This document shows, in pieces, positions 1 to 64,000 of a stretch of DNA of 64,000 bases. Within the stretch, counting starts at the first letter, position 1. Each line of letters begins with the position of its first letter. The notes under the pieces were generated by a model, which searched no databases, was not told the origin of the DNA, and worked only from the letters and a program-made list of their open reading frames with translations. The position numbers were made by a program, and so were the translations under genes. Source of the DNA: Escherichia phage FP43; the sequence record MN648445; one strand, written 5' to 3'.

Positions 1-267
1 GCTTTGCTTGATTCAGACGAAACACTTGAATATCCATGTACTGACTCAGTGACTTATTATATTCGTGATGGTAAGCTTTATACCCACTGCCATATGCGTT
101 CTCAGAACTGTGCTGTTGTTATGCAGTTGGATTTTTATCTCCAAGGAAAATTACTTCATTATATCGCTAACGAATGTGGTGTAGAAGTTGGTGATTATAC
201 TCATACCATGGTAAGTGCCCATGTGTTTGAACGTGATTTTGATTATGTTAAAGGATTCCTTGACTAA
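1..267 (+). CDS. 42: dCMP hydroxymethylase, C-terminal fragment (gene runs off the 5' edge of the window)
   Basis: Frame-1 ORF open from base 1; thymidylate-synthase-fold C-terminal motifs (CHMRSQN..., IANECG, SAHVF) paralogous to the td gene in this window; lies upstream of uvsX as in T4. Confidence 0.6.
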   Translation, partial: ALLDSDETLEYPCTDSVTYYIRDGKLYTHCHMRSQNCAVVMQLDFYLQGKLLHYIANECGVEVGDYTHTMVSAHVFERDFDYVKGFLD

Positions 268-1166
268 TGGCTATTTTCCGCGTACCAATCTTAAGTATGC
301 GGTCTTATGAAACTGGACAGTATGCTATCCTTAAGGATGGCAACTTCCAACTTCATTTGCACCGTGCTAATCCAGGTGATGTGATTACATATCCACGTAA
401 TGCATCTGATATTAAAGAATGTGAACGTCTTTTCCCGGAATTTAAGTTTGTTCCATTATGGTATAAAGATAACGCGTATAACACTCGTAAATATTTCTGG
501 TCTGAAAATGAATTTGTGGTTGATTCATTAATTGCTTATTATGATTGTGATTTTCTAATAACAGATATCACTGGATATGACGGCGCTTTTGATGTAGAAT
601 TCAATTTCAATATCACGGCAGACCCTAATAAACCACGTTTTTATATTGACGAATTCTTAAAAACCGATATGTTGTCAGTTAATCGTTCACTTCAAACTAC
701 TGTGTTGAATGAACGTCAAAAAGAAGTGCTGGTTAACGCCGGTGCAGATGTTAATAAGATTATCGTAACGCAGAAAGTTATACGTCCTTCCATCATGCAG
801 CGTCTTGTAGGTGATTTGGCTCCTATTCATCTAGATGGTATTTTTCATCCATTTCGAATTAGTGACCCATGTTATCGTTTTGAACAAGTGGTTGAATGTG
901 CAATTCAATTAGGACAACCGCTTTATATAACCGATCCAAATAATAGCTTTGACAGAAATAAGTATCCTGAAGAAGCGCTGATTCGAATTTTTAAACCAAC
1001 TAAAACTGAGTACTATCAAATTCTTAAAGGACGTCCGAAAATTCAATATTTCGAAAATCCTGAAGAAGTATTCCATCCAGGTCTTGGTGAGTTCATCTAC
1101 TTTAATGCTTTAATTTCTTCACCGTATAATATACCTAAATACGAAGATGTCGTAATCGAGGAATAA
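267..1166 (+). CDS. hypothetical protein at the beta-gt position; possible GT-B glycosyltransferase
   Basis: ATG overlaps upstream stop (TAATG); C-terminal stretch RFEQVVECAIQLGQPLYITD resembles the GT-B donor-binding E-x-x-x-E-x-A-x-x-x-G-x-P motif; no resemblance to T4 beta-gt that I can see. Confidence 0.45.
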   Translation: MAIFRVPILSMRSYETGQYAILKDGNFQLHLHRANPGDVITYPRNASDIKECERLFPEFKFVPLWYKDNAYNTRKYFWSENEFVVDSLIAYYDCDFLITDITGYDGAFDVEFNFNITADPNKPRFYIDEFLKTDMLSVNRSLQTTVLNERQKEVLVNAGADVNKIIVTQKVIRPSIMQRLVGDLAPIHLDGIFHPFRISDPCYRFEQVVECAIQLGQPLYITDPNNSFDRNKYPEEALIRIFKPTKTEYYQILKGRPKIQYFENPEEVFHPGLGEFIYFNALISSPYNIPKYEDVVIEE

Positions 1167-1167
1167 A

Positions 1168-1716
1168 ATGGCTAAAATTATTTTAGTAGACGGCCCGGAT
1201 AATGCCGGTAAAACAACTTTCATTAATGACATAATGGAAATTAGTGAAAGATATGTGAAGATTGATTTCCCTAAACGAACAGTTGATGGACGTTTCGATG
1301 TTAAGTCTCGAAATGAAGTTGGCTGTTTCGAAACGATGTTGAATTATTTAGACCCTACTAAGATTTATCTGTTAGACCGTGGATATATTAGTAACTGGGT
1401 TTATGGACGTATTCGACAAGATGCGGACTCGGTTCTTGACGTTTATGAACAGGACTATGTTCGTCTTTGCCAAAACCATGATGTGTTCACAATTATTTTA
1501 ACACGTAACGAAATGACTGAAAGTTTTGAAGACGACCTTATTACTTTGTCTTCATTCGGTTTTAATACAGTCATTTCACATTTTGAAGAGTTTGCAATTC
1601 ATAACAAAATCCAAACGTATCAATTACTTAATCATGATGGTGCTAACAAAGTTATAGGATTTAATGCAAGCGAACGTAATGGTTTGATTACAGAAATCAT
1701 CAAATGGGCTCGTTAA
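1168..1716 (+). CDS. P-loop nucleotide/nucleoside kinase-like protein (Tmk/dNK-like)
   Basis: Walker A GPDNAGKTT at residues 9-17; LLDRGYISNWVYG about 55 aa downstream resembles the DRY/S motif of thymidylate kinases. Confidence 0.55.
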   Translation: MAKIILVDGPDNAGKTTFINDIMEISERYVKIDFPKRTVDGRFDVKSRNEVGCFETMLNYLDPTKIYLLDRGYISNWVYGRIRQDADSVLDVYEQDYVRLCQNHDVFTIILTRNEMTESFEDDLITLSSFGFNTVISHFEEFAIHNKIQTYQLLNHDGANKVIGFNASERNGLITEIIKWAR

Positions 1717-1815
1717 GAGCCTATTTAAAGTTTTAAATGCTGTATAACCCTTAGTATATAATCGTTTTATCTTTTAAACATGAGTAAAATATAATGATGC
1801 CTATGGAAAAATACA

Positions 1816-2988
1816 ATGTCTGATTTAAAATCTCGTCTGATTAAAGCTTCTACTTCTAAAATGACTGCAGACTTGACTAAGTCTAAGCTGTTTAATAATC
1901 GTGATGAAGTCCCTACTCGTATTCCGATGTTGAATATCGCACTAGGTGGTGCTCTGAATGCAGGATTGCAATCAGGCTTGACTATTTTTGCTGCACCTTC
2001 TAAACACTTTAAAACGCTGTTTGGACTGACTATGGATGCAGCGTATATGAAGAAATATAAAGATGCAATCTGTTTGTTTTATGACTCGGAATTTGGTGCT
2101 TCAGAATCTTATTTTCGTTCAATGGGTGTTGATTTAGACCGTGTAGTTCATACACCAATTCAGTCCGTCGAACAACTTAAAGTTGATATGACTAATCAGC
2201 TTGACGCTATTGAACGTGGTGATAAAGTTATTATCTTTATCGATTCAATCGGTAATACTGCATCTAAGAAAGAAACCGAAGATGCATTGAACGAGAAAGT
2301 CGTAGGTGATATGTCCCGTGCTAAGGCACTTAAATCTCTGTTCCGTATTGTGACCCCTTATCTGACTATTAAAGATATTCCGTGTGTTGCAATCAACCAT
2401 ACAGCAATGGAAATCGGCGGACTATATCCTAAAGAGATTATGGGTGGTGGTACAGGTATTCTTTACTCTGCTAACACTGTATTCTTTATCTCTAAACGTC
2501 AGGTTAAAGAAGGTACAGAATTGACCGGTTATGACTTCACGTTGAAAGCAGAAAAATCTCGTACAGTTAAAGAGAAATCTACTTTCCCAATCACGGTTAA
2601 TTTTGATGGCGGTATCGACCCATTCAGTGGCTTGTTAGAAATGGCAACTGAAATTGGATTTGTTGTTAAGCCTAAAGCCGGTTGGTATGCTCGTGAATTC
2701 CTTGACGAAGAAACAGGTGAAATGATTCGTGAAGAGAAATCGTGGCGTGCTAAAGCTACTGATTGTGTAGAATTCTGGGGACCGTTGTTTAAACACAAAC
2801 CTTTCCGAGATGCAATTGAAACTAAATATAAACTAGGTGCTATCTCTTCTATTAAAGAAGTTGATGACGCTGTTAACGACCTTATTAATTGCAAAGCAAC
2901 AACTAAAGTTCCTGTTAAAGCTTCTGATGCTCCGTCTGCAGCAGATATAGAAAACGACCTTGACGAAATGGAAGATTTCGATGAATAA
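1816..2988 (+). CDS. uvsX: UvsX recombinase (RecA-like strand-exchange protein)
   Basis: 390 aa; RecA-fold core and N-terminus MSDLKSRLIKASTSKMTA as recalled for T4 UvsX; acidic C-terminal tail. Confidence 0.93.
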   Translation: MSDLKSRLIKASTSKMTADLTKSKLFNNRDEVPTRIPMLNIALGGALNAGLQSGLTIFAAPSKHFKTLFGLTMDAAYMKKYKDAICLFYDSEFGASESYFRSMGVDLDRVVHTPIQSVEQLKVDMTNQLDAIERGDKVIIFIDSIGNTASKKETEDALNEKVVGDMSRAKALKSLFRIVTPYLTIKDIPCVAINHTAMEIGGLYPKEIMGGGTGILYSANTVFFISKRQVKEGTELTGYDFTLKAEKSRTVKEKSTFPITVNFDGGIDPFSGLLEMATEIGFVVKPKAGWYAREFLDEETGEMIREEKSWRAKATDCVEFWGPLFKHKPFRDAIETKYKLGAISSIKEVDDAVNDLINCKATTKVPVKASDAPSAADIENDLDEMEDFDE

Positions 2989-3322
2989 TCTCGATGATTT
3001 AAATCTAGAAATCGTTGATGAATCCCCTTCTTCGGAAGGGGAAGACATTCGCAAAGAACGAGTGTTTAATGAATCTCTTAAAATTATCCGTTCAGCAATG
3101 GAAAATGTCATTCAAGAGATTCTGATTACACTTGAAGACGGTTCCCATCATATAGTCTATATTACAAAACTAGACTGGGTTGATGGTAAAATCGTAATGG
3201 ACTTTGCAGTTCTTGACCAGGACAGAAAAGCAGAACTTGCACCACATGTTGAAAAATGTGTTACAATGCAAGTACAACAAGCTTTTAATGAACGAACCAA
3301 GAAAAAATTTAAATTCTTTTAA
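2981..3322 (+). CDS. 40: gp40 head vertex assembly protein (probable)
   Basis: ORF between uvsX and gene 41 as in T4; start ambiguous (ATG 2960 or 2981, both overlapping uvsX 3' end). Confidence 0.55.
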   Translation: MNNLDDLNLEIVDESPSSEGEDIRKERVFNESLKIIRSAMENVIQEILITLEDGSHHIVYITKLDWVDGKIVMDFAVLDQDRKAELAPHVEKCVTMQVQQAFNERTKKKFKFF

Positions 3323-3331
3323 GGAGTTATC

Positions 3332-4774
3332 GTGGTAGAAATTATTTTGTCTCATCTCGTATACGACCAGGCTTATTTTTCTAAGGTCTGGCCTTATATG
3401 GATTCTGAGTATTTTGAGCGTGGACCGGCAAAAAATGTCTTTAAAATTATAAAGAGCCACGTTAACGAATATAATGCAATGCCATCTATCAATGCATTAA
3501 AGGTGGCTTTAGATAACAGTTCTTTAACTGAAGCCGAATATAAAGGAACTTCAGACCTAATTGAAAAATTGGCTGATACTCCTGAAGACCACGAATGGTT
3601 GGTTAAAGAAACTGAGAAATATGTCCAGCAAAAAGCGATGTATAATGCTACATCCAAAATCATTGAGATTCAGTCTAATGCTGAACTACCTCCAGAACAA
3701 CGTAACAAGAAAATGCCTGACGTAGGAGCTATTCCTGATATTATGCGTCAAGCACTTTCAATTTCGTTTGATAGTTATGTTGGTCATGACTGGATGGAAG
3801 ACTATGAAGCACGCTGGCTTTCTTATCTAAATAAAGCACGTAAGGTCCCGTTCAAATTAAACATTCTTAATAAAATCACCAAAGGTGGCGCAGAAACAGG
3901 TACACTGAACGTTTTAATGGCCGGTGTTAACGTTGGTAAATCTTTAGGCCTTTGTTCACTTGCTGCAGATTATCTTCAAACAGGACATAATGTTCTTTAT
4001 ATTTCCATGGAAATGGCTGAAGAAGTTTGTGCTAAGCGTATAGATGCAAACATGCTTGACGTATCACTCGATGATATCGATGATGGTAACGTATCTTATG
4101 CTGAATATAAAGCCAAGATGGAAAAATGGCGTTCAAAATCAACATTAGGACGTTTAGTAGTTAAACAGTATCCTACTGGTGGAGCTAACGCTAATACATT
4201 TCGTGCATTGCTTAATGAGTTAAAACTTAAGAAGAACTTTGTGCCATCTGTAATCATGGTTGATTACTTAGGTATTTGTGGGTCTTGTCGTATCAGAGTT
4301 TACACTGAAAATAGCTACACATTAGTTAAAGCTATCGCAGAAGAACTTCGTGCATTAGCAGTAGAATCTGAAACAGTTCTATGGACTGCAGCCCAAGTAG
4401 GACGTGCAGCATGGGATGCTTCAGACATGAACATGAGTGATATCGCAGAATCAGCAGGTTTACCAGCAACGGCAGATTTCATGTTGGCTGTAATTGAAAC
4501 CGAAGAACTTGCACAAGCTGAACAACAACTTATCAAACAAATCAAATCACGATATGGTGATAAGAATAAGTGGAATAAATTCCTGATGGGTGTACGTAAA
4601 GGTAACCAGAAATGGATTGAGATTGAGCAAGAAGGCATGAACACACCTAACACAGTAAATGAAAACGCAGGTGCTCAGATGCGTCAGGCAGAGGTGAATC
4701 GTACGGAACGCGTAGGTAAAGCCAAAGCAACACGTGCTGACCTAGATAGCTTAGCCAATGAGTTAAAATTTTAA
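3332..4774 (+). CDS. 41: gp41 replicative DNA helicase (DnaB family)
   Basis: GTG start 6 nt after AAGGAG; Walker A GVNVGKS; sequence nearly identical to T4 gp41 as I recall it; 480 aa. Confidence 0.95.
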   Translation: MVEIILSHLVYDQAYFSKVWPYMDSEYFERGPAKNVFKIIKSHVNEYNAMPSINALKVALDNSSLTEAEYKGTSDLIEKLADTPEDHEWLVKETEKYVQQKAMYNATSKIIEIQSNAELPPEQRNKKMPDVGAIPDIMRQALSISFDSYVGHDWMEDYEARWLSYLNKARKVPFKLNILNKITKGGAETGTLNVLMAGVNVGKSLGLCSLAADYLQTGHNVLYISMEMAEEVCAKRIDANMLDVSLDDIDDGNVSYAEYKAKMEKWRSKSTLGRLVVKQYPTGGANANTFRALLNELKLKKNFVPSVIMVDYLGICGSCRIRVYTENSYTLVKAIAEELRALAVESETVLWTAAQVGRAAWDASDMNMSDIAESAGLPATADFMLAVIETEELAQAEQQLIKQIKSRYGDKNKWNKFLMGVRKGNQKWIEIEQEGMNTPNTVNENAGAQMRQAEVNRTERVGKAKATRADLDSLANELKF

Positions 4775-4780
4775 TAAAAA

Positions 4781-4800
4781 GGAGACTTCGGTCTCCTTTC
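4781..4800 (+). terminator. hairpin GGAGAC-TTCG-GTCTCC followed by short T run
   Basis: perfect 6-bp stem with TTCG tetraloop directly after gene 41 stop. Confidence 0.5.
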
Positions 4801-4862
4801 GGGGTTTACATCTTCCTCTAGGCATGATATGATGTACTTACACCAACCAAGAGGAAAACATT

Positions 4863-5237
4863 ATGAATATGTCTCAAGCAATTTTTACTGCAATCACCGA
4901 AAACACAACTGTTGAAGTAGTTTCTCCGCTAGCAACCTACGTTATTCTTGCTCCTAAAACTATTGTATCTCGTATGGAAAACATGGGCAAACGTATCGTA
5001 CAAATTGTTGGAGCCGGAAATCAAAAACTTGATTATCTGCGAACCATCAAAGCTTATGAACATTTCCAACTCGAAAAAGGTTCTCCTATCCAGGTAGAAC
5101 TCGTAAATGGTGATATCGTTCGAGCAATGTTCCATCATTTCTATGCATTGAATGACCCATCTAAAGCGGTTCGTTTAATTGCATACGACGCAAACCAAAA
5201 CGAAATCAACGCAGATATATCTAAATTACGTTTTTAA
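4863..5237 (+). CDS. hypothetical protein (61.x/dmd region)
   Basis: 124-aa ORF, co-directional in early-gene block; no recognisable motif. Confidence 0.6.
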   Translation: MNMSQAIFTAITENTTVEVVSPLATYVILAPKTIVSRMENMGKRIVQIVGAGNQKLDYLRTIKAYEHFQLEKGSPIQVELVNGDIVRAMFHHFYALNDPSKAVRLIAYDANQNEINADISKLRF

Positions 5238-5288
5238 GTTTACTTCTCCAGTAGTTGTGTTATTATAGACCTATCAACTACTGGAGAA
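5238..5288 (+). promoter_or_regulatory. early-type promoter (GTTTAC 5238-5243, TATTAT 5261-5266) embedded in 14-bp inverted repeat 5244-5257/5275-5288
   Basis: sigma70-like -35/-10 spacing; perfect inverted repeat TTCTCCAGTAGTTG/CAACTACTGGAGAA with -10 in the loop; 5 nt upstream of ORF 5293. Confidence 0.6.
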
Positions 5289-5292
5289 CAAA

Positions 5293-5610
5293 ATGAAAAC
5301 CATCGATTGTAAAGCAGAATTTAAGATTTTTTATCACGGTTCAAGTAGTTCAGCTAACATCGAAAACATGCTTTGTCCTCCTGAAGAAACAGGAGTTCTG
5401 TCTGAAACCGGACGTAAGAAAAACTTGAATCGTGTATTCTTTACTGAAGATATCGGTTTAGCAAAGATTTATGCAGGACGAGCCGCACGCTCTTATGGAG
5501 GTGAACCGCGTCTCTATCGAGTAATTTCTCCGGTAGACGTAGTTCAAATGAATAATACTAAAGGTGCTACAGTTTATCACGCTGAATGGGCATTTTGCGA
5601 GGAAATATGA
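5293..5610 (+). CDS. hypothetical protein
   Basis: 105-aa ORF; stop overlaps dmd start (ATGA); contains YHGSSS ... YAGRAARSY ... YHAEW stretches. Confidence 0.6.
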   Translation: MKTIDCKAEFKIFYHGSSSSANIENMLCPPEETGVLSETGRKKNLNRVFFTEDIGLAKIYAGRAARSYGGEPRLYRVISPVDVVQMNNTKGATVYHAEWAFCEEI

Positions 5611-5795
5611 GCAAATTAACTAAAGTTACTTTTATTGGCTGGTTTAAAAGCGGCGAGATGTTCACTAAAGATATCATGTTATCAGGTGATCGTGAAGAAA
5701 TCGAGTGGGTTGCGGTACAACTTGCTGAAGTGAACAATGCATTAGTTAAAGCATTTATTAATGACGAGAAAGTTTTTGAAGCTGATTTTCGATAA
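5607..5795 (+). CDS. dmd: Dmd antitoxin-like protein (inhibitor of RnlA/LsoA-type RNases)
   Basis: 62 aa; FIGWFKSGEMFTK ... VKAFINDEKV matches my recollection of T4 Dmd (61.5); position next to gene 41 block. Confidence 0.75.
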   Translation: MSKLTKVTFIGWFKSGEMFTKDIMLSGDREEIEWVAVQLAEVNNALVKAFINDEKVFEADFR

Positions 5796-5808
5796 TTTTA
5801 AAATAGCT

Positions 5809-5838
5809 GTTTACAAGCACCACATACTGTGTTACTAT
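5809..5838 (+). promoter_or_regulatory. early-type promoter (GTTTAC / TACTAT)
   Basis: GTTTACA at 5809-5815, -10-like at 5833-5838, upstream of ORF 5867. Confidence 0.5.
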
Positions 5839-5866
5839 CTTTCTATCAACTACAGAGGAAATTGAA

Positions 5867-6235
5867 ATGAAAAAATTAATCGCTTTAGCAATGGTATTTG
5901 GATTAACCGGATGCGGTGCTCATGGCTTTATCCCTAATAACGTTGGCCAATTGATTTACAATCCGAATGTTAAACAGTATGACCAACCTAAAGTTGAAGT
6001 GGAAGACCCGGTTACTGTAGGTAATCGAATGATTCAAGCTGATGCCCATGCTCAACGTTATCGTGATTCTGATACTATAGCATTGACAAAAGAACAACGC
6101 GTTAAAGAACATTGTCTACAGGCTACTGAAATCGCATTCATTCGCTATGTTGAAACAACGGGTAAAGAGCCTACCCAGAAACAAATCGCGAATAACTACG
6201 TCCGGTGTATTGAACGTTTAAACAAATTTAATTAA
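5867..6235 (+). CDS. putative lipoprotein
   Basis: N-terminal signal with lipobox LTGC (MKKLIALAMVFGLTGCGA). Confidence 0.6.
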   Translation: MKKLIALAMVFGLTGCGAHGFIPNNVGQLIYNPNVKQYDQPKVEVEDPVTVGNRMIQADAHAQRYRDSDTIALTKEQRVKEHCLQATEIAFIRYVETTGKEPTQKQIANNYVRCIERLNKFN

Positions 6236-6296
6236 TTGGTTTACGCCAAAGTTAAAACAAGATACTATAAACATAACAAATCAAGAGGAAATTAAC

Positions 6297-6545
6297 ATGG
6301 AATTATTCGTAGCTAGTTCAGTAGCAGTTTTAATCGCAGGTATTGGTTCAATCATCATTTACATGTTGCCTTGGGTAATCGCACTTATTCGTGGCACAAA
6401 AAGCACAACAGCAATCTTCTTTGTATCTTTACTCTTTAACTGGACGATGGTTGGTTGGATTGGAACTTTAATTTGGTCTATCGTTGCCGAAAAGAAATCT
6501 TCTCAGCAGCCTCAACAAGTAATTATTATTCGCGAAAAAGAATAA
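6297..6545 (+). CDS. small membrane protein
   Basis: 82 aa, two hydrophobic helices. Confidence 0.55.
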   Translation: MELFVASSVAVLIAGIGSIIIYMLPWVIALIRGTKSTTAIFFVSLLFNWTMVGWIGTLIWSIVAEKKSSQQPQQVIIIREKE

Positions 6546-6549
6546 ACTT

Positions 6550-6584
6550 GTTTACATTATAGATGGACTATAGTATAGTAGTCC
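6550..6584 (+). promoter_or_regulatory. early-type promoter with short stem-loop (GGACTA/TAGTCC)
   Basis: GTTTAC 6550-6555; inverted repeat 6565-6570/6579-6584 spanning the -10 region; upstream of sp. Confidence 0.5.
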
Positions 6585-6608
6585 TATCAAATCAACTAAG
6601 GAGTTAAA

Positions 6609-6902
6609 ATGAAAAAGTTATCATTGGCAGCAATCTTACTTGCAGTATCATGTGCACCGGCTCCAGTTACAGCAGGTTATGATAAAGACCTCTGTGAGTG
6701 GTCAATGACTGCAAATCAAGAAGATGTTGAACATCAAATCTTCGCTGATATCATGAACATTACTAAACGAGACCGTCCTAATATGGTTAATAAAGTTGTT
6801 GAACAACTTAAGTCTGGCGGTATCATGCAGTACAACTATGTTTTGTATTGTGACCCTAATTTCGATAACAAAGATATCGTAACCGAAATCACAGGTGAAT
6901 AA
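6609..6902 (+). CDS. sp: Spackle periplasmic protein (superinfection exclusion / lysozyme inhibitor)
   Basis: 97 aa with signal peptide; AGYDKDLCEWSMTA ... MQYNYVLYCD matches recalled T4 Sp (61.3). Confidence 0.75.
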   Translation: MKKLSLAAILLAVSCAPAPVTAGYDKDLCEWSMTANQEDVEHQIFADIMNITKRDRPNMVNKVVEQLKSGGIMQYNYVLYCDPNFDNKDIVTEITGE

Positions 6903-6903
6903 T

Positions 6904-7554
6904 ATGATTTATTACATGCACAAAAACGCACCGTTTAAATATGGTAAATTTCCTAATGCACAATGTTATAATATAACGCCGAATGAAAATAATAACGGAT
7001 ATCATATTGGTGTAATTTTTGTAATTGTTAAAGATAACGAAATCGTTGCCTGGGCAGATTTTAAAGGTACAACGTATGACGTTAATCCAGTTCCGTTCAC
7101 ATATTATAATTTAATGGATTTGGCATACGACTATAATTGGTTTACTCATGATACTCTAGCACATGTTGAAGGCGTAGGATTTGACATCTCTTATTCTAGT
7201 TATTCATTATGTCCTATGAGCCGAGCTCACGGTAAAGATGTATCATATCTTTCAATTCGGAAACGTGTAAACTTCAAACGTAGTACAGAGTATGTTGGTG
7301 GACTCTTTGTTAAAGATAATAAAATAACCCGTATTAGTTATCCTTTAAGTGTAGGTCAAAAAGATGTTGATGTTGATTTAGACTTAACTGAAAATAACAT
7401 TAATCATATTGCTTCTGTATATTTTGATATCGATGAAAAAATTGTAGTGTGTGGATATGAATTACCACCTGAAGAAAAGGCTGAAACAATTGAAGTCGAA
7501 TTAGAAATTTCTGTTGATGACCAAATATTTAATGCATTTATGAATCGAGGTTAA
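6904..7554 (+). CDS. hypothetical protein
   Basis: ORF; ATG at 6904 preferred over upstream GTG 6895. Confidence 0.55.
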   Translation: MIYYMHKNAPFKYGKFPNAQCYNITPNENNNGYHIGVIFVIVKDNEIVAWADFKGTTYDVNPVPFTYYNLMDLAYDYNWFTHDTLAHVEGVGFDISYSSYSLCPMSRAHGKDVSYLSIRKRVNFKRSTEYVGGLFVKDNKITRISYPLSVGQKDVDVDLDLTENNINHIASVYFDIDEKIVVCGYELPPEEKAETIEVELEISVDDQIFNAFMNRG

Positions 7555-7555
7555 A

Positions 7556-7753
7556 ATGACTACTGCAATTTGCACTGGTTCTAAAATTAGTGTTTTTACA
7601 AGTTTTGAAGATTATGAAGTTGTTTCAAAACACCAATACCATATTAGCGTAAAAGCTAATGATGGTGTAATTTGGAATATTCCACACTATGAAGACACTA
7701 CATATGAAGTCACAGATGCGAACGGTGATAAAGCGATCTTTGTGATTGATTAA
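7556..7753 (+). CDS. hypothetical protein
   Basis: 65-aa ORF tightly packed between neighbours. Confidence 0.45.
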   Translation: MTTAICTGSKISVFTSFEDYEVVSKHQYHISVKANDGVIWNIPHYEDTTYEVTDANGDKAIFVID

Positions 7754-7772
7754 ATATACTCAGGAGGTACCT

Positions 7773-8240
7773 ATGGGTATTATTAACACTGCAATAGATT
7801 CAGTTTATGCATATAAGTTTATTCGACTAATGCAAAAACCTTTTACCGAATGGAAAGCGTACGAAGCCAAAATCATCGACGAACGTGGAAGTGTTCTTAA
7901 ACGTCCTTCCACTCCTGAAGAGAAAGCGGCTTATACACCTTTTCATGCTTCAGTTCGTTCAATGAAGCGAATGATGAGTACTGTTCCAGGTCTTAATGGA
8001 ATGGCCTCAATGATGTCTGCCTGGAGTGCCGTAGCATCCCGCTATAACATTACAGAAGAACAACAGAAAGAAATATTTAAAGAACTCCCTTTATTTGAGG
8101 ATATGGTTGCTGGTGATTCAGGTGGCAGCCCTCAAGCTATTGCATCAGGAACAACTACAGGTGCAGTCGTAAATAAAGGTCCAGAACAAATTCCTTCCAA
8201 GAAAAGAAAGCGAATTAAAGTAAATATTAATAAGTTGTGA
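7773..8240 (+). CDS. hypothetical protein
   Basis: ATG 7773 preceded by AGGAGG; Lys/Arg-rich C-terminus. Confidence 0.6.
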   Translation: MGIINTAIDSVYAYKFIRLMQKPFTEWKAYEAKIIDERGSVLKRPSTPEEKAAYTPFHASVRSMKRMMSTVPGLNGMASMMSAWSAVASRYNITEEQQKEIFKELPLFEDMVAGDSGGSPQAIASGTTTGAVVNKGPEQIPSKKRKRIKVNINKL

Positions 8241-8279
8241 TATGATGGCCTTATTAATTTAAGGCCTCTGGAGAATACT

Positions 8280-9302
8280 ATGGCTGAATGGATAGATAAT
8301 GAATTTGCTTATCGTGCGTTTTCTCACCTCCCTCGTTTTAGACAAATCAATAATTCAAGCACATTTAAATTAACATTTCGATGCCCAGTTTGTGGCGACT
8401 CTCAGACAGATGCAATGAAAGCCCGCGGATGGTATTACGGCGGTACTCCAGGTAATGTGCATTGCTATAACTGTCAATACCACAATACAATTTCCGGATA
8501 CTTAAAAGAGTATGATGAAGAGCTTTATCGCGAATATCTAATGGAAGTTCGTAAAGAAAAAGCTAGAATGGAACCGAAGATTGAAAAGGTTCCTGAACAT
8601 AAACCAGAACCGGAGAAAAAGACTATAAATTCTTTGCCGTCTTGTTCTCGTCTGGACAAACTGCCTGAAGAGCATCCTATTGTGAAATATGTTAAGTCTC
8701 GGTGTATTCCTAAAGAATCGTGGAATAGATTATGGTTCACATTAGAATGGCCTAAATTGGTCAACAAGATTCAACCTGGTACGTATAAGAAAGAGATTCC
8801 CGAGCCACGTTTAGTGATTCCTATTTTTAATAAAGATGGGAAGGCCGAGTCATTCCAAGGACGTGCACTTCGTAAAGATGCTCCTCAGAAATATATCACT
8901 ATTAAAGCGTTTGAGTCTGCAACAAAAATTTATGGTGTTGAACGTGTTAAGGAAGGAGACGTCTGGGTAATGGAAGGCCCTATTGATAGTTTATTCATAC
9001 CCAATGCAATCGCTATTACAGGCGGCTCGATAGATTTAGATGTGGTACCATTTAAAGAACGTCGGGTATGGGTAATGGATAATGAACCTAGGCATCCGGA
9101 TACTATAGCTCGCATGAAGCGATTAGTTGATGCAGGCGAACGTGTCATGTTCTGGGATCGAGCTCCATGGAGTTCAAAGGATGTGAATGATATGGTAATG
9201 AAAGAAAATGCAACACCACAAGAAATTTTAGAATATATGAAACAGAATATTTCAAGTGGGTTGCATGCTAAAATGAGATTATCTCGTTATTCGAAGATTT
9301 AA
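8280..9302 (+). CDS. 61: gp61 DNA primase
   Basis: 340 aa; N-terminal Cys4 zinc ribbon (CPVCGD ... CYNCQYH), Toprim-like C-terminal half; matches recalled T4 gp61. Confidence 0.92.
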   Translation: MAEWIDNEFAYRAFSHLPRFRQINNSSTFKLTFRCPVCGDSQTDAMKARGWYYGGTPGNVHCYNCQYHNTISGYLKEYDEELYREYLMEVRKEKARMEPKIEKVPEHKPEPEKKTINSLPSCSRLDKLPEEHPIVKYVKSRCIPKESWNRLWFTLEWPKLVNKIQPGTYKKEIPEPRLVIPIFNKDGKAESFQGRALRKDAPQKYITIKAFESATKIYGVERVKEGDVWVMEGPIDSLFIPNAIAITGGSIDLDVVPFKERRVWVMDNEPRHPDTIARMKRLVDAGERVMFWDRAPWSSKDVNDMVMKENATPQEILEYMKQNISSGLHAKMRLSRYSKI

Positions 9303-9496
9303 ACAAGCCCTATAATAGCAAAGGCCAAATCAACTACAGTATCCAATGGAACAGAAGGAACTATAATACCATGGGCAACTAACAATGGTGCAATCCCGAA
9401 GTTCCATGAAATAATGCCACCTACAACTATTGCAGCGATAGCAGTTTTCTTTTTATTGCCTTTAATAGCGTTGATTAACGATGGAAGTTTAAACAT
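9299..9496 (-). CDS. small membrane protein on opposite strand
   Basis: 65 aa, two TM-like segments; AAGGAG 7 nt upstream of ATG on minus strand; convergent with gene 61. Confidence 0.5.
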   Translation of the reverse strand: MFKLPSLINAIKGNKKKTAIAAIVVGGIISWNFGIAPLLVAHGIIVPSVPLDTVVDLAFAIIGLV

Positions 9497-9584
9497 AATA
9501 TCTCCTTAGTTACCTATTATTTATTACGCTTTATAAAATTAATGTTAGAATTAACTCTCTTATACTGAATTGAAAGGAAAAATA

Positions 9585-10106
9585 ATGGCACACTTTAACG
9601 AATGTTCACAACTTATTTCTGGTGTTGATAAAGCAGAAGAAGCTTATTTTAATGCTCTGATTCACGAAGATAAAGACCCACTGCAGGTAATGCTTGATAT
9701 GCAGAAATCTTTACAGGTTCGTCTGGCAAATGACAAGCCTGAACATAACAAACATCCTGATGAATTGGCTACTGCTGGTGATGTTGTTGATTGGCTGCGT
9801 AATCAGAAAGATTATATTGATGATGAATTCCGTGAACTGCTGACTTCACTTGGTGGTATGAGCAATGGTGAAAAAGCCGCTAGCAGTGTATGGAAGCCAT
9901 GGAAAGCACAACATGCTGAATATCGAAATCGTCGTATCGATGAACTGTCTCCTGAAGACCAGCTTGAAATTAAATTTGAAATGATTGATATTCTGCATTT
10001 CGTTCTGAACATGTTCCAAGGTCTTGGTCTTTCTGCTGAAGAAATCTTTAAACTTTACTACTTGAAAAACCAACACAACTTTGAACGTCAGGATAATGGT
10101 TACTAA
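9585..10106 (+). CDS. 56: gp56 dCTPase/dUTPase (MazG-like NTP pyrophosphatase)
   Basis: MAHFNEC N-terminus, EE-x-x-E MazG-like acidic motifs; ATG 9585 preferred over in-frame 9570. Confidence 0.8.
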   Translation: MAHFNECSQLISGVDKAEEAYFNALIHEDKDPLQVMLDMQKSLQVRLANDKPEHNKHPDELATAGDVVDWLRNQKDYIDDEFRELLTSLGGMSNGEKAASSVWKPWKAQHAEYRNRRIDELSPEDQLEIKFEMIDILHFVLNMFQGLGLSAEEIFKLYYLKNQHNFERQDNGY

Positions 10107-10112
10107 TTAAGT

Positions 10113-10120
10113 TATAAATA
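10113..10120 (+). promoter_or_regulatory. late promoter TATAAATA
   Basis: exact T4 late consensus about 30 nt upstream of soc ATG. Confidence 0.6.
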
Positions 10121-10151
10121 CACCTGTAATTAAACAACAAAGGAGTTAATT

Positions 10152-10388
10152 ATGGGTGGTTATGTAAACATCAAAACCTTTACGCATCCTGCTGGTGAAG
10201 GTAAAGAAGTTAAAGGTATGGAAGTTTCTGTGCCGTTTGAGATTTATTCAAACGAACATCGGATTGCAGATTCTCATTACCAAATCTTTCCATCAGAAAA
10301 GGCAGCTTATTCTACTGTAGTTTCTGATGCAGCTGACTGGAAAACTAAGAACGCTGCAATGTTTACCCCTACACCAGTAAGTGGTTAA
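10152..10388 (+). CDS. soc: Soc small outer capsid protein
   Basis: 78 aa; GYVNIKTF ... FPSEKAAYSTV matches recalled T4 Soc. Confidence 0.85.
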   Translation: MGGYVNIKTFTHPAGEGKEVKGMEVSVPFEIYSNEHRIADSHYQIFPSEKAAYSTVVSDAADWKTKNAAMFTPTPVSG

Positions 10389-10396
10389 ATAATTTA

Positions 10397-10421
10397 AGGA
10401 ATCCTTCGGGATTCCTTTTTT
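10397..10421 (+). terminator. rho-independent terminator
   Basis: AGGAATCC-TTCG-GGATTCCT hairpin followed by TTTTT. Confidence 0.75.
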
Positions 10422-10430
10422 GTTTCTACA

Positions 10431-10460
10431 GTTTACAACCACTAAAAACTGTGTTAAGAT
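10431..10460 (+). promoter_or_regulatory. early-type promoter
   Basis: GTTTACAACC then TGTTAAGAT about 17 nt downstream. Confidence 0.5.
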
Positions 10461-10488
10461 ATTCTTACTTACTCAAGAGGAGAACAAT

Positions 10489-10930
10489 ATGTTAAATCGT
10501 TGGATTAAACCTAATAACACATTAGGTGCTTTGATTGCTCAAGAAGTTTCGTTGAAATACGGTCTTGGATATTACGATGATGTAGTCGTACACTCATTCA
10601 TGATGGATGGTGAAGACGTCAAATTTAATGCCGAAATCCGTTGGGATGATGGTGGTGTTCGTTTTGTTCGAGGAACAATTAATGCTTACGATGCTGAAGA
10701 AGTTTTTTGCTGTTAAACCAGGCGAAGGTATGATGCCTATTCCTGATACACATGAAAAAAGTTGGGAATATATTGGTGACGGAATGATGGAAGAAGTTAT
10801 TCATCCAAAAACAAAACAGGTTAATGCTTCAAGCTCTTCAAGTTATAATCATTCATACGTATCGTCTTGGTCTGGTGATTCTGGTTCAAGTTATTCTGAT
10901 TGTAGTTCGGACTCAGGGAGTTGTGATTAA
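10489..10930 (+). pseudogene. single gene split into two frames at a T6 homopolymer (10703-10708); mrh-position gene
   Basis: ORF 10489-10716 and ORF 10709-10930 become one continuous 146-aa reading frame if the T run is 5 instead of 6. Confidence 0.5.
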
Positions 10931-11109
10931 TGAACAGAATAGTTAAATGGTTTAAAAGCTGGGACGATGGTGTCGGTCCAGAAGATTGGCTGGATGTTCT
11001 TGAAGAGAATATGGCTAAAGAATTCCAGAAACATGAAGAAAAGCTCGTCGAAGATGAAGGCGAACGTATTGTAAAACTTTATATGGGTGAACCATCGAGG
11101 AAATTATAA
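10930..11109 (+). CDS. small hypothetical protein
   Basis: 59-aa ORF with TAATG start overlap and TAATG overlap with the next gene. Confidence 0.4.
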   Translation: MNRIVKWFKSWDDGVGPEDWLDVLEENMAKEFQKHEEKLVEDEGERIVKLYMGEPSRKL

Positions 11110-11573
11110 TGGATGCTATGCTATTTAAAATGTATTTGCTTGAAGCCAAGTCATTTAAACATATACCAGTGGAAGATAAGACTCCACTAGAAATAGCTAT
11201 TCTCATTAACAAAAGTCTAAATAATCCGCAATATATCGTAGAAGAATTCTGCAAATTGCAGATTCCTAAAGGTTACAAAATTCGTGTAGAGCGAGTTGGA
11301 GCTATTACTCGTTCTAAAAATTCTCCGTTTAGTCTTGAAGAAGGCATAAAGGACTTAGGTTATGAATCCACGGAAAATGCTGTTTATGTGAATCCTGAAA
11401 AGCGTTTAGACTTGTTTGAAAAGCGAGACCATAAGTATTTTGCCAAAAAATACTTTATTACATCATTAGCAGATTTAGTCCATTTGCAACGAGCTATTTG
11501 GAAATTTTTTAAGACAAAAGGTGTAGCGCTAGAAACATTCTCTGAACCTGTTAGTTTTTATCTCGGTGAATAA
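11109..11573 (+). CDS. hypothetical protein
   Basis: 154-aa ORF. Confidence 0.6.
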   Translation: MDAMLFKMYLLEAKSFKHIPVEDKTPLEIAILINKSLNNPQYIVEEFCKLQIPKGYKIRVERVGAITRSKNSPFSLEEGIKDLGYESTENAVYVNPEKRLDLFEKRDHKYFAKKYFITSLADLVHLQRAIWKFFKTKGVALETFSEPVSFYLGE

Positions 11574-11754
11574 TATGGACCTTATGAGTATGTTTGACGA
11601 GCCTGAAGTTGAGGCTCCTAAAGTGCATCGTAGTGAACTTGTTGATGAACTAGATAGTATTATACAACGACACGGCTTTAGTTTACCTGTCGAAGCCCTG
11701 AAAGACCTTGCCTCTTATTATGACGACCCTCCACCATGGAGTCCTTGGAAATGA
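11566..11754 (+). CDS. hypothetical protein
   Basis: 62-aa acidic ORF overlapping the upstream stop. Confidence 0.45.
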   Translation: MNNMDLMSMFDEPEVEAPKVHRSELVDELDSIIQRHGFSLPVEALKDLASYYDDPPPWSPWK

Positions 11755-11914
11755 AAGATAAATTGAAAGAGAAATTCTTACTAGAAATCAAGGAAAAAGA
11801 CTTTGAGACATGGTATCGAATGGTGAAAGGGTTGACATTGCTTTTTAAAGCGTCCTTATTCATGTTAGAACAACCTGGCCCAGATGGTCCTTTAGTAGGA
11901 AAGCTTAAAAAGTA

Positions 11915-11943
11915 GTTTACATTCCCTCCTCTCGTGTTATGAT
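11915..11943 (+). promoter_or_regulatory. early-type promoter
   Basis: GTTTACATT and TATGAT 17 nt apart upstream of ORF 11971. Confidence 0.5.
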
Positions 11944-11970
11944 AGGCTTATCTTTAAATGGAGGTCTATC

Positions 11971-12552
11971 ATGACATGTCAATCTGAACTTCAAGAACGT
12001 GAATACCTAACAAATCTGATTGATAGCAAATTCACCCGCCAAGAACAAAACATTCTCTGGGCTTGCACCGATTCTAAGGAAGACCCGGATTTCCACTATG
12101 AATTAGACCATCTTGTTCGTAAGCATATGACTTCTACAGTACCAGTAGAACTCTACCGTGGTGTAACTCCAGAAGAAGTAGAACGTCTTTCTCTTCTTTC
12201 TGTTGGATGCCATTGGTCTCCTGGACGAGTAACATCGTTCACAACTGATTTCAGTACAGCTCGTCAATTCTCCGGGAGATGGGAATATCAGACGTACACT
12301 ATTCTTAGTCTCAGGAATGCTCCATTCATTTTTGATTACTACCAAAACATGGTTAACATTGTACTTGCCGGAAAGAATCCTAAGCATGTTATGGAAGAAA
12401 CGCGTGTTGATGTCCTAGATATGATTGAATCTGAACAAGAGTACATGGTCTCAGGTATCTCTAGATTTGAGATTGTGGAAATTGAAGACTTAGAATATGA
12501 CCCTTTATCTCGACTATACAAAATCATTCATTTAAAAATGTTGAATTTTTAG
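11971..12552 (+). CDS. modB: ModA/ModB-family ADP-ribosyltransferase (first of two paralogs)
   Basis: R (LYRGV), S-x-S-like (SFTTDFS) and E-x-E (ESEQEYM) motif order; paralogous to the next ORF; synteny soc..mod..srd..dda. Confidence 0.55.
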   Translation: MTCQSELQEREYLTNLIDSKFTRQEQNILWACTDSKEDPDFHYELDHLVRKHMTSTVPVELYRGVTPEEVERLSLLSVGCHWSPGRVTSFTTDFSTARQFSGRWEYQTYTILSLRNAPFIFDYYQNMVNIVLAGKNPKHVMEETRVDVLDMIESEQEYMVSGISRFEIVEIEDLEYDPLSRLYKIIHLKMLNF

Positions 12553-12581
12553 TGTACAAACTCTACCGACGATGATACTAT
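12553..12581 (+). promoter_or_regulatory. early-type promoter
   Basis: GTGTACAAA with -10-like GATACTAT. Confidence 0.45.
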
Positions 12582-12609
12582 ACCTTTATCAACCACAGGA
12601 GAAACCTAA

Positions 12610-13218
12610 ATGTTTATGCCGTATAATGAATGTGAAATTGAGGAAATGGTTCGCCGTGCTCAATGCCCTGAATATCAAGATGAATTGCAGTACGAAATTG
12701 ATAGTCAATTCAACGATAATGAACAAAGCATCCTTTGGCAGTGTATGGAAAACAAGCCAGACTGTATTCAACAGGAGTTAAGTTCAATCGTTCGTAGAAA
12801 TTGGACGTCTTCAGTTCCTGAGACAATGTATCGTGGAATCTCTAAGAAAACTATGGCCACACTCGACGATAAAGATGTTGGTAGTATTATTAAATTTGAT
12901 AGAGTAATGAGCTTTAGTCCAGTGTTCGGTGTAGCACGTAACTTCGCTTCATATAATTTTTATGGAACATTTAATATGTTCTGCATCAAAGATGCACCAT
13001 TTGCTTTCAACTTCCGTGAACATATGCTTAACATGATTCTGGCTGCGCCATCTTGTGAGTTCAATGGAGCTTTCCCTGAAGCGACAAGACGGTCTAATGC
13101 TAGACTTATATCTGACGAATGCGAATTTATGCTCCCTATAGGGACTACACTGCGTGTAGATTCTATTATTCAAGATGGACGTTATACAATCTGGAATCTG
13201 TCTATTGTCGGTTACTGA
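12610..13218 (+). CDS. modA: ModA/ModB-family ADP-ribosyltransferase (second paralog)
   Basis: shares ILW-x-C, MYRGIS, SFSP and ECEFM motifs with the preceding ORF. Confidence 0.55.
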   Translation: MFMPYNECEIEEMVRRAQCPEYQDELQYEIDSQFNDNEQSILWQCMENKPDCIQQELSSIVRRNWTSSVPETMYRGISKKTMATLDDKDVGSIIKFDRVMSFSPVFGVARNFASYNFYGTFNMFCIKDAPFAFNFREHMLNMILAAPSCEFNGAFPEATRRSNARLISDECEFMLPIGTTLRVDSIIQDGRYTIWNLSIVGY

Positions 13219-13292
13219 CTGGATTGGAATAACCGGATGGAACTCAGAACCATTATAACACATAAAAAATTAAAGCATTTTATGAAAAAAGA

Positions 13293-13321
13293 GTGTACAC
13301 TACCTGAGGGCATGATATTAT
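13293..13321 (+). promoter_or_regulatory. early-type promoter
   Basis: GTGTACAC and GATATTATAGACCTATCA cassette. Confidence 0.5.
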
Positions 13322-13370
13322 AGACCTATCAGCTAAATGACCTAACGTCCGTAAGACAGAGGAAAATATT

Positions 13371-14117
13371 ATGTTATCAAATAATAAAATTAACAAAATA
13401 AATCGTCGTCTTGACCACACCAGAGCTTCTGCGAAGAGACGCTCTAAGGATTTTAACTTAGACTTTAATTACCTTAAAAACATTCTTGATCAAAAGGTCT
13501 GCGCTTACTCAGGTGAATCTTTCAATAACTCTGTTGAAGGTGAGAAATTATCCTTAGAACGTTTTAATAACGATATCGGCTACATTAAAGGTAATGTTAT
13601 CCCAGTTAAGAAAAAATATAACACGGCTCGTTCTGATTTAACATTAGAAGAACTTATTGAGAAACGTGATGCCATTGCAAGGCGTATCGCTAATCCTTCT
13701 GCCCGTAAAGTAGAGAAACTTAATCTCGACGAGAAGAAATGGGCCCAAATTAAAAAGGTTTATGGTACTATTTTAAAAATCCGAGCAAAACGTGAAAATC
13801 GTGTTAAGCATATGGCGAACATGATGAAAAATCAACCTTTATCTAACGAATCTAAACTTAGAATTGTTGCTTTGAAAGCACGCATTAATGGCTCACATCA
13901 AGCAGAAGGCCATGAACTTACTAAACTCAACGTTCTTCTTAAAGGCTCTGACTGGAAAACTAAAACTAAATTAACTGACGCTGAATCGCTTTTCGATACA
14001 TATGATAAAGTTATCCAAGGTCTGCGACGTTTTGAAAAGATTGGTTTCATTGGTAAATTAAAATTGAAACGTGGCTTACCACTTAGCGCATCATTATTCC
14101 AACTGATTAAAGGTTAA
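13371..14117 (+). CDS. srd: Srd-position protein with degenerate HNH-like N-terminal motif
   Basis: 248 aa, very basic; CAYSGESF ... LSLERFNNDIGYIKGNVIPV resembles an HNH finger with catalytic residues replaced; sits before dda.1/dda as srd does in T4. Confidence 0.45.
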   Translation: MLSNNKINKINRRLDHTRASAKRRSKDFNLDFNYLKNILDQKVCAYSGESFNNSVEGEKLSLERFNNDIGYIKGNVIPVKKKYNTARSDLTLEELIEKRDAIARRIANPSARKVEKLNLDEKKWAQIKKVYGTILKIRAKRENRVKHMANMMKNQPLSNESKLRIVALKARINGSHQAEGHELTKLNVLLKGSDWKTKTKLTDAESLFDTYDKVIQGLRRFEKIGFIGKLKLKRGLPLSASLFQLIKG

Positions 14118-14119
14118 TT

Positions 14120-14431
14120 ATGGTTTATGTATATGCAATAGTTTATCGAGATATGGAAGGATTTACTGTCCCGGTTCCACTTGATGAGCATCGTCCTGCA
14201 GTATTTTTTAGAAAGGATATTGCAGATAAAGTTTTCGATACTTTGAAAACACAGTATAAAACAGATTTAAAAATGGGAGTTCTAAGAATGGTCGAAACTC
14301 CGCGTAAGTTCTGGTTTAATAAGCTTGAAATGAAACACGTTAAACTAGATGCGGAGACGCAAAGATTGTATCAACGAATTCTGGACACAGGCCGTATTGT
14401 TAGTATTCCAATTGCAGGGACTTTACGATGA
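14120..14431 (+). CDS. Dda.1-like protein
   Basis: 103-aa ORF immediately upstream of, and overlapping, dda. Confidence 0.55.
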   Translation: MVYVYAIVYRDMEGFTVPVPLDEHRPAVFFRKDIADKVFDTLKTQYKTDLKMGVLRMVETPRKFWFNKLEMKHVKLDAETQRLYQRILDTGRIVSIPIAGTLR

Positions 14432-15741
14432 CATTTGATGATTTGACTGAAGGCCAGAAAAACGCCTTCAACGTTGTTATGAACGCTATTAAAGAAAAGA
14501 AACATCACGTAACTATTAATGGGCCTGCTGGTACAGGTAAAACAACCCTTACTAGATTCATCGTTGAAGCCCTTATTTCTTCTGGAGAATCAGGTATTAT
14601 TTTAGCAGCCCCTACACATGCTGCTAAAAAGGTTCTAAGCAAACTTGCAGGTCAAGAAGCATCGACTATTCATAGCATTCTTAAAATCAACCCAACTACA
14701 TACGAAGAAAACGTATTATTTGAACAGAAAAAGGTTCCCGACTTAGCCTTGTGTCGTGTACTGTTATTTGATGAAGCGTCAATGTGTGACCGTTCTCTGT
14801 TTAAAATAATGTTAGCTAGTATCCCTAAATGGTGCACAGTAATTGGAATCGGCGACCGATGCCAGATTCGTCCGGTAGACCCAGGCGAATCAACGGCGTA
14901 TCTAAGTCCTTTCTTCACTCACAAAGACTTCGTGCAATGCAACCTTACAGAAGTTAAACGTAGCAATGCACCAATTATTGATGTTGCGACTGATATTCGT
15001 AATGGCAAATGGATTTATGATAAAGTAGTTGATGGGCACGGTGTTCATGGATATACAGACCTTAAATCATATATGATGAACTATTTTAATGTCGTTAAAA
15101 CTCCTGAAGACCTTTTCGAAAATCGAATGATGGCATTCACAAATAAGTCAGTAGATAAGTTGAATTCAATTATTCGCCGAAAACTTCTCGAAACAGAAAA
15201 GCCATTTATTAAAGATGAAGTCATTGTTCTACAAGAGCCGTTTACCAAGACGTATAAGCTAGATGGCAAAAATATGTCTGAAATGCTTTTCAATAACGGG
15301 CAATTCGTTCGTATTCGAGATGCTGTAGAAACGTCTACATTCGTTAAAGCACGTGGTGTTTCGGGCGAATATATGATACGATACTGGAATCTTACAGTAG
15401 AAACATATGGGGATGATGAAGAATACATCCGCGAAGATATAAAGGTTATTTCTTCTGAAGAAGAGCTTTATAAATTCAATTTGTTTTTGGCTAAGACTGC
15501 AGAAACATACAAATTCTGGAATAAAGGTGGTAAAGCTCCATGGAGCGAATTCTGGGATGCTAAACGTATGTTCACTAAGGTGAAGGCACTACCAGTATCA
15601 ACCTTCCATAAGGCCCAGGGTATGTCTGTTGACACGGCCTTTGTTTATACACCGTGTATCCATTATGCTGATTCAGAATTAGCTAAACAGTTATTGTATG
15701 TCGGCACAACTCGTGGTCGTTTTGACGTCCATTTTATTTGA
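14428..15741 (+). CDS. dda: Dda DNA helicase (SF1B)
   Basis: 437 aa; Walker A GPAGTGKTT; close match to recalled T4 Dda. Confidence 0.92.
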   Translation: MTFDDLTEGQKNAFNVVMNAIKEKKHHVTINGPAGTGKTTLTRFIVEALISSGESGIILAAPTHAAKKVLSKLAGQEASTIHSILKINPTTYEENVLFEQKKVPDLALCRVLLFDEASMCDRSLFKIMLASIPKWCTVIGIGDRCQIRPVDPGESTAYLSPFFTHKDFVQCNLTEVKRSNAPIIDVATDIRNGKWIYDKVVDGHGVHGYTDLKSYMMNYFNVVKTPEDLFENRMMAFTNKSVDKLNSIIRRKLLETEKPFIKDEVIVLQEPFTKTYKLDGKNMSEMLFNNGQFVRIRDAVETSTFVKARGVSGEYMIRYWNLTVETYGDDEEYIREDIKVISSEEELYKFNLFLAKTAETYKFWNKGGKAPWSEFWDAKRMFTKVKALPVSTFHKAQGMSVDTAFVYTPCIHYADSELAKQLLYVGTTRGRFDVHFI

Positions 15742-15750
15742 GAGAAAATT

Positions 15751-16428
15751 ATGAGCACTGATGTTATTATAGATTTTGAAACATTCGGCAATACGTCAAA
15801 AGCTGCTGTTATTGACCTTGCGGTTATTGCATATAATTCGGACCCTGAAATTGTTGAATCATTCGAAGAACTTGTTCAACGAGGTAAGCGAATTAAATTT
15901 AATTTAGCTTCTCAGAAAGGGAAGCGAGTTTTCGCTAAATCCACTATGAAATGGTGGAAAGAACAATCAGCAGAAGCACGTAAAAACCTGGCCCCGTCTG
16001 AAGACGATGTCACTACGCTTGAAGGCGTTAAAATCTTTTTAGATTATTGTCGAGCTAATAAAGTTGACCAATGGAAATCACAGATGTGGTGCCGTGGTAT
16101 GAGCTTTGACTTCCCGATATTGGTCGATTTGATTCGTGACCTCTATCGTGATGAAGGTGTTCTTGAACCAGATATTGATACCGATAAATTAGAACCGGTT
16201 AAATTCTGGGCTCAACGCGATATTCGTACGGCAATCGAAGCTTACTCGTTGACACGAGGATTAAGTATGTGTCCATTACCGATGGGTACGCTAAAAGGAT
16301 TCGTTGCCCATGATAGTATTCACGATTGTGCTAAAGATATTTTGATGTTAAAATATGCTCAGCGTTATGCGCTTGGCCTTGAAGATGTCCCTGAGAATCC
16401 TGACCCGTTAAGTGTAAAACAGCGATAA
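15751..16428 (+). CDS. dexA: DexA exonuclease A (DEDD family)
   Basis: 225 aa; N-terminal DFETFG exonuclease motif; synteny after dda. Confidence 0.85.
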   Translation: MSTDVIIDFETFGNTSKAAVIDLAVIAYNSDPEIVESFEELVQRGKRIKFNLASQKGKRVFAKSTMKWWKEQSAEARKNLAPSEDDVTTLEGVKIFLDYCRANKVDQWKSQMWCRGMSFDFPILVDLIRDLYRDEGVLEPDIDTDKLEPVKFWAQRDIRTAIEAYSLTRGLSMCPLPMGTLKGFVAHDSIHDCAKDILMLKYAQRYALGLEDVPENPDPLSVKQR

Positions 16429-16433
16429 AAACA

Positions 16434-16463
16434 GTTTACAACCAAGGATGGTTGGAGTATAAT
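16434..16463 (+). promoter_or_regulatory. early-type promoter cassette with 5-bp stem (CAACC/GGTTG)
   Basis: GTTTACAACCAAGGATGGTTGGAGTATAAT; same cassette as at 16990 and 63887 with compensatory stem changes. Confidence 0.6.
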
Positions 16464-16493
16464 CTTTCTATCTTAACCAAACAGGAAAACATT

Positions 16494-16988
16494 ATGAATA
16501 TCAATACCACGGCTACTTACATCCTGAAAGATGAAAAACAAATCAACTGGTACGGTGCTTCAGTGCGAGCTTATGAAAAGTTTTGTGAAATTTTAGGTGC
16601 CACTCAAGGTAATAGTTTCACTATTGTTAACTTCATCAAACAAGTTGAAGGCCCTTGGTTATTCTTAGAAATTAAAAATTCATATGGTACAATTTCTACT
16701 ACCGCCCTTCCAAGCACCGACTTTGAACTGTTGATTGAAGAAGTAGAACCCGTTAAAGATATCTGTATTGATATGGATATCGCTTGTATGTACGGTACTC
16801 TGATTAAGCCTATTGAGCCTACTGATTTGTTGTGTAAATATGTTTCAATTCGACGTCCGTTCGCAGGTCCAGTAAATGGATGGGTAACTGACCAATGGAT
16901 TGAAGACGGTGTTGAACTTCTGAACGTTGTTCATGCAGGTGATTTTAGTGTAGTTCCACGTAGTGCTGTGGTTAATATCCTTAATTAA
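16494..16988 (+). CDS. hypothetical protein, member 1 of a tandem paralog triplet
   Basis: C-terminal W(V/I)EDG-x-(K/E)L-x-N(I/V)V-x-(A/L)G-x-F-x-VVP motif shared with the next two ORFs; ATG 16494 preferred over TTG 16452. Confidence 0.6.
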   Translation: MNINTTATYILKDEKQINWYGASVRAYEKFCEILGATQGNSFTIVNFIKQVEGPWLFLEIKNSYGTISTTALPSTDFELLIEEVEPVKDICIDMDIACMYGTLIKPIEPTDLLCKYVSIRRPFAGPVNGWVTDQWIEDGVELLNVVHAGDFSVVPRSAVVNILN

Positions 16989-16989
16989 T

Positions 16990-17020
16990 GTTGTACATCC
17001 AAGGACGGATGGAGTATAAT
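16990..17020 (+). promoter_or_regulatory. early-type promoter cassette with 5-bp stem (CATCC/GGATG)
   Basis: GTTGTACATCCAAGGACGGATGGAGTATAAT. Confidence 0.6.
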
Positions 17021-17050
17021 GAATTCAATTTAAACAAAGAGAGAGAAATT

Positions 17051-17506
17051 ATGATTACTATTGGTGAAATTAAGCGTGTATCGTCTGCATCTCGTTCTAA
17101 AGCTGCAGGTCGTCTAGTTGAAGTGGTAGGACTTCGTACTAATGGTACTGGACGTGTTAAAGAAGTTAAAGTTCGAATCATTCCTAGTTCTGGAAAAACT
17201 GAAACTCAGTACGCTTACGTAAGTCCTAAATTCTTGGAAACTCATGTGAGCGCTCATTTTGCTTCTACTGAACCTAATGTACAGTTCAAATGGGCCCTTT
17301 GCAAAGGCGTTGAATTCCGGACTGATAAAGAATTTGATTTCATCGACGAATATGGTTATCCAAACAAAACTGATATTATGTGCGGCTTCATCAGTGACCA
17401 ATGGGTTGAAGATGGTGAAAAGTTATACAATATCGTATTCTTAGGTGACTTCCGAGTTGTTAAAGAATCTGAAATCACTCGCTATGTGTCTCCTCGTAAA
17501 GCTTAA
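17051..17506 (+). CDS. hypothetical protein, paralog 2 of triplet
   Basis: N-terminal SASRSKAAGRLVEV and C-terminal DQWVEDGEKLYNIVFLGDFRVV shared with paralog 3. Confidence 0.65.
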   Translation: MITIGEIKRVSSASRSKAAGRLVEVVGLRTNGTGRVKEVKVRIIPSSGKTETQYAYVSPKFLETHVSAHFASTEPNVQFKWALCKGVEFRTDKEFDFIDEYGYPNKTDIMCGFISDQWVEDGEKLYNIVFLGDFRVVKESEITRYVSPRKA

Positions 17507-17515
17507 GGAATTATT

Positions 17516-17935
17516 ATGAATATTGTAAATCTCTCTACAGGTGATTACGTATATGTATCTGTTGCTTCTCGCTCTAAAGTTGCCGGGAAGTTGGTTGAAG
17601 TTCTTTCTGTGAGTGATCCGGTTTTTGGTCGTAACCAAGTTAAAGTTCGTGATGCTAATGGTAATATTGGCTACGTCTCAAGCCAGTTCATTGAGCCAGA
17701 AGAAAAAGCGTTCAAATGGGGACTATGCAGATCAGTTTCTGTTGAAAAAGACCATGAATTCACTATTGCTGCGGCAACTGATGGAACGCCATGGAAAACT
17801 AAGCAAATCGCCGGATTTATTAGCGACCGTTGGGTAGAAGATGGTGTTAAGCTTTATAACATCGTTTTCGCTGGTCAGTTCATGGTAGTTCCTGAATTCC
17901 AAATTAAAAAATATAGCCCAGCTGCTTTCGCATAA
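17516..17935 (+). CDS. hypothetical protein, paralog 3 of triplet
   Basis: SVASRSKVAGKLVEV and DRWVEDGVKLYNIVFAGQFMVVP. Confidence 0.65.
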   Translation: MNIVNLSTGDYVYVSVASRSKVAGKLVEVLSVSDPVFGRNQVKVRDANGNIGYVSSQFIEPEEKAFKWGLCRSVSVEKDHEFTIAAATDGTPWKTKQIAGFISDRWVEDGVKLYNIVFAGQFMVVPEFQIKKYSPAAFA

Positions 17936-17939
17936 AGTT

Positions 17940-17990
17940 GTTTACTTCTCCTCTGGTTTTGATATTATAACCATATCAACCAGAGGAGAA
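17940..17990 (+). promoter_or_regulatory. early-type promoter (GTTTAC 17940-17945, TATTAT 17963-17968) inside 13-bp inverted repeat 17946-17958/17978-17990
   Basis: perfect stem TTCTCCTCTGGTT/AACCAGAGGAGAA; loop carries the -10; right arm contains the GAGGAG RBS of ORF 17995. Confidence 0.65.
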
Positions 17991-17994
17991 TAAT

Positions 17995-18519
17995 ATGTTA
18001 GTTTACCGCGTAGAACGTAGTTTTTGTACTCAACGTGAATCATTACCAGGAATTGTTATCGAAGACGGTAAAGCCGTCAGAATTTGGGAAACCTCTTGGA
18101 ATAAAGAACCTCGCTCACCTTACGGTTGGTCTGGCACTGACAACTCTGAAGAAACATGGGAGTTCCTTGATAAGCATGGAATACTCTCAGGTAACTTCTA
18201 CCATCACGGCGACAACTATAATGTCCCTAATCGTCCTACAGTAAATGAAGACAAACTTCTTGAACAAAATATCTTAAGATACCATAGAATTGAGTACACA
18301 TTTGAATTGAGTGAAGATTGGGCTCAAGGGTTCTATTTTGGATTTGAAAGCGTTGACGCGGTTTATGCATGGTTTGATGACCAGGTGGATGTTGAACTCT
18401 TGAAAGCTAAAGGATACTACATCGCGGTCTATGAAGCACCTGATTTCATCCTCGGAAGTTGTCAATTAATGTTTAGACGTTCATTGGCAGAACAAGTTGA
18501 TTTTATTTTGCTAAAATGA
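17995..18519 (+). CDS. hypothetical protein
   Basis: 174-aa ORF. Confidence 0.6.
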   Translation: MLVYRVERSFCTQRESLPGIVIEDGKAVRIWETSWNKEPRSPYGWSGTDNSEETWEFLDKHGILSGNFYHHGDNYNVPNRPTVNEDKLLEQNILRYHRIEYTFELSEDWAQGFYFGFESVDAVYAWFDDQVDVELLKAKGYYIAVYEAPDFILGSCQLMFRRSLAEQVDFILLK

Positions 18520-18546
18520 TGTACAACAACTATGGCCTATGATACT
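18519..18546 (+). promoter_or_regulatory. early-type promoter
   Basis: TGTACAACAA and TATGATACTATAGACCTATCA cassette. Confidence 0.45.
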
Positions 18547-18576
18547 ATAGACCTATCAAAACAAGAGGAGAATATT

Positions 18577-18804
18577 ATGAAACGTCAAATCATTAAAAAC
18601 GTAACTACTGATTCAAACATCGATGAGTTTGAAGATGTTCTGTTTAATCCTGATTTAGTTGTTGTACAGAAAAACTGGACCGGATTTTTATGCTACACCG
18701 AAGTGGTTTACGTTTACGAAAAACTCGGTGATGAAATGCCTATCTACGGTATCTTCCGTGAAATCACTGAAAACGGTACAACTTATTGGAAGGAAACTTA
18801 CTAA
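18577..18804 (+). CDS. hypothetical protein
   Basis: ATG 18577 after GAGGAG; 75 aa. Confidence 0.5.
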
Positions 18805-19214
18805 TGGCTAATAAATTCCGCGTTAACTCGTGGTACCAATTTAAAGATAAACGTGCCCAAGAAGAGTTTATTAAGGACCACACCGATAATGGGATTTATG
18901 CACGACGTCTTGGCATGGAACCATTTAAAGTATTAGATGTTGACCATCTTGGTCGTCCTACTAAAATTGTGACATCTACTGGCATGGTTGGATACGCAAC
19001 AGGTGGTGATATCCTTGATGAAAACTTTATCTGGCTCTCCACGAATGAAGCAGAGTTCTTTGACGAAGTTGGAAATCCATATCAAGCGTCCGAAGAGCAA
19101 GATTCTAGTGAACTTGGTGAATTGTCTGAATTTCCGGTGATGTCGATTACTATCGAAAATAACGACCAGGCATGGTCTTTGTATCAAATGTTGAAAGCAC
19201 ATTTTAAGGAATAA
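18804..19214 (+). CDS. hypothetical protein
   Basis: TAATG overlap start; 136 aa. Confidence 0.55.
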
Positions 19215-19216
19215 TA

Positions 19217-19396
19217 ATGCCGTTATACGACTATAAATGTCAATCTGAAGATTGTGGTCATGAATATGAAAAAATTAAAAGGATTTCTGAACGAGAAAAC
19301 GATGTTTGCCCTGAATGTCATCGTCTGTCTACTCGTCGGGTTTCTGCTCCTAAACATGTGAACGGTGGTTTTTACGACTTACTTAAGAAGGGATAA
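19217..19396 (+). CDS. FmdB-like zinc-ribbon protein
   Basis: 59 aa; MPLYDYKCQSEDCGHEYE ... CPECH matches the M-P-x-Y-x-Y-x-C-x-x-C-G ... C-P-x-C pattern. Confidence 0.55.
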   Translation: MPLYDYKCQSEDCGHEYEKIKRISERENDVCPECHRLSTRRVSAPKHVNGGFYDLLKKG

Positions 19397-19398
19397 TT

Positions 19399-19824
19399 AT
19401 GGCTTTTAAAGGTTTTGAAGTTGGTAAGAAATATCATATTATCAAAGGTCAAGAAGATAATTTCTTGAGAATTCTTAATACGACTGGTAAACGTCTTAAT
19501 ACTAATCTGCATACTACTTTATTGTCCAAAGATTTTATTGTGGAAGAGATGATTGGTTACGGTGTTTCGGTTATTGCTGTAGAAGCCGTAGGCGATTATG
19601 GCCGAACTATTCATAGTATGCAAGGTGATATTCTGCTTTATGGTGCAGAATTTAAATTCTTTGAAGAAGTTCAGGAACCAGATACAGCTGTCGATTTCAA
19701 AAAAGGCTCTATAGAATTTGTTGATGGTTCGGTGATCGTATCAGGTGATGTGGTCATTACAGTTAAAAGTGAACAAGGGCGTTTGGCTGCAATTGATGCA
19801 CTTCAGAAAATTAAATTTAAATAA
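19399..19824 (+). CDS. hypothetical protein
   Basis: 141-aa ORF followed by terminator. Confidence 0.6.
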   Translation: MAFKGFEVGKKYHIIKGQEDNFLRILNTTGKRLNTNLHTTLLSKDFIVEEMIGYGVSVIAVEAVGDYGRTIHSMQGDILLYGAEFKFFEEVQEPDTAVDFKKGSIEFVDGSVIVSGDVVITVKSEQGRLAAIDALQKIKFK

Positions 19825-19841
19825 GGGCTTCGGCCCTTTTT
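19825..19841 (+). terminator. rho-independent terminator
   Basis: GGGC-TTCG-GCCC hairpin followed by TTTTT. Confidence 0.7.
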
Positions 19842-19865
19842 GCTTTAGATTTCGGATGATAGAAT
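19841..19865 (+). promoter_or_regulatory. middle-type promoter (MotA box TGCTTTA, then TAGAAT 12 bp downstream)
   Basis: MotA-box-like sequence at 19841-19847 with -10-like 19860-19865 upstream of gene 39. Confidence 0.5.
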
Positions 19866-19887
19866 ACCTTCATAACGAGGAGACAAC

Positions 19888-21705
19888 ATGATTAAAAATG
19901 AAATTAAGGTATTGTCAGATGTAGAACATATTAAGAAACGTAGTGGTATGTATATTGGTTCTTCGGCCAAAGAAGCCCACGAGCGTTTTTTGTTTGGTAA
20001 ATATCAACAAGTTGAATATGTTCCTGGTCTGGTTAAATTAATCGATGAGATTATTGACAACTCGGTTGATGAAGCTATTCGTACATCATTTAAGTTTGCA
20101 AATAAAATTGATGTGCAAATTAAAAATAATCAAGTTTCGGTGGAAGATAACGGACGTGGTATTCCTCAAGGTTTAGTTACCGACCAAACAGGTGAACAAA
20201 TTCCTGGGCCTGTAGCAGCCTGGACTATTCCAAAGGCCGGTGGTAACTTTGGTGATGACTCTGAACGCAAGACTGGTGGTATGAACGGCGTCGGGAGTAG
20301 TTTAACTAATATCTTCTCTACGTTGTTTACAGGCATCACGTCAGATGGCGAAAATGAAATCACTGTTAACTGTTCAAACGGAATGGAAAACAAATCATGG
20401 TCTTCTAAGAAATCTAAAGGTAAAGGCACTAAAGTAATCTTCACTCCTGATTTCACTTCATTTGAAGAGCATAATTTATCTCAAATTTATTTAGATATTA
20501 CTTTAGACCGACTTCAAACATTGGCAGTCGTTTATCCTGATATCACGTTCACATTTAATGGTAAAAAGGTTGATGGTAATTTTAAACGATTTGCTAAACA
20601 ATTTGGTGAAGATAATATCATTCAAGAAAATGATAAAGTCTCTATAGCATTCACAACATCACCAGATGGCTTCCGTCATTTAACTTATGTGAATAACATC
20701 CATACTAAAAATGGTGGACATCATGTTGAATGTGTAATGGACGATATCTGCGAACATCTTTTGCCGGGTATTAAAAAGAAATATAAGGGTATTGAAGTCA
20801 CTAAAGCTCGTGTTAAAGAATGTCTCACAATGTTGATGTTTATTAGAGACATGAGCAACATGCGTTTTGATTCTCAGACTAAAGAACGTTTAACGTCAAC
20901 GTATGGTGATATTCGTAATCATATCCAATTAGATGCTAAGAAAATTGCTCAGGCACTTCTTAAAAATGAAGCCTTGATTATGCCTATTGTTGAAGCAGCA
21001 TTAGCTCGTAAATTGGCGGCAGAAAAGGCTGCAGAAACTAAAGCAGCTAAAAAGGCAACTAAAGCTAAGGTTCATAAGCATATTAAAGCTAACCAATGTG
21101 GTAAAGATGCAGATACGACATTGTTTTTAACAGAAGGTGATTCGGCAATTGGATATCTCATTGATGTTCGTGACCGTGAACTACACGGCGGATTCCCGTT
21201 ACGTGGTAAGGTGATGAATAGCTGGGGTATGTCATATGCTGATATGATGAAGAACAAAGAGCTCTTTGATATCTGTGCTATCACAGGTCTTATTCTTGGT
21301 GAAAAGGCAGAGAATACGAACTATCGTAATATTGCAATTATGACCGATGCCGATCATGACGGCCTTGGAAGTATTTATCCTGCTTTGCTTGCTTTCTTTA
21401 GTAATTGGCCTGAATTGTTTGAACAAGGACGTATTCGCTTTGTTAAAACACCTGTAATTATTGCACAAATTGGCAAAACTCAAAAATGGTTTTATACTGT
21501 AGCTGAGTATGAAGAAGTTAAAGATACACTGCCTAAGCATAGTATTCGATACATCAAGGGATTGGGCTCCCTTGAAAAGTCAGAGTATCGTGAAATGATT
21601 CAGAACCCTGTGTACGACGTAGTTAAACTTCCTGAAAATTGGAAAGAACTCTTTGAAATGCTGATGGGTGATGATTCAGAACTTCGTAAAGAATGGATGT
21701 CCTAA
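19888..21705 (+). CDS. 39: DNA topoisomerase II large subunit (GyrB-like), gp39 and gp60 as one contiguous ORF
   Basis: 605 aa; GHKL ATPase N-terminus and Toprim-like C-terminal part; 605 aa is more than the roughly 516 aa I recall for T4 gp39, so the gp60 portion appears fused. Confidence 0.88.
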   Translation: MIKNEIKVLSDVEHIKKRSGMYIGSSAKEAHERFLFGKYQQVEYVPGLVKLIDEIIDNSVDEAIRTSFKFANKIDVQIKNNQVSVEDNGRGIPQGLVTDQTGEQIPGPVAAWTIPKAGGNFGDDSERKTGGMNGVGSSLTNIFSTLFTGITSDGENEITVNCSNGMENKSWSSKKSKGKGTKVIFTPDFTSFEEHNLSQIYLDITLDRLQTLAVVYPDITFTFNGKKVDGNFKRFAKQFGEDNIIQENDKVSIAFTTSPDGFRHLTYVNNIHTKNGGHHVECVMDDICEHLLPGIKKKYKGIEVTKARVKECLTMLMFIRDMSNMRFDSQTKERLTSTYGDIRNHIQLDAKKIAQALLKNEALIMPIVEAALARKLAAEKAAETKAAKKATKAKVHKHIKANQCGKDADTTLFLTEGDSAIGYLIDVRDRELHGGFPLRGKVMNSWGMSYADMMKNKELFDICAITGLILGEKAENTNYRNIAIMTDADHDGLGSIYPALLAFFSNWPELFEQGRIRFVKTPVIIAQIGKTQKWFYTVAEYEEVKDTLPKHSIRYIKGLGSLEKSEYREMIQNPVYDVVKLPENWKELFEMLMGDDSELRKEWMS

Positions 21706-21727
21706 GCTCCTTCGGGAGCTTCATTTT
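21705..21727 (+). terminator. terminator-like hairpin
   Basis: AGCTCC-TTCG-GGAGCT then TCATTTT. Confidence 0.55.
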
Positions 21728-21747
21728 AATTTTAATAAGGCTTAATT

Positions 21748-22848
21748 ATGAAAGTTATGTTTATCCCATCTCGCGCAGTCCCATTTAACCCAGAACGTGT
21801 ACAAGGTGGTCTTGAAGCAGTACATTTAAATGTATTGAAATATCTTGTGTCCATCGGTGCTGATATTGATTATATCGGCTTTGATAATGACACGTTTGGT
21901 GACTGGAAGGTTAATCATCATCCTGTTGGTCATCTGACTAAATTCAGTCTAGGTATGAGTTATACTATGGCTCGTAAGATTGTTGAACTAGCCGGCATCC
22001 ATGAATACGATTTTGTTGTTACTATGGAACCGACCAAACTAACCGTTCAGGCAATTAAAGACGCAGGTCTCTCTAAAGTTCATAAGAATTTTATGGCAAC
22101 ACCATTTGAACCGGTATCTCGTGGCATTGTTCAAATTTGGGACCAGACTATTCAAATTCATAAGAACGGTGGTAAGAGTTATGCTCCTACTAAAGCCTTC
22201 CGTGAATTTGAACGCAAATATTGTTATATGACTTCAGGTCTGACTGACAAAATTGATTATGATTATTGGCGAGCAAATCCGTTGTTTGAAGCCGAAGATT
22301 ATCCGGTTATTTGTTTGAATGAGAAACCTGAAGTTCTTCCGGCGACTGATCTGATTATTAGTGCACAACGTTATGACACTAAAATGCGTCGTACTGATGT
22401 TGCTCTTGAAGCGATTAAAGCACTAGGCGAAAATGGTGCAGGATACTGTCCTAGTAAATGGGCACCACCAGCTAAATATCCTGTTATTATTGATGCTCCA
22501 CACAGTGAAATCATGGAACGTCTTAAAACAGCTAAAGCACTTATCAATACGTGTCCTGACACGGGTACGGTAGAGAATAGTTCTATTGAAGCCATCTCTA
22601 AAGGTGTCCCTGTGATTCAGTTAGTTTTTAAGGATTATCCGCACGCGACATTCGAATATGACCCAGATACTGTGCGTGTAGAAATTGATTCCTCTACTCC
22701 TAAGAAAGAAGTAGTTGCGCTTTACACAAAAGCTGTATTAGAATTCACTGACACATACGAAGCTCGAGTTAAACGTGCTGAAGCAGTATGGAAGAAGTAT
22801 AACCGAGATGCAGTTGTTGCGATGTGGGATAAAATCTTCACAGCGTAA
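21748..22848 (+). CDS. putative GT-B fold glycosyltransferase
   Basis: 366 aa; C-terminal TGTVENSSIEAISKGVPVIQ matches the GT-B donor-binding E-x7-E / EA-x-x-x-G-x-PVI motif; lies between 39 and rIIA, not at a T4 glucosyltransferase locus. Confidence 0.5.
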   Translation: MKVMFIPSRAVPFNPERVQGGLEAVHLNVLKYLVSIGADIDYIGFDNDTFGDWKVNHHPVGHLTKFSLGMSYTMARKIVELAGIHEYDFVVTMEPTKLTVQAIKDAGLSKVHKNFMATPFEPVSRGIVQIWDQTIQIHKNGGKSYAPTKAFREFERKYCYMTSGLTDKIDYDYWRANPLFEAEDYPVICLNEKPEVLPATDLIISAQRYDTKMRRTDVALEAIKALGENGAGYCPSKWAPPAKYPVIIDAPHSEIMERLKTAKALINTCPDTGTVENSSIEAISKGVPVIQLVFKDYPHATFEYDPDTVRVEIDSSTPKKEVVALYTKAVLEFTDTYEARVKRAEAVWKKYNRDAVVAMWDKIFTA

Positions 22849-22940
22849 ATCCTGAATCGCCTGAGGCACTATTACACATAAGATGATAGATTATATGGTC
22901 TTTAGTAATAGTGCCCTAGGAATCTACTGAAGAGAATATT

Positions 22941-23141
22941 ATGAGAACATATAACGTGGACTTGGAACTTTTTGATAAAGCGGTGCTCCGGGAATTCCGG
23001 CTTATCCAAAGATTTTTTGATATCGAGTCAGCAGAGTCCTTTAAAGAACGCTTTAAAGAAATTCGATATAAAATACAAACCGATACAGCTACTAAAGAAG
23101 AACTTCTTGAAGTAGCAGAAATTTTTAAACGTAACTTGTGA
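22941..23141 (+). CDS. small hypothetical protein (rIIA.1 position)
   Basis: 66-aa ORF immediately upstream of rIIA. Confidence 0.45.
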   Translation: MRTYNVDLELFDKAVLREFRLIQRFFDIESAESFKERFKEIRYKIQTDTATKEELLEVAEIFKRNL

Positions 23142-23153
23142 TGAGAGAAAAAT

Positions 23154-25367
23154 ATGATTATTGAAACGGCTAAAGAAACGATTATTGGTTCAGGCGGTAA
23201 GAGCACAGCATTTACTATTCAAGGCAATAGCAAAGTTTATAAGATTTTGTCTAATGACCTTTATACAAACAAAGAATTGGCTTGTGTACGTGAATTAATC
23301 ACAAACTGTATCGATGGACAAATTCTTAATGGTTGCACTGATAAGTTTATTGTTCAGGCTCCAGGTCGTTTAGACCCACGTTTTGTAGTTCGAGACTTTG
23401 GTCCTGGTATGAGTGATTTCACCATTCGAGGTAATGACGAAGAGCCAGGAATCTATAACTCATATTTTGCTTCAACTAAAACATCGAGTAACGATTTCAT
23501 TGGTGGATTCGGACTCGGCTCTAAAGCTCCACTAGCATATACCGACACATTTAACCTTACGTCTTATCACAACGGCGAAGTTCGTGGTTATGTAATTTAT
23601 CAAGATGACACAGGTCCACAGATTAAGCCGACCTTTGTAGATAAGATGGGTCCTGATGACCGTACGGGTGTAGAAGTAGTTGTACCGGTTAACCCGGAAG
23701 ATTTTGAAAAGTTTGCATCCGAAATTGCATATGTTATGCGTCCTCTAGGTGACATTGCAGAAGTTCGTGGTGTTAAAGATATCAAATACTTTCCTGAATT
23801 TGATGATGTATATTTGGCCAAGGAAGCTCCATGGGGTGAACGCGGTAATATCATGGCTGTTTATGGCGGTATTGTATATCCAATCGGAAGTGTTATTAAA
23901 GAACAAACGTGGATGATGACGCGATGCACTACAGCTTATATTAAATTCCCTATGGGTGAACTAGATGTAGCTCCGTCTCGTGAAGCATTGTCATTTGATA
24001 AACGTACAGTAGCAAATATCCATAAACGCGTTGCAGAAATCGATGCTAAATTGTTCGCTGAAGATTCTAAGAAATGGATTGATTGTAAATACCCACGTCA
24101 TGTGTTCCGTGAAATTGATTCTCTTGGCTATACCGCTCGTAAATACATGGAAAAGGCCGGGTCTAATATTGAATCACTGAAATACTCTAAAGAACAACTA
24201 ACTTATTCTGAGTTGTACAAACGTTTTAAAATGGGGCCTGAGTGGTGTAATCTTGGTGTCGTATACGATATCGTTGAATCCCCTCGTCTTCGTCGTATTC
24301 GTGAAAGCGGCAGCTCAACGGCAACCATTTCAATTAACAGTCTGATTGGCATTAACATTAAAAATGTTGAAATTGTTATTGACGACGTTAAGGGACGCGT
24401 TCCATTAATGCGAGCTCTTAATTCAATTGAAATGTCTAAAGACGAGGTTAAATTAACCGGTAAAGTTCCACGCGGTTTTGGTAAAAGCGTACTATTCGTT
24501 GACCCTACAGACGAAGATGCAATGAAACTTCTGGAACGCCTTAAAGTTATCTTTGATGGCGACAACATTAACATGTACAAGACTTCAGAGCTTTTACAAA
24601 TCGTTAAGCCATGGATTGAAGTCAGGAAACGGACTAATGAGCCTCGTCCTAAATCGCCAAGTGCTCATCGATTCTTTAAGAATGAAAACGATGTTTGGGT
24701 ATCAGAAGACCTCTTTATTCCGGCAAGTGAAGCAGATGAAATCCAAGGTTATGCTATAGTTCGTAATCGTTCTAATGCTGAATGTCTTGACGCAGATAAA
24801 GGTTGGTTGAACTATGACTCCAATTTCTTAACCCGTATTGCTGATTTGTCAGGTATTAAAGAGTTCACTGTAGTTCGTCCACAGATTGCTAAGAAAGTTC
24901 GTAAACTTGGTGAAGTAGAATGCTTGTTCGAAAAATCAATTAATGACTATATTACGCTAATCGATAAAGTGGATTATGATGAGTATGTATCACCAAGTCG
25001 TAGAGCACAGCCTTATTTGAATCATATTACTCGTAATGAAGAGCTTAACTTCCTTAGTAAGTATTTTAGCTCTAAGAACAAAGAAATCAGTAAAGACTTT
25101 GCAAAACTCTCAACAGTAAATAATCGTTGGGGATGGAATCGATTCGCAGGTGCTACTAATACAGACCTGAATAAGAAGTTAGAACTGTGTGCTAAAATTT
25201 TCGATAAGCTTAAAGATAATGCTTACGATAATGATGATAAAATGGTTATTGAATTCGAAACCAATTATCATATTGTGTCAGACTACATGGGACGACGTGG
25301 TACTCTTTCTAAAGAACAAGTCGCTCAAATCGTTAAATTCATGAAGGCTGTGGAAGCAGCCAAATAA
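23154..25367 (+). CDS. rIIA: rIIA protein
   Basis: 737 aa; N-terminal GHKL-type ATPase-like motifs; followed by rIIB. Confidence 0.85.
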   Translation: MIIETAKETIIGSGGKSTAFTIQGNSKVYKILSNDLYTNKELACVRELITNCIDGQILNGCTDKFIVQAPGRLDPRFVVRDFGPGMSDFTIRGNDEEPGIYNSYFASTKTSSNDFIGGFGLGSKAPLAYTDTFNLTSYHNGEVRGYVIYQDDTGPQIKPTFVDKMGPDDRTGVEVVVPVNPEDFEKFASEIAYVMRPLGDIAEVRGVKDIKYFPEFDDVYLAKEAPWGERGNIMAVYGGIVYPIGSVIKEQTWMMTRCTTAYIKFPMGELDVAPSREALSFDKRTVANIHKRVAEIDAKLFAEDSKKWIDCKYPRHVFREIDSLGYTARKYMEKAGSNIESLKYSKEQLTYSELYKRFKMGPEWCNLGVVYDIVESPRLRRIRESGSSTATISINSLIGINIKNVEIVIDDVKGRVPLMRALNSIEMSKDEVKLTGKVPRGFGKSVLFVDPTDEDAMKLLERLKVIFDGDNINMYKTSELLQIVKPWIEVRKRTNEPRPKSPSAHRFFKNENDVWVSEDLFIPASEADEIQGYAIVRNRSNAECLDADKGWLNYDSNFLTRIADLSGIKEFTVVRPQIAKKVRKLGEVECLFEKSINDYITLIDKVDYDEYVSPSRRAQPYLNHITRNEELNFLSKYFSSKNKEISKDFAKLSTVNNRWGWNRFAGATNTDLNKKLELCAKIFDKLKDNAYDNDDKMVIEFETNYHIVSDYMGRRGTLSKEQVAQIVKFMKAVEAAK

Positions 25368-25376
25368 GGAAACATT

Positions 25377-26312
25377 ATGTACAATATTAAATGCTTGTCT
25401 CAAGAAGAACAGTTAGAAGCTTACGGTCTGGTTAAATCAGGCCAATGGACCCGTCGGGAAATTGCTGATTACTTCAATATTTCCACTGACACTCTTCGTA
25501 AGATTGTTAAGAATTTTAAAGCTGAAGAGAAAGCCGCTGAATTTGAAGACGAAGAACAAGTCCAAGAAAATAATGAACCTATTATTACAGGTCATCGTCC
25601 AGAAATCGTATGGAACGCATCATCTAAATTTATTTCAATCATTGAAGGACGCGTAGCATACAATGCGACCCCATCAAGTCATGCAAATTTTGAAGAAATT
25701 AAAGCTAATTTGGTCGCAGGAAACCTTAGTAAAGCTGTCGAACTTATTAACATCAAGAAAGCTATTACTAAGTTTGTTGACGGTAATGTTACTATTGAAG
25801 GTGGTAGTTTATTTTATCAAGGTATAGAAATTCGTTCAGGACTGGTTAATCGTATTATTGATTCTATGGAAAAAGGCGAAGACTTTAAATTCTATCTGCC
25901 GTTCCTTGAAAACCTGTTAGAAAACCCAAGCGAAAAAGCTGTACAACGTTTATTCGACTTCTTGGTTGCAAACGATATTGAAATCACTGAAGATGGGCAT
26001 TTTTATGCATGGAAAGTAGTTCGTAAAGACTATTTAGACTGCTATAGTGGTACATTTGATAACTCCCCAGGTAAAGTTGTTTCAATGCCTCGTACTCGAG
26101 TTAACGACGATGATACTCAAACCTGTTCTCGCGGTCTCCATGTTTGTGCTAAATCTTATATTCGCCACTTTGGTTCAAGCTCAGATAAAGTTGTTAAGGT
26201 TAAAGTTCATCCACGTGATGTTGTATCCATCCCAGTTGACTATGGTGATGCTAAGATGCGTACTTGTCGTTATGAAGTAATTTCAGACGTTACTGAATTA
26301 TTTGCAGAATAA
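25377..26312 (+). CDS. rIIB: rIIB protein
   Basis: 311 aa; synteny after rIIA; length close to the roughly 312 aa I recall for T4 rIIB. Confidence 0.8.
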   Translation: MYNIKCLSQEEQLEAYGLVKSGQWTRREIADYFNISTDTLRKIVKNFKAEEKAAEFEDEEQVQENNEPIITGHRPEIVWNASSKFISIIEGRVAYNATPSSHANFEEIKANLVAGNLSKAVELINIKKAITKFVDGNVTIEGGSLFYQGIEIRSGLVNRIIDSMEKGEDFKFYLPFLENLLENPSEKAVQRLFDFLVANDIEITEDGHFYAWKVVRKDYLDCYSGTFDNSPGKVVSMPRTRVNDDDTQTCSRGLHVCAKSYIRHFGSSSDKVVKVKVHPRDVVSIPVDYGDAKMRTCRYEVISDVTELFAE

Positions 26313-26316
26313 TAAT

Positions 26317-26340
26317 TGGGGACTTCGGTCCCCTTTTCTT
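26317..26340 (+). terminator. rho-independent terminator
   Basis: GGGGAC-TTCG-GTCCCC followed by TTTT. Confidence 0.7.
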
Positions 26341-26351
26341 TAGGGGTAATT

Positions 26352-26639
26352 ATGATTCATCCATTTGACGTATCAGAAACCAAAATTGCTAATCTTCGTG
26401 GTCATCATAAGTGTAAATCAGTTTATTGTGCTAAATTGGTAAAACATCCTGGTGATGCACACTACGGCTGGTTAGAATGCGACGAAGTTGTTATTGAAAT
26501 CCCGCCGGTAGATGCAGAATATCTTGAAGAAGGAGACCGCATTTATTTTGGTGAACTACACATCAGAGGTATTTATGGTAAAGACGAACTTGGGACTGTT
26601 GAGACTGAAGAATCTTCCGACATTTATCCTGTCGAATGA
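26352..26639 (+). CDS. hypothetical protein
   Basis: ATG 26352 downstream of terminator; 95 aa. Confidence 0.5.
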   Translation: MIHPFDVSETKIANLRGHHKCKSVYCAKLVKHPGDAHYGWLECDEVVIEIPPVDAEYLEEGDRIYFGELHIRGIYGKDELGTVETEESSDIYPVE

Positions 26640-26655
26640 GTTTTTGACTAGTGAA

Positions 26656-27132
26656 ATGAAAGTGAAGATTGCTGACACTGCTCGATATTCGTTGAGCCAA
26701 AATCCAGACCAAAATAAAGAAGATGTAGTTCGACGTTGTAAGGTTGCAGTCTTTGCAGAGTATGTAGTAGCAAATTGGCTAGACGGATATGTTAATAAAG
26801 GTATTGAAGATGTAGAAGACCCGTATACGTATGCATGGGACGTGTTAGCTCATCCCAAATATTGTGGAATTCGTGTAGAAGTCAAGACACATCAGATGGA
26901 TTCTAAATGGATTTCTGTTACCACAGGATACAGTGGTGATTATCCAGGCGGCAACGGAATCAACATAGGGCCCTTCCTTAATCATCGAGTCGCTGACTGT
27001 ATTATTATATTGAATGTCAAAGAAACCTCACCTGACGTCTTCTCTTATTCTATAAAGTTCGTGGGAGACCATGAAGACCTAAAGAAAATCGTCCGCAAGA
27101 GCAACTACAACGGCTGGTATCTTCATCTTTAA
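26656..27132 (+). CDS. hypothetical protein (denB position)
   Basis: 158-aa ORF between rIIB and ndd where T4 carries denB; identity not verifiable by eye. Confidence 0.45.
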   Translation: MKVKIADTARYSLSQNPDQNKEDVVRRCKVAVFAEYVVANWLDGYVNKGIEDVEDPYTYAWDVLAHPKYCGIRVEVKTHQMDSKWISVTTGYSGDYPGGNGINIGPFLNHRVADCIIILNVKETSPDVFSYSIKFVGDHEDLKKIVRKSNYNGWYLHL

Positions 27133-27144
27133 TTTCATAAAAGT

Positions 27145-27181
27145 GTTTACAACTAAGTAGGACTATGATATAGTAGTCCTA
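27145..27181 (+). promoter_or_regulatory. early-type promoter with 8-bp stem (TAGGACTA/TAGTCCTA)
   Basis: GTTTAC 27145-27150; inverted repeat 27158-27165/27174-27181. Confidence 0.55.
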
Positions 27182-27200
27182 TCTAAAAGAGGATAACATC

Positions 27201-27464
27201 ATGAAATTTAAATTTTTCTACGCAAAACATAAAGTGACTGGTGAGTTTGTTTCAATGTACAACACCGCAGATGACGAAGGGATGATTTATACTCATTTAG
27301 GTCTATCTCATTGGGACTCGGACGTGCCTTATATGTCATCTGAAGCCGAAATAACTCGTCTGGTTAACGGGCATATGAACGACCATTTTAATGTTATTCT
27401 TTCTAAAGACCTTAAAGAGGTTATCAACAAAGGATATATGGAACTTGCGGAAGTTGAGATATGA
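27201..27464 (+). CDS. hypothetical protein
   Basis: 87-aa ORF. Confidence 0.55.
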   Translation: MKFKFFYAKHKVTGEFVSMYNTADDEGMIYTHLGLSHWDSDVPYMSSEAEITRLVNGHMNDHFNVILSKDLKEVINKGYMELAEVEI

Positions 27465-27547
27465 GCTCTAAAATGTGGATAGGAATATGGTTGCTTAGTA
27501 TCCCAATGATTTGTATAATATTTTCAATTGTATTGAGGTACTTATGA
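27461..27547 (+). CDS. tiny hydrophobic peptide
   Basis: 28 aa, single TM-like segment, ATGA start overlap. Confidence 0.3.
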   Translation: MSSKMWIGIWLLSIPMICIIFSIVLRYL

Positions 27548-27654
27548 AAAATGCACTTCTTATTGTACTAAGAACAATTTGTGATACGGGTTTTTACATT
27601 GCATGTTCGTTCACTGGAACATGGTTGGCTTTAACATATTTTAATGTAATTTAA
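27544..27654 (+). CDS. tiny hydrophobic peptide
   Basis: 36 aa, ATGA overlap with previous. Confidence 0.3.
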   Translation: MKNALLIVLRTICDTGFYIACSFTGTWLALTYFNVI

Positions 27655-27656
27655 TT

Positions 27657-27694
27657 GTTTACAACAAGGTAGGATTATGGTATAGTAGTCCTAC
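27657..27694 (+). promoter_or_regulatory. early-type promoter with stem-loop
   Basis: GTTTAC 27657-27662; GTAGGA/TCCTAC arms 27669-27674/27689-27694. Confidence 0.5.
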
Positions 27695-27714
27695 TGAAAC
27701 ATGAGGAACACAAA

Positions 27715-27915
27715 ATGGCTAAGCTTTTTAAAGATGTTGAAATTGGTGAAAAATTTGTTCTGAATAATGGTCAGCAGCTTATTCGTGTAGCTTCTATCGC
27801 CGGACAAACTCATAACTGTATCGCCCCAACGTGTTGGACTCGATTCTTTATTGAAGATGACACTGAATGTTTAACTGTTGAAGAGCTTTTTGAACGTTCT
27901 GATATAGCCGAATAA
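27715..27915 (+). CDS. hypothetical protein
   Basis: 66-aa ORF. Confidence 0.5.
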   Translation: MAKLFKDVEIGEKFVLNNGQQLIRVASIAGQTHNCIAPTCWTRFFIEDDTECLTVEELFERSDIAE

Positions 27916-27917
27916 AA

Positions 27918-27954
27918 TTGTACAAACTCTTGAGAGCAGAGTATAATGCTCTCA
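27918..27954 (+). promoter_or_regulatory. early-type promoter cassette with 8-bp stem (TGAGAGCA/TGCTCTCA) around TATAAT
   Basis: TTGTACAAACTCTTGAGAGCAGAGTATAATGCTCTCA; near-identical cassette at 56649. Confidence 0.6.
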
Positions 27955-27992
27955 TGGATTACAAAAAACATTAATCAATTGAGGAAATTAGC

Positions 27993-28439
27993 ATGTCCAA
28001 ATATTTAACTCGTAAAGACCTTCTGGCAGTTGGCGGTGAAGTTGTTGCAGTGGTTCGTAACGGCGAATACGGTTCTGAAGTTTCTAAAGAGTTTCGTTCT
28101 CGTGAAGGTTTTTACTTCTTTGTTAAAGGTTCATCTGATTGGCGACAAGTAGCAGCACGATTCTTTGTAGGACGTCAACGTTCTAAACAAGGGTTGGATG
28201 CAATTCTTTCTCACATTCGTCAAGGCCGTTCGCAACTAGCCCGTACCATGGGTACTAATAATATTGAATATGACGTAATCTTTGTTTCAGCCAAGAACAT
28301 GAAACCACTGACCACTGGTTATGGTAAAGGTCAATTGGCTCTGGCATTCACTCGCAACCATACATCAGAATATCAAACACTCACTGAAATGAACCGTCTT
28401 CTGGCCGATAATTTCAAATTCATTCTGCAGAGTTACTAA
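27993..28439 (+). CDS. ndd: Ndd nucleoid disruption protein
   Basis: 148 aa; SKQG ... LSHIRQ-x-RSQLART ... [13 protein letters not shown] ... ADNFKF match recalled T4 Ndd. Confidence 0.75.
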
Positions 28440-28446
28440 TTTATAC

Positions 28447-28476
28447 AGGCCTATTAAGTTAGGCCTTTAATTTATT
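28447..28476 (+). terminator. terminator-like hairpin
   Basis: AGGCCT-8nt-AGGCCT palindromic stem followed by T-rich tract. Confidence 0.4.
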
Positions 28477-28491
28477 TTTGAGGTAATTAAA

Positions 28492-28638
28492 ATGATATCA
28501 TGGATTATTGCATTGTTGTGTTGGTCGTTTTTATTCGTTAACACTTTAGTTACAGGCGAAACAACAGTATTTCAACAGGCCGTATCACAAGGCACCTTAG
28601 CGGTCTTAGCTCTTTTTAACGTGTTAAAAGGCGAGTAA
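28492..28638 (+). CDS. small membrane protein (stp/ac region)
   Basis: 48 aa hydrophobic ORF between ndd and gene 52. Confidence 0.4.
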   Translation: MISWIIALLCWSFLFVNTLVTGETTVFQQAVSQGTLAVLALFNVLKGE

Positions 28639-28778
28639 TGATTAAGAAAATCTTAGCAGGAGCCTTCGGGCTCTTGTTGTTGCTTACGGTTCTGTACTAT
28701 GGTGTGATGTTTGGACTAATCCAAGTAGTGCTTTTCATTTCAGATGTTATAATGGATATTCGTTCATTAATATGGTGA
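28638..28778 (+). CDS. small membrane protein (stp/ac region)
   Basis: 46 aa hydrophobic ORF, TAATG overlap. Confidence 0.4.
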   Translation: MIKKILAGAFGLLLLLTVLYYGVMFGLIQVVLFISDVIMDIRSLIW

Positions 28779-28782
28779 AAAT

Positions 28783-30108
28783 ATGCAATTGAATTCTCGT
28801 AATCTAAAAAGTATTATTGATAACGAAGCCTTAGCATATGCGATGTACACCGTTGAAAACCGTGCAATCCCAAACATGATTGATGGATTTAAGCCGGTTC
28901 AACGTTTTGTGGTTCATCGTGCATTAGATTTGGCTCGTGGTAATAAAGAAAAATTTCATAAACTTGCGTCAATTGCAGGCGGTGTTGCAGATTTAGGTTA
29001 TCACCATGGTGAATCTTCTGCACAAGATGCAGGTGCATTGATGGCTAACACATGGAACAACAACTATCCACTGTTAGATGGCCAAGGCAACTTTGGTTCT
29101 AGAACAGTCCAAAAAGCTGCAGCATCTCGTTATATTTTTGCTCGTGTAAGTAAAAATTTCTATAACGTATATAAAGATACTGAATATGCTCCAGCTCATG
29201 AAGATAAAGAACACATTCCACCAAAATTCTATCTTCCTATTATTCCGACAGTTCTTTTGAATGGCGTCTCTGGTATTGCAACCGGTTACGCAACAAATAT
29301 TCTGCCTCATAGTTTTAAATCGGTCAAAAAGGCTGTATTACAAGCTCTTCAAGGTAAAAATGTCACTAAGCCAAAAGTTGAATTCCCGGAATTCCGTGGT
29401 GAAGTGCATGAAGTTGATGGGCGTTATGAGATTCACGGAACATACAAGTTCACATCTCGTACTCAAATGCAGATAACTGAAATCCCATATAAATTCGACC
29501 GTGAAACGTATGTGAGTAAGGTTCTTGACCCGTTGGAAGACAAAGGTCTAATCTCATGGGAAGATGATTGTGGTGAACACGGCTTTGGGTTTAAGGTGAA
29601 GTTCCGTAAAGAGTACTCGCTTCCTGATGATGAAGAGCTACGTCATGAAAAAATCATGAAAGATTTTAGTCTCATCGAACGTCGTTCACAAAACATCACA
29701 GTGATTAATGAAAAGGGTAAATTAGCGGTCTACGATAATGTAGTAGACTTAATCAAAGATTTTGTTGAAGTCCGTAAGACTTACGTTCAGAAACGTATTG
29801 ACAACAAAATCATTGAATCTGAAAAAGCATTTAAACTGGCTTTTGCTAAGGCACACTTCATCAAAAAAGTTATCAGTGGCGAAATTGTGATTCAAGGCAA
29901 GACCCGTAAAGCTTTGACTGAAGAGCTAGCACAAATCGAAATGTACAAAGAACATGTCGATAAACTGGTGGGTCTTAACATCTTCCATATCACTTCCGAT
30001 GAAGCACGTAAACTAGCAGAAGAAGCTAAAGCTAAGAAAGAAGAAAATGAGTATTGGAAGTCTACTGATGTTGTGACAGAGTACACTAAAGACTTGGAGG
30101 CACTTTGA
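28783..30108 (+). CDS. 52: DNA topoisomerase II medium subunit (GyrA-like)
   Basis: 441 aa; N-terminal AMYTVENRAIPNMIDGFKPVQRF typical of type II topoisomerase A subunits. Confidence 0.9.
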   Translation: MQLNSRNLKSIIDNEALAYAMYTVENRAIPNMIDGFKPVQRFVVHRALDLARGNKEKFHKLASIAGGVADLGYHHGESSAQDAGALMANTWNNNYPLLDGQGNFGSRTVQKAAASRYIFARVSKNFYNVYKDTEYAPAHEDKEHIPPKFYLPIIPTVLLNGVSGIATGYATNILPHSFKSVKKAVLQALQGKNVTKPKVEFPEFRGEVHEVDGRYEIHGTYKFTSRTQMQITEIPYKFDRETYVSKVLDPLEDKGLISWEDDCGEHGFGFKVKFRKEYSLPDDEELRHEKIMKDFSLIERRSQNITVINEKGKLAVYDNVVDLIKDFVEVRKTYVQKRIDNKIIESEKAFKLAFAKAHFIKKVISGEIVIQGKTRKALTEELAQIEMYKEHVDKLVGLNIFHITSDEARKLAEEAKAKKEENEYWKSTDVVTEYTKDLEAL

Positions 30109-30184
30109 GTGCCCTAGCCTTAGGATTTCTAGGTGCAATAGCTGCACTAGTGATTTGGCTGTATTGGTTAGACAAACATGATTA

Positions 30185-30204
30185 GGGAGCTTCGGCTCCC
30201 TTTT
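30185..30204 (+). terminator. rho-independent terminator
   Basis: GGGAGC-TTCG-GCTCCC followed by TTTT. Confidence 0.7.
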
Positions 30205-30225
30205 GTGTTTTTTTCTCACAAAACA

Positions 30226-30296
30226 GTTTACATGTGCTTCAAACGTGATATTATAGACCTATCAAAACAAAACAACCAAATTGGAGAAATAAAATG
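30226..30296 (+). repeat. promoter/5'UTR cassette copy A (early-type promoter GTTTAC/TATTAT plus leader)
   Basis: about 70 nt nearly identical to 30547-30615, ending in AATTTGGAGAAATAAAATGTCTAAA. Confidence 0.7.
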
Positions 30297-30509
30297 TCTA
30301 AAATGAAATTAACCCAAAACACAACTACTCGTTTCGGTAAAGTTAAACCTGGTATGAATGCTCCTCGTAAAGCACTTGTTGAAGAATTAAATTTCTTAGA
30401 AGTTGAAATCAATTCTTTAGTGGTTCGCGGTTCAAATGGACGTCATTTAGAAAAGCTTCGTTCTAAAAAGGCAAAACTTATTGGCCTTATTAAAGAAATG
30501 AGTTTGTAA
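30294..30509 (+). CDS. hypothetical protein (motA.1 position)
   Basis: 71-aa basic ORF. Confidence 0.55.
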   Translation: MSKMKLTQNTTTRFGKVKPGMNAPRKALVEELNFLEVEINSLVVRGSNGRHLEKLRSKKAKLIGLIKEMSL

Positions 30510-30546
30510 ATTTTACCAGGGCTTTTTAAAAAGAGCCCAAAATAAA

Positions 30547-30615
30547 GTTTACTTTTGCTTCAAACATGATATTATAGACCTATCAAAACAAATACTAATT
30601 TGGAGAAATAAAATG
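30547..30615 (+). repeat. promoter/5'UTR cassette copy B
   Basis: direct repeat of 30226-30296 in front of motA. Confidence 0.7.
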
Positions 30616-31245
30616 TCTAAAGTTACTTACATCATCAAAGCTTCTGAAAACGCTCTGAATGAAAAAACTGCTGCAATAATGGTTTATATCATTAAGAACA
30701 ACTTCACCACTGCTGCCAATGTCCGTGAAGCCCTGGAAGCAGAATACAGTGCATCAGTTGTTAACTCTAACATTGGTGTATTGATTAAGAAAGGTTTAGT
30801 CGAAAAATCCGGTGATGGACTTGTAGCAACAGGCGAAGCAATGGATATTATCCAAAAAGCTGCAGACCTCTTTGCCCAAGAAAATGCTCCAGAACTTCTT
30901 CAGAAACGTAACACCAGAAAAGCACGTGGAGTTACTCCTGAAATGCATGAATTAGCAAACTTTGTTTTTGAAAATATTAAAGATAAAGTTGAAGTTAAAG
31001 AAATTGGTGAAAACCGTAGTAACTTAGAAGTTCGATTCGCTAAACGAGTTCTAGGCATTCGCCAAATTGAAATTCGACGAGATGGCGCTCTTAGAATCTT
31101 TGCATACAACATGTCAGAAACTGAATCAAAGCTGTTTACTTCTCTTGAAAATGATGTTAAGATTAAGATCGGTGGTAAATATACTTACATTGACTTCCCT
31201 AATGTGTCTAAAGAAATCATTACCCTTGTAACTAACGTACTGTGA
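30613..31245 (+). CDS. motA: MotA middle-transcription activator
   Basis: 210 aa; MSKVTYIIKAS ... NSNIGVLIKKGLVEKSGDGL matches recalled T4 MotA. Confidence 0.85.
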   Translation: MSKVTYIIKASENALNEKTAAIMVYIIKNNFTTAANVREALEAEYSASVVNSNIGVLIKKGLVEKSGDGLVATGEAMDIIQKAADLFAQENAPELLQKRNTRKARGVTPEMHELANFVFENIKDKVEVKEIGENRSNLEVRFAKRVLGIRQIEIRRDGALRIFAYNMSETESKLFTSLENDVKIKIGGKYTYIDFPNVSKEIITLVTNVL

Positions 31246-31255
31246 GGAATACATA

Positions 31256-31585
31256 ATGAATAAGCTGAATATTATTAACGAACTTCGTAAATGTGCAGAA
31301 CCTACTCAGGAAGGATGGGATATTTGGTACCACGGGGCTTATTTAGGGACAATTGTAAAGATTAAAGCAGGCCAATATACGGTTATTCGTGAAAATAATG
31401 ACGCGCCATTTGGCCTTCGTAAAAACTACATGGCAGCGATCAGTTCATTTGTTGATGCAGCTTACGAAATCTATAAAGAAGATTATAAAGAATATCAGCA
31501 GTCACAACCAGTTATTCGTTCGATTGGTGTAAATAAACAAGCACAAAAATCTATTTGGCAACGTATTAAGGAATGGTTTAAATGA
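31256..31585 (+). CDS. hypothetical protein
   Basis: 109-aa ORF. Confidence 0.55.
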
Positions 31586-32043
31586 AAACTTTTAAAGAAC
31601 GTTTAGCTCTGTTAGATAAAGCTTTGTCGCGTGAGACTCCGGAAAGTCTGGCTGCTAAATTAGCTTCTTACGGTGGTGAATATACAGAACAAAATGTTTT
31701 AGACGAAGTTCCTGAAATCTGTTGGCAGACTCTGTATTGGGATGAAAACCAAAAGTATCAACGACGAATTGTCTGCGCAGCCAACCGTTTTAAATTAAAA
31801 GATGGACGAACTCTTATTATTCCAGGTGCTCGTCATTATTCTAAAGATATGGCAGAAGTTTTAGATGTAGTTAAACCTCAATTAGTTACTCAACAAGTTT
31901 GTGATGATGACCAAGGGTTTATTGACCAATATAGTAATTATTGGACACGTGAAGAAGCAATGATTATTGCAACTTACGCTGGACAAGTACGTATTGAACG
32001 TGGTGGTAATGAAAAAGAACTTTACTCTGAGGACCTTTACTAA
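31582..32043 (+). CDS. hypothetical protein
   Basis: 153-aa ORF. Confidence 0.55.
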
Positions 32044-32324
32044 TGAATCTTAAACAACTCCAGATTGATGCTATTGAAGCCCACATTAATCATATCAAAC
32101 GCCTGAATGTTATGATGGAAGAAAATTATGGTATGTATGCTAATCAGCCTGGTTGGGATGCTTTAGATCATCCTTATTTGGTTAATTTATGTAAAGGTGA
32201 TACGTTAGCAATTATTCGTGATGGGTTAAAACCTTTCTTGCGCGACATGTATATTAAAATGAACGAAGAAATTATTAGCTCGTTGCAATATCAATTAAGG
32301 AAATTAGATGATGAGAATAATTGA
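32043..32324 (+). CDS. hypothetical protein
   Basis: 93-aa ORF. Confidence 0.5.
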   Translation: MNLKQLQIDAIEAHINHIKRLNVMMEENYGMYANQPGWDALDHPYLVNLCKGDTLAIIRDGLKPFLRDMYIKMNEEIISSLQYQLRKLDDENN

Positions 32325-32535
32325 TTCTAAAGCAGATTATTTTAATTCTGTTAATGATAAGAATAAAGCTTTAATTCGCCACTTTATTACTGAGATGGGT
32401 TATACTGACTCTAAAGATTTGAAAGAGCACATTATCGAATGTTCTGTGGCTAAAAAGTTTTCTTTCACAGACAAATGTTTAAATGAGGTTATAAATCATT
32501 ATGAACAATCTTGTAGCAAAACACGATTTCAATAA
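32308..32535 (+). CDS. hypothetical protein
   Basis: 75-aa ORF. Confidence 0.45.
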   Translation: MMRIIDSKADYFNSVNDKNKALIRHFITEMGYTDSKDLKEHIIECSVAKKFSFTDKCLNEVINHYEQSCSKTRFQ

Positions 32536-32609
32536 GGCTTCTGTCCATAAGGACAAGAAGAAATCAGAACTTCAATCTAAACGCAAACAAAAACATAAGG
32601 GTAAAGACT

Positions 32610-32909
32610 ATGCTTACTAAAATCAAAGAAAATCCTGCCACTGAACTTGTTATTCGTTGTGAAGAACTTGCAGAGCTTTATCAGGTTAACCGAGAAGTGT
32701 GTCGTAGTGTTATCGTAGATATGGAAGACGAAGTATGTTCTCGTATTCCTTTTAGTGTCGATTTCAATCACATGAAGCCTGGTGAAATCACTATCGTCTT
32801 TGGTTCTGACTATACTGAAGAACGGGCTCTTAATGCCCTAGAATATGAAATGTCATTCTTCGACATACAGGACTACATTGATAGTTATAAGGAACAATAT
32901 GAGTCATAA
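32610..32909 (+). CDS. hypothetical protein
   Basis: 99-aa ORF. Confidence 0.5.
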   Translation: MLTKIKENPATELVIRCEELAELYQVNREVCRSVIVDMEDEVCSRIPFSVDFNHMKPGEITIVFGSDYTEERALNALEYEMSFFDIQDYIDSYKEQYES

Positions 32910-33060
32910 TCTTCAGAACGTAGTAGAGGCCGAACGTGAGCGTGAGGCTTTAGTCTATAATGAACTATTAGCTCCGTTCTTAGCCTTACACTCGTACGAA
33001 CAAGAAGACTACATTGATTATGTTAAAAGCGTAGAAAAAGCCGTTTACAATCAACACTGA
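32900..33060 (+). CDS. small hypothetical protein
   Basis: 53-aa ORF; ATG 32900 preferred over upstream 32845. Confidence 0.35.
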
Positions 33061-33106
33061 TAATGGTACTATATCCATATCAACCAAGTGGAATGAATAA
33101 AACGTT

Positions 33107-33379
33107 ATGAATAAAGACATTGAAATCGTACGTGAAATTATTACTATTGCTTCTATTTTGATTAAATTCTCTAGGGAAGATATTGTTGAAGACCGAGCAA
33201 GTTTCATCGGATTCTTGAATGAGATTGGAATTAAAAAAGATGGTCGGCAGCTAAATCAGAATTCGTTCAGAAAACTAATTACAAATTTAACTGCCGAAGA
33301 AAAGAAAACACTGATTAGTGAATTCAATGAAGGTTTTGAAAATATTTATCGTCATTTAGCGATGTATTCTAACAACTAA
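33107..33379 (+). CDS. asiA: AsiA anti-sigma70 factor
   Basis: 90 aa; VREIITIASILIKFSREDIVE ... LNEIGI matches recalled T4 AsiA. Confidence 0.9.
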   Translation: MNKDIEIVREIITIASILIKFSREDIVEDRASFIGFLNEIGIKKDGRQLNQNSFRKLITNLTAEEKKTLISEFNEGFENIYRHLAMYSNN

Positions 33380-34039
33380 TTATTTAGCCCTTCCTAGTAT
33401 TCGGACCGCTTGGTTGCATATAGCTGCTAAGCGATCTTCCTCAAGTATATTACTCCCCTTATACCAATACATCGTCACAGTTCCAGCATAGATGTTATCC
33501 AAATTAAAGTATGGACAACTATACATATAAGAAAGTTCAGCAGTCTTAGATTTTGTAGGCAAAAATGCAAATTCTGATTTAGATGAGAAATGACGGCCAC
33601 TTAAATGAATTATATATTCATTGGCCGTTTTATCCACCGGGAATCCGCCAAGGGACTTTTCAGAAATTGTGCTAGGTAGTTTGCCTTCATAAGCTATAAG
33701 GTCGACGAAATAATTTAAGTTTTTAGGTCTGAAAGAATACACAGCACTAAAATCTGCACCAGATGAGATATGAACTATTTGCAGTTGTTCTAGAGCCGCA
33801 GATTCAAAACGTAAAGCTCGTTCTTTTTGGATTATTTCAGTATAAGTATCATACTTAGCTCTTACATAATAATCCAGCAAAATACTTCCTTTGTACCATA
33901 TTAGTGCCATTAGGAACAAAAGAATAATTACCGCTACTCGGGACATTAAAACCTTTCCAGTAGCGTTATCTTTGAAAATACGATCTAGCAACCCAAATAG
34001 AATATCACTAAGCGAAAATGATACTTTTGGTGTTGCCAT
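33380..34039 (-). CDS. t: T holin
   Basis: 219 aa; one N-terminal TM segment and a large periplasmic domain; matches recalled T4 holin; follows gene 38. Confidence 0.88.
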   Translation of the reverse strand: MATPKVSFSLSDILFGLLDRIFKDNATGKVLMSRVAVIILLFLMALIWYKGSILLDYYVRAKYDTYTEIIQKERALRFESAALEQLQIVHISSGADFSAVYSFRPKNLNYFVDLIAYEGKLPSTISEKSLGGFPVDKTANEYIIHLSGRHFSSKSEFAFLPTKSKTAELSYMYSCPYFNLDNIYAGTVTMYWYKGSNILEEDRLAAICNQAVRILGRAK

Positions 34040-34048
34040 AATACCTCC

Positions 34049-34600
34049 TTACTTAAAGATATTTATAATCGCTTTGATAATAGATTTGTTTTCAAGGTCA
34101 GGGAATTTAGGGAATTCGCCGCCAAGATGTTCATGTTTTTCTAAAAGGGCAAAGAATTTTTTGAGCTCTTTAAATTTTCGTTTTTCTTCTCTATTAGCAA
34201 CCTCTGCGTCAATAAGAGAACTTAAAACACTGAATAATTTATAGAGTTCATGAATTTTCTTATCACGTTGAACTACTCGTTTATATGCTTCATCTTCCTT
34301 CCACCCGTCGTCGGTCCAAATGTCAAATTCACCAGGTTCTTCTGTAGTAACATTTTGAAGAGCACCTGGAGTGTCAATAACAATTTTTTGCTTATCATAT
34401 GTCCATACTGTTTTTCCTCGATGGTCTTCAACATATACCCATTCTTGCTCGCGTTCGTCAAATATAACAGCATAGCCTTCTTTAGGGTCTAAAGGTTTTT
34501 TTGGTGTCGAATGAGCTGGAAATCCTACGCCTTTTAATGGTTTATAATTTTCTTCTTTGTAAAATTCTTTAGTGTCAAAATAATAGTGATAGAGTTTCAT
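34049..34600 (-). CDS. 38: gp38 tail-fibre assembly chaperone (T4-type, not T2-type adhesin)
   Basis: 183 aa; MKLYHYYFDTKEFYKEENYKP ... ALLEKHEHLGGEFP matches recalled T4 gp38. Confidence 0.85.
   Translation of the reverse strand: MKLYHYYFDTKEFYKEENYKPLKGVGFPAHSTPKKPLDPKEGYAVIFDEREQEWVYVEDHRGKTVWTYDKQKIVIDTPGALQNVTTEEPGEFDIWTDDGWKEDEAYKRVVQRDKKIHELYKLFSVLSSLIDAEVANREEKRKFKELKKFFALLEKHEHLGGEFPKFPDLENKSIIKAIINIFK
34060..34067 (-). promoter_or_regulatory. late promoter TATAAATA (minus strand) for gene t
   Basis: TATTTATA on the plus strand, about 20 nt upstream of the t start codon, inside the 3' end of gene 38. Confidence 0.5.
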
Positions 34601-34605
34601 ATTAT

Positions 34606-34624
34606 AAAAAGGGACAGAAGTCCC
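34606..34624 (-). terminator. rho-independent terminator on minus strand after gene 37
   Basis: GGGAC-4nt-GTCCC hairpin followed by TTTTT on the minus strand. Confidence 0.6.
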
Positions 34625-34630
34625 TTCTCC

Positions 34631-37600
34631 TTATGCTAAACGAACGATATAGTTAAAAGCAACGTTTTTAACAGTGTTTTCTGTATTTCCTGTGGCATTT
34701 ACAGTTATTGTATGGCCATGGGAACCAATTGCAACAGTATGAGAATGAGCACCAATACCCACCGAATGGGTATGAGCACCAATACCTACCGTATGAGCAT
34801 GGTTACCCGTAGAGCTAGTAGTTCCTGACCAACTATGGGTGTGGGCACCGTCATTTGATGTTTTACCGACCTTAGTTGCTAAAGTCGAACCAGTGATACC
34901 TGAGTTAATTTTAGCATATGAGTTTGCACCTATCGTAGTAACCCCGTCTCTAAACAAATCGTCTGCCCATGCAGCAGTGACCTGTGGACCTGAACGCGCG
35001 TGTTGGTGAGCTCCTGCGGAACTAGTATTACCACTCACTGTATGGTTATGGTTACCAGTGGTATTACTGGTCTTAGTACCATAATCAAAGCTTGAAGTCG
35101 TTTTGCTACCGTAATCAAAACTAGAAGTGGTCTTAGTACCCAAATCTGTGTTTGATGCACTTGCACTATGGCTATGTGACTTAACACCGTCTGCTTCTGT
35201 ACTTAATACAGCGCGCCCAGATGGTTTACCCTTGATAGTTTGACCACGCATATCAGGCAGAGCGCCAGAAGGATACACCGCAGCTAACTTAGGATACAAG
35301 CCAGTATCAAATGTTTGGCCTTCCATTATGGCATAACCTTCAGGAGGTGTATCGGTAGGCCAAGGAATCGGAGCACCAATTGGGTAACTCGAGACAATAT
35401 CCGTTTTAAGGTTATTTATTGTGGTATTCAAGTTAGCAAAGTTGCCAGAACCACCAGTAATATTACCATCAGTACCGAATTGAGCATTACCAACTTTTAA
35501 TGGTTTAGTAATATCGACAGAATCAGAGTTTAATGCAATACCATGTGAATATGTGTAGCTGTGCATACGAACGACGTTGCCGCCATCTCCAATACCTAAA
35601 TACCATTTCGGAACATCTGCTTTACGTCCTTGAATGAAGTTAGAAGACTCTTGTGTTGGAGCATTTATTCTAATAGCATCTGATGCCATATTTACTGTTA
35701 TGCGTTGACCAGCCGTAGTTCCAGCCGCTTCTACTTTAAATCTACCGCCGCCGATATCTACATCATGATCCATGGAAACTTTACCAGTACTTAATGTAAT
35801 ATAGAACGGACGTAAATTAGAAATACCACCTGATTCACCAACATTCTGTGGAGTTGGAATAATATAAAGCTTATCTTCAGAACGACGGAAAATAGCCCCG
35901 TATTCAGCATCGTAAATACGGAAAGCATCAGCAGTCCCGCCAATTTTAACCTGTCCAGTAATTGAGGCACCACCTTGAACAAACAATCCATTATTCATTG
36001 TAACGTTGCCAACTAGAGTGCTTAATCCGTTAACTCTAAGACTTCCGTCGGTTATTAAGCTTCCTCTAGCATTAACCTGTCCATTGAACTGAGTTACAAC
36101 AGGGCCTGTAGTTTCAGAACCGGTCGGAGCTACGCGTTGAGAATAGAAATAATAACCTTGGCCATCAGAAACCTCAAATACGGTTTCTCGAGCTTTATCA
36201 CCAGTAGCATTAAATGAGTTACCCCATGCTTTCACGGTCACATAACTTTTGTTCTGACCTGCACGAGTACCGCCTTCCCAAAGGATTTGTTTGGTGCCAT
36301 CAATACCTGAAGCCGCTTTAAAAACTAGAGAAGCATTAGTTCCATCACCATTAAAATATAATCCATTATTAAGTTTTAACGTTTGAACAGAAGCGATGGT
36401 ACCATCAGCACGCAAATTTAACGAATTTGAACCAGTTTTAATATCTAAAATGCCAGGCTCAACAAGAAGCCCATCACCCATACTAACGGACATACGACCA
36501 GTGCCACGGAAATAGTGATACATCTTGGCATTGCTGCTATAACCAATATGAGTCTGACCGTCACCGTTATTATTACCATCAACATCGGTACGCGCAGTAA
36601 ACATTGCTTGGTTGTTATTTGGGTAATCCCAAGTAGAACCAGAATCTCGACTATAACCAACCATCAATTTTTTAGTACTGTTAATACCGTTATTAAGAAT
36701 AGTGCCGGCAGAAATACCATTCGAAACTAAATCGATAACCCCGTCACGAACCCATTTAATACCAGTATCATTGTCACCAATTGCAATACCTTTACCAAAC
36801 GAAACCAATGGATAACGTCCTTGGTCACCAACATCAGCAAGACCTATACCTATCGAATTAGCAACAGACATACGCCCATCTGTGGTATAAGACCATTGAT
36901 AAACTTCAGCATTACGTCCCGTCCAATACGAAATATTCTGTGGTTTACCTGAACGAGCATCAGCAACTTCATGGAAAATAGCAGAAGAAACATGTCCGCG
37001 GAATTTACGAAGGTAGTTTATACCATTAGTATCCAAATCTGTTTCGGTTGGAGTATAGTGCCAAGTCGGTAATGAAACTAAATCATATGCAGTATCAATA
37101 TTAGTGTCCCAAGATTTAGTGCTCACATTGATATTTTTGGTAATAACTTTAGGACCAATTAAAGAACCAGCTTTAGTTTCAATATTACTTTGAGTAACTA
37201 AATATCCATTAGATACTAATAAACTTCCGGAATCAACTTGAAAATTACCGTTTCGATTAAAAGTCCAGTATTTTGAAGTCCCGGTTTCATCAATATAATG
37301 GAATTTAAAACTACCTTCGTTTACTAATGTACCAGCAGAAAAAGTTCCATCTTTATAGCGTTGTTTAATCAGTGGATGGTATTCTGAAACAGAAGTAGTT
37401 GAACTTAAATCTGTAAAGATAGGGGCTTTATTCGAATGTTGGTTAGCCCAAGCGCCATTTCCAGTGGTTTTAGGTAAAAATTCAATGTATTTTCCTGCAT
37501 AAACAAACTGATTTCCATTGAGATTATACGTGCCGTTTTGTAAATAATCGCCAGTTTGAGTTACATTACCGTTAATATCCCCACCCTTAGCAAAGCCTAG

Positions 37601-37747
37601 GCTAATAATATTACCGAGGTCATCTTTAGTAAAAAGAGTTCGATCTTTTAAGTTTATCGCTAATTCGCCTTCGGCTAATTGTGCTGCAGTAGGATTAACT
37701 CCTGCTACTTTGCTTCTTTTAAATTGTATCTGTTTTAATGTAGCCAT
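34631..37747 (-). CDS. 37: gp37 long tail fibre distal subunit (receptor-binding)
   Basis: 1038 aa; C-terminal His-box repeats ([26 protein letters not shown]) and KTTSSFDYG tandem repeats; synteny 34-35-36-37-38. Confidence 0.9.
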
Positions 37748-37755
37748 AAGTCCTC

Positions 37756-38421
37756 TTAATAATAGCCGAAATCTTGAACAGAATCTTTAATTACAATCTG
37801 GTCGAAACGAGGAACATGATTAGCCTCAGACGCCGGATTCTGTGAGAAAAAGTTTGGTGCTGTTAAAGTACCAGTCATGGTATCGCCTTTACGCAATACA
37901 CGGGAATTTGCGTTATCCGTAACAATATTTATTCGTCCATCAACATAATCTTTTCTTGTGAGATCATTTGCTGCAACCGGCGCAGTAGCGTTAGAACGGA
38001 CAGGACCAGTTGCATAAATACCACCTTTAGTGCTGATATCACCAGTACGAGTGTTAACAACAACAGTTCTACCTGCAGATCCTTGTGATGATTTAAAACC
38101 AATGCCATACCATGAAACAATATCAATATTTGCTGTATCAAAAGTAGCAGCATCGCCATTGCCAGGATAAATACCACTTTGATTTGTGTTATTTACGGCA
38201 TAAGGTACTTGCACACCATTATTAAATGTTACTCGAGCGGCATACGTACCACCATTAGCTTTAGAAACGAAATCGTTATCAGCCGCTTGTGGTTTATTAT
38301 ATTCTGAATAGAGTTTAAACGTTTTATACAGGACGTCATCACCTGCTGGCATTAAAGGGAAATTACCTTGATGCCATATAACAGCACCGCCAGTTGTACT
38401 ACCAGCTTTTAAATCGGCCAT
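37756..38421 (-). CDS. 36: gp36 tail fibre hinge connector
   Basis: 221 aa; synteny. Confidence 0.85.
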
Positions 38422-38445
38422 AGTTGTCTCCTTATATGTATACCA

Positions 38446-38453
38446 TATTTATA
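38446..38453 (-). promoter_or_regulatory. late promoter TATAAATA (minus strand) for gene 36
   Basis: TATTTATA on the plus strand about 25 nt upstream of gene 36 ATG. Confidence 0.55.
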
Positions 38454-38477
38454 CAAAAATAGGAGACCGAAGTCTCC
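38454..38477 (-). terminator. terminator on minus strand after gene 35
   Basis: GGAGAC-4nt-GTCTCC hairpin with T-rich tail on minus strand. Confidence 0.5.
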
Positions 38478-38483
38478 CTAAAT

Positions 38484-39611
38484 TTATTCTGATGCTTCTT
38501 TAAATTCTTGTCCAAATACCTTACCAGTATCAGTTGAAGATTGAGTAGGTAGTGTCATTATGTCTGGGGCACTTAAAGATTCTGAAACATAATTTACACG
38601 AATACCATTTATACCAAACTCGGCCGGTTTTGAAACGCTTCCATTATATGATACTTCAGTGAATATAACGTTTCTTAATCCACCTTGCCCAACTGGAGCT
38701 GTACGATAACAATAAATCGTGAACCCGTCAGCACCAGCAGGAATTTCTATGTAGTCTTCATATATCTTCCATTCACCTGCACCCCCATCAAAGTTTATAT
38801 CCTTAAATGAAATAGGTGAAGTAGAAGGAGATTTAAAGAAACGAATAGAAAGTCGTGTCGTCCCTTGTGCTAACAAATCAGCATCGGCCATTAGTTGGAA
38901 TTTCATATAAAGGAAATCTCCAGGCTTCAATTTATACCCGGCGAGAGGTGTAATAACGGATGTTGTAGGCATCCTTTTAATTTCATTATTAGTACCTCCA
39001 ACAGCAGATAAAAATGTGTCTGTCGATTCGTACGTACGTCTAGGGAAGCCGGTAGCACCAATATCATCGATCGTGTCGTACACAACATCAAGTGGTGTAC
39101 TATAGTCGGTTGAAGTTTTCTTATTACTATACTTAATATGTTCTAGCGCTATAGCATTCTTACCAGAAATATAAAATGCAGAATAAGAAATGTCCACTAT
39201 ATTTAAAACTTGTTGAGCTAATGGAATAGCAGAACTCCCAGCTTTAGTAAACCATGCAAGAACTTCAGGTGGAAAGTTTGTTTTAGCGTTAGTAACAAGA
39301 GCAAATATAAAATTTGAAGCATACGCGTCCATGAAAGTAACAAATGCACTTGACGTGGCGTCGTTTTCAGTAGAGAAATTATATGTCTTAGATTCAACTA
39401 CTGCACCTGTTGTAGGATTTATTACACGAACGTTTAATCCAACGGAAAAAACCTGGGACCCAAGTGGATTATCTTGGAACTTAATATAAGCAGGAGATGT
39501 TGATAGCGGACAAGAGCCCGCTATGCTTAATTTAAATCGTACTGAATTGCTTTCCGATAAAAATGGCGTTTGGACGTATCCTTGTCCAAACTTAGCCATA
39601 AATTTTTCCAT
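38484..39611 (-). CDS. 35: gp35 tail fibre hinge protein
   Basis: 375 aa; synteny. Confidence 0.85.
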   Translation of the reverse strand: MEKFMAKFGQGYVQTPFLSESNSVRFKLSIAGSCPLSTSPAYIKFQDNPLGSQVFSVGLNVRVINPTTGAVVESKTYNFSTENDATSSAFVTFMDAYASNFIFALVTNAKTNFPPEVLAWFTKAGSSAIPLAQQVLNIVDISYSAFYISGKNAIALEHIKYSNKKTSTDYSTPLDVVYDTIDDIGATGFPRRTYESTDTFLSAVGGTNNEIKRMPTTSVITPLAGYKLKPGDFLYMKFQLMADADLLAQGTTRLSIRFFKSPSTSPISFKDINFDGGAGEWKIYEDYIEIPAGADGFTIYCYRTAPVGQGGLRNVIFTEVSYNGSVSKPAEFGINGIRVNYVSESLSAPDIMTLPTQSSTDTGKVFGQEFKEASE

Positions 39612-39619
39612 AATACCTC

Positions 39620-42600
39620 TTATTCAATCCACTCAAATTTAACAGATTTATTCACAGGGTCTGGAATAACGCGGACATTACCAATCCTTAAGAAATCCCT
39701 TATTGTCAAGTTTCCGATTGTTGCATTATCAGAAGGTAAAGCACCAATATCAGAAGGTTGAGGAGGGTTTCCACCATCAAATACCTGAACAAAACTTGAC
39801 CAAGAATTTTTAGTTTTCTGCCATGTACGTGTCCAACGGGTTGTACGTGCCTCTGGAGTTGTTGGATAAGTAATCCAATCTTGGTAAAGCGAATCAAGTG
39901 TATTACCAAACTGAGTCAATGTACCAGGAGATTTAACTTCTTCGCCACGTTCTAAGTATGGAAGCCCAGTCACTTCATTAGTTTTTTCAACCATTTTAAA
40001 ATAACCCGGGAACTGGTTATAAGTGGCTGAATCATTAATATCGATTGACCAGAATCCTACGGTATCAGATGTTGGCGCGCGGGTATATAAATCAGATGCT
40101 TTAGTACCCTGAGAACGAATTCTCGAGTTAACAGTTAAACCACCTGAATTTATAGTAGCACCTTTGGCAATGATTAAGCCTTCACCAATCGTTACTTGGC
40201 CAGATGCATTATTAATAGCCAAAGGACGTAATCCATTAAATCCACCGGTCTGATCACCGGATGCAGTAAGCATAAAATAGGTATTAGCAGCATCATTACG
40301 AATAAAGAATCCGTAATTACCACTAATTGCTCTGAATGCGTTTGCACTATAGGTTATAAATTCACCCTGTGCTGTCACCGAACGTCCAAATGTTGCCGCA
40401 CCATTAGCATTCAATGTTCCGGATGCATTAACATTAATCGGCCGAACTGTACCGTTGATGCTGAAAGTAATATTACCAAGGTTATCCCGTTGTGAATAAA
40501 AGTGGTTAGATGTTTCATCACCAACTTCAAATATCGTAGCACGAGATGTATCAGAACCGCCGGCGAATTGGTTACCCCATACACGGATATTCATCGCCTG
40601 AGCAGGGTTGTTTCCAGTTTGTGGACCTTTTTCAAATATTAAGCGAGTTGAAGCACCTGTATTAGAAATAGTTAATGTACTATTAGCAGATACCGAACCA
40701 CCAAACGTAGCAGTACTAGATGATACAAGAGGGGCACTCAGATTCGTTTGTTGGGTTAAGGTTAGTGAACCATTAACCGTCTGCGCAATGTCCCTACGAA
40801 TGAACTGAGATGAATCTAGGCCATCTAATAAATTTGCATCAGCAGCTTTAGCTTTCAATGGCAAATAGTTAGCAAGTACACGGTTTAATTCATATGGAGA
40901 TATAGCATAGCTATTTTTTTCATACGATTCTAAAGGTTGTGTTGAACCAACTGTATCATTACCAACAAATGTAATAGAACCAGATGAAGTTTTAACGAAT
41001 CCGCGAATTGCTGTAGTAGCAGCCCATGTTGGTTCATTCTGGACAATCCATTTTAAATTCTTAGGAGATACAGCAGTATTAGCAGAAGTTCCTGTTACAG
41101 TTTCAGCCTGAGTAGCAACCTTAATTACGCCTTCAGACGTTTCAGTGGACTTAGTCCCTAAAAGCTTTTTAGGAGTAATAAGAACATCATCTAAAGTTCC
41201 TGCATTAGATTCTGCCTGGGTCGCTACGCGAAGTGTACCACGTTGTGTTTCATTTGCTTTATAAATATCAAGAGTATAATGGTTCCACAAGGTTCCTTCT
41301 TCAATAAGTCCGGAATCAGAATTAACACTGGTACGGTCAGAAGAATCAAAATGAGTTTTAATTTTCAGTGGAGTCGAGATACGAGTATCATCAGTTCCAG
41401 TATCAAATTCAACTTGCGTAGCAATTTCGGCTATGCCGGATAATCCTTCCGTAGCTTTCCTATCATTTAACGTCTTAGGCGTTACTGCACGTGTATAATC
41501 AGTCCCAGCATTAGTTTCTGCTTGCGTAGCAATTTCAATTAAACCAATACGTCCATCAGTAGAAGTTTTCTTATGTAGTGTTTCAGGAGTTACTACAGCG
41601 TGAGAATAACCTGCTTGTGATTGACCAGCAATTACTTCACTATCAACAGCTAAAATTACTGCACCTTGTTGAGCATAAGTTGCTTTATATTGGTCAAGGG
41701 CTTTAGGAGAAATAGTTAAATTATTTACGGTTTTATTATAAACGTTAGTGCCTGCAGCCCCACGAGTTTCAGCAGGAGTAGCAGAAGTAGTTGATACATA
41801 TTTAACTATACCAGACAGTGTTTCAGAACCCTGACGTGCCTGTAATTTCTTAGGTGTAATAATCGTTGTGTCATCAAGACCAGCATCGGTTTCAACCTGA
41901 GTAGCAATTTCAGCAAGACCACGACGAGTTTCAGTTGCTGTACGCTCATTTAATTTTTTAGGCGTAACAATAGTATCGTCCACAAATGCTGCTGTGGAAT
42001 TCTGGTTAACTTGTGCTGTTGTAGCAATTTTAGCGATACCACGTCGAGCTTCAGTTGCTGTACGATTTGCCAACGTTTCAGGAGTAATAGCCACTTCTTT
42101 AGCTGGAGTATTCTCTAAATCAACATTTGCTTGCGCTTGAGTAGCAAGAGCAATAACACCTAAACGAGCTCGTGTAGCATCAGTTCCAGCATCGACACGT
42201 TCTACGGTTGGGACGTTTTGTTGAACAACCCAATAACGTGTACCAGCAACGGTGTCTTCGATATACGCTAATTCTAATACAGGAACATATGAAGTAGTGC
42301 CATTGAATTCTAGTTCAGTAACAGAGACCCATTGAGCATCAGGTGGATATTCAGAACGTTTAGGGAACTGAAGCAATGCAACAGTGGAAGCAATTGTATC
42401 ACCTTCGGCAGCTTTAATTTTTACTGTTTGGCCTTTACGCATGTAGTTCATTGAAATTTTAACAGTGTCACCACTCAAAATTCCGGTAGGCAGCGTAAGA
42501 TTAATAGTTCCGGTTGTAGCGTTATTTGTGCCAAAGATAAGAACTTCTTCATTTGGACGAATATTTGAATCCGCACGGATAATACGAAGACGCGATTTCT

Positions 42601-43495
42601 GGTCGCCTTCCCATATACGCCATAAACTATTTGCAGCATCAAAAACAAAAAACGCGTCAGAGTCATTTCTGCCTTCAGCAATATGAGTCCCGACTTCACC
42701 AATAGACGTTGTATCATCAAATGTTTTAACAATTGTATGATACAGTGGGTTTAATCTATCTAAATCGACTAGGCTGATTATATCACCATTGTTAGCATTA
42801 CGTGGAAGTGTAATGTTGATTGGTGCTGCACTAGTAAAACGACGAACGATAAAATCATTTGCTTGTGCTTGATATGGTGTCGCAGGTGTAACAGTGATTG
42901 ATTCTTTACCATAATCGGTAATATACATCTGCCACAAACGATTACTAAACACAAACAATAGTTGTGAACGTGGGCGCGTCATTAAAACCGTACGAACTTG
43001 TTCACCTCTAAAGTTTAAAATACTCTGTACAGACGCGTTAATCTGTACTTTAACTGTCCCGGTTCGTCCACCAATATCAGCCAAAACAACAGTATCACCA
43101 TCAACTGGAGTATTTGGCAATGTAAAAACCATATCATTGCCGGCCCCAGTGTTAACCGAAATCGATTCACCTGAAGAAAGTTGATAAGTCCCAGAAGCGA
43201 CAGTTATCCATTGTGCATCAGTACGAACTGCACGCCATTGTAAAAGGTTAAATGCCCCGGAAGGAGACACGATATCATTTATTGCTTGATATAAACGGTT
43301 GTCATAAAGAACAACAAATCCTTTGTTGTATCCACGCGTAGAATCATATACTTGAACGGTGTTTTCTTGTACCAGGAAGTCAACGTTTACGCCATCAGTA
43401 CCTACTGTACGGTCGGCTAATGCTACGTTAACAATCTTGTCGCCACCGGCGTCCAGACCGTCTTCGGCTCTGAACTTACGTTTGATGTCGGCCAT
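39620..43495 (-). CDS. 34: gp34 long tail fibre proximal subunit
   Basis: 1291 aa; repeated TP(K/E)xL ... ATE ... G ... IAT motifs; N-terminal MADIKRKFRAEDGLDAGGDKIVNVALADR. Confidence 0.9.
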   Translation of the reverse strand: MADIKRKFRAEDGLDAGGDKIVNVALADRTVGTDGVNVDFLVQENTVQVYDSTRGYNKGFVVLYDNRLYQAINDIVSPSGAFNLLQWRAVRTDAQWITVASGTYQLSSGESISVNTGAGNDMVFTLPNTPVDGDTVVLADIGGRTGTVKVQINASVQSILNFRGEQVRTVLMTRPRSQLLFVFSNRLWQMYITDYGKESITVTPATPYQAQANDFIVRRFTSAAPINITLPRNANNGDIISLVDLDRLNPLYHTIVKTFDDTTSIGEVGTHIAEGRNDSDAFFVFDAANSLWRIWEGDQKSRLRIIRADSNIRPNEEVLIFGTNNATTGTINLTLPTGILSGDTVKISMNYMRKGQTVKIKAAEGDTIASTVALLQFPKRSEYPPDAQWVSVTELEFNGTTSYVPVLELAYIEDTVAGTRYWVVQQNVPTVERVDAGTDATRARLGVIALATQAQANVDLENTPAKEVAITPETLANRTATEARRGIAKIATTAQVNQNSTAAFVDDTIVTPKKLNERTATETRRGLAEIATQVETDAGLDDTTIITPKKLQARQGSETLSGIVKYVSTTSATPAETRGAAGTNVYNKTVNNLTISPKALDQYKATYAQQGAVILAVDSEVIAGQSQAGYSHAVVTPETLHKKTSTDGRIGLIEIATQAETNAGTDYTRAVTPKTLNDRKATEGLSGIAEIATQVEFDTGTDDTRISTPLKIKTHFDSSDRTSVNSDSGLIEEGTLWNHYTLDIYKANETQRGTLRVATQAESNAGTLDDVLITPKKLLGTKSTETSEGVIKVATQAETVTGTSANTAVSPKNLKWIVQNEPTWAATTAIRGFVKTSSGSITFVGNDTVGSTQPLESYEKNSYAISPYELNRVLANYLPLKAKAADANLLDGLDSSQFIRRDIAQTVNGSLTLTQQTNLSAPLVSSSTATFGGSVSANSTLTISNTGASTRLIFEKGPQTGNNPAQAMNIRVWGNQFAGGSDTSRATIFEVGDETSNHFYSQRDNLGNITFSINGTVRPINVNASGTLNANGAATFGRSVTAQGEFITYSANAFRAISGNYGFFIRNDAANTYFMLTASGDQTGGFNGLRPLAINNASGQVTIGEGLIIAKGATINSGGLTVNSRIRSQGTKASDLYTRAPTSDTVGFWSIDINDSATYNQFPGYFKMVEKTNEVTGLPYLERGEEVKSPGTLTQFGNTLDSLYQDWITYPTTPEARTTRWTRTWQKTKNSWSSFVQVFDGGNPPQPSDIGALPSDNATIGNLTIRDFLRIGNVRVIPDPVNKSVKFEWIE

Positions 43496-43525
43496 TCGTT
43501 TTTCCTTTATTGTTTCAATAATACT

Positions 43526-43533
43526 TATTTATA
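43526..43533 (-). promoter_or_regulatory. late promoter TATAAATA (minus strand) for gene 34
   Basis: TATTTATA on the plus strand about 30 nt upstream of gene 34 ATG. Confidence 0.6.
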
Positions 43534-43536
43534 CCA

Positions 43537-43566
43537 GTTTACGCTTTCAAATGAGTGTGTTACTAT
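43537..43566 (+). promoter_or_regulatory. early-type promoter for rnh
   Basis: GTTTAC 43537-43542 and TACTAT 43561-43566; divergent from the gene 34 late promoter. Confidence 0.55.
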
Positions 43567-43598
43567 AGACAAGTTGACTAACTGAACAAGAGGTTCAT

Positions 43599-44516
43599 AT
43601 GGATTTAGAAATGATGTTGGATGAAGATTACAAAGAAGGTATTGCACTTGCCGACTTTAGTAACATTGCGTTGGCAGCCGCATTAAACAACTTTGAAGAT
43701 GGCGATAAAATTACTGTTCCAATGGTTCGCCATGTAATATTGAATTCAATTCGTAAAAACGTAGTGATGTTCCGTAAGCAAGGCTATACAAAATTTGTAT
43801 TGTGTATGGATAATGCTACTTCAGGTTATTGGCGACGTGACTTTGCTTACTATTACAAGAAAAATCGCAAAACCGATCGTGAAGCTTCAAAGTGGGATTG
43901 GGAAGGATATTTTACTGCACTCCATCAAGTTGTTGATGAGATTAAGAAATACATGCCATACGTTGTAATGGATATTGACAAGTATGAAGCGGATGACCAT
44001 ATCGGTGTATTAACTAAATATTTGTCATTAGCTGGTCATAAGGTATGTATTGTTGCATCAGATGGTGACTTTACACAATTACACAAATATCCTAACGTTA
44101 AACAGTGGTCGCCACCACAGAAAAAATGGGTTAAAATTAAGAATGGTTCTGCTGAAATTGATTGCATGACTAAAATTCTTAAAGGCGACCGTAAGGATGG
44201 TGTTGCATCTGTTCGAGTTCGTGGTGACTTCTGGTTTACTCGAGTTGAAGGTGAACGAACTCCAAGCATGAAAACATCAATTATTGAAGCAATTGCTAAC
44301 GACCGTTCTCAAGCTGAAGTATTATTAAGTGCAGAAGAATATAAACGGTATCAAGAAAATTTGGTTCTCATTGATTTTGATTATATCCCTGATAATATTG
44401 CTTCAACCATTATAGAGTATTATAACTCGTATAAACAACAACCTAAAGGCAAGATTTATTCATACTTTGTAAAATCTGGTCTTTCTAAATTAACAAGTGT
44501 AATTAATGAATTCTGA
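43599..44516 (+). CDS. rnh: RNase H (5'-3' exonuclease / flap endonuclease)
   Basis: 305 aa; close match to recalled T4 RNase H throughout. Confidence 0.9.
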   Translation: MDLEMMLDEDYKEGIALADFSNIALAAALNNFEDGDKITVPMVRHVILNSIRKNVVMFRKQGYTKFVLCMDNATSGYWRRDFAYYYKKNRKTDREASKWDWEGYFTALHQVVDEIKKYMPYVVMDIDKYEADDHIGVLTKYLSLAGHKVCIVASDGDFTQLHKYPNVKQWSPPQKKWVKIKNGSAEIDCMTKILKGDRKDGVASVRVRGDFWFTRVEGERTPSMKTSIIEAIANDRSQAEVLLSAEEYKRYQENLVLIDFDYIPDNIASTIIEYYNSYKQQPKGKIYSYFVKSGLSKLTSVINEF

Positions 44517-44523
44517 GGTAAAC

Positions 44524-44793
44524 ATGGCTAAGAAAGAAGCAGTTGAATTTAATCAAGATGTGCATGGTGAAGAACTGGCTAAACTAGTCAAGGAAGCTTC
44601 CGATAACAAACTTAAAATTTCTGGTTATAATGAACTGATTAAAGACATTCGTACTCGTGCTAAAGAAGAGCTTGGTGTCGATGGAAAAATGTTTAATCGT
44701 TTGTTAGCTCTTTATCATAAAGATGCTCGTGACCAATTTGAAGCTGAAAACGAAGAGGTAGTCGAGCTTTATGACACAGTTTTCACTAAGTGA
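44524..44793 (+). CDS. dsbA: DsbA double-stranded DNA-binding protein
   Basis: 89 aa from ATG 44524 (GAGG RBS); between rnh and gene 33. Confidence 0.7.
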   Translation: MAKKEAVEFNQDVHGEELAKLVKEASDNKLKISGYNELIKDIRTRAKEELGVDGKMFNRLLALYHKDARDQFEAENEEVVELYDTVFTK

Positions 44794-45109
44794 TATTAAA
44801 CCGGTTGATGAGGCCGGTTTATCTGAACAAGAATTAGCAGTAAAACATGATAAAGATGATATCGCTAAATTGCTTGACCGCCAAGAAAACGGATTCATTA
44901 TCGAATCTATGGTTGAACAATTTGGTATGTCTTATTTAGAAGCAACAACTGCTTTCTTGGAAGAAAATTCTATTCCAGAAACACAATTTGCTAAATTTAT
45001 TCCTACAGGAATTGTTGAAAAAATTACAAGCGAAGCAATTGACGAAAACATGCTTCGCCCATCAGTTGCTCGTGGTGAAAAAACTAATACGTTAGATTTC
45101 TTATTATGA
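44771..45109 (+). CDS. 33: gp33 late-transcription co-activator
   Basis: 112 aa; synteny dsbA-33-59-32. Confidence 0.75.
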   Translation: MTQFSLSDIKPVDEAGLSEQELAVKHDKDDIAKLLDRQENGFIIESMVEQFGMSYLEATTAFLEENSIPETQFAKFIPTGIVEKITSEAIDENMLRPSVARGEKTNTLDFLL

Positions 45110-45759
45110 TTAAAATACGCATGCCTCCTGATGGAGAACGTTATATTAACGGAAAATCGGTATACAAACTATACTTGATGTGCAAACAACATTTTAATGG
45201 TCGGTATGACGTAATCAAATATAACTGGTGCATGCGTGTTTCGGATAATGCGTATCAAAAACGCCGAGATAAATATTTCTTTGAAAAACTAGCAGAGAAA
45301 TATAAATTGAAGGAACTCACCTTGATATTCATAAGCAACTTAGTTGCTAACCAAGACGCATGGATTGGTGAGATATCAGACGCTGATGCATTAGTTTTCT
45401 ATAGGGAATATATTGGACGTCTCAAACAAGCTAAAGAGACGTTTGCCGAAGACGTACGTAACATCTACTATTTCAGTAAGAAAGTTGAAGTTAGTGCGCT
45501 TCAAGAGATATTTGATTATAATAACAACGTTCAGTCGAGCTACATATTCAAATTGCTACAAAGCAATATAATTTCATTTGAAACCTTCTTGTTGTTGGAT
45601 TCATTCTTGAATATTATAGATAAGCATGACGAACTTACTGACAATTTAGTCTGGCAAAATTATTCTACAAAATTAAAGGCATATCGAAAAATACTTCAAA
45701 TCGATGGAAATGCTGCTAAGAAATTGTTCATAGAAACAATCAAATCATGTAAGTATTAA
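45106..45759 (+). CDS. 59: gp59 helicase loader
   Basis: 217 aa; synteny upstream of gene 32. Confidence 0.8.
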   Translation: MIKIRMPPDGERYINGKSVYKLYLMCKQHFNGRYDVIKYNWCMRVSDNAYQKRRDKYFFEKLAEKYKLKELTLIFISNLVANQDAWIGEISDADALVFYREYIGRLKQAKETFAEDVRNIYYFSKKVEVSALQEIFDYNNNVQSSYIFKLLQSNIISFETFLLLDSFLNIIDKHDELTDNLVWQNYSTKLKAYRKILQIDGNAAKKLFIETIKSCKY

Positions 45760-45789
45760 GCTTTATTTCTTGTGTGTTAAAATTACTTT

Positions 45790-45797
45790 ATAAATAA
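45790..45797 (+). promoter_or_regulatory. late promoter TATAAATA upstream of gene 32
   Basis: exact TATAAATA. Confidence 0.5.
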
Positions 45798-45806
45798 ATC
45801 ATACCA

Positions 45807-45875
45807 GCTACGAGGTATAAGTGTCGTAGCAACCAACTGTAAATAAATTAAATAATCTAAATAAAGGTAAATATA
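45807..45875 (+). promoter_or_regulatory. gene 32 translational operator (hairpin/pseudoknot element plus unstructured A/U-rich tract)
   Basis: 7-bp stem GCTACGA/TCGTAGC (45807-45813/45824-45830) followed by about 45 nt of (U)UAAA-rich sequence up to the gene 32 ATG. Confidence 0.6.
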
Positions 45876-46775
45876 ATGTTTAAACGTAAATCTACTGCTG
45901 ACCTCGCTGCTCAAATGGCTAAACTGAACGGTAACAAAGGTTTCTCTTCAGAAGATAAAGGCGAATGGAAGCTGAAGCTAGATGCATCAGGTAATGGTCA
46001 AGCGGTAATTCGTTTCCTGCCAGCAAAAACTGATGACGCACTACCATTTGCAATTCTTGTTAACCACGGTTTCAAGAAAAATGGTAAATGGTATATTGAA
46101 AATTGCTCTTCTACACATGGTGATTACGACTCTTGTCCTGTATGTCAGTACATTATTAAAAATGACCTGTACAATACCAACAAAACTGAATATTCTCAAC
46201 TGAAACGTAAAACTTCTTATTGGGCTAATATTCTGGTTGTTAAAGACCCTCAAGCTCCAGATAACGAAGGTAAAGTATTTAAATATCGTTTCGGTAAAAA
46301 GATTTGGGACAAAATCAATGCAATGATTGCAGTTGATACCGAAATGGGTGAAACTCCGGTTGATGTTACTTGCCCGTTTGAAGGTGCCAACTTCGTTCTG
46401 AAAGCTAAGCAGGTTTCCGGTTTTAGCAACTATGACGAATCTAAATTCTTGGGTCAATCTGAAATTCCTCGTATTAATGACGAAGCATTCCAGAAAGAAC
46501 TATATGACCAGATGGTAGACCTTACTACTTTGACGGCTAAAGACCAGTTCAAATCCTTTGAAAAATTAAATGAATCTTTCGCTAAGGTTCTTGGTACTGC
46601 CGCTCTTGGTGGTGCAGCAGCTGCCGCAGCTTCTGTTGCAGATAAAGTTGCTTCTGACCTCGACGATTTTGATAAAGACATGGAAGCCTTTAGTTCTGCA
46701 AAAACTGAAGATGACTTCATGAGTTCCTCGTCTTCTGACGATGGCGACCTCGATGACCTGTTAGCTGGTCTATAA
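45876..46775 (+). CDS. 32: gp32 single-stranded DNA-binding protein
   Basis: 299 aa; N-terminal [19 protein letters not shown], Zn-binding [11 protein letters not shown], acidic Ser/Asp-rich C-terminus. Confidence 0.93.
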
Positions 46776-46782
46776 TAAATTG

Positions 46783-46803
46783 GGAGACTTCGGTCTCCCT
46801 TTT
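46783..46803 (+). terminator. rho-independent terminator
   Basis: GGGAGAC-TTCG-GTCTCCC followed by TTTT. Confidence 0.75.
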
Positions 46804-46831
46804 GGGCATCTGTAACTTACCTAAAAAAGTT

Positions 46832-46860
46832 GTTTACTTCCTCCAAGGACATGATACTAT
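46832..46860 (+). promoter_or_regulatory. early-type promoter
   Basis: GTTTACTTCC and GATACTATAGACCTATCA. Confidence 0.5.
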
Positions 46861-46889
46861 AGACCTATCAACAACATGAGGAAATCAAG

Positions 46890-47276
46890 ATGGAAATCGG
46901 AAAAACTTATATCATTAACCCTTTATTTAAAGATGACTTTGTCCAAGAAGCTCCACGCAATAACAGCCGGATGCTAGATTTGATCGAGAAACATGGCCCA
47001 AGTTTTGTTGTGGAAGAAGATGAATATGATGGCGACGGCTACAACGTAGTATGTGTAACCATGGAAGATGGCACAGAATGTTCTGCTGGCGGTCCGGCAG
47101 AAACTTATTTTGAAATTTATCCTGACGAGTTCAAATACTTCAACGAGGTGACTTTAGAAAAGCCTCAACCTATTGACGAAGGTATAGTTTTAGGTGTAAC
47201 AAAAATTCATTGTGTCGTGGATGAAACTAACGTTGACGAAATCATCGAACTTTTGCAAAAAACTTTTAAAAAGTAG
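46890..47276 (+). CDS. hypothetical protein, paralog 1 of tandem pair
   Basis: M(E/K)IGKTYIINP ... HGPSFVV ... DGTE shared with next ORF. Confidence 0.65.
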   Translation: MEIGKTYIINPLFKDDFVQEAPRNNSRMLDLIEKHGPSFVVEEDEYDGDGYNVVCVTMEDGTECSAGGPAETYFEIYPDEFKYFNEVTLEKPQPIDEGIVLGVTKIHCVVDETNVDEIIELLQKTFKK

Positions 47277-47313
47277 TATACAAAAAGATAGGACTATGTT
47301 ATAGTAGTCCTAT
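47276..47313 (+). promoter_or_regulatory. early-type promoter with 9-bp stem (ATAGGACTA/TAGTCCTAT)
   Basis: GTATAC 47276-47281; inverted repeat 47288-47296/47305-47313. Confidence 0.55.
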
Positions 47314-47337
47314 CAAAACAAATGAGAGGAAATCAAA

Positions 47338-47700
47338 ATGAAAATTGGAAAAACTTATATCATCAATCCAGAATGTAAAGCTATCTTCGCCAATGAATGC
47401 CCACAAAACGCCGATATGCTGGCTTTGATTGAGCTTCATGGTCCTAGTTTTGTTGTAAAAGACATGAACACAGATTATGATGATGATAAATGTGTAACCC
47501 GTGTAACTATGCGAGACGGTACTGAATTCGGTTTTGATGGTAAGCCAGGTTCATATTTTGAGCTTTATGATGATGAGTTTAAACACTTCATCGAGGTATC
47601 TCCAGAGTCTATTTCTAAACAATCACTCATCTTTGAAGTGACTACGGAAAATGCTCGAGATGTGATTGCAGAAATTAAAGAAATTTTTGGAATAAAATAG
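47338..47700 (+). CDS. hypothetical protein, paralog 2 of tandem pair
   Basis: see paralog 1. Confidence 0.65.
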   Translation: MKIGKTYIINPECKAIFANECPQNADMLALIELHGPSFVVKDMNTDYDDDKCVTRVTMRDGTEFGFDGKPGSYFELYDDEFKHFIEVSPESISKQSLIFEVTTENARDVIAEIKEIFGIK

Positions 47701-47737
47701 TATACAACAGAGTAATGGTGTGATACTATTACTCTGT
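47700..47737 (+). promoter_or_regulatory. early-type promoter with 10-bp stem (ACAGAGTAAT/ATTACTCTGT)
   Basis: GTATAC 47700-47705; perfect inverted repeat 47707-47716/47728-47737 with GATACT in loop. Confidence 0.6.
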
Positions 47738-47765
47738 CAAAACAAATGAAGCAACGGAGAATAAA

Positions 47766-48014
47766 ATGAAATTACAACGCCAAAGCATTAACGATTCTGA
47801 AGTTAAAGGCAAATGGTACTTCAACATCCTTGATAAAGATGCTGAACTCCTTGAACAAGCTGAAGCAGCTTTACGTGAAATGGGCTGGAATGAAGAATGT
47901 GATGGATGTCCACTTTATGAAGACGGCGAAAGCGCAGGATTCTGGATTCACCACTCCGACGTTGAAATGTTCAAAGCTGATTGGAAAGTTGTTAAAGCAA
48001 ATCTGAGGAAATAA
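47766..48014 (+). CDS. hypothetical protein
   Basis: 82-aa ORF. Confidence 0.55.
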   Translation: MKLQRQSINDSEVKGKWYFNILDKDAELLEQAEAALREMGWNEECDGCPLYEDGESAGFWIHHSDVEMFKADWKVVKANLRK

Positions 48015-48016
48015 AA

Positions 48017-49792
<1,776 letters not shown>

Positions 49793-49794
49793 AA

Positions 49795-50048
49795 TGATTT
49801 TACGTTTTATTAATTCATATGGCACCACAATTTTTGAAATGAAAAATCCAAGTGAACTGGATATCCCTTCACCGAATAGTGAAATCACAGTTAAAGGTGA
49901 ACGATTCATTTGCCATTCACATGAACGAATTTATGAATATCGTGAATTTTGTGGTGGATTCGGTATGGAAAAAGAGCCTCTGGTTTATTTCGATATTACA
50001 GTCTTGACTCCTAAAGAATATGAAGAAATTATTGCTGAGGATAATTAA
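49795..50048 (+). CDS. hypothetical protein
   Basis: 84-aa ORF between td and nrdA. Confidence 0.45.
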
Positions 50049-50077
50049 CGCTTCAGTTTAAAAGTGTATAATAAATT

Positions 50078-50100
50078 AACGGGATAAATACTATCCCGTT
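50078..50100 (+). promoter_or_regulatory. hairpin upstream of nrdA (9-bp stem AACGGGATA/TATCCCGTT, 5-nt loop)
   Basis: perfect inverted repeat immediately after a TATAAT-like box at 50067-50072; not followed by a T run. Confidence 0.4.
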
Positions 50101-50135
50101 TGGAGTAATGATTACTAACCTATGCTGAGGAATAT

Positions 50136-52391
50136 ATGCAAGTAACTAAGAGTAGTGGTGTAAGCCAGAATTTTGATGCACAAAAAATTATCCAAGTCTT
50201 AACTTGGCAATGTGAAGGAACACAAATCGACCCATATGAATTGTACGAAGAAATTAAGACCCATCTTGTCGATGGGATGAGCACCAAAGATATCCAGAAG
50301 ATTTGTATTAAAGTTGCAGCTAACTTGATTTCTGTCGAAGAACCTGACTATCAATATGTTGCCGCTAAAGGATTAATGTTTGCACTTCGTAAAGATGTAT
50401 ATGGGCAGTTTGAACCGCCTGCTTTTATCGACCATATTTCTTACTGTGTTAATGAAGGCAAATATGACCCTGAGCTGTTGTCTCAATATTCAGCAGAAGA
50501 AATCATTTATCTCGATTCACAGATTAAACATGAACGAGACTTTGATCTGACTTATGCTGGTGCTATGCAGCTTAAAGAAAAATATCTAGTTAAAGATAAA
50601 ACAACTGGGAAGATTTATGAAACTCCACAGTTTGCTATCATGGCTATTGGCATGGCCTTACATCAAGACGAAACTCATGACCGTTTGAAACATATTATTC
50701 GTTTTTATGATGCCGTTTCTACTCATCAAGTTTCATTGCCAACCCCAATTATGGCAGGTGCTCGTACTCCAACTCGCCAGTTCTCTAGTTGTGTAGTTAT
50801 TGAAGCCGGTGATTCGTTAAAATCTATTAACAAAACTTCAGCATCAATTATTGAATATATTTCTAAACGAGCTGGTATCGGTATCAACGTTGGTATGCTT
50901 CGTGCAGAAGGTTCTAAGATCGGTACGGGTGAAGTTCGACATACAGGTGTTATTCCATTCTGGAAACATTTCCAAACTGCAGTAAAATCTTGTTCTCAAG
51001 GTGGTATTCGTGGTGGTGCTGCTACAGCGTATTATCCGATGTGGCACTTAGAAGTAGAGAACCTGTTAGTTCTGAAAAATAACAAAGGCGTGGATGAAAA
51101 CCGTATTCGACATATGGACTACGGAATTCAGATTAATGACCTTATGATGGAACGCCTTGGTAAAAATGATTATATTACTTTATTTAGCCCTCACGAAATG
51201 TCAGGCGAACTATACTACTCGTTCTTTGAAGATCAAGATAAATTCCGTGAGCTTTATGAGAAAGCTGAAAAAGACCCAACAATCAGAAAGAAAAGAATCA
51301 AAGCACTAGAACTCTTTGAATTGTTCATGACTGAACGTTCTGGCACTGCTCGAATTTATCCACAGTTTGTTGATAACACGAATAACTACACTCCATTTAT
51401 TCGTGAAAAAGCTCCAATTCGACAGAGTAACTTATGTTGTGAAATCGCTATTCCAACTAATGATGTGAATGGTCCTGATGCTGAAATTGGATTGTGCACA
51501 TTATCTGCTTTTGTATTAGATAAATTTGATTGGCAAGACCAAGATAAAATTAATGAACTTGCTGAAGTACAAGTACGTGCACTTGATAACCTGTTAGACT
51601 ATCAAGATTATCCGGTTCCAGAAGCTTTAAAAGCTAAAAAGCGTCGAAACCTAGGTGTCGGTGTTACGAACTATGCCGCATGGTTAGCTTCTAACTTCGC
51701 TTCATATGAAGACGCTAACGATTTGACTCATGAATTGTTTGAGAGATTGCAATATGGCCTTATCAAAGCATCAATCAAACTCGCCAAAGAAAAAGGATGT
51801 TGCGAGTATTATTCAGACACTAAATGGTCTAGAGGCGAATTACCTATCGACTGGTACAATAAAAAGATTGACCAAATCGCAGCCCCGAACTACGTCTGTG
51901 ACTGGGAAGAACTTCGAGCTGAACTCAAAGAACATGGAATTCGTAACTCAACGTTGTCTGCACTCATGCCTTGTGAGTCAAGCAGTCAAGTATCGAACTC
52001 TACAAACGGGATTGAGCCACCACGCGGCCCAGTAAGTATTAAAGAATCTAAAGAAGGCAACTTCCGACAGGTTGTTCCTAATATCGAACATAACATGAGT
52101 CTTTACGACTATGCGTGGAAACTTGCTAAGAAAGGTAATAAACCTTATTTGACTCAAGTTGCTATCATGTTGAAATGGGTGTGCCAATCTGCTTCTGCTA
52201 ATACTTACTATGACCCTGCAGTATTTGAGAAAGGTAAAGTGCCAATGTCAGTAATGCTTGACGATCTGCTTTACTTCTGGTACTTTGGTGGAAAAAACCT
52301 CTACTATCATAACACTCGTGATGGGTCAGGTACAGATGACTATGAATTAGAAACACCTAAAGCTGAAGATTGTTCTGCTTGTAAGCTTTAA
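50136..52391 (+). CDS. nrdA: aerobic ribonucleotide reductase large subunit
   Basis: 751 aa; ATP-cone N-terminus; C-terminal C-x-x-C tail (CSACKL). Confidence 0.92.
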   Translation: MQVTKSSGVSQNFDAQKIIQVLTWQCEGTQIDPYELYEEIKTHLVDGMSTKDIQKICIKVAANLISVEEPDYQYVAAKGLMFALRKDVYGQFEPPAFIDHISYCVNEGKYDPELLSQYSAEEIIYLDSQIKHERDFDLTYAGAMQLKEKYLVKDKTTGKIYETPQFAIMAIGMALHQDETHDRLKHIIRFYDAVSTHQVSLPTPIMAGARTPTRQFSSCVVIEAGDSLKSINKTSASIIEYISKRAGIGINVGMLRAEGSKIGTGEVRHTGVIPFWKHFQTAVKSCSQGGIRGGAATAYYPMWHLEVENLLVLKNNKGVDENRIRHMDYGIQINDLMMERLGKNDYITLFSPHEMSGELYYSFFEDQDKFRELYEKAEKDPTIRKKRIKALELFELFMTERSGTARIYPQFVDNTNNYTPFIREKAPIRQSNLCCEIAIPTNDVNGPDAEIGLCTLSAFVLDKFDWQDQDKINELAEVQVRALDNLLDYQDYPVPEALKAKKRRNLGVGVTNYAAWLASNFASYEDANDLTHELFERLQYGLIKASIKLAKEKGCCEYYSDTKWSRGELPIDWYNKKIDQIAAPNYVCDWEELRAELKEHGIRNSTLSALMPCESSSQVSNSTNGIEPPRGPVSIKESKEGNFRQVVPNIEHNMSLYDYAWKLAKKGNKPYLTQVAIMLKWVCQSASANTYYDPAVFEKGKVPMSVMLDDLLYFWYFGGKNLYYHNTRDGSGTDDYELETPKAEDCSACKL

Positions 52392-52444
52392 GACTTTTGA
52401 TTATAATTTACTCATGGATGAGTTAAAACTAAGTGAGAAATATA

Positions 52445-53623
52445 ATGAGTACAGTTTTTAACACACAACAAGTCGATGTTTTGAATGAACCGATGTTCTT
52501 TGGTTCTGGTCTTGGTATTGCGCGTTATGATATTCAACGCCATAAAGTTTTTGAAGATTTGACCGAAAAGCAATTGTCATTTTTCTGGCGCCCCGAAGAG
52601 GTAAACTTGATGTTGGACTCTGCGCAGTTCAATAAGCTTCCTCAGTTCCAACAGGACATCTTTACAAACAATCTTAAGTATCAATCATTATTAGATTCTA
52701 TCCAAGGCAGGGCCCCATCTGCGGTACTTATGGCACTGATTTCTGACCCTTCATTAGATACATGGGTTGCAACATGGACATTCAGTGAAACTATTCACTC
52801 TCGTTCGTATACTCATATTATGCGAAATCTTTATACAGACCCATCTAAGGTATTTGATGAGATTGTATTAGACGAAGCAATCATGAAACGAGCTGAATCA
52901 ATAGGTAAATATTACGATGATGTTCTGGTTAAAACTCGTTATTGGGAAAACGCTAAAGCTGATATCGAATACCAAAAAGAAATTAATGCAGACGAAGACG
53001 TTATTGAAGATGCTATTGAGCATGAGACATATTGGAAGCGTGAGCTAATGAAATCTCTTTACCTCTGCCTCCATGTAATCAACGCGTTGGAAGCTATTCG
53101 TTTTTACGTATCATTTGCATGTACTTTCAACTTCCATAAAAATATGGAAATTATGGAAGGTAATGCAAAGATTATGAAGTTCATTGCTCGTGACGAACAA
53201 CTCCACCTCAAGGGTACTCAGTACATTATCCGTCAACTTCAATCTGGTACTGATGGTGATGAGTGGGTTCAAATTGCTAAAGAATGCGAACAAGAAGCAG
53301 TTGATATTTTTATGGAAGTAAATAGACAAGAGAAGGAATGGGCTGCACACCTCTTTAAAGACGGTACATGTCCAGGTATCAATACGCAGAGTATGTGTGC
53401 TTTTGTCGATTACTTGACTGTGTCTCGTATGAAACAGTGTGGTTTGCCATGCCCAATCACTGATGCTCCGACCAAGCATCCGTATCCTTGGATTCGTGAA
53501 TATCTGAACTCCGATTTAGTTCAAGCAGCTCCTCAGGAAGTTGAAATCAGTTCTTATCTTGTCGCACAAATTGATAATGATGTAGACCAAAATGTAATCA
53601 ATTCATACAAAAAATATTTCTAA
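52445..53623 (+). CDS. nrdB: aerobic ribonucleotide reductase small subunit (uninterrupted)
   Basis: 392 aa from ATG 52445 (MSTVFNT); di-iron ligand motifs; no intron-like gap. Confidence 0.9.
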   Translation: MSTVFNTQQVDVLNEPMFFGSGLGIARYDIQRHKVFEDLTEKQLSFFWRPEEVNLMLDSAQFNKLPQFQQDIFTNNLKYQSLLDSIQGRAPSAVLMALISDPSLDTWVATWTFSETIHSRSYTHIMRNLYTDPSKVFDEIVLDEAIMKRAESIGKYYDDVLVKTRYWENAKADIEYQKEINADEDVIEDAIEHETYWKRELMKSLYLCLHVINALEAIRFYVSFACTFNFHKNMEIMEGNAKIMKFIARDEQLHLKGTQYIIRQLQSGTDGDEWVQIAKECEQEAVDIFMEVNRQEKEWAAHLFKDGTCPGINTQSMCAFVDYLTVSRMKQCGLPCPITDAPTKHPYPWIREYLNSDLVQAAPQEVEISSYLVAQIDNDVDQNVINSYKKYF

Positions 53624-53627
53624 GGAC

Positions 53628-53648
53628 GGGACTTCGGTCCCACTTTAT
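53628..53648 (+). terminator. terminator-like hairpin
   Basis: GGGAC-TTCG-GTCCC then ACTTTATT. Confidence 0.55.
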
Positions 53649-53649
53649 T

Positions 53650-54060
53650 ATGAAAGATATTGCCGCCGAATATTCCTTTATTAAATATACAGAATTGGAG
53701 CTATTAGAAGATGCAACAATTAAAACAGTTGATGTCCCTAATAAGAAAAATGTCATATACGCTATTGCTATAGATGACGAACTTGTGTATATTGGTAAAA
53801 CCAAGAATTTAAAGAAACGCATTAACTATTATCGAACAGCCATAAATCGAAAAGACCAGACTTCAGATTCAAGAAAATCACTTATGATTTTGGATGCCTT
53901 AATGCAAGGCAAAAAGGTTGAATTCTGGGCCCGCCAATGTTTTGACCTTTCAGTCACCAACGAACTTGGTTCAATGACCATCGCAACAATGGACCTTGAA
54001 GAACCGCTTTTTATCAAAAAGTTCAACCCGCCTTGGAATATCCAACATAAGAAAAAGTAG
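53650..54060 (+). CDS. denA: endonuclease II (GIY-YIG family)
   Basis: 136 aa; VIYAIAIDDELVYIGKTKNLKKRINYY GIY-YIG core; synteny nrdB-denA-rnlA. Confidence 0.75.
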   Translation: MKDIAAEYSFIKYTELELLEDATIKTVDVPNKKNVIYAIAIDDELVYIGKTKNLKKRINYYRTAINRKDQTSDSRKSLMILDALMQGKKVEFWARQCFDLSVTNELGSMTIATMDLEEPLFIKKFNPPWNIQHKKK

Positions 54061-54089
54061 TTTACACACCACAAGGATTGTGGTATAAT
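54060..54089 (+). promoter_or_regulatory. early-type promoter with short stem (CCACAA/TTGTGG)
   Basis: GTTTAC 54060-54065 and TATAAT 54084-54089. Confidence 0.55.
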
Positions 54090-54106
54090 TTAAAAAAACT
54101 AACTGA

Positions 54107-55240
<1,134 letters not shown>

Positions 55241-55242
55241 TG

Positions 55243-55272
55243 GTTTACAAACACCAAGGAAGGTGTTACTAT
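55243..55272 (+). promoter_or_regulatory. early-type promoter with short stem (AACACC/GGTGTT)
   Basis: GTTTAC 55243-55248 and TACTAT 55267-55272. Confidence 0.5.
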
Positions 55273-55302
55273 GGCTTTTATCAATAACACGAGGAGAAAA
55301 TT

Positions 55303-55803
55303 ATGAATATGCAATTGATTACTAATGATATGGTCGTAACCGCTTTTGGAGACACAACTGACGGAATCCGAGTCTTTAAGAAAGGACGTCCAGTTGGTTA
55401 TCTTACTGACCTACGTGTTACACTGGCCAAAAATCTTAAAAAGAAAGTAAAACAAAAAGAGTATTCCACCCGATACGCTGAAGAGAAACGTGAAGCAATG
55501 CCGGAAGCAGTTAATGCCATGGTAGAATTTCTTCAAAACAATTTGACTAAATATGACGCTAATGTTTTCGTTAATATTAGTCAACCAAACGTACATATCG
55601 CAGGTATAAAATTCTACATTATTTGCGACCCTCTTACCGACAAATTCAACCGCCTCGGAATTTCAAGTCCATATCATACAGCAGAAGAGTTGTGTGTATT
55701 GTTTGAATCGTACAAAATCCAGTGTGATGGTTTGAAAACCGTTCTTATCAATGGATTATCCCGAGATGAAATCATTGAGATTATTAAAACATGCTTAAAG
55801 TAA
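55303..55803 (+). CDS. alc: Alc-position protein (host transcription shutoff)
   Basis: 166 aa; placed by synteny between rnlA and the pseT.x genes. Confidence 0.55.
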   Translation: MNMQLITNDMVVTAFGDTTDGIRVFKKGRPVGYLTDLRVTLAKNLKKKVKQKEYSTRYAEEKREAMPEAVNAMVEFLQNNLTKYDANVFVNISQPNVHIAGIKFYIICDPLTDKFNRLGISSPYHTAEELCVLFESYKIQCDGLKTVLINGLSRDEIIEIIKTCLK

Positions 55804-56147
55804 ATCCAATTTATGCTATAGTAGCAGCTTTTGCTCTAGTTTCTACGGTAACAATAGTTGTCTTAAACAACAAAGTTGATTCGTTGAATACTGAATTAGC
55901 TTCTGTTAAAAAGACCGCTAAAAACAATGCTAAAGTATTAGACGACTTCAAAGCTCAATATCAGTCAATCGAAGAAATGACTTACAAGAATCGTGTTTTA
56001 GTTGACCAACTTAAGGCCGAAAATGAAAAGCTCCGTAAGGATTCGAAGAAGAAGAACGTGGTGGCAAGTAAACCAGGATTGGTCGAAAAACAAATCAACA
56101 AGTCCTTCGATTCCTTTGCAGAAGACCTCAGGAAGCTCTCAGAATGA
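55791..56147 (+). CDS. membrane protein (pseT.3 position)
   Basis: 118 aa, N-terminal TM helix then coiled-coil-like region. Confidence 0.55.
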   Translation: MLKVNPIYAIVAAFALVSTVTIVVLNNKVDSLNTELASVKKTAKNNAKVLDDFKAQYQSIEEMTYKNRVLVDQLKAENEKLRKDSKKKNVVASKPGLVEKQINKSFDSFAEDLRKLSE

Positions 56148-56434
56148 TTAAATTAACCGCAGTTGTATTATCTATTGGTATTTTGGCTGGATGTGCCCAG
56201 GATGTGCCCTTAAGCCCTAAAGAAACTTTACATCCGCCATGGCCTGAATCTATTGTTGAATATAACCAGAAATGGCAAGTAAAGGTTATTGATGGTAATC
56301 CATGGGTTGGAATGCCATTTGAAGACTCTCAAGAATTTCGTATCTGGTTAAACGACGTAAAAAGATATGTACATGACCAGAAGACTATGATATGTTATTA
56401 TCGTAGTGGTTTAAAAGAGGAAAAATGCCAATGA
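56144..56434 (+). CDS. putative lipoprotein (pseT.2 position)
   Basis: signal peptide with lipobox LAGC. Confidence 0.55.
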   Translation: MIKLTAVVLSIGILAGCAQDVPLSPKETLHPPWPESIVEYNQKWQVKVIDGNPWVGMPFEDSQEFRIWLNDVKRYVHDQKTMICYYRSGLKEEKCQ

Positions 56435-56649
56435 CTAAAGAACAGCATGAATACATTAAAGGGCTTATCTATGAATCTGAAATGGCGGCTATGATTTATG
56501 GGCGCCAGATTCAACGATTAGAATCTTTGCCTCCGACTAATGACCGCTTGTTAGTTCAGTCTCGTGCTAATCTGAAAAATGAATATCAGAATAAGTGGGC
56601 AGTAGCGACTAAAGCTCTTCACGAGTATATTGAATCTTTAGTAAAATAG
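56425..56649 (+). CDS. hypothetical protein
   Basis: 74-aa ORF. Confidence 0.5.
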   Translation: MPMTKEQHEYIKGLIYESEMAAMIYGRQIQRLESLPPTNDRLLVQSRANLKNEYQNKWAVATKALHEYIESLVK

Positions 56650-56684
56650 TTTACAAACTCTCAGGAGCAGAGTATAATGCTCCT
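56649..56684 (+). promoter_or_regulatory. early-type promoter cassette with 7-bp stem (AGGAGCA/TGCTCCT) around TATAAT
   Basis: GTTTACAAACTCTCAGGAGCAGAGTATAATGCTCCT; paired with the 27918 cassette. Confidence 0.6.
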
Positions 56685-56706
56685 ATGGATAATTGAGGAA
56701 ATCTAA

Positions 56707-57005
56707 ATGAAAACATTACTAGAGAATTACATCAAACGGTCTGATGAGTATATTGATATCTGCCGTGGAATGTCACTTGGCAATTATGACAAAGATGCAG
56801 CAAAGGCACTAGATGAAGCAGGTAAAGCTCTTCGTAAAGCTGCTAAAGAAAAAGGGTTGGATTTGCAACAACTCAAAAGTCATATGATTAAATTTATTTC
56901 TTCAAACGTTAGAAGTACGTCAATTAATAAAAACGTTGCTGAAATTAATAAAGACCGGCGCGAGCATAACATTCGTATTCTTGAAATTTTCTTAGGAATA
57001 AAATA

Positions 57006-57006
<1 letters not shown>
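56707..57006 (+). CDS. hypothetical protein
   Basis: 99-aa ORF. Confidence 0.55.
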
Positions 57007-58092
<1,086 letters not shown>

Positions 58093-58093
<1 letters not shown>

Positions 58094-58284
58094 TGAAACG
58101 ATTATATGAAGTGATTGAGGCCATCGAACAGCATAAAGAATATTTGTTTGTAGCCTGGCCTTTAGTAAATGGACAGTTCGGTATTGATGTGCTGGACTAT
58201 GAGCATGAAGAACGTTTGGACGGTGGTATATTTGATAACGTCGACCAGGCAATTGAATGGTTAAATGAAAACTATGTACGATAA
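58093..58284 (+). CDS. hypothetical protein
   Basis: 63-aa ORF. Confidence 0.45.
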
Positions 58285-58489
58285 ACATCATGAAATCGAA
58301 GATGAAGCATACAAAATGCTTCGTAAACTAGTGGGACTTAATATGAGTCCTACATTAATCAACAAACTCGCAGGAATTCGTAATGATCTGAATACTCGTT
58401 ACAAAGGCGAATATCATGTAGAGTTTGTTCCTGTAGGTGAACCGACCGAGCGATTTGTTGTTCGAGTTAAAGTAAATACTGTACACTGA
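58265..58489 (+). CDS. hypothetical protein
   Basis: 74-aa ORF. Confidence 0.45.
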   Translation: MKTMYDKHHEIEDEAYKMLRKLVGLNMSPTLINKLAGIRNDLNTRYKGEYHVEFVPVGEPTERFVVRVKVNTVH

Positions 58490-58496
58490 GGTAATT

Positions 58497-58772
58497 ATGT
58501 TCCCAACTTATTCTGAAATTGTAAAGGTAGTCTTCAGTCAGATTATTGCTAATAATATGTTTGAAGTGCTTGATAATGCAGCCGAACTCAGAGTTCATGC
58601 TCAACTAACTCATGTACTCAATGCTTTGCTCCCAGACCAAGTAGATTCTATTGCTATTACTCTTCTCCCTGGGTCTGCACACGTCATAGTGGTATTTGAT
58701 CTTGACGGCGATTTAGTTATCCAATGTGATATCAATTTCGGTACACAAAAAATTGAATGCAAAGCAATTTAA
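58497..58772 (+). CDS. hypothetical protein
   Basis: 91-aa ORF. Confidence 0.5.
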   Translation: MFPTYSEIVKVVFSQIIANNMFEVLDNAAELRVHAQLTHVLNALLPDQVDSIAITLLPGSAHVIVVFDLDGDLVIQCDINFGTQKIECKAI

Positions 58773-58774
58773 TG

Positions 58775-58813
58775 GTTTACAACATGGTGGAGTTGTGATA
58801 CTATAACTCTACC
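58775..58813 (+). promoter_or_regulatory. early-type promoter with 9-bp imperfect stem
   Basis: GTTTAC 58775-58780; arms GGTGGAGTT/AACTCTACC with one mismatch. Confidence 0.5.
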
Positions 58814-58832
58814 AACAAATGAGGAAATAGAA

Positions 58833-59069
58833 ATGCTAAGTGAAAACCCAATTACAGTACACGAATTTCAGATTAAAGTAAAAGAATTTGCTCAAGCACT
58901 CATCAATAAAGTGTCTGAACGTTTCCAAGATGCAACATTACGAGTTATTCAAGAATCTCCACGTTCTTTTCTCATAATCGTTAATCCTAAAGATGGTGAC
59001 CAAATTACTAATCTTAAATTAGGCAGTGATGGTCTTGTTGAAGCAACTCGAGTATATGGAACACTATAA
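58833..59069 (+). CDS. hypothetical protein
   Basis: 78-aa ORF. Confidence 0.5.
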   Translation: MLSENPITVHEFQIKVKEFAQALINKVSERFQDATLRVIQESPRSFLIIVNPKDGDQITNLKLGSDGLVEATRVYGTL

Positions 59070-59189
59070 TGAGAGCTATCTCATTACTATCGAGAATGGT
59101 CATAAATCTGAGCACTACCAACTTAGCCTATCTAATCCGGTTAAAGGTATTGTTGAATCAGAATCTGTTTATATCTCCTAAGGATTGTT

Positions 59190-60182
59190 ATGTTACCTGT
59201 CATCAGAAAACTTATTTCTCCAAAAGAACTGGCTGAGATTATTCCTTTGTCGGAAGCTTACGCATCACAAGTGGCTTCTCATCGCGAACAAGTTAATTCG
59301 ATTATGAACGGTGAAGACCCACGCAAACTTATTGTTGTAGGTCCTTGTTCAATTCATGACCCTATTGCTGCTGTTGAATACGGCAAACGTCTGGCTGAAC
59401 TTCAAACTCGTCTTCCTAATGTTCTGTTAGTGATGCGCGTTTATTTTGAAAAGCCTCGAACTACCGTAGGTTGGAAAGGTCTTGTAAATGATCCATATCT
59501 TGACGGAAGTTTTGATATGAACCACGGTCTTATAGTTGCACGAACATTGTGTCGTAAACTTCTACGTATGGGACTTCCATTAGCAACTGAAGTATTAGAC
59601 CCATTCACGATTAAGTATCTTTCTGGTATTTTCTCATGGGTTGCTATTGGCGCCCGTACGACTGAAAGTCAGACACATCGTGAAATTGCTTCGGGTCTAC
59701 CGATGTGCGTAGGCTTCAAGAACGCAACCAATGGTTCTATTAAAGTAGCTACAGACGCGATGTATAGTGCCGCCTGGCCTCATCGGTATATGGGTATGGA
59801 CGTCGATGGTACTGTAGGCATTGTTGAAGCTGAAGGTAATCAGAATACGCATATCGTATTGCGTGGCGGGACCAACGGCCCGAACTATCATTCTTCTGAT
59901 ATTCAAGAAGCTTCTAACAAAGCAAGGGCAGTAGGTCTGAATCATTATGTAATGGTTGACTGTAGCCATGCAAACGCTGATGGGCATTATAGCAATCAAA
60001 TTGGTATTGGTAAAAATTTAGCAGCTAATGATTTGGTCAAAGGAATTATGATAGAATCATTCCTACATGAAGGAAATCAAAAAATTTCCGATAATATGTC
60101 CTATGGCGTTTCCGTTACCGATGCGTGCATCAGTTGGGAACAAACTAAAGAGCTGTTAACTTATATTAATAAGGTTCAATAA
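59190..60182 (+). CDS. 3-deoxy-D-arabino-heptulosonate 7-phosphate (DAHP) synthase, AroG-type
   Basis: 330 aa; GPCSIHD, VMRVYFEKPRTTVGWKGL, IGARTTESQTHRE, GFKNATNGSIKVA, VLRGG and the C-terminal HEGNQ/ACISWE region align block-by-block with E. coli AroG as I recall it. Confidence 0.85.
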   Translation: MLPVIRKLISPKELAEIIPLSEAYASQVASHREQVNSIMNGEDPRKLIVVGPCSIHDPIAAVEYGKRLAELQTRLPNVLLVMRVYFEKPRTTVGWKGLVNDPYLDGSFDMNHGLIVARTLCRKLLRMGLPLATEVLDPFTIKYLSGIFSWVAIGARTTESQTHREIASGLPMCVGFKNATNGSIKVATDAMYSAAWPHRYMGMDVDGTVGIVEAEGNQNTHIVLRGGTNGPNYHSSDIQEASNKARAVGLNHYVMVDCSHANADGHYSNQIGIGKNLAANDLVKGIMIESFLHEGNQKISDNMSYGVSVTDACISWEQTKELLTYINKVQ

Positions 60183-60763
60183 TGAAAGCTAGCACATACC
60201 TTCAGATTGCATATCTGATTTCTCAAGAATCAAAATGTTGTTCATGGAAAGTTGGCGCAGTCATTGAAAAAGATGGGCGCATTATTTCTACTGGGTATAA
60301 CGGTTCACCTGCAGGTGGCGTTAACTGTTGCGAACATGCATCTGAAAATGGTTGGTTGAAGAATAAACCAATCCCAGTCATCGTTGCTGGGCATAAAGAA
60401 GGCACTACAGCATTTGGACGGGCCGATAATTTTGTTTTGGCTAAAGAACATCGGGCTGCTCATAGTGCATGGTCTGCCAATAACGAAATCCATGCGGAAC
60501 TGAATGCAATTTTGTTTGCAGCTCGTAAAGGTAATTCTATTGAAGGTGCTACGTTGTATACGACACTTTCTCCATGTCCTGATTGCACTAAAGCTATTAC
60601 ACAGTCAGGTATTAAAAAGGTTGTATATGCAGAATTATATGACCGATCTCCTGAAAATTGGGCAGACATTCTTAAACAAGCTGGTATTGAAGTAATTCAG
60701 TACTCTCGTAATAATCTTCGTTCTCTGAATTGGGAACAAATCCGAAACTTTTGTGGTGAATAA
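60182..60763 (+). CDS. cd: dCMP deaminase
   Basis: 193 aa; zinc-binding HAELNA ... SPCPDC motifs. Confidence 0.9.
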   Translation: MKASTYLQIAYLISQESKCCSWKVGAVIEKDGRIISTGYNGSPAGGVNCCEHASENGWLKNKPIPVIVAGHKEGTTAFGRADNFVLAKEHRAAHSAWSANNEIHAELNAILFAARKGNSIEGATLYTTLSPCPDCTKAITQSGIKKVVYAELYDRSPENWADILKQAGIEVIQYSRNNLRSLNWEQIRNFCGE

Positions 60764-60764
60764 T

Positions 60765-61061
60765 ATGATTTTAACTGAACAAGAAACTATGGTTCTTCGT
60801 GAACGTATTAAAACTATTCTGTCTGTAGGCGTTCATTGTGTTGTATTTGAAAAGGCTAACGGTGATGTTCGTACGATGTTTGCCTCCCGTGATGAACTTG
60901 AAGTCAAATACGAAAATAACAATCCGGCAACAGAAGTTCGTTATGAACCTCGTGAATCAGTTCGAGCATTCGATACCAAGTTAGGCCAGTGGCGTTCTTT
61001 CCGCCTTGATAAAGTAATTTCGGTTGATGGTACTCCGGTAGAACGTTTGCTTCTTATGTAA
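60765..61061 (+). CDS. hypothetical protein (31.x position)
   Basis: 98 aa from ATG 60765. Confidence 0.5.
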   Translation: MILTEQETMVLRERIKTILSVGVHCVVFEKANGDVRTMFASRDELEVKYENNNPATEVRYEPRESVRAFDTKLGQWRSFRLDKVISVDGTPVERLLLM

Positions 61062-61063
61062 TA

Positions 61064-61088
61064 TGCTTTACGAATAGTATGGTATTAT
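61064..61088 (+). promoter_or_regulatory. middle-type promoter (MotA box TGCTTTA, then TATTAT 12 bp downstream)
   Basis: MotA box 61064-61070 and -10-like 61083-61088 upstream of gene 31. Confidence 0.5.
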
Positions 61089-61118
61089 TAATCTATCGAC
61101 AAACAACAAGGAAATAAG

Positions 61119-61451
61119 ATGTCTGAAGTACAACTCCCAATTCGTGCTGTTGGTGAATATGTCATTCTGGTTTCTGAACCCGCTCAAGCAGGTGATGAAG
61201 AAGTTACCGAATCAGGACTTGTGATTGGTAAACGTGTTCAAGGTGAAGTTCCTGAACTATGCGTAGTTCATTCTGTAGGTCCTGATGTTCCTGAAGGTTT
61301 TGTTGAAGTCGGTGATTTGACTCCACTACCAGTTGGACAAATTCGAAATGTTCCACATCCATTTGTGGCTTTGGGACTTAAACAACCTAAAGAAATTAAA
61401 CAGAAATTCGTAACATGCCACTATAAAGCTATTCCGTGTCTTTATAAGTGA
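61119..61451 (+). CDS. 31: gp31 co-chaperonin (GroES analogue)
   Basis: 110 aa; almost identical to recalled T4 gp31 ([29 protein letters not shown]). Confidence 0.92.
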
Positions 61452-61458
61452 TATAAAT
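61451..61458 (+). promoter_or_regulatory. late promoter TATAAATA
   Basis: exact TATAAATA between gene 31 and rIII. Confidence 0.45.
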
Positions 61459-61575
61459 AACTATATGAAGAGAACACTCTTCTAAGCGGTAGCCTACAAC
61501 TGAGAGACTTGTCGAAAGAAGGTGAAATTCAGACGAACGTGGCTACTAAATATTATCTCGAATTGAGAATTTAAA

Positions 61576-61824
61576 ATGATTAAACAATTACAACACGCTC
61601 TTGAACTGCAACGCAACGCATGGAATAACGGTCACGAAAACTACGGCGCGTCAATTGATGTTGAAGCCGAAGCACTGGAAATCCTGCGTTATTTCAAACA
61701 CCTGAATCCTGCTCAGGCTACTCTGGCTTCTGAACTGGAAGCTAAAGATGAATTGAAATATGCTAAGCCTCTGGCTTCTGCAGCACGCAAAGCAGTTCGT
61801 CATTTTGTTATTACCCTTAAATAA
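61576..61824 (+). CDS. rIII: rIII lysis-inhibition accessory protein
   Basis: 82 aa; synteny after gene 31. Confidence 0.75.
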   Translation: MIKQLQHALELQRNAWNNGHENYGASIDVEAEALEILRYFKHLNPAQATLASELEAKDELKYAKPLASAARKAVRHFVITLK

Positions 61825-62118
61825 GTTTTAGGTGATTCGCTACCTTAGTGCGGCTAGAAAATCGAGGAGCCGTCGAACTGTCTGATTAATGATTTGCGAA
61901 TCATTATAGTTTTAAGACCCCGGCAGTTTTACGGTGTACCTCTTGAATGTATTTTATACTATCACGCGTCAGAAAAAGGTTATCTGTCTAAGTCGTGGTT
62001 GGTATGATGACGGGTTTATGGTTATCCTGTCGTTAAATATCCAAAACCTATGTTCCCCTTGAGGGCTTGCGCAGGCAATGTCAATAAGTCCTGCATTTTC
62101 ATTTAAAGAGAATTTATA

Positions 62119-62298
62119 ATGGCAAAACAAGCTAAAGCAAAGAAAGCAGTTGAAAAGAAAGTTGATGGTACCTCTAAACGCGCTGGATACAAGCGTGGGT
62201 CGAACTCTCGTATTAATCAAACAGTTGAGAAGATCATGCGCAGAGCACGTGCAGTTCTTCGAGATGATGCTTCTCGTTTTGGAAAGGTTGTTGCATAA
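62119..62298 (+). CDS. small basic protein (30.9 position)
   Basis: 59 aa, Lys/Arg-rich (MAKQAKAKKAVEKK); followed by a strong terminator. Confidence 0.5.
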   Translation: MAKQAKAKKAVEKKVDGTSKRAGYKRGSNSRINQTVEKIMRRARAVLRDDASRFGKVVA

Positions 62299-62303
62299 TT
62301 TTA

Positions 62304-62325
62304 GGGAGACTTCGGTCTCCCTTTT
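62304..62325 (+). terminator. rho-independent terminator
   Basis: GGGAGAC-TTCG-GTCTCCC followed by TTTT. Confidence 0.75.
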
Positions 62326-62357
62326 GTGCGTTTAGGGCAGAAAAAGTTTAAAAAGAT

Positions 62358-62386
62358 GTTTACTCTCCTGTAGGATGTGTTACTAT
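62358..62386 (+). promoter_or_regulatory. early-type promoter (degenerate copy of the 62801 cassette)
   Basis: GTTTACTCTCCTGTAGGATGTGTTACTATAGACTTGTACC. Confidence 0.5.
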
Positions 62387-62428
62387 AGACTTGTACCATC
62401 TAATCAATAAAACAACCTGGAGAACAAA

Positions 62429-62797
62429 ATGAAAATCAATCTGAACTCATACATCAAATGTAAAGACCACGACGGTTATAAAGCTATCGAAATTAAAGAA
62501 TTCCAGTGGATGTTATACAAAGAGCAATTTGAGATCGTAAGTTGTATGACCCCTGAAGGTCCTTCAAATGATTTCTCTTGGAAAATTGTGTTAGCAAACT
62601 TTTTCACAGGTGACACATACGAATTAAAAACTATTATTACAGGTAAAATTCGCTCAGAAACATATGTTGACGAAGAAACTGGTTACTCTGAAGATGTCAC
62701 ATGGTATCAAAATGGACGCATTACAGCAGATAACCTGATCGAAAAAATGAAAGCCAAAGGTGTTTTAAATTTAGACAATTGGATTAAAGTTGCATAA
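62429..62797 (+). CDS. hypothetical protein
   Basis: 122-aa ORF. Confidence 0.6.
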   Translation: MKINLNSYIKCKDHDGYKAIEIKEFQWMLYKEQFEIVSCMTPEGPSNDFSWKIVLANFFTGDTYELKTIITGKIRSETYVDEETGYSEDVTWYQNGRITADNLIEKMKAKGVLNLDNWIKVA

Positions 62798-62800
62798 AAC

Positions 62801-62842
62801 AGTTTACTTTGGTACAGGTTATGTTATTATAGACCTGTACCA
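62801..62842 (+). promoter_or_regulatory. early-type promoter inside 11-bp inverted repeat (TTGGTACAGGT/ACCTGTACCAA)
   Basis: GTTTAC 62801-62806; stem 62808-62818/62832-62842; TATTAT 62824-62829 in loop. Confidence 0.6.
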
Positions 62843-62871
62843 ACAAACAACTTAAACATCTGGAGAATAAA

Positions 62872-63237
62872 ATGAACTACATCAACTTCGAACGCAAATA
62901 TGTTTCTAACGGTATCGCTGGTTCTTCTGAAGTTATTTGCTTATGGAAACATAAAAATGGTTCAGTATGTGAAATTGAGCAGTATATGACTCCTAATTAC
63001 GTTTATATGCGATTTGAAAATGGCATCACGGTTTCAATCACGATGGAAGGTTCCAACTTCAAAATTGCATTAGATGACGATTTCCGTCAGCGTGATTTAG
63101 GTACTCATCCTTGCTGGAATGGTGATAATCGTAAACTTCTGGTTAAAACTTGGATTCGTCATATCCTGAGTAACCGAGCTAAACCTGAACATCTCGAAGC
63201 AATCTTTGATGTAGTTCTTAATGAATTCGATATCTAA
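62872..63237 (+). CDS. hypothetical protein
   Basis: 121-aa ORF. Confidence 0.6.
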   Translation: MNYINFERKYVSNGIAGSSEVICLWKHKNGSVCEIEQYMTPNYVYMRFENGITVSITMEGSNFKIALDDDFRQRDLGTHPCWNGDNRKLLVKTWIRHILSNRAKPEHLEAIFDVVLNEFDI

Positions 63238-63272
63238 TTTAACTGGGAGCTTCGGCTCCTACTGAGGAAATT

Positions 63273-63887
63273 ATGTTTAAAGTTAATACTTTTTATAAAA
63301 TGAATTTTAAAAATGGGGATATTACTCCACGCCTTAAAAACATGTTCTCATATGACCTTATCGAGCCTTTTGAAGTTTTAGAAGTTACTGATGCCGGCTC
63401 AGTTTGTGAAATTAGAACTTCTGAAGGTAAAATTTATCAGGCAGGTGTCGGTAAATTCAGTAATTGTTTTACTTTAATATTCTCGACTGATTTAGATGAG
63501 CATTTTATTGAATGTCCTAACCCTAAGGTCTATGAAGTTCCACATCAAGAAATTAAGAAAAATGGACCGCACGAATATACGAAGGTTGAAACTCCTCACG
63601 GCGTGATGTGGCGTCATAACTCTCCTTTTGGAAGTAAAGGAACATTTGCTCAACTGGCTAAGCCCTACGACGATGAAAAATATGTAGTAGTCCTTTTATC
63701 TGAACAGGGTACTCAAGACCGTGGATGTCAACGAAGTGGTTTACTAAGTGAACTCGAAGCTCATAACCGAGCACGTGAATTCGTTGAGAAAAATCCTGGT
63801 TCTGAAGCTCTAGTCATGAAAGCAATTACTCAATATATCACTGCTCAACCTGTTGTTCATCCGGTAGAAATTAATTTCATTAAGTAG
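63273..63887 (+). CDS. hypothetical protein
   Basis: 204-aa ORF. Confidence 0.6.
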   Translation: MFKVNTFYKMNFKNGDITPRLKNMFSYDLIEPFEVLEVTDAGSVCEIRTSEGKIYQAGVGKFSNCFTLIFSTDLDEHFIECPNPKVYEVPHQEIKKNGPHEYTKVETPHGVMWRHNSPFGSKGTFAQLAKPYDDEKYVVVLLSEQGTQDRGCQRSGLLSELEAHNRAREFVEKNPGSEALVMKAITQYITAQPVVHPVEINFIK

Positions 63888-63917
63888 TTTACATCCAAGG
63901 ACGGATTAGAGTATAAT
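63887..63917 (+). promoter_or_regulatory. early-type promoter cassette (copy of the 16990 cassette with a degraded stem)
   Basis: GTTTACATCCAAGGACGGATTAGAGTATAAT. Confidence 0.55.
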
Positions 63918-64000
63918 GATTTCTTTACTAAGTGGAAAAAAATATGAAATTTTTAATAGCACAAACAGTCCAATTAAAAGGTGTTGGAATTCCTGGGGTG

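Follow-up and report, generated by a model that had tools for sequence, protein, structure and literature searches.

Between pseT and cd, Escherichia phage FP43 carries a gene whose product is, by sequence, a DAHP synthase of type I-alpha. The protein is full-length, is most similar to E. coli AroF and has a rebuilt inhibitor pocket. We propose, with a probability of about one half, that this enzyme keeps up the prephenate with which every cytosine of the phage DNA would be hydroxylated in the absence of oxygen, and we infer that supplying prephenate is the function for which it was selected. The gene is already annotated as a DAHP synthase in 139 near-identical Mosigvirus records, and such genes are annotated in about 200 T4-like phage genomes; literature searches on phage DAHP synthase returned nothing relevant and no described role. 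The features of the locus, within the window (the whole 64,000-nucleotide stretch of sequence record MN648445 that was analysed), are as follows.

57194..58093, + strand: pseT, polynucleotide kinase/phosphatase (Pfam HAD_PNKP and AAA_33), the upstream landmark of the conserved slot
59056..59181, + strand: small open reading frame of 41 aa, the equivalent of JS09_0231, present or absent jointly with the DAHP synthase gene
59066..59084, + strand: left copy of an imperfect 19-nt direct repeat (ATAATGAGAGCTATCTCAT), at the cd.2 stop codon
59180..59184, + strand: Shine-Dalgarno sequence AAGGA, 5 nt upstream of the DAHP synthase ATG
59190..60182, + strand: DAHP synthase gene, 330 aa, type I-alpha, AroF-like, ATG start, with remodelled inhibitor pocket and without N-terminal arm
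60179..60197, + strand: right copy of the direct repeat (ATAATGAAAGCTAGCACAT), 16/19 identical, at the DAHP synthase stop and cd start
60182..60763, + strand: cd, dCMP deaminase (dCMP_cyt_deam_1), whose ATG overlaps the DAHP synthase stop codon (TAATG)

The original prediction, made from the letters of the DNA, described a 330-aa open reading frame with five conserved blocks (GPCSIHD, VMRVYFEKPRTTVGWKGL, IGARTTESQTHRE, GFKNATNGSIKVA and VLRGG) and called it an AroG-type DAHP synthase. The open reading frame list and the translation of 59190..60182 bear out the frame and all five blocks, far beyond what chance would give. A profile search matches the window protein to Pfam DAHP_synth_1 (E=5e-75), and it scores 252 bits against PF00793 (cutoff 25.5), 428.5 bits against NCBIfam TIGR00034 aroFGH (cutoff 173.2) and 455.9 bits against PRK12755 (cutoff 343). 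Residues 8-327 match E. coli AroF (PDB 6agm) with E=4e-105. The scores against the AroG model NF006723 (364.5) and the AroH model NF009396 (386.7) are below the isozyme cutoffs of 568 and 463. Assignment as a DAHP synthase therefore stands, and the AroG label is slightly off, since AroF is nearest by both identity (51%, versus 48% for AroG and 44% for AroH of E. coli) and tree. Alignment to the three isozymes, one of the checks that had been suggested, showed the catalytic residues kept and inhibitor-site columns changed; the suggested search for a donor lineage gave a neighbour-joining tree in which the phage clade adjoins the enterobacterial AroF group. Within the model proposed above, and sharing its overall odds, the gene would be an old capture of an AroF-like enterobacterial gene.

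The same model, at the same odds, has a catalytically competent enzyme, predicted from its residues to convert PEP and erythrose-4-phosphate (E4P) to DAHP. The metal ligands of DAHP synthase, which we take to be Cys61, His268, Glu302 and Asp326 in AroG numbering (PMC9529685), are C53, H260, E289 and D311 in the window protein and are kept in 25/25 phage-clade sequences. All 25 also keep the PEP-binding residues Arg92, Lys97, Gly163, Ala164, Arg165, Lys186 and Arg234 (AroG numbering) and the E4P-type KPRT motif, K88-P89-R90-T91 in the window protein. With metal, PEP and E4P residues all conserved, the pseudo-enzyme that the original prediction had allowed for finds no footing.

That prediction had also offered an enzyme recruited for an unusual DNA sugar, which would join PEP to arabinose-5-phosphate or another sugar phosphate in the manner of KDO8P synthase. 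DAHP synthase and KDO8P synthase do have a common fold, which makes such a shift of specificity conceivable. The corresponding motif of KDO8P synthases differs from Lys-Pro-Arg-Thr, however, whereas KPRT and the E4P and PEP contacts are invariant in the 25 phage sequences. The family and PDB matches listed for the window protein are all DAHP synthases, none KdsA, the best being genuine DAHP synthases (E values as low as 1e-105), and the six changes specific to the clade, described below, fall at the regulatory site and not the active site. The phage makes arabinose-5-phosphate (PMC13326640), yet RB69 arabinosylates its DNA (PMC6024577, PMC13326640) without having the gene, and the gene does not match the distribution of the arabinose-5-phosphate isomerase. 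The sugar option is thus unsupported, and we regard a changed specificity as extremely improbable.

Bacterial sequences give 122 columns with conservation of 90% or more. The phage clade departs from them at just six (P150I, Q151K, D155G, S180P, F209Y and T223A in AroG numbering), and these replacements are fixed across it. A published list of inhibitor-site residues covers four of the six positions (hypergeometric P=5.7e-5), and five of the six are covered by either that list or feedback-resistance mutations (P=3.5e-6) (PMC9529685). The N-terminal arm that closes the inhibitor pocket is also affected, about nine residues being absent in 25/25 phage-clade sequences; this short N-terminus is real, because the window sequence has no in-frame start upstream of the ATG. 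In AroF, deletion of Ile11 by itself confers feedback resistance (PMC10729320). Because pocket positions are replaced and the arm is missing, the phage enzyme is predicted to be insensitive to feedback by Tyr, Phe and Trp. The combination of remodelled pocket and missing arm appears to be a new observation. Within the phage clade, 56% of pocket columns are invariant versus 35% for the whole protein. Such strong conservation could reflect a retained or new ligand instead of lost regulation, and the rebuilt allosteric pocket may have come to sense a metabolite specific to the phage.

The placement between pseT and cd given in the original prediction is confirmed by Pfam matches to both neighbours. 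In the window sequence, the two 19-nt repeat copies bound the DAHP synthase cassette; Mosigviruses that are minus the DAHP synthase have one repeat copy, with cd.2 joined directly to cd. A promoter and terminator scan found no + strand terminator between pseT and cd. Given this and the TAATG overlap, the genes from pseT to cd are probably co-transcribed, and the DAHP synthase is probably translationally coupled with cd. The 13 promoter-like sites in the scan, versus 16.2 expected by chance, are uninformative on timing. The pseT–cd position of phage DAHP synthase is conserved in at least five T4-like genera, and the gene is about 100 kb from the 5-hydroxycytosine cluster discussed below.

A clean, cassette-like indel at a 19-nt repeat, missing from some close relatives, is what a neutral passenger might leave, and replaced pocket residues more conserved than the protein average would suit an enzyme re-regulated by some other effector. 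We think it quite unlikely that either accounts for the gene. The phage DAHP synthases at pseT–cd form a monophyletic clade with 53-99% pairwise identity, and the retention of catalytic residues, position and this level of identity across at least five genera argues against a passenger; for re-regulation, no candidate effector is known.

The prephenate model needs a consumer, and the original prediction had linked the gene to DNA modification and to positions 1-1716. That link is supported in another form: this end of the window is the end of the 5-hydroxycytosine cluster, and the connection would run through prephenate and a U32-family protein instead of a sugar. The cluster genes in the window are as follows.

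1..264, + strand: 3' end of the RB69 gp48 homolog (thymidylate-synthase-like 5-hydroxy-dCMP synthase), 100% identity to gp48 residues 151-238
267..1166, + strand: RB69 gp46:47 homolog, a single 299-aa open reading frame, part of the 5-hydroxycytosine/arabinosylation cluster
1168..1716, + strand: RB69 gp45 homolog, annotated thymidylate kinase (dNMP kinase-like)

The gp46/gp47 split in RB69 is a sequencing error (PMC13326640). Comparison with JS09 and Mizar places the U32 gene, the gp50 homolog, just upstream of the window start. gp50 scores 42.2 bits against Pfam Peptidase_U32 (cutoff 22.4), with very weak pairwise similarity to E. coli U32 proteins. Bacterial U32 enzymes are prephenate-dependent, O2-independent hydroxylases. 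A PDB sequence search with gp50 gave no match. In alignments, its C195 and C212 fall on Fe-S ligands of RlhA and UbiU. A CX4CX3CX2C motif lies at its C-terminus. RlhA makes 5-hydroxycytidine in rRNA and needs the aro pathway (PMC5727448), and the oxygen donor of UbiU/V is prephenate (PMC10990095). We infer that gp50 would use prephenate as well. Because gp48 and a dNMP kinase suffice for 5-hydroxy-dC in E. coli, with oxygen from O2 (PMC13326640), any part played there by gp50 is hypothetical. The U32 gene occurs exclusively in phages whose hosts are facultative anaerobes, and we tentatively suggest, at somewhat less than even odds, that T4-like phages of such hosts have a second, O2-independent route to 5-hydroxycytosine in which the U32 protein takes the hydroxyl from prephenate.

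The presence or absence of the DAHP synthase across related phages, also among the suggested checks, proved patchy among T4-like phages: the gene is absent from RB69, mar007P3 and Yersinia phiR1-RT and is not, as the original prediction had allowed, ubiquitous in the group. By organism tallies, only U32-positive T4-like phages have it, and the others among 818 matched T4-like records do not; this restriction is drawn from tallies and samples, and shared ancestry confounds it. In the sampled non-Mosigvirus phages with a DAHP synthase, a U32 gene or a chorismate mutase at the U32 locus was confirmed in 13/16, and none was found without. Record counts by host name run closely together for DAHP synthase and gp50 (Klebsiella 25/26, Proteus 7/7, Serratia 6/7, Enterobacter 4/4, Edwardsiella 3/3 and Escherichia 124/136). 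The co-occurrence in T4-like phages could nonetheless be a single ancestral event and not many independent observations. A U32 gene unaccompanied by the DAHP synthase occurs in RB69, mar007P3 and the Yersinia Tegunaviruses, so the synthase is dispensable at least in some conditions. The cluster of Acinetobacter phages is collinear with that of RB69 except that the U32 gene and its small neighbour, and nothing else, are missing; in these phages the DAHP synthase is absent as well.

The arabinose genes are distributed differently. The arabinose-5-phosphate isomerase (RB69 gp55) is encoded by 57 Acinetobacter phages, all without a T4-type DAHP synthase; among Klebsiella phages no more than two encode it, versus 25 with the DAHP synthase. 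An arabinose link by co-occurrence with gp55 was rejected because the two profiles differ; the isomerase is also a poor marker, since Marfa has the rest of the cluster without it. That the DAHP synthase follows the U32 gene and not the arabinose genes appears to be new. These distributions bear on a further explanation, in which the enzyme is a carbon-flux valve: by using E4P and PEP it would pull the non-oxidative pentose phosphate pathway towards Ru5P, and hence arabinose-5-phosphate and ribose-5-phosphate, with DAHP as waste. Many phages with DAHP synthase do have sugar-activation genes, and the arabinose donor has been proposed to derive from pentose phosphate Ru5P (PMC13326640). We hold such a valve to be very improbable, as Acinetobacter phages run a full arabinose pathway without the DAHP synthase, the gene tracks U32 and not the isomerase, and a valve gives no reason for an adjacent chorismate mutase or an association with CmoA. 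A distant DAHP synthase is also encoded on gut contigs labelled 'Bacteriophage sp.', which were set aside as short, unannotated and of doubtful viral nature; they had no homologs of CmoA, U32 or chorismate mutase.

An AroQ-type chorismate mutase is encoded at the locus of the U32 and thymidylate-synthase-like synthase genes in 51 phage records from about 12 host genera (Pfam CM_2, 40.9 bits versus a cutoff of 27; PDB 1ybz, E=3.5e-8). This phage enzyme is unregulated and is present in most of the genera other than Mosigvirus, where none is detectable; Marfa is also without one. Mosigvirus gp49, which matches the Entb_45 enzyme in length and in slot, was considered as a chorismate mutase and rejected on sequence searches: it has no Pfam or NCBIfam match, BLASTP gives E=6.9, hhalign gives a probability of 0.07, and its homologs are confined to Mosigvirus.

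In the prephenate model, the DAHP synthase would be expressed with the early nucleotide-metabolism genes from pseT to cd and would force carbon into the host's repressed, feedback-inhibited shikimate pathway, the host supplying six further steps, so that chorismate and prephenate would rise. Prephenate would be the organic oxygen donor, one molecule per cytosine, for making 5-hydroxycytosine without O2. The gp50 homolog, a putative U32-family Fe-S protein of the phage, would catalyse this hydroxylation and back up the flavin/O2-dependent 5-hydroxy-dCMP synthase gp48 in an anoxic enteric host. A genome has about 63,600 cytosines, and the demand of millions of prephenate molecules per burst would be met by the feedback-blind DAHP synthase, together with the chorismate mutase in most genera. 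The by-product would be phenylpyruvate, the precursor of Phe; since Phe would switch off AroG and PheA of the host, the phage would depend on a DAHP synthase blind to feedback. The first option of the original prediction, a boosted supply of aromatic precursors, survives here as the biochemical effect, with prephenate for DNA modification and not amino acids as the likely beneficiary.

A deregulated DAHP synthase might instead be a generic auxiliary gene that sustains aromatic amino acids, or folate, quinones and enterobactin, after host shut-off. An intact enzyme predicted to be feedback-insensitive would increase the flow into all branches of the pathway, the gene sits among early nucleotide-metabolism genes, and it is not needed for DNA modification in RB69 and the Tegunaviruses. 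This explanation is possible and, in our view, unlikely, since it does not account for the confinement of the gene to U32-positive T4-like phages, or for the chorismate mutase beside U32 in 51 phages, an enzyme that channels carbon to prephenate at the expense of Trp, folate and quinones. Nor does it account for an unrelated phage having its DAHP synthase next to CmoA.

That phage is Aeromonas phage HJ05, whose DAHP synthase belongs to a separate clade and is encoded within a cluster of CmoA type, with ParBc, CmoA and an Asn-synthetase-like gene. Positions 150, 151, 180 and 209 of its pocket, plus 155, are changed again, S180P identically. CmoA is a consumer of prephenate. The HJ05 enzyme suggests that the same strategy of prephenate supply arose independently for 5-carboxymethylcytosine.

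If the prephenate model is true, a gene annotated in about 200 T4-like phage genomes, among which are many candidates for therapy, acquires a function, as does the conserved, unmentioned U32 "peptidase" gene of the newly described 5-hydroxycytosine cluster. The model would also address the source of prephenate for genome-wide modification, a question raised for another phage system (PMC12783734). DNA modification, and hence resistance to restriction and CRISPR, would depend on oxygen and the host aro pathway, a point of relevance to phage therapy in an anoxic gut. The phage would also be the first known case of a virus redirecting aromatic biosynthesis to obtain an organic oxygen donor for DNA hypermodification.

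The phage enzyme resembles E. coli AroF (PDB 6AGM), AroG and AroH in its full-length homology, its metal, PEP and E4P residues and its KPRT motif, and differs in the roughly nine missing N-terminal residues, the six substituted pocket positions and scores below the isozyme cutoffs. Laboratory feedback-resistant DAHP synthases (AroG P150L, S180F, F209A/S and Gln151 variants; AroF lacking Ile11) are altered at the same positions and in the same arm. The phage residues I, K, G, P, Y and A are other substitutions, however, and unlike the laboratory changes they form a fixed set of six, conserved across genera and predicted to confer resistance. The clade therefore offers natural, evolution-tested candidate feedback-resistance substitutions for a standard target enzyme of metabolic engineering.

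T4-like cyanophages carry classical auxiliary metabolic genes, such as talC and psbA. Like the DAHP synthase, these are host-derived genes of central metabolism in lytic T4-like phages that remove a bottleneck of infection; here the pathway is the shikimate pathway, the allosteric site is altered, and the proposed benefit is co-substrate supply to DNA hypermodification instead of energy or nucleotides. Another parallel is the phage CmoA/CmoX/CmoY 5-carboxymethylcytosine system of Synechococcus phage S-B43, a genome-wide cytosine modification that consumes prephenate and whose authors raise prephenate availability as a question (PMC12783734). Unlike such systems, the window phage has no CmoA, and its proposed consumer is the U32 hydroxylase. 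E. coli itself has dual hydroxylation systems, one arm O2-dependent and the other dependent on prephenate and U32 proteins: TrhO/TrhP for ho5U in tRNA, UbiIHF/UbiUV for ubiquinone and RlhA for ho5C2501 in 23S rRNA, the last with the same base chemistry as phage 5-hydroxycytosine, and the phage likewise pairs an O2/flavin enzyme, gp48, with a putative U32 Fe-S protein, gp50. Unlike in E. coli, the phage substrate would be a deoxynucleotide or DNA, modified genome-wide with a stoichiometric and very large demand for prephenate, and the phage adds the enzyme of pathway entry and, in most genera, a chorismate mutase of its own.

The 330-aa ORF between pseT and cd encodes, to judge by its sequence, a DAHP synthase whose active site is intact, and we infer that its selected function is probably the supply of prephenate. 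The reading frame is exactly where it was originally predicted, and every sequence block quoted from it is found in the translation.

Features of the pseT–cd region
upstream of the DAHP synthase gene: pseT
59066-59084 and 60179-60197: 19-nt imperfect direct repeat, 16/19 identical, copies of the cd.2-stop/cd-start junction
5 nt before the DAHP synthase ATG, plus strand: Shine-Dalgarno sequence AAGGA
59190..60182, plus strand: DAHP synthase gene, 330 aa, ATG start, from the ORF listing
60182-60763: cd (dCMP deaminase), its start overlapping the DAHP synthase stop (TAATG)

No further in-frame start was found upstream of this ATG. A pattern scan from pseT to cd found no plus-strand terminator, and its promoter-like matches were no more frequent than expected by chance. 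The gp31.1 homolog at 60753-61061 fits Pfam WYL_2 (Sm-like SH3 barrel, E=3.7e-9). The cd product is 193 aa in the window and in the related phages JS09 and mar007P3 versus 169 aa as annotated in RB69 (segment L006, 7743-8252), where a 3' truncation, frameshift or sequencing error in the record may account for the short form.

The window protein matches Pfam DAHP_synth_1 (E=5e-75) and scores above the curated thresholds for NCBIfam TIGR00034 (aroFGH) and PRK12755; among solved structures, its best match is E. coli AroF (6agm, E=4e-105, residues 8-327). The predicted AroG type holds at the level of the aroFGH family but no further: the AroG- and AroH-specific NCBIfam cutoffs are not reached, and in alignment with the E. 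coli K-12 isozymes (NC_000913.3) identity to AroF (51%) exceeds that to AroG (48%) and AroH (44%). Residues were compared in an alignment of the window protein, 24 phage-type homologs, 95 bacterial homologs and E. coli AroG, AroF and AroH. All four metal ligands, C61, H268, E302 and D326 (AroG numbering), the PEP residues R92, K97, G163, A164, R165, K186 and R234, and the E4P-type KPRT motif are kept in 25/25 phage sequences, and the idea that this might be a pseudo-enzyme therefore fails. The roles of these positions follow the AroG structures and a published list of catalytic-site residues (PMC9529685).

The inhibitor site is a different matter. Among 122 columns conserved in at least 90% of the bacterial sequences, only six have a fixed different residue in the phage clade (P150I, Q151K, D155G, S180P, F209Y and T223A), and the first 8-10 residues are missing from all 25 phage proteins. 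The inhibitor-site residues listed for the C. glutamicum enzyme (PMC9529685), which we mapped to AroG 147, 151, 155, 179, 180, 209, 211, 212 and 214, include four of the six (hypergeometric P=5.7e-5). The same paper describes D155 as anchoring the site through a salt bridge, and recalls feedback resistance from AroG P150L, S180F, F209A/S and Gln151 changes; five of the six columns are on the binding-site or resistance-mutation list (P=3.5e-6). In AroF, deletion of Ile11 in the N-terminal arm alone suffices for resistance (PMC10729320). We predict that the phage enzyme would be insensitive to Tyr, Phe and Trp. Across 18 phage-clade representatives, 56% of pocket columns are invariant versus a protein average of 35%. 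The pocket was remodelled and afterwards kept constant, not left to decay, so it may bind a new ligand. We consider it unlikely that the gene is a neutral passenger, or that the enzyme has been re-regulated by a new effector.

That the gene encodes a DAHP synthase is already in the databases: at least 95% identical copies occur in 139 phage records, most so annotated, and tblastn finds the enzyme in 212 records. The two records taken in full, those of JS09 and of mar007P3, a relative of RB69, are classified as Mosigvirus; T4-like phages of Klebsiella, Serratia, Erwinia, Edwardsiella, Enterobacter, Proteus and Providencia have it at 57-77% identity, and it also fills the pseT–cd slot in Winklervirus, Marfavirus, Bragavirus and Kanagawavirus. 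Neighbour-joining recovers the phage sequences as a monophyletic clade (100/100 bootstraps; 97/100 without pocket and N-terminal columns), and the search for a donor lineage leads to enterobacterial AroF as the nearest group. Monophyly, a highest bacterial identity of ~55% and a third-position GC equal to that of neighbouring genes together point to a single old capture. The gene is not ubiquitous in T4-like phages: cd.2 is joined straight to cd in RB69 and mar007P3, and Yersinia phage phiR1-RT has no DAHP synthase gene from pseT to cd. The 19-nt repeats bound a segment of 1,113 bp that comprises the DAHP synthase gene and a small ORF, and the repeat is single-copy in RB69 and mar007P3. The segment is a clean, cassette-like indel, and the repeats suggest gain or loss through recombination between them; RB69 shows that the enzyme is dispensable in the laboratory.

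RB69 DNA carries arabinose (Thomas et al., PMC6024577). The modified base was identified in 2026 as 5-hydroxycytosine, made by gp48, a thymidylate-synthase (TS)-like flavoenzyme using O2, and the arabinose is proposed to come from Ru5P via gp55 (A5P isomerase), gp52:53 and gp51 (PMC13326640). The window opens inside the corresponding cluster, and the cluster's U32 gene (gp50 in RB69) must be located just ahead of the window start.

Cluster genes at the start of the window
1-264: gp48 homolog, C-terminal end
267-1166: gp46:47 homolog, a single ORF of 299 aa that the RB69 record splits
1168-1716: gp45 homolog, kinase-like

The predicted link between the DAHP synthase and 1-1716 survives in that this is the 5-hydroxycytosine cluster, but not in its sugar branch. 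An enzyme supplying an unusual sugar would be expected to track the A5P isomerase, which is found in 57 Acinetobacter phages, none of which has a DAHP synthase of the T4 type; among Klebsiella phages at most two have the isomerase, versus 25 with DAHP synthase; RB69, moreover, arabinosylates its DNA although it lacks the enzyme. We therefore reject sugar supply. The Acinetobacter phages and the invariant KPRT motif also contradict two further readings: that the enzyme reshapes the pentose phosphate pathway by draining E4P and PEP, which is very unlikely, and that its substrate has changed to A5P, which is scarcely credible. Klebsiella phage Marfa (L012, 2170-8294) has gp45-gp53 homologs, with U32 at 89% identity; the region has no arabinose-5-P isomerase, and nothing separates its U32 gene from the TS-like one. 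Marfa may instead use host KdsD/GutQ and PheA/TyrA. The 366-aa ORF at window 21748-22848 has no Pfam match and, compared by length alone, is like RB69 ORF003c (366 aa). The latter is a proposed arabinosyltransferase (PMC6024577).

RB69 gp50, a Pfam Peptidase_U32 protein encoded mid-cluster, is found by tblastn in 221 records, with a host profile nearly equal to that of the DAHP synthase.

Records with gp50 and with DAHP synthase, by host
Escherichia: gp50 136, DAHP synthase 124
Klebsiella: gp50 26, DAHP synthase 25
Shigella: gp50 14, DAHP synthase 12
Proteus: gp50 7, DAHP synthase 7
Serratia: gp50 7, DAHP synthase 6
Enterobacter: gp50 4, DAHP synthase 4
Edwardsiella: gp50 3, DAHP synthase 3

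This co-occurrence is drawn from host tallies and sampled rows, and within T4-like phages it may stem from one ancestral event. Mizar and JS09, the closest relatives of the window phage, carry gp50. U32 occurs without DAHP synthase in RB69, the mar005P1 group and Yersinia phages, so the DAHP synthase is nested within the U32-positive set.

In practice, the U32 proteins of bacteria are not peptidases. RlhA is needed for 5-hydroxycytidine at C2501 of 23S rRNA, as are Fe-S cluster biogenesis and the entire aro pathway to prephenate (PMC5727448). TrhP is the prephenate-dependent counterpart of the O2-dependent TrhO for ho5U in tRNA (PMC6599085, PMC12783734), and in anaerobic ubiquinone synthesis by UbiU/V the oxygen donor is prephenate, with phenylpyruvate the proposed by-product (PMC10990095). 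RB69 gp50 retains cysteines at positions matching Fe-S ligands in RlhA and UbiU and has a C-terminal CX4CX3CX2C motif, and we infer that it uses prephenate too. In Enterobacter phage Entb_45, the U32 gene is followed by a 79-aa chorismate mutase (Pfam CM_2, 40.9 bits versus a cutoff of 27; PDB 1ybz, E=3.5e-8) and the TS-like synthase, with overlapping stops and starts. By tblastn this mutase is in 51 phage records, adjoining the TS-like synthase gene where annotation is informative, from phages of Klebsiella, Serratia, Yersinia, Enterobacter, Edwardsiella, Erwinia, Pectobacterium, Providencia, Morganella, Kosakonia, E. coli (EcS1) and Shewanella (Thanatos). No recognisable chorismate mutase was found in Mosigvirus, the window phage's own genus. 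RB69 gp49 (segment L011, 5257-5496, minus strand; 79 aa), exclusive to Mosigvirus, sits in the slot of the mutase of other genera and has no detectable similarity to it.

In the proposed model the DAHP synthase, probably expressed along with early nucleotide-metabolism genes and predicted to be blind to aromatic amino acids, would drive carbon to chorismate through the host AroB-to-AroC enzymes; a phage or host chorismate mutase would yield prephenate, with which the U32 protein would hydroxylate cytosine C5 without O2. The by-product phenylpyruvate would be turned into Phe, an amino acid that would otherwise shut off AroG and PheA of the host. The window's G+C of 37.65% gives ~63,600 cytosines per 169-kb genome, and an assumed burst of 100-200, typical of T4-like phages, would then take a computed 6e6 to 1.3e7 prephenate molecules at one per cytosine, which on a rough estimate is of the order of the cell's whole aromatic output per generation.

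A second setting is offered by Aeromonas phage HJ05 (79 kb, not T4-like), whose DAHP synthase is 38% identical to the window's and has three close relatives on phage-sized contigs, the next matches being cellular and at most 46% identical. A CmoA homolog lies ~3 kb away (TIGR00740, E=7e-35, full-length, short of the equivalog cutoff; CmoA structures in PDB, E~1e-23). In the cluster (L018, 91-12641), annotated as hypothetical throughout, the CmoA homolog and the DAHP synthase are accompanied by two ParB_N/ParBc proteins and one that is Asn-synthetase-like; no transferase of the CmoX type was identified. The cluster is probably a DNA modification module of the 5-carboxymethylcytosine type, the published signature of that phage system being the same ParBc, CmoA and asparagine-synthetase-like genes. 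CmoA there uses up prephenate, the availability of which the authors call an open question (PMC12783734). The HJ05 clade keeps all catalytic residues and is altered at 150, 151, 180, 209 and 155, with S180P identical to that of the T4-like clade (P=0.011 for at least four of five testable T4-clade positions being among its changed columns by chance); one member has a short N-terminal start. HJ05 would be an independent case of a DAHP synthase with a prephenate consumer. Two gut 'Bacteriophage sp.' contigs (5-7 kb, marked unverified, of doubtful viral origin) encode DAHP synthases of ~35% identity (L019, 4767-5798; L020, 3635-4684) with catalytic residues intact and positions 150, 151 and 180 altered.

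That the enzyme generally raises the supply of aromatic amino acids or cofactors, akin to the boosted aromatic precursor supply of the original prediction, is possible though less likely: this reading leaves unexplained why the DAHP synthase is limited to U32-positive phages, why chorismate mutase adjoins U32, and the association with CmoA. In the literature covered, the 5-hydroxycytosine phage papers nowhere name U32, peptidase, prephenate, chorismate, shikimate or DAHP, and nothing was found linking these phages with U32, prephenate, shikimate or DAHP; earlier publication is possible.

The cluster of Acinetobacter phage Kimel is collinear with that of RB69, minus exactly U32 and the adjoining small gene, and the gp50 tblastn returned no Acinetobacter or Stenotrophomonas record. 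These hosts are strict aerobes, in contrast to the facultative anaerobes that U32-positive phages infect. Arabinosyl-5-hydroxycytosine is also present in Acinetobacter phage Maestro and Stenotrophomonas phage DLP3 (PMC13326640). The pattern of phage genes, with U32 accompanying facultatively anaerobic hosts, parallels the way E. coli pairs O2-dependent with prephenate-dependent routes.

Follow-up and report, generated by a model that had tools for sequence, protein, structure and literature searches.

A ToxI-like unit in a mosaic of conserved RNA modules between rIII and gene 30.9 of a T4-like Mosigvirus

The spacer between rIII and gene 30.9 in the window (the whole 64-kb stretch of phage DNA that was analysed) is a mosaic of independent, conserved RNA modules of the plus strand, the first of which resembles ToxI, the antitoxin RNA of type III ToxIN systems. 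The reading that we prefer, with a probability of about 0.55, is that the spacer is a plus-strand non-coding RNA island carried on rIII transcripts, in which the ToxI mimic is likely to act as a counter-defence decoy. The homology to ToxI, the conserved structure, the strand specificity, the modularity and the genomic distribution are directly supported by the sequences.

The window belongs to a T4-like Mosigvirus (an RB69-like T-even phage), and Enterobacteria phage ATK47 is 99.7% identical to it over the region. The gene order on the plus strand is cd, 31.1, 31, rIII, 30.9 and 30.8, and the spacer is framed by the following features.

61452..61459, plus strand: T4 late-promoter consensus TATAAATA upstream of rIII, read from the sequence (context for transcription of the spacer)
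61576..61824, plus strand: rIII, 82 aa, the upstream flank (ORF; PHROG 1457, E = 2.6e-43; ATK47 annotation)
62119..62298, plus strand: gene 30.9, 59 aa, basic, the downstream flank (ORF; PHROG 1427, a family of unknown function)
62304-62327: CUUCGG terminator of 30.9 (sequence and ATK47 terminator annotation)

As rIII ends at 61824 and 30.9 starts at 62119, the spacer measures 294 nt, the second longest of 97 gaps (median 39 nt) in a ranking of the window that rests on crude ORF-based gene calls. The preliminary description of an unusually long, non-coding region of about 290 nt after rIII, followed by a small basic ORF and a terminator, is borne out, and both flanks are confirmed by their ORFs. 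No Pfam family was found for gp30.9, and the idea that it is a known RNA-binding protein was dropped for want of any family.

As had also been described, the spacer holds no ORF of plausible coding quality, and no conserved ORF spans it. Just a 37-aa ORF (TTG start) and a 42-aa ORF (GTG start) cross it, and in relatives these are interrupted by indels of 1 nt, 6 nt, 50 nt and about 100 nt. The ARAGORN scan of the window for tRNA and tmRNA gave no gene, the promoter and terminator scan (sigma-70; strict terminator) made no call within the spacer, and the repeat search found the spacer to be single-copy in the window, as it is in whole genomes. A stretch of 15 nt complementary between the spacer and 30.9 (62212-62226) was discarded as being at chance level (E = 3.5).

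A homologous spacer occurs at one place per genome in about 770 phage genomes, T4, T2 and T6 among them; in T4 it corresponds to AF158101 130541-130784, where there is no annotation. It is approximately 90% identical between Mosigvirus and T2/T6, and its conserved blocks differ less than the neighbouring 3' end of rIII, the alignment being judged by eye. That degree of conservation counts against a missed small protein gene or chance hairpins in a non-functional spacer, an explanation that we hold to be extremely unlikely. It can point to small ORFs annotated by some depositors (G53, UPEC07) and to an ordinary folding energy over the whole spacer (plus strand z = -0.6, minus strand z = -1.3), but the ORFs are broken in relatives by single-nucleotide and non-triplet indels and the substitutions are compensatory. 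In the records examined there is no annotation at the ToxI-like unit or at the pseudoknot described below. The annotations that do exist lie farther along the spacer and consist of a few small ORFs and a single 'ori type 2 repeat' of 10 bp.

All the enterobacterial genera of Tevenvirinae that were sampled have a long rIII/30.9 spacer (120-416 nt). In T4-like contigs that are more distant, only 8-9 nt separate rIII from a 30.9 homologue of 44 aa, and the spacer is therefore an insertion required by neither gene. In the window it is composed of the following elements.

61830..61863, plus strand: single ToxI-like unit (pseudo-ToxI, here called A0), AGGTGATTCGCTACCTTAGTGCGGCTAGAAAATC, 34 nt, a match to the toxI consensus
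61864..61942, plus strand: module A, a long irregular hairpin of about 80 nt with four helices (MFE fold, RNAalifold): P1 61864-67/61939-42, P2 61869-73/61931-35, P3 61875-82/61922-29 and, at the tip, P4 61887-94/61899-906 with a UGCG loop
61928..61962, plus strand: early-promoter-like remnant, TTTACG (61928-33) and TACTAT (61957-62) with 23-nt spacing
61963..61997, plus strand: hairpin B, CACG/CGTG (61963-66/61994-97) enclosing CAGA/TCTG (61970-73/61984-87)
62007..62051, plus strand: H-type pseudoknot (covariance model R1 and covariation), with S1 62007-14/62026-33, S2 62020-23/62045-48 and its possible extension 62017-18/62049-50, and L3 UAAAUAUCCAA 62034-44
62055..62065, plus strand: small G-C hairpin CCC/GGG followed by a conserved CUUG (RNAalifold pairs)
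62071..62105, plus strand: terminator-like hairpin GCAGG/CCUGC (62071-75/62090-94) with the 14-nt loop CAAUGUCAAUAAGU and the U-rich AUUUUCAUUUA
62095..62113, plus strand: hairpin occluding the Shine-Dalgarno sequence (SD) of 30.9, AUUUUC (62095-62100) with GAGAAU (62108-62113), six pairs, read from the sequence

The order in the window is thus A0, module A, the promoter-like remnant, hairpin B, the pseudoknot, the small hairpin and a last hairpin with U-tract that overlaps the SD hairpin. Related genera shuffle, gain and lose single modules. Karamvirus loci have the small hairpin, the pseudoknot, A0 and a terminator, and Jiaodavirus loci have a hairpin, the pseudoknot, A0, module X, the small hairpin and the long hairpin; module X (137 nt) belongs to these sister phages and is missing from the window. 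Compensatory changes were seen in the long hairpin, hairpin B, the pseudoknot and the ToxI-like unit. Some of the invariant pairs are G.U, such as U62008.G62032, which would become A.C on the minus strand, and this indicates that the selected molecule is the plus-strand RNA.

The ToxI-like unit is colinear with the 36-nt toxI repeat consensus over its full length and agrees with it at 31 of 36 positions, the G53-type unit doing so at 32 and the degenerate units of T4, T2 and T6 at 21-25. Its alignment score is 46, compared with no more than 26 in shuffled sequence, and the 64-kb window has no other such site. When the spacer was compared by BLAST with 72,556 plasmids and 5,426 complete E. coli genomes it matched toxI arrays only, through spacer nucleotides 1-43, and the matches include pECA1039, the founding ToxIN plasmid. 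The same comparison gave no bacterial cognate for the pseudoknot or for any other non-ToxI module. The Jiaodavirus A0 matches 67 small mobilisable plasmids from E. coli, Salmonella, Klebsiella, Yersinia and Pectobacterium, at 3-10 places per plasmid. The E. coli plasmid pNMEC-O75B carries 5.6 copies of the 36-nt AGGTGATTTGCTACCTTTAAGTGCAGCTAGAAATTC in tandem, directly upstream of an annotated type III ToxN/AbiQ toxin gene.

The structure of the unit is also maintained. A helix at columns 14-16/28-30 is 100% paired in 12 of 12 aligned sequences and has two covarying pairs (U-A, C-G and A-U at one; G-C and A-U at the other), and a second helix is 92% paired; both are taken from the alignment and not from the ToxI crystal structure. 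The differences between A0 and ToxI include a compensatory change from U-A to C-G. The motif GAAAU is inexact at the edges of A0, where the 3' side reads GAAAAU and the 5' side UAAAU, and it is found as GAAAU in the 311F-type unit. There is no second ToxI-like copy in the window, hence no tandem array, and A0 has rIII and 30.9 as neighbours instead of a toxN gene; for these reasons it is considered a mimic and not the antitoxin of a toxin-antitoxin pair.

A0 is present in the window, ATK47, G53, Gaprivervirus, Jiaodavirus and others, and absent from RB69, Shf125875, phiC120 and LF82-3. This variable presence among phages marks it as accessory. ToxI-like units were found in 275 phage records of several families, including phages that are not T-even. 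A single unit fills an 89-nt spacer in Salmonella phage 7-11, and in the T5-like Klebsiella phage pzk-kv23 two units come right after tRNA-Ile in an array of 15 tRNAs.

A covariance-model search against Rfam had been proposed in the preliminary description as a check on the region. With Rfam 15 no element was matched in the locus, the sister loci or the whole window. The control, a real toxI array, was not matched either, so that Rfam would miss RNAs of this class.

Module A is supported by the RNAalifold consensus, which recovers all four helices with compensatory changes at six pairs. Its variants are GCCAU/AUGGU, GAAUUGUC/GACAAUUU and UAUCGAUU/AAUCGGUA; a G-C pair of P2 becomes A-U with G.U and A.C intermediates, C-G becomes U-A in P3, and A-U to U.G and U-A to C-G changes occur in P4. 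In two loci the apical part of the module is deleted and P1-P2 are retained. Hairpin B has the compensatory variants CAUG/CAUG and CAGC/GCUG in two loci, and in another its apical sequence caps a terminator hairpin.

Two stable hairpins had been proposed for the spacer beforehand, and both stems are indeed present in the sequence. The second, of 8 bp, is P4 at the tip of module A; it is conserved, it covaries, and a stem of 8 bp is reached by only 2.7% of shuffles. The first, the 5-bp stem CGGCT/AGCCG, is no feature of the RNA: a perfect stem of at least 5 bp arises in 76% of dinucleotide shuffles and T4, T2 and T6 have GAGCT instead. One of its arms lies in the ToxI-like unit and the other, AGCCG, is the 5' strand of P2 in the long hairpin, so that the two belong to separate conserved elements. 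The description as two stable hairpins therefore undersells the spacer and partly misdescribes it, since the structure goes far beyond them.

Beside the long hairpin lie the promoter-like hexamers. These are arranged as TTTACG-N17-TACTAT in T6 and T2, in agreement with the published T4/PST PeSL promoter consensus TTTACW-N17-TAYWAT, while the window has a 6-nt insertion and T4 a deletion. Together with the plasticity of the region, in which indels between phages are frequent, this arrangement could suggest that the spacer is a PeSL promoter/stem-loop cassette, a module of T4-type genomes for recombination at the DNA level and for regulation. This reading is very improbable. The hexamers of the window are 23 nt apart and the -10 element of T4 is lost; PeSLs are dispersed repeats, whereas the spacer is single-copy in the window and in whole genomes; and covariation that includes G.U pairs indicates that RNA rather than DNA is under selection. 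The region was not described in the literature consulted on the T4 rIII/30.9 spacer, on T4 non-coding RNAs and on PeSLs.

The pseudoknot covaries strongly. With the covariance model R1, built from 33 variants, each of 57 loci yields a single copy, always on the plus (gene) strand, and the 64-kb window has no other. In the alignment 83% of the cells are paired, and double changes affect 8 of 14 pairs in 93 cells, where sliding the partner strand yields no more than 24. Sliding also lowers the covariation score from 0.34 to 0.11 or less, and none of 500 shuffles reaches the observed values. These statistics include T4-type rows that are misregistered by a 1-nt insertion, and the result stands despite them. 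S2 exists in the versions GGUU/AACC, GAAAGUU/AACUUUC, CAAGGUU/AACCUUG and UGUGAG/CUCACA. A 16-bp helix predicted by RNAalifold between the 5' half of the pseudoknot and the last hairpin was rejected, as it is unsupported where S2 differs.

The location of the pseudoknot is not fixed, its distance to rIII ranging from 18 to 180 nt and that to 30.9 from 65 to more than 250 nt. Among named phages its variants were found in T4-like phages only. The uncultured viral contig L070 has an array of 12 tRNAs in which the pseudoknot takes up precisely the 58 nt that separate tRNA-Asp from tRNA-Pro; in L095 (the same contig as L142) it begins right after tRNA-Met, and in L082 it lies 220 nt downstream of tRNA-Ile. 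In L166 it is part of a non-coding unit between a consensus promoter and a terminator. These contexts, in tRNA arrays and in a stand-alone unit, indicate that each module functions as an RNA in its own right and does not depend on its place in the rIII or 30.9 message. The L166 context was the one new find of a pattern scan of metagenome contigs, nearly all other matches of which were due to chance. A scan of bacterial genomes for tandem pseudoknots gave chance matches only.

The topology of this element, in which S1 and S2 covary, is that of P1 plus the pseudoknot of pistol ribozymes, and the string CGUUAAAUA that follows the 3' strand of its hairpin is identical to the junction of the env25 pistol. 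In env25, A19-A21 form A-minor triples with P1 by docking in the minor groove (PMC6101554, PMC4604425), and pistol ribozymes are associated with phages (PMC4604425). The pseudoknot might on these grounds be a minimal or permuted self-cleaving ribozyme of the pistol type that cuts the polycistronic transcript or tRNA precursors, which we consider highly doubtful. P2, P3 and the 2-nt GU cleavage junction could not be placed, the L070 element ends 3 nt before the next tRNA and leaves no space for P2/P3, and the would-be P2 linker varies and has no covarying partner. Moreover, the Rfam Pistol model gave no match over 141 nt even at E <= 10. The pseudoknot resembles the folding nucleus of pistol and is filed here as not a pistol.

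Downstream of the pseudoknot, the small hairpin is found in all genera with the loop UUGA, UUCG or UAUG, and in Karamvirus-type loci it is placed directly 3' of the rIII stop. The terminator-like hairpin that follows has a 5-bp stem with four G-C pairs, a 14-nt loop and AUUUUCAUUU; a scan allowing loops of 3-8 nt reports none there. The conserved loop CAAUGUCAAUAAGU is carried on a different stem, GAACUGG/CCAGUUC, in three loci, and other genera have other hairpins with a U-rich tract at this site. The pairing of the SD is kept elsewhere with other sequences (AUUCU/AGAAU, UCUCC/GGAAGA and ACUCC/GGAAGA). The last hairpin and its U-tract probably act in cis, by a partial stop of transcription and by masking the ribosome-binding site of 30.9. 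The suggestion made beforehand that the spacer could encode a small RNA or a structured 5' leader consequently holds in kind on both counts, since the first module copies a known small antitoxin RNA and a hairpin in the last 25 nt sequesters the SD of 30.9.

A more modest explanation is that the whole spacer acts in cis on mRNA and has no other function. Its structures would serve the 31-rIII message as a 3' UTR, by blocking 3' exonucleases or marking processing sites, and would serve as a leader or attenuator to keep 30.9 expression low; the ToxI-like stretch would be a relic of recombination with a toxIN plasmid and have no present role. The position between two co-oriented genes and the conservation of terminator-like and SD-masking hairpins agree with this, as does the degenerate unit of T4, T2 and T6, which are toxIN-sensitive; one escape mutant of phage PhiTE did gain toxI by recombination (PMC3475682). 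The order of the modules and their distance to either gene are however free to vary, and the ToxI-like unit and the pseudoknot also occur in tRNA arrays, and the pseudoknot in a stand-alone unit, where there is no mRNA to stabilise. The ToxI-like helix is moreover kept by compensatory change across genera, which would not be expected of a decaying relic. We regard this explanation as rather unlikely.

The RNA island with a ToxI mimic accommodates these observations better in our judgement, and its mechanism can be outlined from what is known of ToxIN. ToxN is freed when the phage-induced shut-off of host transcription stops the supply of ToxI and the unstable ToxI decays, and the freed ToxN cuts phage RNA at GAAAU (PMC10853763). 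Early, middle and late promoters all drive rIII in T4 (PMC9409239), and the island would ride on the equivalent transcripts. That it is expressed, that it binds ToxN and counters the defence, and what the other modules do are all inferences. Transcribed from phage promoters, a ToxI-like RNA would take the place of the exhausted host ToxI, bind ToxN and blunt the abortive infection caused by type III ToxIN. The long hairpin, hairpin B, the pseudoknot and the small hairpin may be stable processed RNAs or protein decoys, and the 3' hairpin with its U-tract would probably cause partial termination and mask the ribosome-binding site of 30.9. The most economical reading of the other modules is that they are of the same sort as the mimic, that is, stable decoy or effector RNAs.

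There is a precedent in phage PhiTE, which escapes ToxIN through a ToxI-like RNA (PMC3475682). Caution about the function of the mimic is nevertheless advisable for several reasons. A0 is one unit only, whereas antitoxin arrays are tandem, and a single pseudo-ToxI repeat of PhiTE failed to neutralise ToxN, escape having taken 4.5-5.5 repeats (PMC3475682). The GAAAU at the edges of A0 is inexact. T2, T4 and T6 are strongly blocked by plasmid-borne toxIN and RB69 is blocked less (PMC9391042); the former have the degenerate unit and RB69 has none, and the mimic was consequently rejected as an explanation of the toxIN tolerance of RB69. Finally, T-even phages already carry a protein inhibitor of ToxN, TifA (gene 61.4). 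The product of 30.9 was ruled out as TifA because the latter is encoded by gene 61.4.

A bolder version, which we put forward only tentatively, makes the whole spacer an RNA counter-defence island in which each module would be the mimic or decoy of some host RNA by which a defence nuclease is controlled. It would cover the 45-nt pseudoknot, the long hairpin, hairpin B and the 137-nt module X, and the candidate targets would include other type III antitoxins, whose monomers are of 36-50 nt. The cassettes would have been planted after rIII in T-even phages or in tRNA arrays in T5-like and uncultured phages, because these are heavily transcribed and processed regions. If this were true the pseudoknot would be a new, widespread class of phage anti-defence RNA whose fold nucleus is common to the pistol ribozyme.

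T-even phages are the best-studied phages, and toxIN against T4 is a current model of defence and counter-defence. The ToxIN/T4 literature, as far as it was covered, mentions TifA only, and pseudo-ToxI only for PhiTE; the coverage is partial and an earlier mention is possible. A conserved ToxI mimic after rIII that varies among close relatives would offer a testable second escape route and may explain differences in host range. In addition, about 290 nt hold five or six covarying RNA structures that are not recognised by RNA databases, and screening based on Rfam is blind to RNAs of the type III antitoxin kind. The covarying structures in this spacer and the recurrence of its modules in phage tRNA arrays suggest that large phages have a hidden repertoire of functional small RNAs in their 'spacers' and tRNA clusters.

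The modules can be compared with several known systems. T4 has small stable structured RNAs beside its tRNA genes, rnaC and rnaD (species 1 and 2), located where the tRNA cluster ends. Other phages carry the pseudoknot and ToxI-like units in this kind of setting, whereas the T-even modules sit after rIII, outside the tRNA cluster. Homology between rnaC/rnaD and the modules was rejected, as no similarity is visible by eye and R1 gives only a 12.7-bit match at chance level there. With pistol ribozymes the pseudoknot has in common a hairpin loop that forms a pseudoknot of 4-9 bp with a downstream strand, but it is complete in 45-50 nt.

Hairpins that sequester the ribosome-binding site are used by T4 for translational control. 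A pseudoknot operator is also known in the gene 32 mRNA of T4 (PMC10690425). The spacer is similar in that the SD of 30.9 pairs with an upstream pyrimidine run and in that a pseudoknot lies upstream of a gene. It differs in that the pseudoknot is at a variable distance from 30.9 and also occurs with no downstream gene, and in that the SD hairpin of 30.9 contains no late promoter.

The closest likeness of A0 is to ToxI of Pectobacterium pECA1039 and of small E. coli plasmids, with which it has in common the core GGUGAUU.GCUACC..AGUGC.GCUAGAAA and an internal helix preserved through compensatory change. The plasmid RNAs form tandem arrays of 3-10 units accompanied by toxN, whereas A0 is single and phage-encoded, between rIII and 30.9, with an inexact version of the GAAAU processing motif. 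The pseudo-ToxI of PhiTE is likewise located in an intergenic region of a phage and is similar but not identical to ToxI, and it is proposed to act as a molecular mimic of the antitoxin (Blower et al. 2012, PMC3475682). It comprises 1.5 repeats, which become 4.5-5.5 in escape mutants, and its function has been demonstrated (PMC3475682), whereas in the window one unit with a putative function lies amid other structured modules. The family of ToxI-like phage RNAs is far wider than PhiTE, since it extends over the 275 records from T-even, T5-like and other phages.

The ToxI-like unit, a stretch resembling the 36-nt ToxI antitoxin repeat, is carried by ATK47, G53 and the window, and is lacking in RB69, where the long hairpin module A begins a few bases past the rIII stop (L351:3844-4106). 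The unit is thus variably present inside one genus. It was also found, as a pair, in the T5-like Klebsiella phage pzk-kv23:

L352:2499-2645, two ToxI-like units, immediately after tRNA-Ile

Beyond the pair, the 3' two-thirds of that tRNA-Ile appear again, and this partial repeat resembles a scar left by duplication or insertion. None of the 15 tRNAs in this stretch is annotated in the pzk-kv23 record.

The rIII/30.9 spacer of 404 phage records contains a conserved non-coding element of 137 nt, module X, which is missing from the window. The phages concerned infect Klebsiella, Escherichia, Enterobacter, Citrobacter and other hosts. Module X was located at:

L019:864-1000, module X
L013:~905-1045, module X
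L006, L008, L014, L017 and L020, module X

Compensatory changes are seen in this element (UAUAUAU / UACAU..GUGUA / UGCAU..GUGCA), which also contains a hairpin with a GNRA cap (CCGA-GAAA-UCGG / CUGA-GAAA-UCAG); a pseudoknot is likely. Module X carries no annotation and gave zero matches in Rfam.

For the 3' part of the window spacer RNAalifold proposed an alternative helix of 16 bp (62006-62023 / 62080-62097), pairing the 5' half of the pseudoknot with the terminator-like last hairpin (its loop and 3' strand), which would make a switch-like arrangement. This helix shows no variation among close relatives, but it has no support from Gelderlandvirus-type loci, in which pseudoknot helix S2 differs and the loop does not.

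In the records of T6, Ozark and LZ1 gene 30.9 is annotated with a 14-codon N-terminal extension that reaches into the last hairpin. The following were compared with window 62104-62121:

L004:1041-1259, extended 30.9
L010:978-1196, extended 30.9
L012:653-871, extended 30.9

Such an extension is excluded in the window by an in-frame TAA (62104-62106). The ATK47 record annotates a further element within the anti-SD hairpin, which covers the 30.9 Shine-Dalgarno:

L001:2200-2209 (window 62099-62108), 'ori type 2 repeat', 10 bp

Neither a second copy of this repeat nor any other origin-like feature was seen.

Six further unusually long gaps, of 185-303 nt each by crude plus-strand gene calls, occur in the window:

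48015-48317, gap
27465-27714, gap
10389-10606, gap
26313-26511, gap
32910-33106, gap
30109-30293, gap

The pseudoknot-bearing array of 12 tRNAs in L070 is adjoined by an ORF:

L070:8936-10357, minus strand, 473 aa

Judged by eye, its predicted product appears to be of the TROVE/Ro60 type and to carry a vWA domain. Proteins of this type have Y RNAs as partners.

A BLAST search of all E. coli genomes with the window spacer matched no CRISPR array. The T4-type unit (L003:1201-1232), the T4 version of the ToxI-like unit, presumably has TTCACTGCC and a AGCTAAAA-like end in common with type I-F CRISPR repeats, and GTTCCCC is presumably common to the small hairpin (window 62052-62066) and the E. coli type I-E repeat.
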